From the NCBI RefSeq assembly GCF_964213995.1, contig NC_135810.1:67704001-67768000 (forward strand): DNA of 64,000 bases, read 5' to 3'. Made by a program: the position numbers and the translations under genes. Below are positions 1 to 64,000 of the stretch, piece after piece; position 1 is the stretch's first letter; each line of letters begins with the position of its first letter. Source of the DNA: Mustelus asterias (taxonomy: Eukaryota). The notes below the pieces were generated by a model. It was not told where the DNA came from and did not search any database. It was given only the letters and a program-made list of their open reading frames with translations.

Positions 1-254
1 CAAACTGAGCCAAATTTGGCAAGAGCTTCAAATAAGCCTGCATAGCCCCAAGAGTAAACCATCTGGCACTATCGCCCAGAGAGGAGCTATGCTCAGGAAT
101 TATTTCACACAAAGAGTAGGTTTACAGTCCATCGTACTTTGGTTTCATTGTTCTGCATTGCTACATCACCTCATGTTGAAATATTCTGGGAAATTAATTG
201 AGGTGGGAAATGATTCTTGCACTTGAATCAGAATACATGTCTGTGAGAGTTGTA

Positions 255-770
255 GCATGTCTGCTACAACTCTCACCAACTTATACAGATGCACCATAGA
301 AAGCATTCTTTCCGGTTGTATCACAGCTTGGTATTGCTCCTGCTCTGTCCAAAACCGTAATAAACTACAATGGGTCGTGAACGAAGCCCAGTCCATCACT
401 CAAACCAGCCTCCCATCCATTGACACTGTCTACACTTCCAGCTGCCTCGGAAAAACAGCTGACATAATTAAGGACCCCACGCACCCCGGACATACTGTCT
501 TCCACCTTCTTCCATGGGAAAAAGATACAAAAGCCTGATGACACGTACCAACCGACTCAAAAACAGCTTCTTCCCTGAAGCCATCAGACTTTTCAATGGA
601 CTTACCTCACATTAAGTTGATCTTTCTCTACACCCTAGCTATGACTGTAACACTACATTCTGCACTCTCTCCTTTCCTTCCCTATGTACAGTATGCCTTC
701 CCTGTATAGCATGCAAGAAACAATACTTTTCACTGTATACTAATACATATGACAATAAATCAAATCAAAC
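255..770 (+). mobile_element. Rex1/Babar-clade non-LTR retrotransposon, 3' fragment
   Basis: ORF 257-538 (YRCTIESILSGCITAWY...IIKDPTHPGH) is a typical Rex1 RT C-terminus; 3' UTR ends AATAAATCAAATCAAA; homologous to the copies at 15.7 kb, 20.2 kb and 58.4 kb. Confidence 0.85.
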
Positions 771-1037
771 ATTATTAAAATAAGGGGAGGAAAGGCAAAA
801 TACTGCAGATGCTGTAAAATCTGAAATAAAAACATTGTTGGAAACATTCAGCAGGCCAGCGCTATTGTTTGGTTCAAATAGGAAACTATTCAATAATGGA
901 ATACTTCATGTATTGTGAAGATGTTGTCTTACACAACCTTATACTAAAACCAACAGCTGCTACTGTTGACATTTTTGTTGGCTAACATGGATGTATAGAG
1001 CTTTGTAATTTGGCTGCTGTTGAACAAAATGTCGCAA

Positions 1038-1576
1038 GAAGCCTCACAACACCAGGTTAAAGTCCAACAGGTTTCTTTGGTAGCACAGCCACGAGCTTTC
1101 AGAGCGCTGCTCCTTCATCAGATGAGTGGGATTTCAGTTCACAAACAGGACATATAAAGACATAAACTCAATTTACAAAATAATGGTTGGAATGCGAGTC
1201 TTTACAGGTAATCAAGTCTTAAAGGTACAGACAATGTGAGTGGAGAGAGGGTTAAGCACAGGTTAAAGAGATGTGTATTGTTTCCAGCCAGGACAGTTAG
1301 TGAGATTTTGCAAGCCCAGGCAAGTTGTGGGGGATACAGATAGTGTGACATGAACCCAAGATCCTGGTTGAGGCCGTCCTCATGGGTGCGGAACTTGGCT
1401 ATCAGTCTCTGCTCAGCGACTCTGCGTTGTCCTGTGTTGTGAAGGCCGCCTTGGAGAACGCTTACCCGAAGATCAGAGGCCGAATGCCCGTGACCGCTGA
1501 AGTGTTAACCAACAGGAAGAGAACATTCTTGTTTGATGATTGTCGAGCGGTGTTCATTCATCCGCTGTCGTAGAGT
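1038..1576 (-). mobile_element. Penelope-like element fragment: GIY-YIG endonuclease C-terminus plus pseudo-LTR
   Basis: Minus strand translates TLRQRMNEHRSTIIKQECSLPVG*HFSGHGHSASDLRVSVLQGG...AEQRLIAKFRTHEDGLNQDLG, followed by a pLTR containing CTGATGAAGGAGCAGCGCTCTGAAAGC; truncated at the minisatellite. Confidence 0.85.
1050..1128 (-). ncRNA. Degenerate minimal hammerhead ribozyme in the Penelope pLTR
   Basis: CUGAUGA core, stem II (GGAGC-AGC-GCUCU), then GAAA at 1121-1097; stem III is imperfect in this copy. Confidence 0.55.
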
Positions 1577-3230
1577 CCCCCCCCACACGCACTCTTCGCC
1601 CCCACATGCACCCTCCCGCCCCGCACGCACTCTCCTCCCCGCACGCACTCTCCTCCCCGCACGCACTCTCCTCCACACACGCACTCTCCTCCCCGCACGC
1701 ACTCTCCTCCCCGCACACACTCTCCTCCCCGCACGCACGCACTCCCCCCCCGCCCCCCACATGCACTCTTCCCCCCCGCACATACTCTTCCCCCCGCACG
1801 TACTCTCCCCCCGCACGTACTCTCCCCCCGCACGTACTCTCCCCCCGCACGTACTCTCCCCCCGCACGTACTCTCCCCCCGCACGTACTCTCCCCCCGCA
1901 CGTACTCTCCCCCCGCACGTACTCTCCCCCCGCACGTACTCTCCCCCCGCACGTACTCTCCCCCCGCACGTACTCTCCCCCCGCACGTACTCTCCCCCCG
2001 CACGTACTCTCCCCCCGCACGTACTCTCCCCCTGCACGTACTCTCCCCCCGCACGTACTCTCCCCCCCGCACGTACTCTCCCCCCCGCACGTACTCTCCC
2101 CCCCGCACGTACTCTCCCCCCCGCACGTACTCTCCCCCCCGCACGTACTCTCCCCCCCGCACGTACTCTCCCCCCCGCACGTACTCTCCCCCCCGCACGT
2201 GCTCTCCCCCCCGCACGTGCTCTCCCCCCCGCACGTACTCTCCCCCCCGCACGTACTCTCCCCCCCGCACGTACTCTCCCCCCCGCACGTACTCTCCCCC
2301 CCGCACGTACTCTCCCCCCCGCACGTACTCTCCCCCCCGCACGTACTCTCCCCCCCGCACGTACTCTCCCCCCCGCACGTACTCTCCCCCCCGCACGTAC
2401 TCTCCCCCCCGCACGTACTCTCCCCCCCGCACGTACTCTCCCCCCCGCACGTACTCTCCCCCCCGCACGTACTCTCCCCCCCGCACGTACTCTCCCCCCC
2501 GCACGTACTCTCCCCCCGCACGTACTCTCCCCCCGCACGTACTCTGCCCCCGCACGTACTCTGCCCCCGCACGTACTCTGCCCCCGCACGTACTCTGCCC
2601 CCGCACGTACTCTGCCCCCGCACGTACTCTGCCCCCGCACGTACTCTGCCCCCGCACGTACTCTGCCCCCGCACGTACTCTGCCCCCGCACGTACTCTGC
2701 CCCCGCACGTACTCTGCCCCCGCACGTACTCTGCCCCCGCACGTACGCTGCCCCCGCACGTACTCTGCCCCCGCCGCACTCTGCCCCCGCACGCACTCTT
2801 CCCTCCCCGCACGCACACTTCCCCCCCCCCCGCACGCACTCTCCCCCCCCGCACGCACTCTCCCCCCCCCGCACGCACTCTCCCCCCCCCGCACGCACTC
2901 TCCCCCCCCGCACGCACTCTCCCCCCCCGCACGCACTCTCCCCCCCCCGCACGCACTCTCCCCCCCCCGCACGCACTCTCCCCCCCCCCCCGCACGCACT
3001 CTCCGCCCCCCCGCACGCACTCTCCGCCCCCCCGCACGCACTCTCCGCCCCCCCGCACGCACTCTCCGCCCCCCCGCACGCACTCTCCGCCCCCCCGCAC
3101 GCACTCTCCGCCCCCCCCGCACGCACTCTCCGCCCCCCCCGCGCGCACTCTTTCCCCCCCCCCGCGCGCACTCTTTCCCCCCCCCGCGCGCACTCTTCCC
3201 CCCGCACGGACACTCCCCCCTGCACGTACC
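1577..3230. repeat. GC-rich minisatellite, 17-20 bp unit GCACG(T/C)ACTCT(C/G)Cn, arranged in blocks of variants
   Basis: Directly visible tandem array; explains the five or six long stop-free ORFs at 1505-3387. Confidence 0.97.
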
Positions 3231-3559
3231 CTTGCTCTCCCCTCATTCCCCCTTTCTCCCCTTTACATTCCCTCCCTCTAATCCCTCAGGCAACTACCTC
3301 TGCTCCCTCAGATTCCCCTTTCACTCTCTATTTCTCTCTCTCACAGTCTCCACTTACTCACTCAGATGCCAGTGTGCCCTGCTTTAGTTTGCCCTGGTCC
3401 CACATTGGCTCTCTTGTGTCCCGCTCTGGTTCCCTTGTGCCTACTCTAGCTCCCTCACATCCTGTTCCCTGACCTTGGAACATATCTCAAAAACTTAACC
3501 TCCCTCTGTTTACTGCTTGTCCAATCATAGGCTGGTTTCTCTCTGCATTTGCTGCTGAT

Positions 3560-3692
3560 GGGTCACTAGTGAGCTCGCTTTACAGCACTTTTAAAATACG
3601 AATCAGTTGAATATTCAATAAGTTTGGCATGCTGAGTCTAGAGGCCTCAGCAGCTGTGATGTGGCCTGCGGGCTGTGAATTGGACAAGTCTG
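3560..3692. mobile_element. Possible right end of a hAT/Charlie-like non-autonomous element
   Basis: GTGGCCTGCGGGCTGTGAATTGGACAAGTCTG followed by GGCTAGA resembles Charlie-type termini; partner end not found. Confidence 0.35.
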
Positions 3693-4062
3693 GGCTAGAT
3701 GGTTTCATTTTTCAGTGAAAGCTGATAACTTGCTGACTAGACTCTTGGTTGTCCATTTGAATAGCATCTTCAGTTATCTGTGTGCATTTGGCACTAGTCG
3801 TAAGATTGCCAAGACTAGTAGCTATTAGCTGCTTGAAGCAGAACCTCAAAAGTAGTAATCTCTGGATTTTTATTTGAGCTGCATGTAAATTGCCATAGGA
3901 CAAATAAGTTTAGGCAAATGAATGCATGACTCAAAGATTGGTATAGGAGAAGTTGGTTCTAATTAGAGGCAGACTTTCACTTTTGGAGGCCCCACGCTCT
4001 GCCTCTATGTTAGAACTTCCCATGACATCACATTCTCTCTCCCCCCTGCCCCTGCCCCTGTT

Positions 4063-4846
4063 TCTGCTCCCGCCCCAGCCCCACCGCTCCCGCCCCAGCC
4101 CCACCGCTCCCGCCCCAGCCCCACCGCTCCCGCCCCAGCCCCACCGCTCCCGCCCCAGCCCCACCGCTCCCGCCCCAGCCCCACCGCTCCCGCCCCAGCC
4201 CCACCGCTCCCGCCCCAGCCCCACCGCTCCCGCCCCAGCCCCACCGCTCCCGCCCCAGCCCCACCGCTCCCGCCCCAGCCCCACCGCTCCCGCCCCTGCC
4301 CCACCGCTCCCGCCCCAGCCCCACCGCTCCCGCCCCAGCCCCACCGCTCCCGCCCCAGCCCCACCGCTCCCGCCCCAGCCCCACCGCTCCCGGCCCAGCC
4401 CCACCGCTCCCGCCCCAGCCCCACCGCTCCCGCCCCAGCCCCACCGCTCCCGCCCCAGCCCCACCGCTCCCGCCCCAGCCCCACCGCTCCCGCCCCAGCC
4501 CCACCGCTCCCGCCCCAGCCCCACCGCTCCCGCCCCAGCCCCACCGCTCCCGCCCCAGCCCCACCGCTCCCGCCCCAGCCCCACCGCTCCCGCCCCAGCC
4601 CCACCGCTCCCGCCCCAGCCCCACCGCTCCCGCCCCAGCCCCACCGCTCCCGCCCCAGCCCCACCGCTCCCGCCCCTGCCCCACCGCTCCCGCCCCAGCC
4701 CCACCGCTCCCGCCCCAGCCCCACCGCTCCCGCCCCAGCCCCACCGCTCCCGCCCCACCGCTCCCGCCCCAGCCCCACCGCCCCAGCCCCACCGCTCCCG
4801 CCGCCCCAGCCCCACCGCTCCCGCCCCACCGCTCCAGCCCCACCGC
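4063..4846. repeat. Minisatellite, 20-bp unit CCCCACCGCTCCCGCCCCAG, about 34 near-perfect copies plus a degenerate end
   Basis: Directly visible; rare variants (CCCCTG, CGGCCC). Confidence 0.97.
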
Positions 4847-4934
4847 TGGTGATGTCAAGACCCATCCACCAGTGATGTCAAACCTCTGCTCAAATGACAT
4901 CATTGACCTCCTGACCACACCCACCCTCAGTTCC

Positions 4935-5262
4935 CACAATGCAAGTCACAAAAATACAGAAAAGTACATAGTTTAATGCTTCAATGCTTTTTAACTTACA
5001 AAAACAAGCCGTAATTGATCCATTCAAATCCACAATGCAAGCCACAGGAACCCAAAAAAGTACAAGTACACAAATCACTGCTTACTGCTTCAGTGCTTTG
5101 TAATCAATGAAAGCAAGTCTATAACTGATTAATTCAAATTCAAATCCACAATACAAGCTACAAAAATATAAAAAAAACAGATGACAAATCACTCCTTAAC
5201 TGCTTTAGTGCTTTTTAACTTATGAAAACAAGCCTGGAATTAATCAATTGAAATCCAAGCCT
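4935..5262. repeat. About three degenerate ~100-bp tandem repeats (CCACAATGCAAG...ACAAATCAC...GTGCTTTTTAAC...AACAAGCC), probably subterminal repeats of the hAT element
   Basis: Motifs recur at ~4935, ~5030 and ~5146. Confidence 0.6.
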
Positions 5263-5456
5263 AGCTGTTGTCAGCATTATGGTAGAGATGATCAATATTA
5301 CAAACTATGTGTCTTGAGATGAGCAAACATGGAACTGGCCAATGAGCAGCAAGATGGAGAACTCAGGTAATGATATGACTGCAGCACAGCGCATGAGCCA
5401 GAAAAAGTCCATTGAAAGAGCAAATACTCCAATCAAGTGGAATCCAGTGAGTCCAA

Positions 5457-5716
5457 TGTTATAATATAACCAACGATAACATACTGTGAGGGTCAGCTGA
5501 CCTGGTAGACAATGTAACCACTGACAAAATGATGTAATGGTCAGCTGATCCAGCATAAATACGAAGCAACTGGGCATTGTGGGGAGCTTGTACGGTCCAA
5601 GGTGTGGCCCCAAGTGTTGCAGTAATGAAGTTTATTTATTAAATCTTTTTATTTGACTTACTTTCTGAAGTTCTTTTATTGCTTGCAACTGAAGTACTCC
5701 TGCTGCTGGATGAACA
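5457..5716 (+). repeat. 5' LTR of the Copia element
   Basis: TGTT...AACA ends; aligns by eye with 12075-12357. Confidence 0.85.
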
Positions 5717-5717
5717 C

Positions 5718-5730
5718 TGGTAGCAGAGGA
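5718..5730 (+). promoter_or_regulatory. Primer-binding site complementary to the 3' end of initiator tRNA-Met
   Basis: TGGTAGCAGAGGA, 1 nt after the LTR end; matches tRNAiMet ...UCCUCUGCUACCA. Confidence 0.85.
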
Positions 5731-6910
5731 AAACCCATTGTAGCTTGGTATTTGTTTTGTAAGGCCTGAAGTGGTGTTACAGACTCAGGACATTACCATA
5801 GGAGAAGGTAGAAGCAAACATGCATTGTTTGACTGTCCCAATGTCTTTTCGGATGCCGAACCACACCAACAATGGAAGGCAGAAGTGGAAATGTGGACGC
5901 TTGTTACTACAATATCGAGGAAAAAGCAAGGTATGGCCTTAGCTTTGTCACTTCTGGCCAGAAGTAAGATAAGGAGCAAAGTGTTTTCTCATTGGACTGC
6001 AGATGCCCTAAATAAAGAAGAAGGGTTGCAGCTTCTGTTGCAATATCTAGATAGGTTTTACCAAAAAGATGAGTTTTTGGAGAATTATGAAGGTTGGATG
6101 ATTTTTGACAGTATTAGAAGACAGGAAAACCAGTCCATAGAGGAATATATCATGGATTTTGATAGGGGCTGTAACAGGCTAATGAAATTTAATTTGTAGA
6201 TTCCAGATGTGGTATTGGCCTTTAAGTTGTTGGACTGTGCGTATTTGTCTCAGATGGACACTCATCTGGGGATGACTGGAGTTAAGGAAACAGAGGCCCT
6301 CCTTGATCAAATGATAGCATCATTAAAAAAGTTTTTTGGGAAACAATCGTTCCCTTTCACTTTTTTCAATTCAGATTGGAATGTTATAGCACCCAGAATA
6401 GAGGATTTAGTGGTAGCTCAGCTGCGTTCTTGACCAAATGGCACACAATGGCCCCTAAACTGAGCCATTTACACTAATAATAGATCTGATGCTGAAACCA
6501 GATATAACCAATTTGATGATGGAGATAGAAGATGCACATGGGAGGGTGATAGAAGATGTTTACAATGAAGAAATAGAAAAGGGATTATGAATCACTGTTT
6601 TCAATGCCATATCACTACATAGTGAATTGTCCAAAAAGAAGAAATTAAGTCTTTGAAACCACACACAAAACAGAATACATAGAAACTGACAGTGATGAAG
6701 ATAAGGACCATGAAGGCATTGTTTTGGTCACAGAAAAATTGAGCCCAATAATGAGTGTGCTGATGTTTGACTCTTTCAGTTTTGGATAGTGGATGTACAT
6801 CAACTGTATGTGGCAAAGATTGGCTAAACTGCTATTTAGGGTCCCTTGATCATAAAGAGTGAAAGAAAGTTAAAGAATGTGATACTTTTGCCAGTTTTCG
6901 ATTTGGAGAT

Positions 6911-7729
6911 AGAAACATAGAAACATAGAAAACTACAGCACAAAACAGGCCCTTCAGCCCCACAAGTTGTGCCGAACATATCCCTACCTTTTAGGCCTAC
7001 CTATAACCCTCCATCCTATTAAGTCCCATGTACTCATCCAGGAGTCTCTTAAAAGACCCTATTGAGTTTGCCTCCACCACCACTGACGGCAGCCGATTCC
7101 ACTCGCCCACCACCCTCTGTGTGAAAAACTTCCCCCTAACATTTCCCCTGTACCTACCCCCCAGCACCTTAAACCTGTGTCCTCTTGTAGCAGCCATTTC
7201 CACCCTGGGAAAAAGCCTCTGTGAGTCCACCCGATCTATGCCTCTCAACATCTTATATACCTCTATTAGGTCTCCTCTCATCCTATGTCTCTCCAAGGAG
7301 AAAAGACCGAGCTCCCTCAGCCTATCCTCATAAGGCATGCCACTCAATCCAGGCAAAACAGCCTTGTAAATCTCCTCTGCACCCTTTCAATCTTTTCCAC
7401 ATCCTTCCTGTAATGAGGCGACCAGAACTGAGCACAGTACTCCAAGTGGGGTCTGACGAGGGTCTTATATAGCTGCATCATTATCCCCGGACTCCTAAAC
7501 TCAATCCCTCGATTGATAAAGGCCAGCACACATACACCTTCTTAACCACCTCCTCCACCTGCGGGACCAATTTTAGAGTCCTATGGACCCGGACCCCAAG
7601 GTCCTTCTGATCCTCTACCGTACTAAGAGTCTTTCCCTTTATATTGTACTCCTTCATCCCATTTGGCCTGCCAAAATGGACCACGACGCATTTATCTGGG
7701 TTGAAGTCCATCTGCCACTTCTCCGCCCA
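6911..7729 (-). mobile_element. CR1-clade LINE 3' fragment inserted in the Copia protease region
   Basis: ORFs with LVRPHLEYCAQFWSP and RLRELGLFSLE; (TTCTATGT)n tail; interrupts FRFGD|DDH. Confidence 0.92.
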
Positions 7730-9028
7730 TGATGATCATACTTTAACTTACTCCAAAAGGGTGGTACTTCCCTGTAGAATTGCAGGAATCAGCTTGTTCA
7801 TAAGTACAGATGCTGTTTCAAGTGACATATCTTTGTTATTAAGCAGGTCTGCCATGAAAAAAGCCCAGATGACTATCGATTTGAAGCATGACAAAGCTGT
7901 GGTATTTGGAAGATGTGTAGATCTACATTTTAGAAGGTCAGGCCATGATTGCCTTCCCTTAAGTGAACTGAAAATGTCTAACCAAAGGATTCATGATGCA
8001 TTAGTGTTGCTTACAGACAACAGCTTGATGGACAAAAAAAATTATTTTGCAACTTCGTAAGCAGTTTGCTCAGCCAGCACCACAGAGACTGAGAGCATTG
8101 ATGCAGGTGTGCTGGATAAAGGCTATAATGATCTCTTAGAGCAAATATCAGCCCAGTGTGAGATTTGTACAAAATATGAAGGAACCTCCGCGTCCAGTCA
8201 TGAATCTACCATTAGCCCAGGATTTCAACGATGTAGTGGCGATGGATTTGAAGATTTGGGGTAAAGGCAAAGGCATCTATTTATTATGTTTCATGGACAT
8301 AGCAACCTGCTTTAGCATATCTACAGTGATTTACACCAAAGATAAAAAGACTATTGTGGACAAAATTCTGACTTATTGGCTTGGAACTGGGTTGGGAGCA
8401 CTGTCTAAATTCTTGACAGATAATGGGGGTGAATTTGCAAATGATAAGTTCCAAGATGTGTGCGAAAATTTAAATATTATGGTGATGCACACTGCAGCAG
8501 AAAGCCCATTCAGCAATGGCCTCTGTGAATGGAATCATGCAGTAATAGATGATATGCTGCATAAGGTTTTGGCAGATCAACCAGGTCTACTATAAAAGAG
8601 AGGGTCTAAAAGAATGGAAAGGGCCAGGTAAAGTGATCAGGACGGATGGCAAAATAGTTTACCACAACATGGTAACCAGACAATGTGAGCCCACTCTTCG
8701 AGAATAGTGGGAATTGATTATGATTTTGGAGCATCTGAACAGGTTGTAGAAATACAAGAAGCACCTTGTACCTCATACCTCGTATACACATACCTTGAGC
8801 AGCTATAGATGAGAGGGAATCTGATGACCAGCTAAGCAACAGTGAGGCAGGGGATGAAGTTGTTACTTCAAAGGTTCAGTTACCCGAAGTGGTATCATAC
8901 ATATTCAAAGGATCAAGTGACAGATGCCACAATAATTGGAAGAGTAGGAAAAGCCTCAGGAAAGTATAAACACTGGCTCAACATCCAAGAGCAAGGGCAA
9001 AAAGCGAAAGATATAGATTGGGAAAATT

Positions 9029-10912
9029 CATAGCCCATGGGTATAGAGTCATAGAGGTTTACAGCATGGAAACAGGCCCTTCGGCCCAACTTGTCCATGC
9101 TGTCCCCTATTTAACCCCTAAGCAAGCCCCAATTGCCCATTTTTGGCCCATATCCGTCTATACCCATCTTACCCATGTAACTGTCTAAACACCTTTTAAA
9201 AGACACAATTGTACCTGCCTCTACTACTACCACCTCTGGCAGCTGTTCCAGGCACTCACCACACTCTGTGTGGGAAAAGATTGCCCCTCTGGACCCTTTT
9301 GTATCTCTCCCTTCTCACCTCAGTGTCCCGAGATGCATAGCTTAGAGGGATTAGCGGGTAAATGTGTAGGGATATGGGGATAGGGCCTGGGTGGGATTGT
9401 GGTTGGTTTAAACTCGATGGGCCGAATGGCCTCTTTCTGCACTGTAGGGTTCTATGATTCTATATCTTAAACCTATGCCGTTTAGTTTTAGACTCCCCTA
9501 CCTTTGGGAAAAGATATTGATTATCTAGCTGATCTATGCCCCTCATTATTTTATAGACCTCTATAAGATCACCCCTAATCCTCCTACGCTCCAGAGAAAA
9601 AGGTTGCAGACTATCCAGCCTCTCCTTATAATCAAACCATCAAGTCCCGGTAGCTTCCTAGTAAATGTTTTCTGCACTCCTTCTAGTTTAATGATATCCT
9701 TTCTGTTATAGGGTGACCAGAACTGTACACAGTATTCCAAGTGTGGCCTTACCAATGTCCTGTACAACTTAAACAAGACGTACCAACTCCTGTATTCAAT
9801 GTTCTGACCAGTGAAACCAAGCATGCTGAATGCCTTCTTCACCACTCTGTCCACCTGTGACTGCACTTTCAAGGAGCTATGAATCTGTACCCCTAGATCT
9901 CTTTGTTCATTAACTCTCCCCAACACCCTACCATCAACTGAGTAAGTCCTGCCCTGGTTCAATCTACCAAAATGCATCATCTCGCATTTATCTAAATTAA
10001 ACACCATCTGCCATTCGTCAGCCCACTGGCCCAATTGATCAAGATCCCGTTGTAATCCTAGATAAACTTCACTGTCCACTATGCCACCAATCTTGGTGTC
10101 ATCTGCAAACTTACTAATAATGCCTCCTAAATTCTCATCCAAATTATTAATATAAATGACAAATAACAATGGACCCAGCACCGATCTCTGAGGCACACTG
10201 CTGGTCACAGGTCTCCAGTTTGAAAAACAACCTTCTACAACCACCCTCTGTCTTCTGTCATCAAGCCAATTTTGTATCCATTTGGCTATCTCATCCTGGA
10301 TCCCGTGAGATTTAACCTTATGCAACAACCTACTATGCGGTACCTTGCCAAAGGCCTTGCTAAAGTGCATGTAGACAACATCAACTGCACTGCCCTCATC
10401 TACCGCCTTGGTTACCCCTTCAAAAAACTCAATCAAATTTGTGAGACATGATTTTCCACTCACAAAACCATGCTGACAGTCCCTAATCAGCCCTTGCGTC
10501 TCTAAATGCCTGTAGATCCTGTCTTTCAAAATACCTTCTAACAACTTACCCACTACGGATGTGAGGCTCACCTGTCTGTAGTTCCCAGGCTTTTCCCTGC
10601 AACACTTCTTAAACAAAGGCACAACATTTGCCACCCTCCAATCTGAAGGCACCTCACCTGTGACTATCGATGATTCAAATATCTCTGCTAGGGGACCCAC
10701 AATTCCCTCCTTAGTCTCCCACAATGTCTTGGGATACACTTCATCAGATCTTGGGGATTTATCTACCTTGATGCGCTTTAAGGCTTCCAGCACTTCCTTC
10801 TCTATAATATGTACACTCCTCAAGACATCACTACTTATTTCCCCAACTTCCCTAACATCCATGCTTTTCTCAACAGTGAATACTGATGAGAAATATTCAT
10901 TTAGGATCTCAC
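9029..10912 (-). mobile_element. CR1-clade LINE RT fragment inserted between Copia integrase and RT
   Basis: ORF 9561-10970 contains QHGF, VPQRSVLGPLLF, KFADDTK and LVRPHLEYC; 3' tail at ~9030-9090. Confidence 0.92.
9322..9465 (+). mobile_element. HE1-like (V-SINE) 3' fragment nested in the CR1
   Basis: Matches the 3' half of the SINE at 40697-41043; TTCTATGA tail. Confidence 0.8.
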
Positions 10913-12074
10913 AGGGAACACTTGGTGAGGAACACTTGGCGTGGAGAGACATTAGGATTGATTCACCCACAGCAGGGAAAATGACACTGAATTTTTTTTT
11001 GCTGTCCTAGCATCTAATAATTGGGAATGTAAGTCGATAGATATCAAAGCAGCATTTCTGCAGGGCGAAACATTTCAAAGACAAGTTCTTTTTTAAGCCA
11101 TCCAAAGAAGCAGGTAATACATAGGGACAGCTGTGGAAACTGAACAAATGCATTTACAGATTAAGTGATGCATCAATGGTTTGGTATTTTTCTGTACGAT
11201 CTGAAAACTGGCTGTGTCCAGTTAAAAGCAGATCCTGCAATGTTCTATTGGAAGTCTGAAGGAAAATTGGCTGGAATTTTCGTGATGCGTGTTGATGATT
11301 TCCTATAGGGTGGCACAGAGTTTGGAAAGGGAGTAATAGGCTAACGACAGAATTTAAAGTAGGGAGTCAAGCAGCTGGTGCTTTTCAATATCTCGGTCTT
11401 GATGTCCGACAAAACAAATCCGGGGTAACGATGAATCAACAGGGATATCTAAACAGCTTTGATCCTATTCCCAGAGAAAGGTCAATTGAAAAGAGAGAAA
11501 CTGGCCAACGGAAAAGAAACAGAATTGTTGAGGCGTATGATAGGACAGCTAAATTGACTATGCACACAGACAAGATTGGATGGGAGCTATAATGTCCGAG
11601 AGCTAAGTAATATAATTTTCTGCGAGATCTTGCAGGCAAACGAAACTTTAAAAAAGAGGAATGTGTAATTAAATTCCCAGCACTGGGAGAACCGGACAAC
11701 ATGAAGTTAATTGTGTTTAGTGAGGCTTCACACGTCAGTCTACCAGATGGACATTCAAGCGGTGCTGGATTCATAATATTCCTGGTAGATATTATGGCAA
11801 CGTCAGGAAAGAAAGTACCAATGAACTGTTATGTGGACAATTGGTCTTTATGGGACGATGTTCACTTGACAAAAAGTGTAACAGAAAAGTGACTGAGAAT
11901 TGATTTGGCCAGCATTAAACAAATGCTGGAAAACAAGGAGGTTTCAAAGCTCAACTGGGTTGGTGCAACTCTACAGTTATTCGACTGCTTTACTAAAAAG
12001 GGCGCAGGTACTGGCAAGTTGTTAAGAATACTGGTTACCATAAACTAATTTGAAAAAATAGAAAAAAGAGAATC

Positions 12075-12357
12075 AGTTATAGTGTAACCAATGATAACAC
12101 TGGCTACATTATAACAGATCCAATGGTAACATGCTGTGAGGGTCAGCTGACCCAGTAGACAATGTAACCAATGACAAATTATGTGGTGGTCAGCTGACCC
12201 ACTATAAATAAGAAGCAGATGGAAATTGAGGGGAGCTTGAGTGGCCCAAGTGTTGGAGTAATGATGCTTTTTTATTAAACCTTTTGCTTTGATTTACTTT
12301 CTGAAGTTAGTTTTTTTTATTGCTTGCAACAGAAATACTCCTACTGCCAGATGAACA
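12075..12357 (+). repeat. 3' LTR of the Copia element
   Basis: Homologous to 5457-5716; ends GATGAACA followed by the TSD. Confidence 0.85.
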
Positions 12358-12581
12358 TCCAAGTGGCTTTGCTGGCAGGATTCCATTCTTTGTTCAAAAG
12401 AGACTTTTTGAAGGCCAGTACTGAGAGTGATGGGTAATGGCAGTTACCACCATGTAATGGCCATGATATCAGACCAGCAAATAGTGGTCCCATTTGAAAA
12501 ACAAAATTTAAATAAGAGAATATGGATGAGGGACATATTAAGATTTTCTTACTTCATCAGTTGTTTACAATCCATGACAAT

Positions 12582-13520
12582 TTAGATAGCTTTACTCCTG
12601 CACTTTTTCTTCACAAAATCGATATCATCATAGGTAAAATCTTGTAAGGATGCATTTTCAATTGTCATTATTGCTGAATTTGTCAAATGTTCCTGACTCA
12701 TCGTAATTTGCAGATCATTTTAAACTTTTCAATACAGAAAATGAACCAAAAGCATTTGTGATAGGTATTGTTAACAATATTTTCAAAATAGTTTCCACAT
12801 TTGAAACCATCATGTACACATCTGTAGAAATCAACTGGTGATATCAAAGCACATTGGTAACAATGAAATGAATGAATTGTTTCTCTTCAGCTTCAGAAAG
12901 ATTTGTGTCCATGTCCTCCTGATAGAATTCAGTTAATTTCTTACTGCAGTGTCTCTTAACATTCTCATCCAAACTTCTGTCAAAAAGCACAATTCAACAG
13001 TTTTCTTCAGAGGTTCATTTTTACTCCTCAGTTACACCATTATTGTATCACAAATAACACTGACTGTCTCAATGATGATCTTTTTCCCTTTTAAAGTGAT
13101 TTCATTGTCTCTAGTGTTATCAAAAATTAACTTCCTGTGTCTTGTATGCTTCTCATCATCAGAGGGACTTGTATTTTTGTTAATGTTAGTACCCCTGCTT
13201 CCAATGAGATATAGTGATTTTGCAGTTCCATGACAAAACTTATAACTAAGATCAACAATTGTGAAGCATTCAATAAAGTTGTATCAACATTTTGCAGTGA
13301 TTTGCTGATGGCATTGATTCTTTAAAGTAAACGGTTCCACGAAAAAGTAAAAACCTCAATACCGTACTTTCAAACTTCTCTGCTAAGGATTTTGCTTCAG
13401 CTTTTACACGGGATTTCTCTGAATTAAATGTGGATATGTCTGATAAACATTCCTTTATATTAACAAAGATTGGTTTCAAAGCCAAAAGAGCATCTGCAAG
13501 AGCGGACCACCCGGTGTCTC
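12582..13520 (-). pseudogene. hAT-superfamily transposase remnant, C-terminal half
   Basis: Minus strand reads DTGWSALADALLAL (TRW-like motif) and the hAT dimerisation domain ILLTIPITNAFG-SFSVLK...TMSQEHLTNSAIMTIE; frameshifted. Confidence 0.8.
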
Positions 13521-13559
13521 ATTCATTTTCCATGCACTTCCTCCAAGTGTGATTGCAGC

Positions 13560-13990
13560 ACATTCCACTGATACATCGAGAGAGGTTGGTCAGGCTGGGC
13601 TTGTTTCTGCTGGAGTTTAGAAAAGTGAAGGGTGACTTGATTGCAGCATTTAAGGTCCTGAGTGGTTTCAACAAGGTAGCCATGGAAGAGATGTTTCCTT
13701 TTGTGCATGAGCCCAGAACTAAGTTGCACTGTTTTAAAATTAGGGATTACCTTTTAGGATGGAGATGAGGAGACATTTTTTTCTTCCAAAGGGTTTTGTG
13801 ACTTTGGAACTCTGCCTCAGGAAGCAGTGGAGGTGGGGGTCATTGAATATTTTTAAGTGGACATAAATTTTTGTTAAGCAAGGATTCAAAGTTTATTAAA
13901 AGGTAGATGGGAATGTGGAATTTGAAACACAAACAGATCAGCCATGCTTTTGGTTTAATGATACAGCATGCTTGAGGGGACAAATGACCT
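13560..13990 (+). mobile_element. CR1-like LINE 3' fragment
   Basis: ERLVRLGLFLLEFRKVKGDLI motif and the typical 3' UTR. Confidence 0.75.
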
Positions 13991-13996
13991 AGTAGT

Positions 13997-14225
13997 TGTA
14001 ATAACTCACAAAGTCAACTGGGAAGGAATGGCATTTATTGTTCATACTTATGTCCCAGCTGGAACAGAGTTCTGTAGACCCTTCCTGGTGTTTGCCCTAT
14101 AAAGGGTTTATGTCATGAGTTCCAACAGGGCAGGCAACTGCCGGTTGCCAAGGGAACTTGTATTCAATGAGTCTTATAGGGAGATCAATTAGTGATTCCC
14201 GATGGAACTCATGGGAGTTATCACA
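13997..14225 (-). mobile_element. Probable solo Gypsy-type LTR
   Basis: TGTAATAACTC...GAGTTATCACA inverted ends; AATAAA on the minus strand; no clear TSD. Confidence 0.45.
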
Positions 14226-15027
14226 ATATGTAACCAGTGGCTCTGACATCCATCATTATGAAGTGCTTTGAAAGGTTAGTCATGGCATGCATGAACTCCA
14301 GTTTCCCAGATTGCCTGTACCCACTACAGTTCGCCTATCGGCACAATAGATCCACAGCAGATGCCATCTCGCTGGCCCTACACTCAAGCCTGAAACACCT
14401 GGATAACAAGAACACTTATGTGAAATGCCTATTTATTGACTCAGCCCAGCCTTCAACACCATTATCCCAACAAAACTCATCTCCAAACTCCATGGCCTGG
14501 GGCTCATCTCCTGCTTCTTCAGCTGGATCTTAGACTTCCTAACCTTCTCCACGAGTATCCTCAACACTGGTGCTCCACAAGGCTGTGTCCTCAGCCCCTT
14601 GCTATACTCTTTATATACTTGCTATACTCATACAATTATGACCGAGTTGCCAAATTCCACTCCAACTCCATTTTCAAGTTTGCTGATGACACCACCATAG
14701 TAGGTCGGATCTCAAACAATGACAAGACAGAATACAGGAAAGAGAATCTGCTGAAATGGTGCAATGACAATAATCTCTCCCTCTATGTCAGTAAAACGAA
14801 AGAGATAGTATTTGACTTCAGGAAGCATAGTCGACATGCCCCGTGTACATCAATGGTGATGAAGTGGAAATGGTCGACAGCTTCAAGTTTCTAGGTGTCC
14901 AGATCACCAACAACTTGTCCTGGTCCCTCCACGCTGATGCAATAGTTAAGTGCACCTATGCCTCTACTTTCTCAGGAAGCATGTCTGCCACAGCTCCCAA
15001 CAATTTTTACAGATGCACCATAGAAAG

Positions 15028-15711
15028 TGTTGTAGGCAAAAATACGTCAGACTATTCGTAGGTCAAAATACAGTGGTTTATTTGCACAATTGTGGGAGAC
15101 ATCCGATGCCTAACACGGCCTCAGACCTCTCAGCAAATACAGGTTAAAAACATATATTTATACCCCCCCTGTCACGTCCGTAGTTTCCCAGGCCCCTCAG
15201 GTTCCCAGGCTGTGGCTTGTCTTCCATCGTGTGAACCTTGCTGCCTTGGCGGTTTCTTCACGGTTGTCTCAAGGCCGTGAGTGTTGTTGCCCTCTGTGGA
15301 CACCTGTGGGGTGTCCCACTAACGTACAAGGTTACAGATCCGAACAAACAAGTTAACTGGCATACAACAATTTATATATGTTCGTAAGTACTTGTATAAT
15401 GTATATCGGTACAGGTTATGATGAATATGTATGAATGCATCATTATACGATCACAGAAGGCCTGTATGTAGGCTCTACTGTTACACAGCAGTACATATTA
15501 AAGAATACAAAATGGCTACCAGTTAGCCACATTCCTGAACACGATTAGCCGGGAAAAACATAACAGCAGCTACTACTCTTATCTGTTCTTGGATACATGA
15601 GCATGAAAACACCCTAACGTAAACATGAGTTCTACAGTGTTTCTCACACAATCTCTAAATATCACTTTGACAATTCAAGTATGAGAGTTCATTAACCCAT
15701 TCCCGTCTTCA
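15028..15711 (-). mobile_element. Solo LTR (684 bp) with 5-bp TSD GAAAG
   Basis: TG...CA ends; GAAAG at 15023-15027 and 15712-15716; minus-strand TATAAATA (~15155-15162) and AATAAA (~15077-15082); Rex1 sequence is continuous across it. Confidence 0.8.
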
Positions 15712-16027
15712 GAAAGCATCCTTTCCAGATGTATCACAACTTGGTGTGGCTCCTGCTGTGACCAAGACTGCAAGAAACTACAAAGGGTTATGAATGTAGC
15801 CCAGTCCATCACGCAAACCAGCCTCCCATCTTTTGATTCTGTCTACACTTCCCGCTACCGTGGAAAAGTAGCCAGCATAATCAGGGACCCCATGCACCCT
15901 GGACGTACTTTCTTCCACCTTCTTCCATCAGGAAAAAGTCTGAGATCATGTACCAAACGGCTCAAGAACAGCTCCTTCTCCGTTGCCATCAGACCTTTGA
16001 ATGGACCTACCATATATTAAGCTGACC

Positions 16028-16285
16028 TGTGTGGAGTTTGCACATTCTCCTCGTGTCTGCGTGGGTTTCCTCCGGGTGCTCCGGTTTCCTCCCACAGTCC
16101 AAAGATGTACGGGTTAGGTTGATTGGCCATGCTAAAATTGCCCCTTCGTGGCCTGAGATGCATAGGTTAGAGGGATTAGCGGGTAAATATGTAGGCATAC
16201 GGGGGTAGGGCCTGGGTGGGATTGTGGTCGGTGCAGACTCGATGGGCCAAATGGCCTCTTTCTGCACTGTAGGGTTTCTATGATT
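16028..16285 (+). mobile_element. HE1-like V-SINE, 5'-truncated
   Basis: TGTGTGGAGTTTGCACATTCTCC...GGTTTCCTCCCACAGTCCAAAGA V-domain. Confidence 0.85.
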
Positions 16286-16919
16286 TCTCTCCACCCTACC
16301 TATGACTGTAACACTATATTCTGCACCCTCGCCTTTCCTTCTCCACTATGTACTCTATGAACAGTATGTTTTGTGTACAGTGCACATGAAACAATACTTT
16401 TCACTGTATCCCAGTACATGTGACAATAAATCAAATTTTATACCTTCACTTAAATGCAACTTTCATAATTTGGAAAGTTTGCTTTTTGTTCTGTGGTTTA
16501 CCATTACTGGTTTGTTCATTTCAATTGATTGTGATTAACGTTTTAGTTAAATGCGTTTTTAAGATTATATTGAAATGTATCTGTATTTTTGCTATTAATG
16601 TGTTCTTCCCTCAGTTTTAAGTAGCATTAAAAACTTCAGTACTCCTTTTCTGATATAATCCTTTGTAATGGATATGCTGAAAGGTTGGGGTGAGTTTATG
16701 GAATGGGAAGTAACTCATGGAGTATAAACACCAGCACAGAGTGATTGGGCTGAATGCCCTGTTTCTGTGCTGTATACTGACATGTATCCCTGGATACTTT
16801 TGTTTCCCTACTCCATTTAGACTCTTGTTTTTGAAGAAGTGAACAGCCTTCTTATTTCACTTGGAAGGAAAGCAAACTAAGTACACGAAAGGCTAAAGGA
16901 AAAATTGAAGGATTGAACA

Positions 16920-17552
16920 GACAGTGGACTGCATTTAATGCTGGGGCGGGGCTCGTTAATTGGCTTGAGACAAAATGTCTGCCCCATTGGAGAGGAAGTC
17001 TCCCCTCCTCAGAACTGCTGGCCAATCAATTGACTGACTGGTCGCCCCACTGGGAGCAGCAGCGATTGCTGGCACTGCAGTAGACCTGGAAAGATGTGTC
17101 ATGTAATGGAGTTGGACTTGAAAGTAAGCTTAGTGTCTTGCCAGGACCAGGATGGATAGGCCAGCAGACAAGTAGAAGCACTGGGGGCAGAATACCTTGG
17201 GGTAGAAGGGAGGGGTCTCTGGGAATAGGAAGCCTAATAAAGAGACATTCTCCTCCACTTGCCCAGCAACCAGTCCCCCCAATGAACATGGTGGGCTGTA
17301 CAATTTGTGCGAGCCTCCCACCACCATGGATGAATTCCCAGCAGCAACAGGCAAAGGCCCTTAAATGGCCATTAATGGTCCACAGACAGGCGGGCCATCC
17401 AGCGCCTCCCCTCCCTCTGGTAAAATTGCAGGGGTGAGTGCATGGTGGTAAGGTGAAATGAAATGCAGCCCTGGCATGGTTTCCAATTTTATGCAACCCC
17501 CCCAAAGCCACGCTCCTCCATTATGCCACTGGGGAGCTGTAAAGTTTAGCCA
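16920..17552. mobile_element. Probable decayed Harbinger-type non-autonomous element
   Basis: GC-rich; ends resemble the MITE termini seen elsewhere in the window (TAAAGTTTAGCC); internal palindrome TTAAATGGCCATTAA. Confidence 0.35.
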
Positions 17553-17949
17553 ATTAGTCATGCATTTTGAGTGGGATCCCAAAAATTTAAAAGTTGTGTT
17601 AAATATTGTGTATTGTAGTATTTTTAAGTTACTTTCTCATACATTTTAAGTTGTTTTATGTTTTGCAATTGATTCCTTAATTTTAAATGGAAAAATCAAA
17701 GTGATAAATGGATTCTCACAATTCAACCAATTTATCACTTATCCAAAGGCTACCTGAACAGTCAATCTCCCATATAAAACTCCCCACAGCCCGAATGCAC
17801 AAAGGCAATCTATCCCTCCAGAATCAGCCCACTGCGCTGTAACATCCTTGTCCAATTCCCCACCATATAGAAAAGAATTATTCTCCAATGCTCCCGGTTC
17901 ATATATAATCTTTTCCCTCTCTAACCCAGTTAAGTTGATATAAAAGAAA

Positions 17950-18040
17950 AAATTGTGAGGAACACTGAGCAGCTCCAGGACCATCTGTGGAGAGAGAAAC
18001 AGAGTTAATGTTTCAGGCACGTAACCCTTCATCAGAAATT
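17950..18040 (-). mobile_element. Penelope pLTR fragment with degenerate hammerhead core
   Basis: Minus strand CTGATGAAGGGTTACGTGCCTGAAACATTAACTCTGTTTCTCTCTCCACAGATG; related fragments at ~790-860, ~33300-33378 and 55858-56039. Confidence 0.6.
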
Positions 18041-18109
18041 ATTGAAGTTGGTATTCTTCTGCTCCCCCAGTTCATACTGGGGCTCGCTCTCCCAAAACCT
18101 GTTCCGCTA

Positions 18110-18520
18110 ATGCCTGCACTCTCTTCTCCTCTTCTCCAAAGTGCCATAGCCAGCATCTCCCTCTTTCTCCCAAAGCATAATTCCAGTTCTCCTCCTTTCC
18201 CTCTCTCACTTTTAAACATTCTCCTTTTTCGTTTCATTATCATCCATTTTAATTTTCGTTATTGTCATTGATTTTCTCTTTTATTGCCATTTATTCTATC
18301 TCCTCTTTCATTCTATTCTCCTTCCTCTCTCTGTGTTCTTTCTGTCATTTCTCATCAACTTTATTCTTGTTATGCTTTATAGAAATCCAGCCCTTCCTTT
18401 CCCTTACCATTCCTTAACTTGTCCTATCTGTGCAATATACCCCTCCTTTCCTTTCATGAAGCATTCTCCCACATCTCTTGGCATCCATTTCTACTCTTTC
18501 CACATATTGCCTGCTCCTAT
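18110..18520. repeat. Pyrimidine-rich low-complexity tract
   Basis: Strong C/T bias on the + strand. Confidence 0.6.
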
Positions 18521-19156
18521 CCAAGTCTGTGGCTAATACAACAGACAGGATCCACCTCTTGGACCTGATTTTCCTGACTCAGCAGATCCACCTCAGTAGA
18601 AAGTGCCTTATCAGAATCTGAGGGCACAGGGACAGGGTAGAATCAGACCTACTGGTCTTGATCGCCAAGGTGAGCAGTTCAAAGAGCCTGTACCCATCCT
18701 CTGGGAATTTGTCCCAGTTGTTTTGTTAAATTTTAGGCCCTCACCCCTCATAGTCTAGACCTCTCTCTCATAGCCTATTATCTCCATACATGGCCCCTTA
18801 TAGCCCCCCAAGACAACATATATCAACCCATCCAACCTTGCCTTAAAATCTTCCGTGCCAACTCAATAAGTATGTACCACAGGCAGATCTAGGGCGCCAG
18901 GTTATGACAAAGTTAAAAAAGTTTTAAGTATCAATTACAGCATTTGCCACTTTTAAAAATCATTCCCATTCAGGAAAACCCATGCAAAAAAAATTTCTTT
19001 TCAATTGCTTAATCCCTTATATAAACAAACAAACTTCTATTCATAATCTCACAAAGGCAACATATCCATTAACAACTTCGAACAATCCATCAAACAGCGG
19101 ACTTAGGACACCCTGCTGAGATTATTGCTTGTGGAAAGCAACCAAACATAATGATA

Positions 19157-20730
19157 TTGTGGTAGTCCTTGGAGAAGCATCACCATTGTAGATGTCAGAG
19201 CAGCCTTCTCGAAGGTCAACCCACAGAAAGCAACTGGCCCAGCTGGGATACCCAGACGAGCACTCAGATCCTGCACAGATCAGCTGGCGGGGGTATTCAC
19301 AGACATCTTTAACCTCTCTTTACAACAATCTGAGGTCCCTATCTGCTTCAAGTAGATGACCATCATCCTGATACCTAAGAAAAACCAAGCAGCATGCCTT
19401 AATGACTATTGGCCGGTGGTTCTGACATCCATCATTATGAAGTGCTTCGAAAGGCTAGTCATGGGACGAATCAATTCCAACTTCCTGGACTACCTCGTTC
19501 CACTATAGTTTGCCTACCGCTGCAACAGGTCCACAGCAGACGCAATCTCCCTGGCCCTGCACTCAACCCTGGAATGCCGAGATAACAAGGACACCTACAT
19601 CAGACTCCTATTTATTAACTATAGCTCAGCCTTCAACATTATTATTCCCATGAAACTCACCTCCAAAGTCCGTGCCTGGGCCTCGGCATCTCCTTCTGCG
19701 ACTGGATCCTGAACTCCCTAACCCACAGACCACAATCAGTAAGGCTAGGCAACAACACCTCCTCCATGATCATCCTCAACACCGGTGCCCCACAAGGCTG
19801 TGTTCTCAGCCCCCTACTATACTCCTTATACATCTATGATTGTGGGGCCAAATTCCCCTCCAATTCGATTTTCAAGTTTGCTGACGACACCACCGTAGTG
19901 GGTCGGATCTTAAACAATGATGAGACAGAGCACAAGAATGAGATAGAGAATCTGGTGAACTGGTGAGGCAACAATAATCTCTCCCTCAATGTCAACAAAA
20001 TGAAAGAGATTGTCATTGACTTCAGGATGCGTAAAGGAGAACATGCCCCTGTCTACATCAACGGAAATGAAGTAGAAAGGGTCGAGAGCTTCAAGTGTTT
20101 AGGTGTCCATATCACCAACAACCTGTCCTGGTCCCCCCCATGCCGACACTATAGTTAAGAAAGCCCACCAACGCCTTTACTTTCTCAGAAGACTAAGGAA
20201 ATTTGGCATGTCAGCTACGACTCTCTCCAACTTTTACAGATGCACCATAGAAAGCATTCTTTCTGGTTGTATCACAGCTTTGTATGGCTCCTGCTTTGCC
20301 CAAGACCGCAAGGAATTACAAAAGGTCATGAATGTAGCCCAATCCATCACGCAAACCAGCCTCTCATCCACTGACTCTGTCTACACTGCCCGCTGCCTCA
20401 GCAAAGCAGCCAGCATAATTAAGGACCCCACGCACCCCGGGCATTCTCTCTTCCACCTTCTACCTTCTTCCTTCGGGAAAAAGATACAAAAATCTGAGGT
20501 CACGTACCAACCGACTCAAGAACAGCTTCTTCTCTGCTACTGTCAGACTTTTGAATGGGCTTATCCTGCATTAAGTTGATCTTTCTCTACACCCTAGCTA
20601 TGACTGTAACACTACATTCTGCACTGTCTTGTTTCCTTCTCTATGAACGGCATGTTTTGTCTGTATAGCACGCAAGAAACAATATTTTTCACTATGTTAA
20701 TACATGTGACAGTAATAAATAAAATCAAAA
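19157..20730 (+). mobile_element. Rex1 LINE, 5'-truncated, RT domain through 3' tail
   Basis: [39 protein letters not shown]; stops present; tail AATAAATAAAATCAAAATC. Confidence 0.9.
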
Positions 20731-21099
20731 TCATCATGCATCTATTGAAACAGATAAAACAGAGTTTTTCAATGCTCACTGATGCCGACAGGCTTTTTTA
20801 TTTTTAAAAGGATGGAGATTTAAATAACATCCACAGATCTCATCCACCCTTAAAAAGCATTTGTCTAATCTAAATATCCATGACTCCCACACTGTGGGTT
20901 AAGACCCTTGTAAAAGCAAAAATGGGGCCTGAAGTGGCCCTGTTGTGTTCAATTTTCCCTCATGTATGAGTCACCCACACCCCTTTTCTCAGCTGGCAAA
21001 ATGGGATCTGTCACCTAGCGGGTGGGACTTCCATATCCAGGTCCTGCCTACCATTTTTAAAGGTCCAACAATTGAACAACATTGTGTGCCAGTATGGTA

Positions 21100-21655
21100 C
21101 AAAGTGCATATTCTATGCATCTCAGTAATTGGCTGATGGAATCAAATTGCATAATCCTTTGTTTGTAATAGGCTGAGTACAGACTGTACTCAATCAACCT
21201 GCACTTGCAAAAGCCAGAACAGTGTGTCTTGGGTTAGATGTGATTCCATAATTGTGTCGCATTTTCAGAACAATCCTGAATGAGCTAGTAGCTACACTGT
21301 CAGATAATTAGTCCAATTTTGGATAATTAGCCCAGATTGTAAGGTAGCTCATTTACGCTTGCTGGAAGTAACATACATCCATGCACAGGGACCTATTCAC
21401 TGCAGACAGAAGGAATATATTCAAGCCTTCCATGTATTTTGAATTACCCAGAAGCTTTAGGAGCTGAAAGTTTCCTGTTTCTTTCTCCATGGCAATACCA
21501 TGGCCATTCAACACCCATTTCCCATTTAGTGTAGATTATTGTGAACTGTTGAAATTAGGCACTCTTAGGTTTGTCCCAATGAGTGCAAGGTGAAAAGCTT
21601 TGGCAACATGTCTCACTTTGGAGCAATATTCAGGTTCTGTATTCCCAAGTGAAAG
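21100..21655 (+). mobile_element. Old Penelope-like fragment of a second family
   Basis: Translates ...HLRLLEVTYIHAQGPIHCRQK (PLE endonuclease C-terminus-like); downstream CCAATGAGTGCAAGGTGAAAAGCTT resembles a decayed hammerhead. Confidence 0.5.
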
Positions 21656-22702
21656 TTTTAGTCACTTTAATGAAGGAGGGATCTATTTGCATTGGAAGCA
21701 GTTCAGGGCAGGTTCACTAGGTTGAATATTTTCAAGCATTTTGTGGATTTCCGACGGTGTTTCAGAAAGCCATCATTTTAAATATATGATCTGACCTTTG
21801 GGGCTGGTACTTGGCTTTAAAAAATTGCAGTGAGAATGGGAACTGACTACAGACTTGTGATTGGAGATGCAACAAGTGGGATAGAGACAGAGCTGCACCT
21901 CCAATCACAGATTCTGTCTTTCCTGTGCTCTCTGTTCCAGCTGCTCCAATCACAAGTTCCCTCCCTTCTGATCTTGTTGCTCCTCCAGAAGGAGGAGAGC
22001 AAAGGCGAGAGGGAGAAAACTGCGATTAGAGTTCCAGAAACAGTCGTTTTGGCTGATCCTGCTACTGCCATGTGGGAATCTTGACTAGTTGCTTTACACA
22101 GAGGGCGAGGAGAAACAGTAAAAGCAAAAAGTGGAGGGAGTCTCAAAACCTGGAAAACATTCGCTAGTAATGAAATGGGGAGCAGTCCCTGCGGGAGCCA
22201 TCACTCAGCCTCATGCCAGCCTGTCTGTTAGTCAGTATTGAGAGAAAGTTGCACTGTTGAGTGCATGGTGCTGAAGAAACACTAATGCCAGTGGGTCAGG
22301 ACTGAGAGAGAACACTGCATTGTTCAAGGGCCTTTAACAAAGGAGTACTGCACTATATGATATTTCAGTCGGGTTTGCATTTCTTATTTAATAATGAGAC
22401 AACTGGAAGGACAGCATCCTGGCTAGGTCAAATGGCTGTTAGATCTAGAGTGCAAAAATAAGCCTAACGGCATTTCTCTTACATTACTTTCACAAATTCA
22501 CCCATTTGAAGTGAACTAGAAGTTTCTGCATTTGACCACAGATCATAAAAAGTTCTGCAATTTTCTGCCTCCTCGCTGCAGTGACTTTGCTGCTTTGAGC
22601 TCGAATATGTAAATATTTAATGAAAAATTTTCAGACATTTTTTCCTTCAGCCACACTCGGCCCTAGTTTAGAAGATTGAAAAAATTTCTTATTAAAACAC
22701 AA

Positions 22703-22838
22703 GGGGGGAATTTTCCCATCCCACTCGCCATGGGAATTGTAGCAGGCGGAGGGGGAGGGGGGTGGACCATGCAAAGGTCCGTTGATCTCGGGTGGGATTT
22801 TCCAGTCTTGGGGCGAGTGCGGCTAGAAAATCCCACCC
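22703..22838. mobile_element. Short MITE with GGGNGG(A/G)ATTTTCC-type inverted termini (Harbinger-like)
   Basis: GGGGGGAATTTTCC...AGAAAATCCCACCC; related elements at ~42819-42954 and ~57883-58260. Confidence 0.6.
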
Positions 22839-22839
22839 A

Positions 22840-23170
22840 GGATTCTGAGGGGGCTTGACAGTGTGGATGCTGAGACAATGTTTCCTCTTGTGAAAAAAAT
22901 CTAGAATTAGGGGGCACAGTTTAAAAATACAGGGTGTCCCATTAAGATGGAGATGAGTGGAAATTTGTTCTCTCAAAAGCAGGTCATTAAGTGTTTTGAA
23001 TTCTCTTCCTGGGTGAACACTGGAGGCTTGGTCATTGAATATATTTAAGGCTGATTTAGACAGATTTTTATTGACATGGGAGTCTGGTGTTCTGAAGGTG
23101 CAGGCAGGAAAGTGAAGGTCAGGATCAGATCAGCCGTGATCTTGTTGAATGGCAGGCCAGGCCTAAGGTT
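22840..23170 (+). mobile_element. CR1-like 3' fragment
   Basis: Similar to the 3' regions at 13.6-13.9 kb and 56.1-56.4 kb. Confidence 0.65.
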
Positions 23171-23274
23171 CTCCAGCCCCACAACCCTCCAGTATGCTTG
23201 GATTCTGGCCTCTTGAGCATCCTCCACTAACTCCTCAACAATTGGTGACTGTGACTTCAGGTTTCAAGATCCTG

Positions 23275-23510
23275 AGTGAGTTTCCTTCGGGTGTTCCGTT
23301 TTCCTCCCACAGTCCAAAGATGTGTGGGCTAGGTTGATTGGCCATGCTAAAAAATTGCCCCTTAGTGTCCTGAGATGCGTAGGTTAGAGGGATTAGCAGG
23401 TAAAAGATGTGGATATGGGGGTAGGGCCTGGGTGGGATTGTGGTCGGTGCAGACTCGATGGGCTGAATGGCCTCTTTCTGCACTGTAGGGATTTTACGAT
23501 CTTCTATGAT
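23275..23510 (+). mobile_element. HE1-like V-SINE, 5'-truncated
   Basis: V-domain and tail match 40697-41043. Confidence 0.85.
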
Positions 23511-24194
23511 CTAAGCTCTGAAATTCCCTTCCTCACTCTTCCCCTTTTAAGTTGTTCTTTAAAAGGTATCTCATCTGTGCTAATTTCTCTTTATGTGGTT
23601 CAGTGCCAAATTTTGTTGAACAACACTCATGTTAAGTGCCTTGGGATATTTTGCTACATAAAAGGTAGGTACTATATAAATCCTTGTTGCTGTTAATAAC
23701 AGTGGGTACAGATAAATTAGTTTGCAAATGAAATCTTGACTGTATTTGGTGATACAGCAACTGCAGAAAGTGCACATCTTTTTGGAGGCTGGTAAGTGAC
23801 CCATATCCCGCTGTTTAAATGGAATATTTTGTAGTTTGCGGCACTGTAATTAATCCCAAAAAACTGACTAAATCTGACATCTGAATTTGGACTTCATCTC
23901 AAAATTTAATTTCAGTAATATTCAGTGTCCAACATTCCAACCTTATTGAGGGGGAATAATAACAGACAAGCACAGATGGGTTGAGGTTGAGTGTGTATTT
24001 GAAATCCAGGAAAGAGAAGCGTTACTCTTGTCCAGCATCAATTTGCAGGTTCAGTTGAAAAGTGTTTGACCGTGTGGGAATGACCTCCATTGATACAATC
24101 TTTAGCACATGTGGGTGGACAATTCAGACAGCATTTAATCTCTCAGTACAGTCAATGGGGAGCTTTTGAAATTAATTTAACTTTCCTCCTCCTC

Positions 24195-24605
24195 TTGACA
24201 AGACGGATTCCAGGGATGAGGGACTTACGAGGATGGATTGGAGTAGCTGGGGTTATTTTCCTCAGAGAGGATAAAGGTGAGAGAAAACTTGATGGAGGTA
24301 TTCAAAATCATGTGAGATCTAGAGGAACCATCCCATTGACGGAGAGCTTGAAAATCAAAAGGCATCAATTTGAAGTGATTGGCAAAACAACCAGAGGCGA
24401 TTATGAGGAAAAGCTTTTTATGCAGCAAGTGGTTAGGATCTGGAATGCATTGTCTGAGAGTGTGGTAGAGGAAGATTCAATCATAGCTTTCCAAAGAGAA
24501 TTGGATAACTATCTGAAGAGAAAAGATTCTAAGGACTACAGGTAAAAGACAGGAGAGTGAGACTAGCTGAATCTCACTATCACTGAGTCCTACAGAGCCT
24601 GCACA
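24195..24605 (+). mobile_element. Old CR1-like 3' fragment
   Basis: FMQQVVRIWNALSESVVEEDSIIAFQRELD C-terminal motif. Confidence 0.7.
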
Positions 24606-25004
24606 GACATAGTGGGGGTGCTTTCCTGGCCCCATTACACTCAATGTAAATCCCGCTATGTTGGGAAAATTTGACAAGAGGTCTAAAATAGGATTGCAGT
24701 GGGTGCAAAACACCTTAGATCTTTCTGGGCCCTTCCAGCAGATGTAATCAGGTTCATGCCCAGCAAGGGTGTGAACCTGATTACCATGTATTTAAATATA
24801 CAAAATCAGCTTAATGCTGGAACTTCCGGCAATTTCATTTGTTCCCACCCGCCATGACATAAAGCCGGTGGGAAGCACTATTGGTCTCTACAAATGGAGA
24901 CCAGACATGATGACCATGTCAGGGGGCTCAGAGGTCAATGCAGTCCCTGGGTGATCAGGAATGAAAAAGAAAGATAGATAAATTTATTGAAAGGAGAAAC
25001 ACGG

Positions 25005-26303
25005 GGGGGCAATTCTTAAACGAATTCCAAATGTCGAATTTGCCTAAAAATTGGAGTAAATCATGCTGGTTTTTTCAGCGGGAGTTTCAAAATTAATTTC
25101 CCACACTCTGTGCACTGCTGTGTGCACTAGCGTCAATCACTCCAGAAAACAGTGGGCGGGGTTTATTCCCACTGAAGAGGCCAGCAGCATAGCGCTGAGT
25201 GGGCCACAGCGCATACAAAAGCAGAGAGGTCATGATGGAGTTGTATAGAACTTTGGTGAGGCCACAGCAGGAGTACTATGTGTAGTTCTAGTCAATGCAC
25301 TGGAGGATTGCAGAGACGATTCACCAGGATGTTGCCTGGGATGGAACATTTAAATTATAAAGAGAGGTTGGATAGGCTTGGGTTGTTTTCTCTGGAGCAG
25401 AGAAGACTGAGGGGCGTCCTGATTGAGGTGTTCAAGATTGTGAGGGGTGTGGACTGGTTGGATAGGGAGCAGCTGTTCCCCTCAGTTGAAGAGTCACAAG
25501 TTAAAATGAGGGGTGAGAGGTTTAGGGGGATTTGAGGAAAATCTTGTTTACTCAGAGGGTGGTGACGGTCTGGAATGCACTGCCTGGGAGGGTGGTGGAA
25601 GCGGAATGCCTCACATCATTCAAAAAGTATCTGGATTAGTACTTGGCACGCCATAACTTTCAAGGCTATGGGCCAAATGCTGGCAAGTGGGATCCATTGG
25701 TGCAGACTCGATGGGCTGAAGGGCCTCTTCTGCACTGCAGTATTCTGTGATGCGCTAATCTGTCAGTGCTGAGATTGGCGCATGTGCAGTGGCCCCTGTC
25801 TGCTGACCTCCCTCCCTCTGTCACTCAGCCCAAAGTGCAGAGTGACAACAGGACCCCCCGCCCCGCCTCTTTGTCACTGCCCCAAGATCCCCCCGGGGCT
25901 TTGGCACTTTGCCCCTTGGGCAGGGCCAGAGGCCAGGCTGGAACTGCCAAGGTGGCAATACCCAGGAGGCACCCTTCGATTGCACCCCCCCTTCACTCCA
26001 GCGGGGTCGGGCTGCCAGTTCCCGCAAGTGGGAAGCTGTACTAAACCCCGCTAGAGTGAAATACTCCTGGCGGGGGAGAGGCTAGCGGGCCCGGAAACTA
26101 ATAAGATTACAATTACATTCAAATCAGCACCTGCATATATTATATAGCTCCATGCCAATTTCTAGAGTGGAGCTGATGGGACTGGAAATCCGGCGCTGGG
26201 AGATGCACAGAGGCCGTGGCATCCAGTGGAGAACTTGCGAAAGGGCCTCCGCTAGAATTTCCCGGCTACAAAAGCAGCACAGCGGGATGGGAGAATTGCC
26301 CCC
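25005..26303. mobile_element. Non-autonomous TIR element (Harbinger-like) containing a CR1 3' fragment at ~25215-25750 (+)
   Basis: Perfect 12-bp TIR GGGGGCAATTCT / AGAATTGCCCCC; internal QRRFTRMLPG...RLGLFSLE. Confidence 0.7.
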
Positions 26304-26959
26304 ACTATATTTAAAGAAAGAAAGACAACTCTACTTACACACTATACATACTATATTACAGATATATTACAAACATTAAGCCCAAATTCCATGACAGTAA
26401 TCTAATTTGGTAAAATTCCCTCAGTATATACTTTACTAAGTCTCTGAATAGCCATACAATGGGTGTGTACTATGGTTAGTCAATCCATTCCTGATCCTTC
26501 CTCTGGTAGTCCCTAGTGGTTGACTACTCTACTCCAGTTACAGCAGTGAGCCCTCAAAGCAGCACCCCTTTAAGCCAGATTTCTGGCTCCATTCCAGCCT
26601 TTTGAGATCTGGTAAGACATTCTTAAAACAAGTCTCAGCCCTTATCAATTCTCCTCACTGGCACTGCAAGGCCATGCAGATTTCCTAATAGCTACATTTT
26701 TACACATCTTTTGATGGTGTCAATCAAACTCCACCTCCCGATGACCACACCGGTTGACCACACAAATAAGGTCACTCACTGTCCTGACTTGTAATCCAAG
26801 GGTCATTGGGATCAATATGGTAAAGACAATGGGGAAAAATAGAACAGTGTTTCTGTCACCACTAAAAAAATGTTTGTACAAAAATATCCTTTGGACAAAG
26901 TTTGGATCTACAGTTAACAATATTACTGATTTAAAAATTGATCATCAAAGCACAATACC

Positions 26960-27110
26960 ATCTAGGTTTAAATCAATGTCTACAAAGTAAGATTCATCCT
27001 CATCTCGGTTCTAAAGGGTCGTCTCTTTACTCTGAGGCTGTGCCCTCAGATCCTAGTCTCTCTTCCCCACGTCCACTCTTTCCGGGCCTTTCAGTATTCT
27101 ATAAGTTTCT
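26960..27110 (-). mobile_element. Short CR1-like fragment
   Basis: CTCTGAGGCTGTGCCCTCAGATCCTAGTCTC... is reverse-complementary to the CR1 3' region. Confidence 0.5.
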
Positions 27111-28119
27111 GTACAGAGGGTGCATCTGCTCCTGACAGGAGACCCTTATCAAGCCAGGGCCCTCCAGGCCTCGGACAACCAGAGGATGTCTACCAAGGTC
27201 ATCACAGAAACCAAGACAAGGCATTCAGCAGGCCACCTCCACCTCTGCCGCAGATCAGGGCTACACCCAGGCATAATGCTAGGGTTAGGAAAATGAAAAA
27301 AAAATTCAAATCATTTTTGGGTTGCAGACATGAAACCACGGTAAAAATATTGCACTTTTGTTAATATGTTTGACATTTATATGAATGGCTTGTTCAACTG
27401 AAGGTGTTATGATCATTACATATGAGCACATTATTTAGATACTTTATACAATATAATTACATACATATACACAAACCTCTTATTTTGAGGTTTAGCCATC
27501 CTCCCCCGCTCAGTGATAGTTTCCCCCGCTCAGTGATAGTTTCCCTTTGCAGGATTAGAATTCATGTGATGTCAACTTCACCCTCGTGTGATGTCCGAGA
27601 GATGTGTTTAAAATCTTTATGGTAAGTGTTTGCTTTATTGCAACTCTTTTTCCTCATGGTGCATCATTGTGTGAGGGTAGCTCAGCAGCCTTGATGGATT
27701 AGTGGCAGATGTGTCACATCAGTGGTAGTGGCAAAGGACAAGACCTAGATGGGATGATGATATCCCCAAACATGTTCTCATCTAATGTTCCTCATTAATG
27801 TGACAATGACTGCATTAAGTTGCCACAGCGTTCTCACTGTGTTGACTTTCACTTCTCAGAGTAAGTGCTTACAGAGTGCACAACTGACCTTCTTAGAGAT
27901 CATGGCCTGATCAATCATAAGGCTGGAAGATGCAAATCTAAATACTGAATTTTCTCTCAATGTAACTGATTGGACATCCCATGCAATGAAATGCAATGGC
28001 ATTAAGGGACGGGAATAATGTGGCCATCTCCGATTGACTTCACTTTACTCCTCCTGGAATCTGATAGTATTTAAAGTGACATTGGAACATCTCCCACATC
28101 ATGCTTCCTCAATAGCATT

Positions 28120-29050
28120 ATTCGATGATCATCAACATCCTCTTCAGGCTCCTGGCCCCCCCCTGCTCTTTATCCTCCGAGGAACTCTCATCCTTCACCA
28201 TTTGTCCCTCTGACAAGGGATCTCCCTTTTGCAGCACCAATTGATGAAGCAGGAGACCCTTTCTGGAATGTATTGCAGTGCCCCACCTGAATGGTCAAGA
28301 CATTGGAAGCAATCTTCAGAATGATAATGTCCTGCTTGATTAGGGACTGTGTGGAGCTCCGGGCTGCATTGCACCTCTTCCCTGAAGCACCCCAAGTCCG
28401 ATGCACAATCATTAGCATTTCAGTAGATATGCTTTATCCACAAGCAGCCACCCATGAGATCACTCAGATCCTTCCAAAATCTAATGCACCTGGATGCTCT
28501 TAAATCACTCAGGAAGTATGAGTCATGGCACTCCCTGGGTACCTGGCACAAATGTGTATTATATGCTGCCAATGATGGCAGACCAGTTGCCTTTACAGTT
28601 GATAAGCATTAAGGGCTGCTGCCATGGAGCCATTAAAGCCATATAAGTGAAATCTATTGCACCCTGCACTCTTGGAAGCCTGAGATAGCTGCAAACCCAT
28701 TGAATCTCACAGCCTTGCTATCTTCATTGAGTACAACTGATGTGCTTGCTGTAAAGGACATCTGTGACCTCCTTCATCTGTCTATATGTGGTGGACTGCA
28801 AAATGCTGCGGTGACCTTCAAGGCCACTGGCAGGGTATGGCCTCCAACTCCATGGGGAGTTCTGTCCTCCCAAAGAATGTGGTAGATGTGATCCACCAGA
28901 GCTTGGGACAAGCGCATTGTGTTGCACTGTCTCTCACTGACTGAATTTGAATCTTGTGGCACCAACAAGTTAGAGGCCACACCAGAAAGGGCCCCATAGT
29001 CCAGCAGTGCACCCCTCCCACACTGCTTCAGATCCTCTCCCATGCATTTT
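28120..29050 (-). pseudogene. PIF/Harbinger transposase remnant (HARBI1-like DDE)
   Basis: Minus-strand fragments HTLPVALKVTAA, HICARYPG..HDS and FQCLDHSGGALQYIPERVS, followed by an acidic tail. Confidence 0.8.
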
Positions 29051-30673
29051 CATGTTTACTTCTGTAACTACCATTATTATGAGTGAAAGATGGTGGTTCT
29101 CCATTATTACTTCGAGACTTCATGATCGACTTCATCATTCCCCGTCTCACTGTCTGCATCTCAGGTATTTACCTGGAACCTCATATGAAGGTAGAGTTCC
29201 CTCTTATTCTCCAGCCTCCCACAGTAATACTAGATCCCATTGTTGTTGTGGTCAACATTCCCACCCTTCGTCCTGAGCCTATCATTGTTGATGTGCCCAT
29301 GCCGCATGTGGGCCTCTACTCTCCGCATCTAGAGGCTGTGTGCACAGTCACCCACAGAGGAGAACCCCCCCCCAAAAAAATTCACATACTTTTTTTATAT
29401 TTTCCCCAAATATAGACTGCAGATACCTCCCAGAACCACTGCCATCCCACTTGCAGACCAATAGAGAGCCAGACAAGCCAATGGACACAGACGGTGAAAA
29501 CGTCCTGAACACCAAGCTGTGCATTATCCCATATGATCACACAGCCCTTGACTCATCCTGCAGCGGGAGTACAACGTGTGTGCCACGCATAGCCCTGCAG
29601 CATGGTCCACTAGACCCCAGGACTGTCTCTTCCCTATCACTCACGGCTGTGAGGTCCACAGAGCTCAAGGACAATCTGTACTCTTTGACTCCAGACTGTG
29701 AGCCCAAGGAGTGTCACTATTCCCTGACTCCAGGCTTTGAGTCCATGACGTGTCTCTACCCAAGACCAATGACTTTGACTTCCAATTATCTTTCCTTTGT
29801 CCTCATGACTGAACACTACTCTGTCTCCTTTTCCACCCACCCACTTTCATGAGTTTCAGTGCGACCCACCCCTCTTGTGCTACACTAAAACACACCAATC
29901 CCTCTTTCATTTTCTGGAGTTTGTTTGCATCCCTTCCATTCATAATTGTCATCTCTTATCCATCCATTTGTTTGTCAGTGTCTCAGTTTCCCTCCAGCTT
30001 CCCACCATTTGATCTCCCCTCTGTCTGCCGTCGTTCCCCTCTTCTCCTCCACCCCCTTGCAAAGCATTCCTGTTCCTCTGCCTTCCATTGTTCCTCGTCA
30101 CCCTCCTAACCACTTTCAATGCCTTTGTATCCCCTATATGGCTGAGGTATACATGCTCCCCAACAACATCACTGATCAATGAGGCCAATAATTGCATGAC
30201 ATTTCCTTTCTAGGTATGCCTGCCATCCTATCTAGTCCTAAACAACCTTGCTAGACACAGATTTTCTTTGCTGCAAGAGCCATTTGTGTACCGCCTTCCA
30301 GCCCCACCAAATGCATTTCCCCCACCCTCACATATACATTAATTCTAAATGCCAAGTGTCTTCCTTACTCCCCTTCGTCATTGATGCTCTGTTGACACTT
30401 CAGCAGGTCCTGTGCATGACCCTGTAGATGCTGACTCACTCCACCACCTTGGTCCAGTTTTTCTTGGTTAGATGCAGAGATTCCTATCACCTGGCAGCAG
30501 TATCTCCTGTCTTTCACTCAATCCCTGCAGGAGGGCACATTAACAGTCATTAGAGAAGTGAGGAACTGTGCGCATGCACTTGTTTGCATTCCCATAAGCT
30601 TGCCTTAGTCCTAGCTGGCTGCCCTGCCTCAGCTCCGTCACCAAGTTGGTCCTGCCTGTGTTTTTGTGACCCT

Positions 30674-31848
30674 CAAAGAACAAAGAACAACAAAGAACAA
30701 TACAGCACAGGAACAGGCCCTTCGGCCCTCCAAGCCCGCGCCGCTCCCCGGTCCAGGATTGAATCCTGAATCCAGGATCCCCGCCCAATTTTCCAGCCTA
30801 TCTACATACTAATATCCTATCCACCGAGCTGTCCCTCACAGCTACGATGCTTTGTTCATCACAACTCACCCCCACCCCCCCATTCCAGACCATGTGATCT
30901 CCAGGGAGAGGCGAAAACCCAGAGTGAAAACCCCAGGGCCAATATGGGGAAAGAAAATCTGGGAAATTCCTCTCCGACCCCCTGAGGCGATCGAAACGAG
31001 TCCAGGAGATCACACTGGCCCTGATCGGAAAATGCTTCCCAACCCTAGTCATTTCCACTTCCACGAACACCATCTGAATTCCCTGCCCCCGAGACAGGTT
31101 CCCAACTATCCGCAGTCTCGCTCTGTACTGGCACCAGCAAGATGATCATAGAATGAAGCCTTGAAACGAGAAACAAGGAACAATTAGCCCGCGCCGCTCC
31201 CTGGTCCAAACTAGACCACTCTTTTGTATCCCTCCATTCCCACTCCGTTCATATAGCTGTCTAGATAAGTCTTAAACGTTCCCAGTGTGTCCGCCTCCAC
31301 CACCTTGCCCGGCAACACATTCCAGGCCCCCACGACCCTCTGTGTAAAATATGTCCTTCTGATATCTGTGTTAAACCTCCCCCCCCTTCACCTTGAACCT
31401 ATGACCCCTCGTGAACGTCACCACCGACCCGGGGAAAAGCTTCCCACCGTTCACCCTATCTATGCCTTTCATAATTTTATACACCTCAATTAAGTCTCCC
31501 CTCATCCTCCGTCTTTCCAAGGAGAACAACCCCAGTTTCCCCAATCTCTCCTCATAACCAAGCCCCTCTATACCAGGCAACATCCTGGTAAACCTCCTCT
31601 GTACTCTCTCCAAAGCCTCCACGTCCTTCTGGTAGTGTGGCGACCAGAACTGGACGCAGTATTCCAAATGCGGCCGAACCAACGTTCTATACATCTGCAA
31701 CATCAGACCCCAACTCTTATACTCTATGCCCCGTCCTATAAAGGCAAGCATGCCATATGCCTTCTTCACCACCTTCTCCACCTGTGACGTCACCTTCAAA
31801 GATCTGTGGACTTGCACACCCAGGTCCCTCTGCGTCTCTACACCCTTT
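30674..31848 (-). mobile_element. CR1 LINE 3' fragment with an extra 430-bp module in its 3' UTR
   Basis: ORF 31371-31931 LVRPHLEYCVQFWSP...LGLFSLERRRMRGDL; (TTCTTTG)n tail; 23-bp direct repeats at 30733-30755 and 31186-31208. Confidence 0.9.
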
Positions 31849-34800
31849 ATGGTTCTCATTGAAGAAGGTCCTGCAATTACACTCAAATACAGAATTGTTG
31901 CTTTCTCCTCCCCAGGATGATTGTACACCACTGGCAGCCCTGATAATTCCCACTGCTGGCAGCAACCTCAATGAAACCTGCCCTGCTTCCACCTCCCTGA
32001 CAGCTCTGGGCCTCTCAGTGAACACTTTTCTGGCTGACCAGCCATTAATTGGCTAGCCAGTGCATAGTTGCTGTTGCGAGCCAGTGTTGGGTGGGCGTGA
32101 ACAATACAGCCATTTCCAGTTGCATCCATCCAATCCCAATGCTGAACATATAATCAAGCCTTGACATTTAGAAATGGAGTAAGATTTTTAAGATCAATTA
32201 TCAAAGTTATTTCAAAAAGTTTATAAAATTTATTCTGGTATAATATTACCTGCACTCATGTTATTTTAATCTGGTGCATGCAGTTTGCTTCCTGATCAGA
32301 CACTAACCTATTCTTTTCCATCTCATCACTAGGCCTCCTGAACCCATTTGCAGCATTGTCAACAAAATCTGTGACACCCTTCACAAAACACTATTTCTCT
32401 CGAGTATGATAAAAGCCAGCACCATTCCATTAATTATCCCCACTGCCATGCGTACTTGTTTTCTGACAATGAGCTCAGCAGGTACTTGACCCATGAAATA
32501 TGAGCGATTAACCACGATATGGGCAACATTTACTTTATTTATCAAATTTACTTTAGTTATTCCATGCTGTCAAATTGAGGGCTGCAGTTACCGAAGTTGA
32601 GCTAAATTCTACATGTCATGATATTTTAAATTGAAATGTTCCTAGATCTGTAAATAGAGATAGCACTAACAGCCTTTGGGGAGAGATAACTGAATCTACC
32701 AATTGATTAGGACTCGTTGACACAAGCAGCTAATTGGGAAGCAAATAAGATCTCAGTAATAGTAATTTTTATGTATGAATAGATTTTATTCAAATGCGCT
32801 TATAAAACACTGTACTCATAGATAAATACTGTAAGACAGAACATCCAGATCCTTTGAAGATTCTAGTCCTACTTATGTTAGTTCTCCTGGCTAAAAATGG
32901 GTCAATTCCATTTTTGGGCATTGTGTGTCACGATTCACAAACTACTCATGCCTGTGGTGAGGAGGTAGGTAGCATAAAAATTGAGCACTGCCTCTCATTT
33001 ATCTGATTTTAGCATTGGTCTGAACAGGACCAACATTGATGGCTGCTTGAGAGCTCAGCAGAGAATCAAGCAGCATTTGTGGAGAGCACATGGTCCAGAA
33101 AGAATGCTCCTCTTAAAAGCAGTCTGCCCCTTTTAATAGGGAAGCGAGACTCAGTAGAAAGCAGCATCCTCAGACTCTTTGTGGAAGCCTTGGAGAGAAC
33201 TGGAACACAGAAAATGAAGTACCGCAGTCATGAATGCACCAATGGTGGTCTTAATGATGGAGATGAACAGGAGGGTGAGGTATAAACAAAGTGTTGAAAA
33301 TGTTGAGCAGGACTGGCAGCATCTGTGGAGAGAGAAATTGGAAATAACGGTTCAAGTTGAATATGACTCTTCAGAACAGGTGATACTTATATGAGGGACC
33401 AAGAGGCCCTCAAGGACGCCCCTCCCAAGAAAATGAAAGTAGGCGGTCAGAGAGATCAATTCCAAGAATCTGAATCTGAGGACATGGTAGCAATGCTTCA
33501 AGAGTTCTAATGACTCCATGTGATGGTCAAAGTCAGTAAATAAATTATTACATTGCATTTCCTACCCATCATACCACCAACCACTCATGCTGCCCAATGA
33601 TGCACAATCCTATCATTCACCTGGCAGAAATCTCTGATGCTGTACACCCAGATGCTCCACCTGACCCTCACAAACATTTCAATGATGCCAGACTCTCAAC
33701 CAACCCCCGATGCTTCCAAGTATCTCCAACTGTTCAGTTGTATCAGGCGTATCACCCAAATATTGTGCACCCCATTCACTAACATTCTGCCTCTCTTGCA
33801 GAACAAGGTCACCCATGATTCTTGGGCGAGGAGCAGAACAAGTAGGGCAGAAGCATGCCTGTTTCTTCTGAGCACAATGAAGATGATTCTTGACATCATG
33901 ATGCGAGCTTTGACAGAGCCCATGCCATCCAAGGTCAATGAGAAGATTAAGGGTGACAGTACCTTACTGCGTTATGCCACTTCTCAACTCCCAGCTCATC
34001 CTGCTATCTGGCAGGATAAGCAAGAAGCAAATGGTGTGCCTATGCACTTCTTGCTTTCTAAACCACCTCCATCCCTCATCCCTCATCCCAAATTTCCTTT
34101 TTCTGAACTCTTGCTTTCAAAGACCATCCCACCCTGCCACAGCAACCCAAGGAGGAAGAGGGAGAGCAACAGCACAGCACTGATGAAGGAGCCCCTTCAT
34201 CAGATCAGATCAATTGATCTGACACTCGCAATCACAAAGCATAAATAAACTGCAGCCAAGCCAGAGGGAATTAAAAGTTTTGTCCTCGGGATTGATGTTA
34301 TGTAGGCATGCAAACAGCCATTCTGCATCTTAAACATTCCTTAAAAAGCCATGAGAAATTACGACCAGTTAATCTGTTTTTGAGGTGATGATTATTAAGG
34401 GAGGACAGTTTGAGCAGAACTCTTTCAAATAATTTCATGGGAAACATGAACTATTGCATAACAAACTGTTGGAATATAATTTAATGTTTTATCTGAAGGG
34501 TAGCATCTCCAACAACACTTCTGCCAGCTTACTAAAAACCTTACTGTTATTTCATAGAGAAATTGGGAAAGATACTTTTACTATTCTTCATTTATAGCAA
34601 AAATGATCATGTATTCTTTATACACACATTTTACAAACAGCAGAAACCATCTCTCCTATATCCATGTTCTTTACTTTCATAGAATGAAGTGGTTGTTACT
34701 TAACAATCCCATTTATAAAATATTAACTGCACTCTACAATTTGATTTGTTTTACTTAACAAGGACTTTTATCAACTATTTATTGCATTTTTAAGAGAGTA

Positions 34801-35374
34801 GATCCATATACATATTTTATGATGCCTCTGTATTTTTTATTGCTTGACAGTAGAGGGAGGTTTACAAGGATGCACCAGGGTTCAAATGCTTTTCGTGGAA
34901 GCAATACAGGTCCAGATATTGAAGTTATTTATTTGTTCTCAGTTCTGAAATTTGTTGGGTTTGGAAATATTCTGTAAAACATCATGAGAAATTATAGTAG
35001 TTAACCTGGTTTTACATGATATATTGTAGCTTTGGTTGTGATTGTATCTGTAAATGGTTTCCATATCAGGATATGAGGGACATTTTGTTGAGTGAGTCTC
35101 CAGGAAGGCATCACGGATTATCTGTTATTCTCCTTTTCTGTACAGACAATGAACATTATTTTTTCTGACTTCAATTGCTCCCACATTTTGGAGTGAAGAT
35201 TGCAATTGGCCATAGTGGGGTATGGGGGGAGGGGACTGGAGCAGCTAATGGTGATGTTAGTGCATCCCATTATTAAGGTAATATTCTGTGGATTTTAAAA
35301 TGCATTTCTGAATTTAGAACATAACTTGTTTTTTCAAGAGAATTGCTTCACTTATTCTATTTTTAATATTTTCC

Positions 35375-35585
35375 GGTAAGTGAACATTGCTGGCTAGGCC
35401 AGAAATTGTTGCTGATCTCTAATTGCCCCTGAGAAGATGCTGGTGAACCACCCTCTTAAGCTGCTGCAATCCATCTAGTGTAAGTACACCCACAGTGATG
35501 TAAAAGAGTGTTCCAGGATTTTGACCTAATAGTAGTGAAAAGATAGCAATATAGTTCCAAGCCAGTCTGGTATGTTGCTTGGCTC
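35375..35585 (-). mobile_element. Old SINE/LINE-tail fragment related to 63480-63560
   Basis: Shared motif GCT...GGCCAG.ATT.TTGC..ATC.CTAATTGCCC.TGA. Confidence 0.45.
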
Positions 35586-35865
35586 TATCTTATACAGCAC
35601 AAATAGGAGCAAGAAGTTTGTGCACTATTTGTTGCAACCTATTAAGTTTCAGTTCATTTGAAATTCATGATTTGACATTGATCAAGAATATTTTAAGTAG
35701 CAAGATGTTATTCGCTGCCTGACATTCCCCAGCCTGTCATGCTAAAAAGTAATTTACTATTAAAGAATGGTACAGTAGGCTTGTGTAGATTAAGAACATT
35801 ATTGCAGTAGTGTCTTTGCTCTGCCTTATGCTTTCTATGATCAGATTAAGATGAACAATTTGCCA

Positions 35866-36880
35866 TGAGTTTTCGGACTGGAGGCAGGTTGCTAGCGGAG
35901 TGCCACAGGGATCAGTGCTTGGTCCTCTGCTCTTTGTGATTTTTATTAATGACTTAGAGGAGGGGGCTGAAGGGTGGATCAGTAAATTTGCTGATGACAC
36001 CAAGATTGGTGGAGTAGTGGATGAGGTGGAGGGCTGTTGTAGGCTGCAAAGAGACATAGATAGGATGCAAAGCTGGGCTGAAAAATGGCAAATGGAGTTT
36101 AACCCTGATAAATGTGAGGTGATTCATTTTGGTAGGACTAATTTAAATGTGGATTACAGGGTCAAAGGTAGGGTTCTGAAGACTGTGGAGGATCTTGGGG
36201 TCCATATCCACAGATCTCTAAAGGTTGCCACTCAAGTGGATAGAGCTGTGAAGAAGGCCTATAGGGTGTTAGCTTTTATTAACAGGGGGTTGGAGTTTAA
36301 GAGCCGTGGGGTTATGCTGCAACTGTACAGGACCTTGGTGAGACCACATTTGGAATATTGTGTGCAGTTCTGGTCACCTCACTATAAGAAGGATGTGGAA
36401 GCGCTGGAAAGAGTGCAGAGGAGATTTACCAGGATGCTGCCTGGTTTGGAGGGTAGGTCTTATGAGGAAAGGTTGAGGGAGCTAGGGCTGTTCTCTCTGG
36501 AGCGGAGGAGGCTGAGGGGAGACTTAATAGAGGTTTATAAAATGATGAAGGGGATAGATAGAGTGAACGTTCAAAGACTATTTCCTCGGGTGGATGGAGC
36601 TATTACAAGGGGGCATAACTATAGGGTTCATGGTGGGAGATATAGTGAGGATATCAGAGGTAGGTTCTTTACGCAGAGAGTGGTTGGGGTGTGGAATGGA
36701 CTGCCTGCAGTGATAGTGGAGTCAGACACTTTAGGAACATTTAAGCGGTTATTGGATAGGCACATGGAGCACACCAGGATGATAGGGAGTGGGATAGCTT
36801 GATCTTGGTTTCAGATAAAGCTCGGCACAATATTGTGGGCCGAAGGGCCTGTTCTGTGCTGTACTGTTCTATGTTCTATG
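35866..36880 (+). mobile_element. Young CR1 LINE, 5'-truncated, with an open RT C-terminal frame (35900-36802)
   Basis: GVPQGSVLGPLLF, KFADDTK, LVRPHLEYC; tail GTTCTATGTTCTATG. Confidence 0.93.
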
Positions 36881-39449
36881 AATGTGGGACTTGTTCTAAT
36901 ATGCTATTACTTTATATGTAATGCATTGGAAACAGGGCACAAAGTTCAATCGCCTAGTGTCGCTTCTATGTGGTTTCCCCAGGGGCAGTTGTACCACAGA
37001 TCATTCAGTGTTCTCCACTAATATGGGAGCATGTAGTTCCATCCACTGTCTGTGCTCAATGGCATTGAATTGGTGCTATCCTGCGTCACAGCCCAACTGT
37101 CTACAGTATATCATGTAAAATTAGGTTAACTATTGTAATTTCTCATGACTTTTTACGGAATATTTCCAATTTTGGGCACATAGATCCTAGCAGTGCCTGC
37201 ATTTATCAAGTTAATTTTTTGGAATGTTTGTTATTAAAATTGTCCAAAAACACTCGAGTGCATTTGCAGGTATTTTGCTGAGTTCCTGCATCTGCCACAC
37301 TCGATGGCAAAGAATTAGATGATCTAGCCATACAGGCTGAAACGGATATAGAGACAATAGTATCAGTGCTTCTGGGTCTGTAGCACAACAGAGAGATGGA
37401 GCAGAAGTTATGGGAGAGGGCAAGCTCCACACCATGCTCTTGGCCAACTTGGAGCTGAATTCCCCCATGCTCCTTGACTGGCCAGCCAATATACCCAGTA
37501 TCTCAGTGCGCAAGCCTATACAGTGCTTTCCTGCCACCCCGTTGAGGTTCTCCTCTGAGTCCTCTCCAGCGGCACTTGTCTGCCCACTCGCCTCTAGTGA
37601 GCTGGCACAGAAGTCATCATTTCACACTGAACTGGTTACAGCCCACTCTTACCCGGTGACTCACTGATCCCACTTTATATTCACTTCCAAGGTAAGTGCA
37701 GTACCAGTGTCTGAGCTGGTGGCTATGAGAGTCAGATCAAGTACAGAGTCTCTTAATTTGTGCCATGCTGTTGAACTCTTTTCACTTCTCGGGTTTTCTC
37801 TGGTTGGGAAGGCAACAGTTCTTCAGTGTCTGAAAGCAGTAATTCAGAAGGGGAAGAGGGTGGTGAGAGGGAGAGGAAACTATAGTCCATGATCACACCA
37901 TTAGCAGCTGACTATCCTGCCCGATACCAGGATGTAGATGTTCTGGCAGTTGAGAAGGGATATAAAACTAGATGATGTAGCCTGTCCTCAGTGACTGCTG
38001 ATGCTGCTGTGTGACACTGAGTGGAGGGATGTTATAGTGTGAGTTCTGGGTGCCAGGCTATTGGATAAATGATGGAATCTGGCGCATTAAACAGCAGAAA
38101 TATTTCACGTTGTTGCGGGTAGGAGATATTATATTAAGATGCATTCACTAACATTGACCACACGACTGAAGTTATTCGACATCTTATGGCACTGCTGCTA
38201 GGTCCACTAATCAGATTGACCTTCCTGGCCATTTGCTCCCAGTCCTTCTGAGTGTGATCATTAACGGCCTCTGCAAGGGTGAGTTAGCCACCCTATGGAC
38301 GGGAGCATACATGGAAGGTCATGGGAAAGCTCCATGCATTTGACAGAGATTGTAATGAGCTGGCCTCTGGCAGTCGCAGGAATGTTTGAGGTGATCCAGA
38401 TACTGAGCCCCAGTTGAATAATGGGCCTCTAGAGTGGTTTGTAAGGCAGCAGATGCTGGATGTCCAACCCAAGGTTGATGGAGATTTGACGGCGATACCA
38501 GAAGGGTTGTGTTTTCTCGTATGGATTTTGGAAGTGCCCGTCCAGGCCATGTATACTGTGATAGCCCACTCTTCAGAGTGCTATCTTCCTTCCTGAACAG
38601 ACTGGCGACTGCCTTGGAGGGGCAGACCTAGTAGATGGCAGAAGCCATTGTCGGTGTGCACACTGACTTGCACTCCATCTCCCTGGCTCTGTGCTCAGGG
38701 ACCCAGAACCAGGATGACAGGGGACTCAGACCCCTCCTGGTCTATCTCAGGAAGGTGGGGAGGCCTAATTGATTCAGGTGGTGGAAGTTGAGCAGCAGCT
38801 GCTGTTATCTGGAAACACCTTTCAGGATACTTCTGATGGGACAATCTTTTCCCTGCTCCTCTGCCATTGACACAGTCACCCTCAGTTATAATGACGATAA
38901 AAGGGCCTCCTGGCACTGTGCAACAGACTTCTAATATGAAGGGTCCTATAAGACCTCACCACAGAATACCTCCCAAAGTCACCCAGGGCAAGGGGGCAGA
39001 GATCAGTAGCTTCTTTCCACTGCTAAATGTGAAGGGGGAGCATCATGCCATAGCACATGGGAGAATTTGAGAAAGAGTCTAGAGTAGGCACATATCGGTT
39101 CACATCATGCATTTAGGTTTTTGTTTCCTTGACAAGAACGCAATGGCCATATGTAAATAAAAAAATGTTTCATTGCCGTCATGCACAAGTACAGTGGATT
39201 TTTTCTACTTTGAGAAAATGATGGGTGACATAGTCCATGCGGAGTATTCTGTGCAGATGTATCAAGTTGCAACAAATGTTAATGGATGGCTATGGTGATT
39301 GTGCTGAAATTACTTTTGGAATGTGTTTTCTGTGGAGGTGAGATGAAAGGAATATACCAGAGTATAGGCAGCCCAGAGGTCTCAAACACACTGGAACCTC
39401 ACATATGTCACACCCATCCATGTGCTCCCATACAAACCTTTGCACTTCT

Positions 39450-40300
39450 CCATCCGGTGGTTCCCCCAAGTCCTTATCAATCTCACCATCAGAGGATTGA
39501 CTGGTTTCTTGTGTCTCCTCTTCCTCCAGGACATCCTTCTCTGCATCAAAAGGTTGTGCAGAGCACAGCACACAATGACCATTAGCAACAGAGGAAATGT
39601 ACTGAAGTGCTTCTCCATATCTATTCAGAAATGGAACATCAACCTCAGACGATTGATTGTCAGCTTGATGATGACCTTGATCATTGTACTTCCTCTCTGC
39701 ATCTGTTCTAGAAGCCCTCACTGGTGTCATGAATCATTTCTTTATAACGTAACCGTTGTCACCCAGCAGCCAGCCCTCCAAGGTTTCAGATCCAGTAAAC
39801 ACATCTGGCACCTGTGTGTTCTTGAGAATCTCAGAATCATGGCTGCTGCCTGACACCTGGCGCAGACCTGCATAATTCTCCATTGGTGTTCACATACTAA
39901 TTGCATATTCAGAGAGTTATAACCCTTTTTATTTATAAATGGTCTGCTGGAGCCTTTATAGTGAATGTGAACCCAAGGGTTCTACCATTGCTGCGGATCC
40001 TCTGGTTTGTTCAAATTAAAATCAGTGGTCCATGCGGAATGCTATATATCAACCTGCTCTTTGGAACATTTCATCTGTAAAAACTTTAACGCAGTAGTAG
40101 GCAGCAAGCTGCGTTATTCAACTGAGGTCTCCACATGCAGCCTGAAAGAATCCAATTGCAAAAACAGTCAGTGCCACAGTGACCTACACGGCAATTGCAC
40201 TGGATGAACCCTCTCCCACCACGCAGTTGGGAGTGATCTCCCCGGCTAGCATCTTAATTCGAGAGGTTACTGTGAATCTGGATAGCCTGAGTCTCCTTTG
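39450..40300 (-). pseudogene. Second PIF/Harbinger transposase remnant; flanking 37.2-39.1 kb and 33.5-34.3 kb may be decayed accessory-ORF sequence
   Basis: Minus strand FINKKGYNSLNMQLVC, GSSHDSEIL, GWLLGDNGY, VCCALHNL. Confidence 0.82.
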
Positions 40301-40696
40301 GCACTATGTCTCATGTATTTAAAGGTAACTAATTCTCCCCCAGTATACACAATTGGGAGGATAAGGCCTTCTTACTATGCTCCCATGATTGCAGCATCCT
40401 GCCCTCAACAACCTCTTGCTCCTTTGCAGGCCAGGCATCCTCATGCACCTCCTGTGTCTCCTGTCCCTGACAATCTGGCCTTCTGCCTCTCCTCCTCAAT
40501 CTCCTCCTCCTCCTCCTCATTGGAGGATATGTCTCCCACTGAGACTACTATCCCCATGTTGTTCATTGCAGAAAGGTTGCAGTGCAGATGAGGTACTAAG
40601 AGCACAATTCTGCATTCAATTTTCAGGATTGAAGCACCTATGGATGACATGGAATACATACCTTCCAAGAATACCTACACAATTCACAGCAGAACT

Positions 40697-41043
40697 GGGG
40701 CGGCATGGTAGCACAGTGGTTAGCACTGCTGCTTCACAGCTCCAGGGACCTGGGTTCGATTCCCGGCTTGGATCACTGTCTGTGTGGAGTTTGCACATTC
40801 TCCTCGTGTCTGCGTGGGTTTCCTCCGGGTGCTACGGTTTCCTTCCACAGTCCAAAGATGTGCGGGTTCGGTTGATTGGCCATGCTAAAAATTGCCCTTA
40901 GTGTCCTGAGATGCGTAGGTTAGAGGGATTAGTGGGTAAATGTGTAGGGATATGGGGCTAGGGCCTGGGTGGGATTGTGGTCGGTGCAGACTCGATGGGC
41001 CGAATGGCCTCTTTCTGTACTGTAGGGTTTCTATGATTTCTAT
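40697..41043 (+). mobile_element. Full-length HE1-like tRNA-derived V-SINE
   Basis: Pol III A box TAGCACAGTGG and B box GGTTCGATTCC; V-domain; (TTCTATGA) tail; GAACT TSD. Confidence 0.92.
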
Positions 41044-42031
41044 GAACTACTGAAGGAAAACATTGAACCTACCCAACTCTGCCTGTAAACCCACCCTGAC
41101 ATCTAATCGTTGAAAAAAAAGTTAACCACCTGCCACTTTTCCCACATTTAGAACCTAATATTGCATTCCACACATATTGCAGTCGACTGGGCTGCCAATG
41201 AGCTGAAGTACCCATTAATTTACAATTTGAATATGGTGGGCAAGCTCTTGATTCCCAGAGCTGCCCACCAACCATGTTATTGCTGTCCAGTGTGATGACA
41301 TTGGGAATGGAGCCCAATTACATCACACTGGATATTACGTTACCTCGGACACAGAACAGTTCCATTTACAGACTATATTATTCAGCCCCCATTTTGACAG
41401 TTGCTAATAAACAGAAGATATAGTAGTTATAATTAATGTTGTAAGGCAAATTGTCAGCGTGGATGATTTGAATTTCAAGCCAATGCTTTGTTGGCAATGA
41501 CTCTTAGCTTTTCTCATTATTCTGAGATCTGTCTTATCAGAAGAGATGGGGGCAATCAGAGGGTGGACTGAGTAGGAGAGGTTAAGAAGCAGCAGTCAGG
41601 AAAAGAGGTCGGCGATTGGGAGACGTGAGGGTGGTGGATGGTGGGAAGAGATAAATGAGCAGCAGAGAATGAGAGACTGTGAGCATGAGGAGGGGGAGCG
41701 GGAGGGGGGGGGGGGGGTGTAACCAGGAGAGGGGAGTACAATTAACTATAGGTGGATCTTGCAAAGCCAGAGGCAGCTTCAATGTAAACTTGCCGAGCCA
41801 CTAAATCAGGCCTGAGGAAGACACATTTCTTATCAACATTCCCAGCTGCCAGATTTAACAATGTTGTGCTTACTAGCTGAGAATCACATTTAAATCAGAT
41901 TAAGACTTAATTTTAGATTTTTGCTATACTACTTTAATATTGAGGCAAAGCTTTCACTTTGGGATTAAATGTTTAGGTAAGTGCACTCTGAAACTCATAA
42001 ATAGGTCTAATAAACTCACCAAAGGAAATAA

Positions 42032-42341
42032 ATCATAGAATCCCTACAGTGCAGAAGGAGGCCATTCAGCCCATCGAGCCTGCACCAACCACAATCCTAC
42101 CCAGGCCCTATCCGCGTAACCCCACGTATTTATCCTGCTAATCCCCCTAACGTACACATTTTAGGACACTAAAGGGGCAATTTAGCATGGCCAATCAACC
42201 TAACCTGCACATCTGTGGACCCGGAGGAAACCCTTGCAGGCACAGGGAGAACATGCAGACTCCACACAGTCAGTGACCCAAGCCGGGAATTGAATTTGGA
42301 TCCCTGGCAATGAAGCAGCAGTGCTAACCACTGTGCCACCC
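42032..42341 (-). mobile_element. HE1-like V-SINE
   Basis: Reverse complement of the SINE at 40697-41043. Confidence 0.88.
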
Positions 42342-42818
42342 AATATATTGTACAATTAATAATTAATCAGCAATAAAGTACTTGTATATTTTAGGAAACA
42401 GTCAAAGATGATGCAGTCTGTCCTCATTTCCTTCTTGTAATACACATTGCTATATACCTCTGCTTGATTTTAGAATTATTATTTTAAAAAAATTCCTTAT
42501 CAGGAATAAATATTTTGACAGAAATGTTAGTGAGCAGGGAAGAATCTAATTAGGATTGGTGGCTTGGGTCTCAATAGACTTCTGAGCTTTTTTTTTGAGC
42601 AACTGTCATAACACATTATACAACAAGGTCATAGCATCCTTTCTTCCTGCTACAGCAGAAGATATAAGTTGCATTAATCATAATCATAGAAGGAACAGTG
42701 AAGACCTACTTTGTGATATGCAATGAATATCAGATTCATTTTAAGAACACCACCAAAGGAAAGGATTTTTAATAGACATTTAAATGACATATTTTCAAAA
42801 ATGGTTATCAAAATTACA

Positions 42819-42954
42819 GGGGTAAAGCTTCCGGTCCCGCTTGCCAGGGGAATCGTCGTCAGCAGAACAAACAATTTCACGGACAATTGATAGTCCTTTG
42901 ACCTTGGATGGGAATTTCAGTTCCTGGTACAGGCGTGACTGGAAAATCCCACCC
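42819..42954. mobile_element. Short MITE related to 22703-22838
   Basis: Ends GGAAAATCCCACCC; similar internal layout. Confidence 0.5.
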
Positions 42955-43374
42955 ATAGTCTCTGATTTTATAAGCAGGTCTATTAAAAAATACAGTGGTT
43001 TAGTGATCATAGTGTCGCAATTATTTTAGTCAGGTTCAAGATTTTTTAAATCTGATATCTCAAATTAAACTCACCCTTCAAGATCTATTGGAAATGGAAT
43101 AGTTTTGAACTGGCTGCTTGTGTTTTCAGAGACATTGTGAGTTAATTGCTATGCAGAAATTAAAATAATTCACTGATATTTGACATAGGCAGTGCCATTT
43201 AGGAGCTCAATGCTCCTCTCAATGCCATCTCTTAAGTTTGCACAGCTGAACACTCTTCAAACAGAAGGAAGGGTCCTCCCCCCAGCAGTGGTATTTAAAG
43301 GAATCATCAACTATTTATAGGTTAGTTTCTGGTTGATTTCTTCTGGCTGTTGTTGTAATGTCACATGTTTTTGC

Positions 43375-44575
43375 TGTACTAATGCAGCTAAATGCCAGTT
43401 TCCCATCACCCACACCCATTATTGTGAACCAAAGATAAAGACTGCTCCCGCGGCTTACAGTTAGGTAGTCTTCCCCTTGGGACCTACCACTCCAGTCCGA
43501 CTAAAGTTACAGGCTTAAGTACCCATGCTGGCTGCTTCCCACTGGATGAGCTGCCGCTCACTCAATAAGGGAGCTCGTATTCCACGAAATCCGGGGGTTG
43601 ATCTAGTAATAATTCCCCATGGTCTTTGTGGTTGTCATAACATCCCTCCCCCCCTCCCTCCCAGAACATCCATTGCAAAGAAGTCCTTTCCATCGCTTGG
43701 CGCTTGGGCACAGGTGCATTGAAAGTGGGACTGGGTCAGGTGGTGTAAACTGAACAGGGGACCTTTTTCAGAGGGAACATCGCACGGTTACCGGAGCAGG
43801 TTCCTCCTCTTCCAGTTCTGCATCAGCCCAAAGACCCTGTTCTTAAGCCTAGATCTCCGAATTAATACCTTTGCTAACAGGTGGGGTCGACACAGAGTTG
43901 GCTTCAAGCTGAGAACTGGCATTGGCAATGTCTGTCTCCATTACTGGTGTGGCTTTTGCTACCAAATAAACCTGTTGGACTTTAACCTGGTGTTGTTAAA
44001 CTTCTTACTGTGTTTACCCCAGTCCAACGCCGGCATCTCCACTCCATTACTGGTAGCAAGGGCAGCTGAGGCAAGAATGCCCTGGCCCTGAGGTGGTCTA
44101 AGTATTTCTTTTAGGGTTTTACCCATATCTTTGATCTTTTAAGATACTGGTTCTGCTTTCTCCATAATGATCCCAGAGGCCCAACTGGAACCTTCCCCAA
44201 AGTTCCTTCCATGAACCAGATCACCTGTTGCAAAAGCTCTCTCTGTCCTCGCGGAATCGTGTTTCCTGTTGGGATTCCATCTTTCCTGAAAAGTCTGGGA
44301 ATAATAGGCTCAATCTGGTATGATGCCATTGCCCCATCAACAGCTCTGCTGGCGCAACACCTGTTGTGGTGTGCGGTGCGGTCCTGTATTCAAACAAAAA
44401 TCATGCATGAAGTTCTGGAAATCACCGCTAGTGAAGGCTGTGCCGTTTTCGGAAATCAGGACTTCTGGTATTCGTGTATGCTTAAGTTTAGCTGCAATTT
44501 CACGATCATAGCCTCAGTAGTCGTGGAGCCCATATATGATGCACCTTCACCACTTGGAGTGTGCGTCCACTATGA
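43375..44575 (-). mobile_element. 3' part of a Mag-like Gypsy element: integrase fragment, PPT and LTR (43375-43642)
   Basis: LTR is homologous to 62689-62944; purine tract 43643-43661; minus strand VDAHSKW, SENGTAFTS, TTGVAPAELLMG. Confidence 0.8.
43949..44041 (+). mobile_element. 93-bp Penelope pLTR insertion with 13-bp TSD
   Basis: CTCCATTACTGGT at 43936-43948 and 44042-44054; insert matches the reverse complement of 1038-1092. Confidence 0.8.
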
Positions 44576-45530
44576 CTGGGAATGATGGAACAGGTCCACG
44601 ACCAGATGAATGTTATCATGGATGCTCCACCCTAGGACCGTTCTGGGGACTTGTCAGGGTGGATCACATAGTCCAGCATGGTGCCAAGGTGCAAAACCAT
44701 CATCCTGGCAAAGATTTTGTACCCTGTGCTGAGAAGGGATAGCGATGCTAGATCTTAAGGAGGCACAGGTCATCTCTCTTAGGGCAGTTGTTGCCCTGCT
44801 GCCTGTGGCATGAAGTGGTCATCTCCGCAGTCAGGAGGTTGCCTCTGGTTCCTGACCCATTCCCCACACTGAGCATGGGGGGCGGCCCAGAGCCACTAGT
44901 CAGCTAAACCTTTGTCACAATCCCACCAACAGGCAGAGGGGTCCTCTCTGGTCTCCCTCAAAAGTATTGGATTGTCAGGTGGTTGCGGCTGGACTCTCAC
45001 CCAACTCCCAGTGCCAAGACATCCAGTGTTGCAACACTGGCACTAAAGTAGAGGAGGGGGCAAGGGGGGCTTCCACCTCGCTATCACCACCTAAGCACCC
45101 AGTGGACAGGGAACCGCCGCGGTCACCAGAAGTGTTAGTGGGCACATCCGGGTTACTACAGGATGCAGGAGGGTTTGCACCTTCAGGGGTTATATCCATG
45201 TAACTATCAGAAATGCCCTATGGTAGCATATCCCTACCCAGACACCATTTGAGGGTGGAAAGGAAACATTTGGGGGAGGAAATGTGGAGAAATCCTCCCC
45301 CTCCAAGGATTGGCACCAAGGAGACTTCCATATTCCCAGGTGTTCTGCCCTCAGGGATTTTGGTGGGTCAATTCATTTGATTGATATGACAGGATCAGGC
45401 CATGAGGGGCAGGAGGGGATGATGGTGGGGAGAATCTCACGATGCTTCAAGAACCCTAGGTCTTTTATGTTGGGATCACAAAATTCTTCAGAGACCATCC
45501 ACAAAAACTCCAGATACCCACCTTTGGTTG
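44576..45530 (-). mobile_element. Highly deleted L1/Tx1-like LINE remnant
   Basis: Minus strand SLSLLSTGYKIFAR...VIHPD...SIHDNIHLV (L1-clade RT region); upstream ORF1-like sequence. Confidence 0.6.
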
Positions 45531-47637
45531 TTATCATAGTTTTTTTTTACCTTCAAGTCTTTCAGTTCCTCTGTCTGCCCCTTCAACTCCTTAGGTCTTG
45601 CAGACACTTAATCAGGCACAGCAAGAGCAGGCTTCCTTGCATCCTGGGTCCCAAGCTGATTTCAAATAAAGTCGTAGGCATTTCCACCAAACAAGTAAGG
45701 AAACTGAAACAGGCTTCCAGCAGAGCTGTGTGGGTGTGTTCTGCCCAAGAGCAAAAGTGAAACCAAAACTGGAGTGATGTGTAAGCGATGTCGTGTTGCT
45801 ATCTCTCAAAGGCATATTACAACATTTTGTACTGATATTACATCATTTTTTACTCATCCCTGCCTTTATGTTAAAGGACAGTGGAGAAGAAAATATGGGC
45901 TCTTATGATATTCAATTAGTTAGTATTTCAGTCTTATCTTAATGGTAACTATTTTTAGTATTTCTTTTATCTAATAAAGACAAATTATTTAGCAAATACT
46001 GTATTAAGATATTGTACCTAAAGTTACCAAATGACAGAAACACCCTATGGCAGCATGTATTTTCTGGCAATAGTAGCGTAGTGATTATGACATTCTTAAA
46101 TTGTGAATGCAACTTGTAGTTAGTTGTGAAACTGAGTTCAATGCAAGATTTGTATGAGAAATGAATGATCGTGATTGTCATAAGGATCGTGATTGTCATA
46201 AGATACAATTGTTCCACTATTGTTGTTGTTTCAGAGAAGGAAAGCTGTTACCCCTTCTTGGCCTGATCTATTGATGATTTTTGTGGCTGCACAAATTGAT
46301 TATTGAGCTCCCCCTGCTGTTTACTTCCAGCTGTCACATGCTAATTCTGTTGCTGTAAATGAGAGATTTCTAAAATTGGTACTTAGAATGTTTTTCTGTG
46401 GATGAACTTGCCCTGTAAAGTATTTAAGTCACTGAAGGATTTAAAATATATATGTAATTGTTGGCTTTCATCCAGCGCTGGTCAAAGGTAGAGTTCATTG
46501 GTTCTGTAGAGCATATAGCAGGTGAATGGGAATGGAAGTGCCATAGTTTGGTATGGAGGATATGGGGTGGGGTAGAGGCATAGCTTGGCATGGGGAAATG
46601 GGGAATACCTTCTGATCTGAGTTTTCAAAAAGGTACTGTCATCTAGACTATGGTCATCACACCTCTGAGGGAGTGTGAACCACAAATCCTTTAAAAGCTG
46701 GAATGACTGCTTGAAAATTTCAGGGGATTAGGAGATTGCTGTCTCCGCATTTGAACCAGCCAGGTCAGGAGCACTGGGTGTGGGTTCACCATCTGCACCA
46801 ATCTGCACTCTTACCCCAATCTGCACTCTTACCCCACACTAGTGAAAATTGGGGGCATCTGAAGTGGGATCGGGAATCTCAGAATCGGGCCTGGCTGCCA
46901 ATATTTTAGCTCCATAGATTCTCTTTGACTCCATAAAACACCAGCTCAATGTTTCCATTATGACTTTTTTCTCTCCTGTATTTTCTTTTCAAAAGTACAT
47001 GGTAAGGTAAATACAATGGGGCAATATGTGGTATTCAAATTGGCAGAGATTCTATAATTGCCATTAGTGACCTGCCACCCAAAAAAACAGCTGTGCTAAT
47101 ATCACTGTCAGGGTGGAAATAAGAACTTAGATTTTACTTTCTGTTCCGAGTGTTCGTGTGAAGAATAGCTTCTTAGACTCTTTTGGGGACTGAATGACCC
47201 ACTTTTATGAATTGTTTCCTCCAATGAGCCCACTGATAGGTAAAAGCATTCCCTGCCTGCTTTTTGGAGTTGATTGCCTTGTTTGTATCTTGCCGAGATA
47301 TAATCCGAGATTTTCTACTCCTTTGTGTCAGGCAGGTTTGGTGATGGGAGGGAAAGTATCACAAGAAGTGCAAAGTTGCGTTTTCCTTCAGCGTAATGTG
47401 TGATGCGATTGTCCCCTCTCCTGTCAGTGACAGGTCACATTTCCTGACACTGAACATCGGGAACATCATTAGCATACTTATAATCTACTCTTTTTGGCTA
47501 TCATCCAGCATTTTTTTCTTTTGTCAGTTATTGCTCCAGAGTGACTGGACATGTTAAGGAACTGAATTATCAACGCTCACTGATCACTTTCAACTTCACC
47601 TTTATGCTATTAAACATTATTTATGACATACTTATCT

Positions 47638-48371
47638 TGTTATGATCGGATTAGGAATGCACAGTTTGATGAGCCCCACTACTCCAAAGGTTGCACTATT
47701 AATTCAAAATCTTGATTCACTCACTAAAATGGTCAGTATGATATGTGGAAGTATACTAATTACTGTTTTGAGATACCCCAAGTCTCTCATACATACAAAA
47801 TAAAACATAGAGGAATTTTCTCAAAGGTTAAAAGTTAAATGGTTCAAAGGAAAATGGAAGATGTTGGAGTCCTTAAAATGGTATCTGGGTTATATGGTTG
47901 CTCTCTCGGTGCTGATTTGCAAAATAATCGATGGCTCTTGCACAACTTTTCAAAACACTTACAGGTACTCGATTCCAGCACCATAGCAACCGCTTTTATT
48001 TACTTCTGGTTGTGAACTGTCTCTGGGCTACAGAAAGGCAGCTTCTTTTCATAAGCAGTTGGTTCAAACAAAGTACCTTTCTTGTAAAATTATGACTTTT
48101 TTTTCCAAGAATACCAATCAGAGTACTGGATTAACCCTCTAAGGGACAGTGGCTTTCAAAAGACAGATTCTTCCAGAATGTTCTTAGCTCTTGAGGGTGA
48201 ACTATTTTTTGTGATTAAAGTGTTCATGATAATATAATCCATTTTTTCCACATATGTAATACTTTACACTTATCCATATTAATCCTGGGTGCGACCTGTC
48301 TTAGCTGCTGGAGTCTGCTCCTCTGGTGCAGTGATCAGTACAACGCCAGTTCTATTAGCTTCATCCTGATA
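47638..48371. mobile_element. Possible old solo LTR
   Basis: Starts TGTTATGAT and ends ATCCTGATA; flanks TATCT / TATTT; weak. Confidence 0.3.
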
Positions 48372-48399
48372 TATTTTGGAACTCTGCGAAGCATGAGAG

Positions 48400-48715
48400 T
48401 GTGGTTAACCATCGTTGGTTCCCACTGGATAGTACTGAGCCAGGGGCTGGCCAGTACTACGAGGATGTACATATGTTACGGTTGGGTTGTGCTATTGTTG
48501 CTGTTGGGGTTAGGGTGGGGTTGTTACACCTTTGTACTGTAGTGTTGTGGCACATCCCAGTCGGGCTCCGCCTCCTGGGAGAGGTATAAGAGTCCCTGCT
48601 CTGGCCGGGACCCCTTCAGTCTGGGATAGTGTATATAAGTTCTGGCAGCTTCGTTACAGTAAATAAAAGCCTTTCATTTACTGAGCTTCAGGCCTCGTGT
48701 TTGAGTAGCGCATCA
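48400..48715 (+). repeat. 5' LTR (TATA-like motifs at ~48585 and 48632; AATAAA at 48662)
   Basis: Direct repeat of 52811-53126. Confidence 0.96.
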
Positions 48716-48760
48716 ATTTTATTTACTGTCGTTAAACTCTCGTTGAAAAAAAGAGAGAGT

Positions 48761-51700
48761 GTGGAGCAAATTCTGAAGCCGGAACGCCTTACGCTAGATC
48801 CACGTGCGGTGGGCGCTTCTAACACCTTCGACCACTGGCTGAAGTGTTTCGAAGACTACCTGGCAGCCTCCGCAGCGGTCACCACAGATGATGACAGACT
48901 CCGGGTCCTCCATGCGAGGGTAAGCGACACTGTCTACCTCGCGATCCGTGCGGCCACCGATTATACTAAGGCCCTCGAGCTTCTGAAGAAGCGCTATATC
49001 AAAGCACCCAATGAGATACACGCTCGTTACCTCCTAGCCACTCGACGACGGCAGTCTGGCGAAACGATGGAGGAATATGCAAACGAGCTCCTACAGCTAG
49101 CCAGGGGCTGTGTCTGCAAAGCTGTGTCGGCTGAGCAGAGCATGTACGACCTCGCCCGAGATGCGTTTGTGGCTGGGGTCGGATCGTCGTACATTCGACT
49201 TAAACTGTTGGAGAAGGGTAACCTTAATCTTAACCAGGCCATCAAGTTAGCAGAGATGCTCGAGACGGCCTCCAAAAGCTTAGTATTATATCCGGAGGAC
49301 CATGTGGAGACAACGTGGCAGGAGCAGTCGCTAATCCCTCCTCGTCCCTCGGGTTCGAAATGCTGCGTAATGGCGTGCTCCCACTCGGGCCAGACGACGG
49401 CAGCAGCCCCGGGCGGCCCACGGTGCTATTTCTGTGGGGGAGCGAAGCATACTCGGCAAAAGTGTCCCGCTAAAGCTGTGTTGTGCACCGCATGCGGTAA
49501 AAAAGGCATTATTCAAAAGTGTGCCGATCTAAACCCAGGAATGGCAGTGCGGCCTGCGATTCTTCAGAGCTCGGGCCTTCGTCGTCGAAGTCATCGCGGG
49601 GTTCGTCCACGTGCGAGACCAGGACGACGCCATTACGGTCGACGGAGTCGGAGAGTATGACCACCAGGGGTCGCTGAGTTTGGCGCCCTCACCCACGTGC
49701 GACTCATGGGGGCGGCCATGTTGGTCGACACTGACCACGAACGACCAGCAGGGGTCCTCCTCATCGATTTCAGCTGCCTGCAGTGGCGCTCATGAACCAA
49801 CGGTGGCGTCTATCATCCTGGACCAGGCCAAGCCTCATAGACTTGACAAATCTATGATGAATATCCAGGTAAATGACCACGTGATTTATTGTCTGTTTGA
49901 CAGCGGGAGCACTGAGAGCTTTATCCACCCAGACACTGTGAAGCGTTGTGGACTCCAGATTCAACCTGCCAAACAGACAATCTCTATGGCATCAAGGTCC
50001 CGGTCTGTTGCCGTGCTAGGGAGTTGCGTGGTAACCTTGAAGGTGCAAGGCACAGTTTACGAGCGTTTCAAGCTCCTTGTGTTGCCGTATCTTTGCGCGC
50101 CAATACTTCTCGGACTAAACTTCATGGTCCACTTGAGGAGTGTAATCCTACAGTACGGTGGGCCACTCCCTTCACTGGCAGTGGGAAAACAGCAGCAGCC
50201 TCCAAATTGCCCAACGCGCCCCGCCTGCAGCCTCTCGACGCTGAAGATCACCACACCCTCCTTGTTCCAGAATCTTGTGCCAGGCTACAAGCCCATCGCG
50301 ACTAAAAGTAGGTGTTACAGCGCTGAGGATGGATCTTCATGAGATCTGAGGTTCAGCGGCTCCTCAAAGAAAGGATCATACAACCCAGTGCTAGTCCGTG
50401 GAGAGCGCAGGTCGTGGTGGTCAAGAGCGGGAACAAACCCCGGATGGTCATTGACTACAGTCAGACCATTAACCGATATACGCAGCTGGATGCGTAACCC
50501 CTCCCGCGCATATCTGATATGGTCAATCAGATTGCGGAGTACAGGGTGTTCTCCACCATAGACCTCAAGTCTGCCTACCACCAACTCCCCATTCGCCCAG
50601 AGGACCGACAATACACGGCTTTTGAGGCGGATTGTCGCTTGTATCACTTTCTCAGGGTTCCCTTTGGTGTCACCAATGGGGTCTCGGTCTTCCAGCGTGC
50701 TATGGACCGAATAGTGGACCAGAACGGGCTGCGGGCTACCTTCCCGTACCTGGATAATGTCACCATCTGCGGCCATGACCAGCAGGACCACGACACGAAT
50801 CTCCTGAACTTCCTACGCACTGCATCTCGCCTGAACTTGACCTACAACAGGGAGAAGTGTGTGTTTCGTACGCGCCGTTTAGCCATCCTAGGATACGTGG
50901 TGGAAAACAGGGTCATTGGCCCTGATCCAGACCGTATGCGCCCCCTTTCTGAACTTCCCTTACCTGCTAGTGCAAAAGCACTGAGAAGATGCTTAGGCTT
51001 CTTCTCTTATTATGCGCAGTGGGTTCCCAACTACGCGGATAAAGCCCGTCCGCTCATTAAGTCCACAACTTTTCCCTTAACGCCAGAGGCCCGATTGGCC
51101 TTCGATAAATTGAAAGCCGACATCGCGAAAGCTACGATGCACGCTGTAGATGAGTCCATCCCCTTTCGGGTGGAGAGCGATGCATCTGATTTCGCCCTGG
51201 CCGCCACACTTAACCAGGCGGGCAGGCCCGTCGCATTTTTTTCCCGCACCCTCCAAGGCCCCGAAATGCGGCATTCAGCGGTGGAAAAGGAGGCCCAGGC
51301 CATTGTGGAGGCCGTCAGGCACTGGCGCCATTATTTGGCGGGAAAACGGTTCACCCTGATCACGGACCAGCGGTCCGTGGCGTTCATGTTTAACAACACG
51401 CAGAGGGGCAAGTTCAAGAATGACAAGATCTTGCGGTGGAGAATTGAACTCTCCACCTATAACTACGACATCATGTACCGTCCAGGGAAACTCAATGAGC
51501 CCTCGGATGCCCTCTCGCGTGGAACATGCGCTAGTATACAGGAGGACCGTTTGCACACCCTCCATAATGACCTGTGCCATCCTGGGGTCACTCGGCTCTA
51601 CCACTTTATAAAAGCCTGCAACCTGCCTTACTCGGTGGAGGACGTCAGGTCAGTAACAAGGAGCTGTCGGGTTTGCGCGGAATGCAAACCGCACTTTTAC

Positions 51701-52747
51701 CGACCTGACCGGGCACATTTAGTCAAGGCCACTCGTCCCTTCGAGAGACTGAGTGTCGATTTTAAGGGCTCCCTTCCCTCAACAGATCGGAATGTGTACT
51801 TCCTCAATATCATTGACGAGTACTCTCGGTTCCCTTTTGTTGTTCCCTGCTCTGATACATCCGCTGCCACGGTTATCAAGGCATTCCGTGATCTCTTTAC
51901 CCTGTTTGGGTACCCCGGCTACATCCATAGCGACAGGGGCTCGTCGTTCATGAGCGATGACTTGAGGCAATTCCTGCTCTCCTACGGGATTGCCTCTAGT
52001 AGGACCACGAGCTACAACCCTAGGGGTAATGGACAGGTGGAACGCGAGAATGCTACAGTCTGGAAGGCTGTCTTACTGGCGTTGAAGTCAAAAGGTCTTC
52101 CAGTCTCCCGTTGGCAAGAGGTGCTCCCTGATGCGCTCCATTCTATTCGCTCCCTCCTGTGTACGGCAACCAATGCTACTCCCCACGAGAGGATGTTCTC
52201 ATTCCCTCGGAAGTCTTCCTCGGGGACCTCATTACCGTCTTGGTTGACGTACTCAGGACCCGTCCTCCTGCGGCGACATGTAAGGGCCCGCAAGTCCGAC
52301 CCGTTGGTCGAACAGGTCCATCTCCTCCACGCCAACCCTCAGTATGCCTATGTGGCATACCCTGACGGGCGAGAGGACACGGTCTCGATCCGAGACCTGA
52401 CGCCAGCAGGGGACGTAGCAACCCCTGTCACTCCCATAGCCCCTGTAACAAACCCTTTATCTCTTGTTTCTTCCCCGGACACGGCGCGGGCAGCATCGGG
52501 ACCATTGCTTAACCATTTTACTCCCATGTACAGCTTGCCTGAGCCCAGAAGATGGTCGCCACCGCAGGGCGTGTCAGGATCCCATGGACTACCGTCACCT
52601 CAGGGTCAACCGGCCTGTGAGTCCGTGGAAGAACAGCTGGACGCCGCCTTGGGGAGAACGCCACCGCAAGTGCCTACTCCGGTGTCACCGCCGGTATTGA
52701 GGAGGTCACAGCGACGGTGCGGTCCCCCTGACCGTCTGAACTTATAG
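48761..52747 (+). pseudogene. gag-pol: Gypsy gag-pol with few lesions: GTG at the likely start, frameshifts at ~49505 and ~50331, TAA at 50495
   Basis: Two CCHC knuckles (CYFCGGAKHTRQKC; CTACGKK/HYSKVC); PR LFDSGS; RT IDLKSAYHQ, PFG, YLDN; RNase H ESDASD/EKE/TDQ/DALSR; integrase HHCC, DFKG, SDRG, VERE. Confidence 0.93.
50519..52747 (+). CDS. pol: Uninterrupted 742-aa RT-RNase H-integrase portion of Pol
   Basis: ORF track; motifs listed above. Confidence 0.8.
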   Translation: MVNQIAEYRVFSTIDLKSAYHQLPIRPEDRQYTAFEADCRLYHFLRVPFGVTNGVSVFQRAMDRIVDQNGLRATFPYLDNVTICGHDQQDHDTNLLNFLRTASRLNLTYNREKCVFRTRRLAILGYVVENRVIGPDPDRMRPLSELPLPASAKALRRCLGFFSYYAQWVPNYADKARPLIKSTTFPLTPEARLAFDKLKADIAKATMHAVDESIPFRVESDASDFALAATLNQAGRPVAFFSRTLQGPEMRHSAVEKEAQAIVEAVRHWRHYLAGKRFTLITDQRSVAFMFNNTQRGKFKNDKILRWRIELSTYNYDIMYRPGKLNEPSDALSRGTCASIQEDRLHTLHNDLCHPGVTRLYHFIKACNLPYSVEDVRSVTRSCRVCAECKPHFYRPDRAHLVKATRPFERLSVDFKGSLPSTDRNVYFLNIIDEYSRFPFVVPCSDTSAATVIKAFRDLFTLFGYPGYIHSDRGSSFMSDDLRQFLLSYGIASSRTTSYNPRGNGQVERENATVWKAVLLALKSKGLPVSRWQEVLPDALHSIRSLLCTATNATPHERMFSFPRKSSSGTSLPSWLTYSGPVLLRRHVRARKSDPLVEQVHLLHANPQYAYVAYPDGREDTVSIRDLTPAGDVATPVTPIAPVTNPLSLVSSPDTARAASGPLLNHFTPMYSLPEPRRWSPPQGVSGSHGLPSPQGQPACESVEEQLDAALGRTPPQVPTPVSPPVLRRSQRRCGPPDRLNL

Positions 52748-52796
52748 ACTGCTGACACTTTATTCTGTTTTTTGTACCCCGCCGGCCTTTGTTCTC

Positions 52797-52810
52797 AAAG
52801 GAGGGGTGAA
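52797..52810 (+). promoter_or_regulatory. Polypurine tract
   Basis: AAAGGAGGGGTGAA immediately before the 3' LTR. Confidence 0.9.
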
Positions 52811-53126
52811 TGTGGTGAACCATCGTTGGTTCCCACTGGATAGTACTGAGCCAGGGGCTGGCCAGTACTACGAGGATGTACATATGTTACGGTTGGGTTG
52901 TGCTATTGTTGCTGTTGGGGTTAGGGTGGGGTTGTTATACCTTTGTACTGTAGTGTTGTGGCACATCCCAGTCGGGCTCCGCCTCCTGGGAGAGGTATAA
53001 GAGTCCCTGCTCTGGCCGGGACCCCTTCAGTCTGGGATAGTGTATATAAGTTCTGGCAGCTTCGTTACAGTAAATAAAAGCCTTTCATTTACTGAGCTTC
53101 AGGCCTCGTGTTTGAGTAGCGCATCA
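52811..53126 (+). repeat. 3' LTR
   Basis: Direct repeat of 48400-48715, followed by the TSD. Confidence 0.96.
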
Positions 53127-54114
53127 GAGAGACAGAGAGAAATACAGTCAGGTTGGTGTTCCATTCCGTTACCTTCAGACCCTTCCTACACCCCTTGTCC
53201 TCCCAATTCTGGAAGCTGTAAACCCTGCACCTTATCCAGCAATCAGCACTCACTCACATGCCTGAGGCCCTTCTAACCTCATCGTTTGACTGGCCTCCCC
53301 CCTTCAGAATTGCCTGTTGGCTCACGGTTGGTTGTTCCCTCCCTTAATCTCAACATCACAGGGGGTTCTGGCAGGTTGTTTCAAAGCCCATCCCTCATAT
53401 GCAGGGTCAACTGAATACCTGTGTGAACACAGGGCTTTTGCATCCTCTAAGGCAGTCGTTGGGTATTGGCTACAAGGCTCAACACATTCCCTCCTGATGC
53501 CTTGCACTCAACCCATTCTTGATGCATGAGGTTCCAACCCTCTCCTTGACTTTGAGACTGTGGACAGCTGACATTGGTAAGACAAGTTAGACAAGCAGGG
53601 CTCTCAGGAATGTTAGAGGGCACAATTACTTTCTGAGGCACAGGCAGGTGACACACATAAGCACTGTTCATACTCAGGCTTTGTCACCCCGTGATCTAAT
53701 TGCTGTCAAGCTTTCGCACTTAAGACTCCAGGGCAGTCACCGCATTAACTCAAAATACTGCGCGACAGCCCCCTCCTTCCTCATTATTGTCCTGCTTTCT
53801 CTTTCAGGGTCCCATCCAGCCAGCTTTTTAAGGTTGCCTCCTACAATCTCGTCAAATCCTTCCCCCTCACATCATGAGCCCACTCCACTAGATGGCCCAT
53901 TCCCCCAGGCCACAAATGGCTTTAAACTGTGTGCTTATTCTCATTTCTTTGCCACATAGGCAGAAGAATCATTCATGGCAATGAAAAAGTTTTCAAACAG
54001 AGAGACTTCCTCTAGAATCACTTAGGGCAGTCAGCAGCTGTAGAAACCGAAAGCCTTTACTCTCATTATTGGCTCTGATGGGTTTTTAAGAAAGATAGGC
54101 TGCAGAAATTAAAA

Positions 54115-54290
54115 TGAAAGTCATCAAAATCCCAGAGGACTATAGGCTGCTTTCCCCTTTTGAGAGGGAGCTGGTTGATGGTGAATTAACCAGAGGGTTA
54201 CCACACCTTAGGTGAGGGGGAAGGTTGAGAAGGGGGGCCTTCATGAATAACCTCAGCCAATGCAGGAATTGAACCCATGCTGTTGACATA
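54115..54290 (-). mobile_element. tRNA-derived SINE of another family
   Basis: B box GGTTCAATTCC on the minus strand (~54266-54276). Confidence 0.5.
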
Positions 54291-54409
54291 ATAGCGCCTG
54301 GTTGCAGTTTTTAAAAAGTAGTAATTCGCATATGTGTGACATCACACTTGTGGTTGGGAAGATTCAACGAGGTCTGAACATGAAGTTTAAAATTTTTTAA
54401 ATGTATTTG

Positions 54410-54700
54410 TTAATGTAATAATTTGGCTTACATTAACACTGCAATTAAGTTGCTGTGAAAATCCCCTAGTTGCCACATTCCAGCGCCTATTCGGGTGCAC
54501 TGAGGGAGAATCTAGCCTGGCCAATGCACCTAACCAGCACGTCTTTGAGACTGTGGGAGGAAACCGGAGTACGCAGAGGAAACCCACGCAGATGCAGGGA
54601 GAACGTGCAAACTCCACACAGACAGTAACCCAAGCCAGGAATTTAACGTGGGTCCCTGGCGCTGTGAGGCAGAATGCGAACCACTGTCCACCATGCCATC
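54410..54700 (-). mobile_element. V-SINE variant
   Basis: tRNA-like head and V-domain on the minus strand, with a different 3' tail. Confidence 0.8.
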
Positions 54701-55149
54701 TGACTTTAACCTCAGTAATGATGTTAAATGGATTCAAATTCATTCAAATGAGGTTTGCTCCCTTTCTGATCATGATCCAGATTGTGTCAGCAGGGACGGC
54801 CCAGGAACACTGCGATCAGAATTCTTGCCAGTGGTGGTGCAAATCCCGTTGCCTCTCCAAATCCAAATGCCTCTCACGAGAGTTTGTGGCCATTATAGAA
54901 TTTTCGTCAGAGGCGAACAGGCCTTGAGAATCACGCCCAATTTCTAAGTTATACACAGCAGCAAGACCCCAGGTTTGATCTTAGATTTTTAATGCTGTGT
55001 GTTTCCAGCATTTCCCCTTTTTTTGTATTCCAGCACTTGCAATCGTTTTATTTTTAGCTTCAGCCCCATTTGGCCTCAACAGAAGCATCCACGTTAGAAC
55101 TGACCTCATAGTTTAGGTAAAGGAAAAACAGGATTGCAATCAGACTCAA

Positions 55150-56460
55150 CATGGCTTAATGAAATAAACAATTATGTTTGACAAACTTATGAGAGTTTTT
55201 TCAGGATGTAACCAGCAGGGTGGACAAAGGGGAAGCTAAAGTTTGATGTAATGTATTTGGATCTCCAAAAGGCATTTACTGCACAATATTAGACTTCATG
55301 GTGTTGGCATGGATAACTAACTAAAAGGAAACAGGCAGGATAAATGTGGGATTGTTCAGGTTGGCAAACTGTAACTAGCGAGGTGCCGCCAATATCAATC
55401 AGTGCTGGCACTTCAACTACTTACAATGTATATTAATGTCTAAGCTAAAGGGTCAGAGTATATTGTAACCACATTTGCTGGTACTACAAAGATTGGTAGG
55501 AAATCAAGTTGTGAGGGAGACACAAGTTTGCAAAGGATCATAAATAGGTTAAGAGATTGGGTAAAGATTTGGTGTATAATGTGGAAAAATGTGAGCTTCT
55601 CCACTCGGTAGGAAGAATAGAAAAGCAGAATATTATTTCAATGGAGAACAACTACGTAACACTGCAGTAAAGAGAGATCTGGTGCCCCGAACATGAAACA
55701 CAAAAATTAGCATACAGGTACAGCAAGAAGTTAGAAAGGCAAATGGAATGTTGGTCTTTATTGCAAGGGGTTGGAGTGTAAAAGGAGGGTGTCTTGCTAC
55801 AGCTAGACTGGGTGTTGGTGAGAGCACACCTAGAAAGTCCTTCAATATAACAGAAAATGCTGGAAAAACTTAACGGATCTCGCAGTATCTGTGGACAGAG
55901 AAACAGAGTTCGCGTTTTGAGTCCAACATGATTCTTCGACTAAAGTGGGCTATGTTGCAAACAAGAGTCATAATGGACTCAAAACATTAACTTTTTCTTA
56001 CTCTACAGATTCTGCCAGACTGGCTAAGTTTTTCCAGCACTGGAATGAAAGGGTTGTCTTCTGAGGAAAAGTTGAGCCAGTTGTGCCCTTTGCTCATTGG
56101 AGTTTAGAACAATGAGAAGTGATCTTATTGAAACATTTAAGATGAGGATTTGACAAGGTAGATTCTGAGAGGATGTGGGGAATCTAAAAACTAGGGGGAA
56201 CAGTTTCAAAAATAAGTGATCTCCCATTTAAAACAAAGATGAGGAGGAATTTCTTCTTTCAGAGGGGTGTTAATCTTTGGCTTCTCTATCCCAGGGAGGA
56301 GTGGAGGTAGGGTCATTGAATATATTCAACACTGAGTTGGAGAAATTTTTGATCTACAAAGGAGTCAAGGGTTATGGAGTACAGGCAGGAAAGTGCAGTT
56401 AAGGCCATGATCAGATCAGTCATTTGGCCTACTCCTGCTCCTATTTTGTATGTTCTTATG
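55150..56460 (+). mobile_element. Old CR1 LINE fragment interrupted by a Penelope-derived inverted repeat
   Basis: Degenerate CLTNL..FF, YLDLQKAF, FAGTTKIG, LVRAHLE motifs and the 3' tail. Confidence 0.75.
55858..56039. repeat. Imperfect ~78-bp inverted repeat of Penelope pLTR sequence, 26-bp spacer
   Basis: Arms 55858-55936 and 55963-56039 (TGCTGGAAAAACTTA...GTTTTGAGTCCA..ATGA.TCTT). Confidence 0.75.
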
Positions 56461-57410
56461 TATTTATAATTCTTGCTTCTGATCACTATTCAGTTATCCT
56501 TACTGAAAGTGTCTGTGTGAGGATGCCAGATGAGGCCAGGATTAGATTCAGCTGTGATAATTTGTATGGCTGACAAGCCTGCCAGCACTGACCTTCAGGG
56601 CTTCTGACCAATGATCATGATCAGTAGAATCATATCCATGTAATTGAGTAAATGTCTTCAGGAAAATAAGGGAGGAAATGAATTAAACAGAAAAAAATGA
56701 TAGCTTGAAAAGATTAACAGTCGAATTATTTCTGACAGCTAATAAAACGGGTTCCTGATTAAAATCATTGTGGAAAAGTTCAAAATATTCAACTTCATTC
56801 TCAAAACTATGCTCCTCTAATTTTAGTTCTAGTAATCAATATTGCGAAATGAATGGTTAACAAAACTGTATGGTAGGCACCTGCCTCCACTGGAACAGTC
56901 TTCTTAGAACAGGGGAAGCAAAATAAATTTGAGAATAAAATTTAAATACTTGAGAATTTAATTTAGAATTAAAAAGTAGCTAAACTATTTATTGCCAATA
57001 AGAATTTTACATTAACTATGATTGAAGGAATCATTATTAAGGTATGAAGCCTAAAATTCTTAATGCTAGTCTTGAAAACAAAGTAATATTCAGATGTTTG
57101 GATGACTTAATCTCCCACATGAGTTTTTAGAAAGTTGAGCTTTAAAAGAAATAAATGAATTTCATCAACTTATAAAGGAGTACAAAGTGAATGAAAAGGA
57201 TCTGATTAAAATCCCTTTTGGCAACCCAGTGGTACTTGCGTGCGATAAGTTAGCTGATCCCTGACAGTGTAGCAGATGGGACAGCACAGTTGCCTTCAGC
57301 ACTTTAGGCGAGGGAGAAGAAAAATCTGCATTAGTTTCACTCCTGATTCGTATGCAGTAACTTTTTCTGGAAAGAATGTGATCATGAATGACAGATAAGG
57401 ACAAGATCAT

Positions 57411-57638
57411 TGTGGTGGTTTTAAAAGATAGGCTGCAGTCATCAAAGGTTTAAACAAATAAAGAGCTTTATTGAAAGGATGTTAACACTACAGGATGCTA
57501 AGATAGTCTGTGTGTTAGCCTACACAAATGGCAAATGGCATCATTAGTGACATCACATGATCAGTCTCTTAAAATGCCCCATTCCACTGCGAACCTGCGA
57601 GAGAGGAAACACACGAGAAATAACATGAATACACAACA
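57411..57638 (-). mobile_element. Probable solo LTR (228 bp)
   Basis: TGTGGTG...CACAACA ends; flanks ATCAT / GTCAT; TTTATT near the left end. Confidence 0.5.
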
Positions 57639-57882
57639 GTCATGTTCATCTTTGATGCCCTCCCCAGTCAAGTAAAGAATGGACAATCAGTTAAGAAACC
57701 AAATGGCTGCCAGTGCTGGTAAAATCACAAAACAGCAAGAGCCAACACTTGTAGCAGAGAATTAGGCAAACAGATAGAAAATTAGGCTTTAAAGAAGGAA
57801 CATTGTTCAGTTACCCTTTCCAAATGAATTACAGCATGGTTGATCCATGGGTTTAATATTATGTATTTTTTTAAAAAGACAA

Positions 57883-58260
57883 TGGCCGACATTTTCCAGA
57901 TGATTCCACCGGTGGGTTCTTCCAGTCCCGCCAATGGTGACTCACCTGCCATGGCTCCCTCAGTGGTAGAGAGTGTGAACAATGGGAAAACCAGTTGCCA
58001 GTGTTGGTATCGCTGCCGCAAAACATGCCGTGGGGGTGGGAATCCCCACCCAATGTAAAATATCTTGGGCAAGATTTTTCGACCACCCCCCCCCCCCCCC
58101 TCCAAGGTGTGTTTTGCAGTGACGGGGTGACTGCCATTGAACACTGGTGAGACCTTCTGGTCCCACCACTGTCAATGGGTTGTTAGGACCCTCCGCCACT
58201 ACGGAATCTGTGGCAGGAATGGAAGATCCTGCTGGCGGGAACGGCAGGAAAATCCCACCC
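57883..58260. mobile_element. Two adjacent Harbinger-like MITEs
   Basis: ATTTTCC... / ...GGAAAATCCCACCC termini; repeated CCAATGG/CAATGG internal motifs. Confidence 0.5.
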
Positions 58261-58319
58261 CATGTTTACAGCTTAAACAAAATTATATATAATGAGACCT
58301 GGCTGGAGGCATGCACATG

Positions 58320-58905
58320 TTTTGATTTGATTTATTATTGTCACATGTATTAGTACACAGTCAAAAGTATTGTTTCTTGCGCGCTATACAGACAAAGCAA
58401 ACTGTTCATAGAGAAGGAAAGGTGAAAGTGCAGAATATAGTGTTACAGTCATAGCTAGGGTGTAGAGAAAGATCAACTTAATGTGAGGTAGGTCCATTCA
58501 AAAGTCTAATGGCAACAGGGAAGAAGCTGTTCTTGAGTCGGTTGGTACATAACCTCAAACTTTTGTATCTTTTTCCCGACAGAAGAAGGTGGAAGGGAGT
58601 ATGGTTGGGGTGCGTGGGTTCCTTAATTATGCTACCTGCTTTTCCAAGGCAACGGAAAGTGTAGACAGAATCAATGGATGGGAGACTGGTTTGCGTGATG
58701 GACTGGGCTTCGTTCACGGCCCTTTGTAGTTTCTTGTGGTCTTGGACAGAGCAGGAGCCTTACCAAGCTGTGATACAACCATAAAGAATGCTTTCTATGG
58801 TGCATCTGTAAAGGTTGGTGAGGATCGGAGCAGACATGCCAAATTTCCTTAGTCTTCTGAGAAAGTAGAGGCGTTGATGGGCTTTCTTAACTAGTGTCGG
58901 CATGG
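58320..58905 (-). mobile_element. Rex1 LINE 3' fragment
   Basis: Reverse complement of the 255-770 type; ORF 58478-58717. Confidence 0.88.
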
Positions 58906-59296
58906 AAGGATCCATGTAATAAGTATTGTTCACACCTGCCCTTGTGTTTAGTTCTTTCTCCCCAGAGGAAACCGCTGTGAATATATGTGATCATTTTTGT
59001 TTTATTTCTGACTAGCATACCCATACCCCTTATAAGAAATTATACATTATTTTCTCTATTTCCAGCCACCTTCCATTCAAGAAAGAACAAAACATAAAAG
59101 AGGCTAAATTTGTTAGTCCCAAAACTAGGCATGGGGATTGTGATGAGCAATTAACCCACTGCTGTTGACTGCCAATCAAGCAGCATGTGAGCTTCATGCT
59201 GACTATTATTTTAAATGATTTCAGAAATCAGCCAACATAATCCGCATTGTTGATTGACTGGATGCCTGAGCACAGAGCCAATATTGTGAATATTCA

Positions 59297-59440
59297 ACAC
59301 CTTGTCATTCAAAGACATTGCCATTGCCAAATCTCACACTATCAACATCCTGAGGAGTTACCATTGACCAGAAAATGAACTGGACTAGCCATATAAATAC
59401 CGTGACTACCAAAGTAGGTAAAAGACTAGGAATTTAGCCT
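59297..59440 (+). mobile_element. Short CR1/L2-group RT fragment
   Basis: TINIL.GVTIDQKMNWTSHINTV. Confidence 0.55.
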
Positions 59441-59454
59441 TATAAGGGTGGCAC

Positions 59455-62400
59455 GGTGGAATATGAGCTGCCTTATTGAGCGAGTGGAGGTCCGCCCAAT
59501 GGGAAGCAGCCAGCAGTGGTTTTTAAGCCTGCAACTTTATCTGTTGGAGCAGCCCTTACCTTTGGTTCACAATAAAGGATGTTGGTGATGGAATCCAGCG
59601 TGTGGCTGAATTACTACATTGGTGATGAGGAGAAAAGATTATTTTCTTCCTCCATCATTCTCTCCGGACAACCTCTGAACGTCAAGAATTTCTCAGGTAA
59701 GAAAAAGCCATTGTGCCTCTTTTTAGGAAACTTGAGCCCTATGACACCAGTGGGGAAGACTGGGCCCAATACACTGAGCATGTGCATTACTTCTTCCTTG
59801 CTAACAAAATTGAAGAAGACAAAAAGCATAAAGTGCTATTGTTGACAGCATGTGGGCATCGACTTTCAGTGTGACTATTCAGATGCTCCCAACTCAAAAA
59901 CTTCAAATGAACTGGTAGATTTTGGTAAAAAAACACTATGACCCGAAGCCCCTGGTAATTCTCCAGCGATATTGCTTCTACATGGCTGGGAGAACCCATG
60001 GGAACCTGTCACTGCGTTCTTGACTAGATTGTGGAAATTGTGCAGCTGAACACTGCAACTTTGGACTGCCTCTTAATTAAAATGTTACAGGACAGATTGC
60101 AGAACCCAATGTGGACTTTAAAAAAGCCGTTGAGATAACCTTGTCATTTGAGAATGAGGAAAATGGGGCTTAGGAGCTACAAGGGGCATCAGCCAGCAAT
60201 GTCTTCCAACTAGGGGGAGGGACCTCGTGCAATCAATCCTCAATGAAGAGTGCTTATGTTAATCAGGTATTAAAGGGCCATTTGATATAGGAACCCTAAT
60301 GTCACCACTAAACGGTCAAGGAAAGGCCGTGCCGACGCAAAGAGTATGAAAGAGCATACTATAGAAAGGTCTAGTTGCCAGTGGATGGATTACTGCAAGC
60401 ACTGTCAAAGGACACAGCCACAACGATGTTTCAGGGGCAGGCAAAACATGTGGAAGGAAGCCAAGGCTGGTATCTGAGCGTAACATGCAGGTATCCCTCT
60501 TCCAGAGACAGGTATACTACAACTGAATTGTATTGTAACAATGAAAGTTGTCCCGATACTGGTGGAATTATTAGTAAATGGCCATCCCTTGATGATGGAG
60601 GTGGACACGAGGGCCGCAGTCTCTGTTATTGGAGAATAGACTTATAAGCACCTCCAGTCGGGCATCCACCTCCTGAGGTTGAAAGATATGAAGACCAGGC
60701 TAGCCACCTACACAGGGGAATCTTTACAAATAAAAGGCACTACAGTGGCCCTGGTAACTTATAGACAGAAATCAGCCCATGATGGGACGTGATGGAGAAG
60801 CCCATCGCGTATGCTTCCAGGATCCTTTTGGACGCAGAGCAATGATATTCTCAAATTGAAAAGGAAGGGTCGACTTTCAGTGTGGTAAGAAGTCTGACCT
60901 ATCCAGATGCTCTCGACTCAAAAACTTTTAATGACCCGGTAGATCTGGTAAAAAGCCACTATGACCCAAAGCCCTTGGTAATTCTCCAGCGGTATTGCTT
61001 CTACATGGCTGGGAACCTGTCACCTATATTTTGTGTGAAGAAATTCCATCAATATGTCTATGGTTGACGGATTTTTATAGTTACCAACCATAAACCCTTA
61101 CTGGGCTTAGAGACAAAACCAATCTCCCCGCCCCCCCCAATTGCTTCCGTTCAGATACAGCGTAGGGTCTTGCTATTGGCAGCTTACGAATATGTTCTGG
61201 AACGTTGCCTGGGGACCCAGATAGAACTGAGTCGCTTCCCTTTGCCCACACGTCTGGTTCCTTTACCAGCTGTAGAAGAGGTTGTGATGACCCTGAACGT
61301 TTTGGAGACATTGCCAGTGTCAACAAGGCAGATCAAAGCCTGGACCCAAAAAGAACCAACCTTATCCAAAATTAGGCACATGATCCTACATGGGGGATTC
61401 CAAGGATGGCCTCCTGAAGAAATGAAATCCAACTCACTAAAAAGTTCAAACTTAGTGTTGAAGATGGAATTATTCTTTGGGGGTCCCAAGTAATTTTTCC
61501 ATCCCCAGGATGACATCCAATATTAATGGAACTACATAATGGATACCCAGAAGTATCAAAAATGGCCTGGTCTTGATTCCGACATCACAAACTTAGTAAT
61601 GCAATGTGACCTGTGCCAGGAAAATCAAAAACTCCACCATCAGCCTCCTTACACCCATGGGAGTGGCCTGGCACACCATTGGTGCATGTACATGAGGATT
61701 TTGCAGGTCCCTTTATAGGGCCTATGTTTTTAACCCAAGTGGTTGGAGGTGCACAGCATGAACTCCGTGATTACTCAGGCTACAATCAAGAAATTGCAGC
61801 AAAGCTTCAGCATACACGCAATACCGGAGGTCCTGGTTTCCGATAACGGCACAGTCTTCACTAATGGTGATTTCCAGAACTTGGTGCTCTGCAATGGTAT
61901 CTGACACATCTGTATTGCACGTTATCACCCGTCGTCAAATGGGCTGGCAAAACAGGCAGTTCAAACCTTCAAAAATGGTATGAAGAAACAACCAGCAGCA
62001 TCCATAGAGACTAAACTGGCACGATTTTTGTTTGATTACAGGACCACACCACACATCACAATGGGTGTCACTCCAGCAGTGCTATTGATGGGTCAACGGC
62101 TTCATACCAGATTGAGTCCATTATTCCCAAACTTGTTGAGGAAGCTGAAGTCCCAACAGGAAAACCAAAAAAGAAGCTTTTATTCCACGAGCGCAGAAAA
62201 AACTTTTGCAATGAGTGATCTGGTTCATGTGAGGAACTTCAGGGAAAGTCCCAGATGGTCCCTGGGATCATTATGGAGAAAATAAGACCAAGATCTTAAA
62301 AGGTCAAAGTTAGAATAGAACAGAATATAATAGAATAGAATAAGGGTACTTAGACTACTTCAGGACCAGGGAATACTTGTCCGAGCTGCGCCGCCACTGA

Positions 62401-62944
62401 CTATGAAAAAAACCGCTGCCAGTGCTAGACCTCAGCTTGAAGCTGCACCTGCCTTCCGGATAGCGATGGTACAGACTCTAAGATGGAGGCTGAAAAAGTG
62501 AGCCAAAGGGCTGAAGCGGAAACTGAGGAGGAACCTGGTTCGGTAACCCTGTGACACTTCCTTTGAAAAAGGCCCCGTTTGGTTAACACAGCCCCACCTT
62601 CAACGGACCTCCGCCCAAGCGCCAAGCTCCAAAAAGATCACCCTTGCAATGGAGGTATTCGGAGAAACATGGACCTAAGGGGGAGGGATGTTATGACGGC
62701 CACAAAGGCACGGGGGATCTACCCATGGGCTTTGTGGAATACAAGGTGCTTTATTGAGTGAGCGAAGGTTTGCCCAATAGGAAGCAGCCTGCAGGGATAT
62801 TTAAGCCTGTAACTTTACCTAGACCGGAGTGGTAGGTCCCGAAGTGAAGATTTCCTGACCGTAAGCTAAAGGAATGGCCTTCTCTTTTTGTTCACAATAA
62901 AGAGTGTTTGGTGATGAAAACCAGCAAGTAGCTGAGTTACTACA
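59455..62944 (+). mobile_element. Decayed Mag-like Gypsy LTR retrotransposon with the RT domain deleted
   Basis: Partial 5' LTR to 59618; PBS TGGTGATGAGGA (CpG-decayed TGGCGACGAGGA, tRNA-Ser type); gag, PR MEVDTRAAVS, RNase H PIAYASR/YSQIEKEG, integrase HPWEWP/SDNG/YHPSSNGLA; PPT; 3' LTR 62689-62944. Confidence 0.85.
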
Positions 62945-63169
62945 GATGTCAATATTTCATTCTTGTTTACAGCCTTCTGGTCCATGATGTGTCTCCAACT
63001 CTTTGGAATCATTCTGAGTAATAAAATATATTGTAACTGTATATTGTATATATATTGTAACATTCTACTGACAGCCTCTTTGAACATTTGAAAAGGACAT
63101 TTGAAAAGTCCTTGTAAAGAAAAAATCATGATTGGCTCAAATATGACACAATATTGATATAAATAACTA

Positions 63170-63430
63170 GAATCATAGAATCCCTAAAGTGCAGAATGAG
63201 GCCATTCGGTCCACCAAGCCTGTTCTGACAACAATCCCACCCATGCCTTACCCCATGGCCAATCCACCTCAGCTTCTCAACTTTGGGGAGTGGGAGGAAA
63301 CCGGAGCACCCGAAGGAAACTCATGCAGACATGGTGAGAATGTGCAAGCTCCACACAATCACCCAGGGATGGAACTGAACCAGAGTCCCTGGCACTGTGA
63401 GGCAGCAGTGCTAACCACTGTGCTACCCAA
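63170..63430 (-). mobile_element. HE1-like V-SINE, internally deleted
   Basis: tRNA head and V-domain on the minus strand. Confidence 0.8.
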
Positions 63431-63479
63431 ACTTGTTGAGTGAATTGTGCTGTGTGATTTTTTAAAATATATATTCTTT

Positions 63480-64000
63480 CATGGGATGTGGGTCTCACTG
63501 GAATGGCCATCATTTGTTGCCCATCTCTAATTGCTCCTGAACTGTGTGGCTTCTAAGCCACTTCAGAAGGCAGTTAAGAGTCAACCACATCACTGTGGAA
63601 CTGGAGTCCCTCTAGACCAGACCAGATAGGGGCGGCACGGTGGCACAGGGGTTAGCACTGCTGCCTCACAGCGCCAGGGATGCCGGTTCAATTCCAGCCT
63701 CTGTGTGGAGTTTGCACATTCAAGAAGCACATAGGGGCTGGGTAGGATTGTGGTCGGTGCAGGCTCGATGGTCAAATTGCCTTCTGCGCTGTAGGGATTC
63801 TAGGATTCTAAGATACGGATATCAGAATTCATTCTCTCAAGGGCATGAGGAAACCAAATGGGTTTTTATGACAATTAATAATAATTTCTAATCACCATTA
63901 CTGAGCCAGGCTTTGATTTCTGGATTTTGTTAATTGAATTTAAGTTCTGACAGCTGCCATGTTGGAATCTGAACCCATGTCCTCAGAGCTTTAATTGGGG
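63480..64000 (-). mobile_element. Older tRNA-derived SINE (Deu-domain/SacSINE1-like), split by a V-SINE
   Basis: B-box-like GGTTCAGATTCC at ~63964-63975 (minus); GAGTCAACCACAT...CTGGAGTC and GGGTTTTTATGACAAT segments recognised by eye. Confidence 0.55.
63629..63815 (+). mobile_element. HE1-like V-SINE, internally deleted
   Basis: GGGCGGCACGGTGGCACAGGGGTTAGCACTG head, B box GGTTCAATTCC, tail. Confidence 0.85.

Follow-up and report, generated by a model that had tools for sequence, protein, structure and literature searches.

The element and its relatives

The window, a stretch of 64,000 nucleotides of the Mustelus asterias genome, contains a Ty3/Gypsy retrotransposon of 4,727 bp at positions 48400-53126 (Table 1), which is flanked on both sides by the target-site duplication (TSD) GAGAG and bounded by 316-bp TG..CA LTRs with two differences between the 5' and 3' copies. 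Its gag-pol region contains two zinc-knuckle motifs, a protease (PR), a reverse transcriptase (RT) with a YLDN motif, an RNase H (RH) and an integrase (IN), and the Pfam matches to the last four domains were found in the Gypsy order. The TG..CA LTRs, the TSD, the polypurine tract (PPT) and the PR-RT-RH-IN order place the element in Ty3/Gypsy. A Pfam chromodomain was absent from the pol of the window copy, from one genomic copy with a long open frame and from five homologs, which agrees with the preliminary description of a chromodomain-less Gypsy with two CCHC motifs. Among the top named matches, the nearest proteins were those of rays and sharks (79-83% identity), followed by proteins of a nematode and of a sea anemone (60-62%). 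With 118 scored RT matches at 96-100%, the family is large and young; the viral contigs that were scanned contained no relative. At another locus (L012:1200-1600), a copy of the same family lies in reverse orientation inside the LTR of a related family.

Table 1. Features of the Gypsy element and of its predicted RNA (positions in the window)
Feature	Positions	Strand	Remarks
Left TSD, GAGAG	48395-48399	+	
5' LTR, 316 bp, TG..CA	48400-48715	+	two differences from the 3' LTR
TATA-like box	48585-48590	+	conserved; predicted main promoter; spacing kept in 7 of 9 own-genome families
Initiator-like TCAGT, predicted start A48618	48616-48620	+	predicted by homology for the window's family
Predicted primer RNA, 51 nt	48618-48668	+	38-nt 5' tail plus 13-nt pairing stretch
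TATATAAG	48632-48639	+	within the predicted R region
R stretch, predicted partner of 48763-48767 in the gag start region	48648-48652	+	MFE fold
Pairing stretch	48656-48668	+	AATAAA at 48662-48667; conserved G at 48659
GCC 3' of the predicted cut	48669-48671	+	opens a predicted stem
Spacer, 1 nt, from LTR end to primer site	48716	+	A in 25 of 27 families, the 1-nt offset being the anchor of the family analysis
Primer-binding site (PBS)	48717-48729	+	complement of 48656-48668
gag-pol	48761-52747	+	three open pieces in the window copy; start codon is GTG
PPT	52797-52810	+	directly before the 3' LTR
3' LTR	52811-53126	+	second copy of the pairing stretch at 53067-53079
Right TSD, GAGAG	53127-53131	+	

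The window also contains tandem arrays of 17-20-nt units (1500-4980) and a decayed Copia-like element (about 5463-9000) that is interrupted by a LINE-like fragment. This Copia element had been said to have an ordinary tRNA primer site, and a TGG-type site is indeed present at about 5719.

A primer site complementary to the element's own R region

The primer site of the Gypsy element begins 1 nt past the CA at the end of the 5' LTR, where there is no TGG, and its letters (48717-48729) are the exact 13-nt reverse complement of 48656-48668, a stretch that ends one base past AATAAA. Both the perfect complement and the lack of a TGG-type tRNA site had been reported from the window alone, and both were upheld by the wider comparison: the match between PBS and R is exact in 28 of 30 close copies, and TGG was found within 0-3 nt of the CA in none of the 27 families described below. 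The end of the LTR together with the PBS and two further letters occurs 452 times genome-wide. A search with Rfam gave only three weak, unrelated matches and no tRNA or snRNA match at the site.

The complementarity of the PBS to R exceeds chance. When the sequence upstream of gag was searched without an anchor, its longest inverted repeat free of mismatches reached at least 11 nt at 71 of 107 own-genome loci and at 27 of 30 metagenome loci (45 of 80 metagenome loci had no gag start and 5 were skipped because of too little upstream DNA). Among the controls, a repeat of this length occurred in none of 137 windows inside gag and in 4 of 1370 dinucleotide shuffles.

For the analysis of covariation, relatives were found in the same genome with divergent Gag queries and in metagenome contigs with an RT alignment, their RTs being 43-64% identical. 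Anchored on the position after CA, 96 of 144 loci passed and formed 28 groups, and the removal of one group, an inversion (L216), left 27 families, 9 from the same genome and 18 from metagenomes. Pairing was kept with changed letters in these 27 families, which have 24 different 11-mers; two to four pair types occurred at each of the positions 4-11 counted from the end of the stretch, and the final three positions were nearly always A. A G:C pair 10 nt before the end of the stretch (48659 in the window) was found in 26 of 27 families, whereas the neighbouring pairs vary, and this conserved G(-10) is possibly a recognition base. GCC or ACC directly follows the stretch in 26 of 27 families, forming an A|RCC-like site. 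Among 756 pairs of one family's PBS and the LTR of another, only 8 gave a match of at least 11 nt. Helix length ranges from 11 to 19 bp across families and is 24 bp in one copy, the otherwise normal element L296, in which the complement of the primer site takes in the gag start codon. In a single-copy element (L112), the spacer is a C that pairs with a G after the A-run, one base more.

TGG-type sites are instead present in two further Gypsy lineages of this genome, where the self-complement was at most 8 nt at all 18 loci with a repeat pair, a few of whose boundaries were mis-called. In a quick tree that contained just two unnamed outgroup lineages beside them, the self-complementary rows formed one clade (SH-aLRT 99). 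A Gypsy lineage that is abundant and young, with open frames of up to about 2000 aa (L363-L371, L376), has a TGG-type primer site 3-4 nt past the LTR.

The preliminary description had proposed self-priming and had named covariation between the R segment and the PBS of relatives as a test of it. Such covariation is seen across the 27 families, and together with the fixed geometry it lends the proposal strong support. A host tRNA or tRNA fragment is implausible as a match to all 24 of the different 11-mers. A chance match or a local duplication, to which the AT-richness of the pairing stretch might point, has a negligible probability and is refuted by the covariation, since paired stretches with changed letters occur in most relatives and are nearly absent from the controls.

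Predicted promoter and start of the RNA

A TATA-like box followed about 31-34 nt downstream by a TCAG or TTAG initiator was found in 7 of the 9 own-genome families, with the TATA 82-86 nt and the initiator 48-53 nt upstream of the end of the pairing stretch. In the window, the TATA at 48585 and the initiator A48618 are 84 and 51 nt before this end. The same rule found nothing in the 18 metagenome families, and the long primer proposed here is therefore supported only for this genome.

It had been suggested that the RNA starts at about 48656, driven by TATATAAG at 48632, so that the primer would be the 5'-terminal 13 nt of the RNA as in the classic Tf1 type. The motif is present as a second TATA-like sequence of the window's family beside that at 48585, and it is kept in this family and its sister subfamilies, to which it is confined; no instance of it was found in the less closely related own-genome families, in which the upstream TATA and initiator are kept, and it is not the conserved promoter. 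Covariation and geometry fit a 5'-terminal primer equally well, and such a primer may be used in the metagenome families, for which no upstream promoter was detected. However, the distance of 24 nt from TATATAAG to the start is shorter than the usual TATA-to-start distance of about 30 nt, and in 5 of 9 own-genome families the gag start is a predicted pairing partner of the R sequence upstream of the stretch. The RNA of Tf1 and its relatives carries the self-primer at its 5' end (available text of PMC10085805). For the window's element we regard a 5'-terminal primer as unlikely, if still deserving some weight.

In four metagenome LTRs (L159, L183, L188, L193), a pyrimidine tract with CAG, resembling a 3' splice or trans-splice acceptor, lies 15-30 nt before the pairing stretch, and the LTRs of L126, L128 and L143 contain antisense words resembling 5' splice sites (e.g. 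CCTTACC) upstream of it.

Predicted folding and the poly(A) signal

The primer helix was present in the MFE fold of 26 of 27 families, and the first 4 nt after the predicted cut were paired in 22 of 27 families, compared with 8.4 expected. The overall stability of the window's leader was not unusual (z -0.67). The predicted pairing of upstream R with the gag start was significant in the 5 own-genome families mentioned above and was found in only 2 of 17 others, so that pairing of the gag AUG was rejected as a general feature outside this genome.

The hexamer A(A/T)TAAA lies inside the pairing stretch in 18 of 27 families, including the window's AATAAA, which had been overlooked in the preliminary description, and in one family a change from AATAAA to ATTAAA is accompanied by a matching change in the primer site. 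In the other 9 families the stretch has no hexamer, and 2 of these carry one in the loop. Because of these 9 families, hiding of the poly(A) signal is likely to be a side function of the helix and not its conserved core.

These observations bear on the possibility that the helix merely hides the poly(A) signal of the 5' LTR and the gag start, and that priming depends on another molecule, for instance a protein or a fragment of a host RNA. The hexamer in 18 families, its mirrored change in one of them and the fact that the complement follows the 5' LTR alone are what such a role would predict. On the other hand, it leaves the 9 families without a hexamer in the stretch (2 of them with a loop hexamer) unaccounted for, the fixed offset of 1 nt from the LTR end would be unnecessary for hiding, a host primer would need to fit 24 different 11-mers, and Rfam gave no tRNA or snRNA match at the site. 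We consider occlusion without self-priming to be quite improbable. In retroviruses, a helix hides the poly(A) signal of the 5' LTR, and U5:AUG pairing occurs. The window's clade is similar in having a helix over the 5' poly(A) hexamer and, in several own-genome families, pairing between upstream RNA and the gag start; unlike in retroviruses, which use tRNA primers, the hiding strand is here the primer site itself.

Aberrant insertions with reverse copies of the LTR

Some 75 insertions in the genome are aberrant: after their primer site, the sequence goes on with R and U3 of the LTR copied in reverse. They were found with patterns for primer sites that run on into the next upstream letters of the LTR; these patterns fix the junction, and therefore its exactness is not independent evidence. 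The pattern for the window's family had 34 matches, namely 14 junctions with a reverse LTR copy, 19 normal elements of a sister subfamily and 1 unclear case, compared with the 452 matches of the ordinary pattern. One pattern was too loose (57 matches compared with 36 in its control) and gained just four new junction loci. With all patterns, 97 loci were classed: the arm extends to the LTR start in 53 of them and continues past the PPT as far as pol in 5, and a further 35 loci were scored as truncated and 4 as normal. On inspection, 21 of the 35 were normal elements and 11 were true early stops, and L273, L279 and L305 reach the LTR start after a mutation or an internal deletion. Later additions were three arms that extend to the LTR start, one that enters the PPT and one that is interrupted. 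After removal of the duplicates L292 and L318, a perfect 5-bp TSD was found, within the DNA fetched, for 29 of 51 independent arms that reach the LTR start, which suggests that the palindromes were made before integration and were inserted by integrase.

Of the 11 early stops, five lie no more than 2 nt from the initiator A (binomial p about 1e-6 to 5e-5). These arms (L260, L282, L294, L315, L316) come from three or four related families, none of which is the window's own, and after the stop they switch to internal sequence; where the acceptor is visible, in L282 and L316, it shares 6-7 terminal letters, pointing to a switch at microhomology. Stops of this kind would be expected if a DNA copy was extended up to the 5' end of its RNA template, and would thus map the start independently of promoter motifs. 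An extra C copied from the cap in L315 and L316 is not claimed, since the acceptor in L316 supplies the same base. The five arms end about 52 nt from the junction and not about 13 nt from it, as a 5'-terminal primer would require, with search patterns that are blind to arms ending at 13-16 nt. Together with the upstream TATA and initiator conserved in 7 of 9 families, the arms indicate that the start formerly placed at about 48656 is probably wrong, and that the pairing stretch is likely internal in R, giving the primer a tail of about 38 nt.

Six other arms (L233, L239, L266, L269, L278, L340) continue from the primer site through U3 and the PPT into pol, which implies pairing with the 3' copy of R, at least in aberrant events. 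Furthermore, some palindrome arms differ at sites that are polymorphic in the family or by indels, and two templates were therefore used for some of them; a pure cis fold-back is excluded by these differences as the origin of every palindrome. Both observations are in favor of a variant that had been offered earlier, in which the primer site is occupied by the 3' end of the same RNA or of its dimer partner, and cleavage or trimming back to the end of the pairing stretch turns this 3' end into the primer. On the other hand, the 5' copy of the stretch is 48 nt from the site and folds locally with it in 26 of 27 families, whereas the 3' copy is 4.3 kb away, so that the variant becomes less likely for normal priming. 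The arms that stop at the initiator require a template that begins there, and most arms end exactly at the LTR start, as would be expected from run-off on plus-strand strong-stop DNA. We therefore regard regular priming by the 3' copy as unlikely.

The palindromes cannot by themselves prove the normal primer, since they need only a plus-strand copy of the PBS that pairs with R, and they could have arisen by mis-annealing of such a copy to R whatever primer is normally used. Differences between the arms were not enriched in the predicted primer part (20/1350 versus 75/4415, p = 0.74).

A proposed mechanism

We find it fairly probable that the element self-primes in a Tf1-like manner within a chromodomain-less clade, with an RNA that starts at A48618 and is cut after the pairing stretch to give a primer of about 51 nt. 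Transcription would begin at the initiator, and in the folded RNA nt 39-51 would be paired with the primer site. Cleavage at 48668/48669, after the A-run that closes the poly(A) hexamer, would then release the primer with its 3' end 1 nt from U5. The primer 3' end must adjoin U5, since it defines the end of the LTR. The cutting enzyme is likely the element's own RNase H, as in Tf1, and the 5' copy of the stretch is the likely source of the primer. The part of R from the cut to the poly(A) site could then serve for strand transfer. If an untrimmed primer were over-copied and the product re-annealed to R, the palindromes would result, and in the families that bear the hexamer, pairing and cutting may have the added advantage of inactivating the 5' poly(A) signal. 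If the primer is copied into the plus strand, the PBS would be rewritten from R in each cycle, which would explain the tight covariation. The model, derived from genomic sequence, predicts exact ends, namely an RNA 5' end at A48618 and a cut between 48668 and 48669.

Relation to known systems

To our knowledge, self-priming has been proven only for Tf1 and related chromoviruses. Tf1 and Tf2 of S. pombe, Tj1, Tosmo/Tcry and the Tf1/sushi group likewise lack a tRNA site and have a PBS complementary to their own R, and, in the available accounts of the Tf1 group, a cut is also needed for a 3' OH beside U5 and stems also flank the primer helix. In Tf1, the PBS is paired with the first 11 nt of the RNA, and the RNA is cleaved by RNase H between nt 11 and 12 (available text of PMC7175516). 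In about half of the Tf1 cDNA, a PBS copy at the plus-strand 3' end stays single-stranded (available text of PMC11042837), and a 'pretzel' structure of three duplexes is required (PMC10085805, in the part cited above). In contrast to the first 11 nt of Tf1, the stretch of the window's clade is apparently internal, about 38 nt past the predicted start, and its helix of 11-19 bp often overlaps the poly(A) hexamer and has the conserved A|RCC and G(-10). The primer helix and the stem after the cut are predicted here, but the third, leader-side duplex of the pretzel is not evident, and some families are almost without a leader. The clade also lacks the chromodomain that is usual for chromoviruses. 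For its lack of a chromodomain and its apparently internal primer, the element was not filed in the Tf1/sushi group.

Self-priming has also been predicted for the plant Tcn1 chromoviruses and for the Copia elements known as TAR (Houba, Osr-1), because their PBS is complementary to the LTR over 10 nt or more (available text of PMC6317226). These are other lineages in other hosts, and start mapping, a covariation test and aberrant integrants are not described in that part of the same source. Gypsy elements of the Mag lineage (A/B/C clades, MolGy3/11) and of unnamed mollusc and annelid clades share with the window's clade animal hosts, short LTRs, a Gag with two zinc knuckles, a single gag-pol frame and the lack of a chromodomain. 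The Gag of the window's clade is presumably similar to that of Mag. The term 'PBS' never occurs in the main text of PMC6238403. The article listings and passages covered by a literature search contained no report of self-priming in a chromodomain-less animal Gypsy clade.

We suggest, with rather more hesitation than for self-priming itself, that this is a widespread animal clade outside the chromoviruses in which self-priming evolved independently, with a capped primer of about 50 nt that is cut from within R directly after the poly(A) signal, and with a new class of palindromes. A single helix would then serve to prime DNA synthesis, to eliminate the 5' poly(A) signal and to gate the start codon of gag. 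If so, self-priming extends to an abundant, recently active clade of cartilaginous fish and other animals, with a primer design that differs from that of Tf1, and integrase-inserted palindromic LTR elements record both the primer junction and the transcription start. Mis-copied insertions can also map the start and the primer junction of a retroelement from genome sequence alone.

Palindromic insertions as a class

The palindromes consist of a full LTR, an A and a reverse copy of U3-R, with TG..CA at both ends and 5-bp TSDs. They belong to the window's family (L240, L241, L247, L251, L291) and to others (L261, L268, L271, L281, L299, L302, L303, L306, L317, L321, L323, L325, L358). Although these insertions resemble small inverted-repeat transposons, they originate from an LTR element, which identifies a source for inverted-repeat insertions of 400-600 bp; annotation tools would probably misread such insertions as DNA transposons or miss them. 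The article listings and passages covered by the literature search contained no report of palindromic LTR insertions of this kind. A second class of aberrant insertions (L237, L253, L263, L272, L276, L300, L307) has a perfect TSD and, as its left end, an inverted piece of U5 (the U5 att end), after which there is a template switch and the same primer junction.
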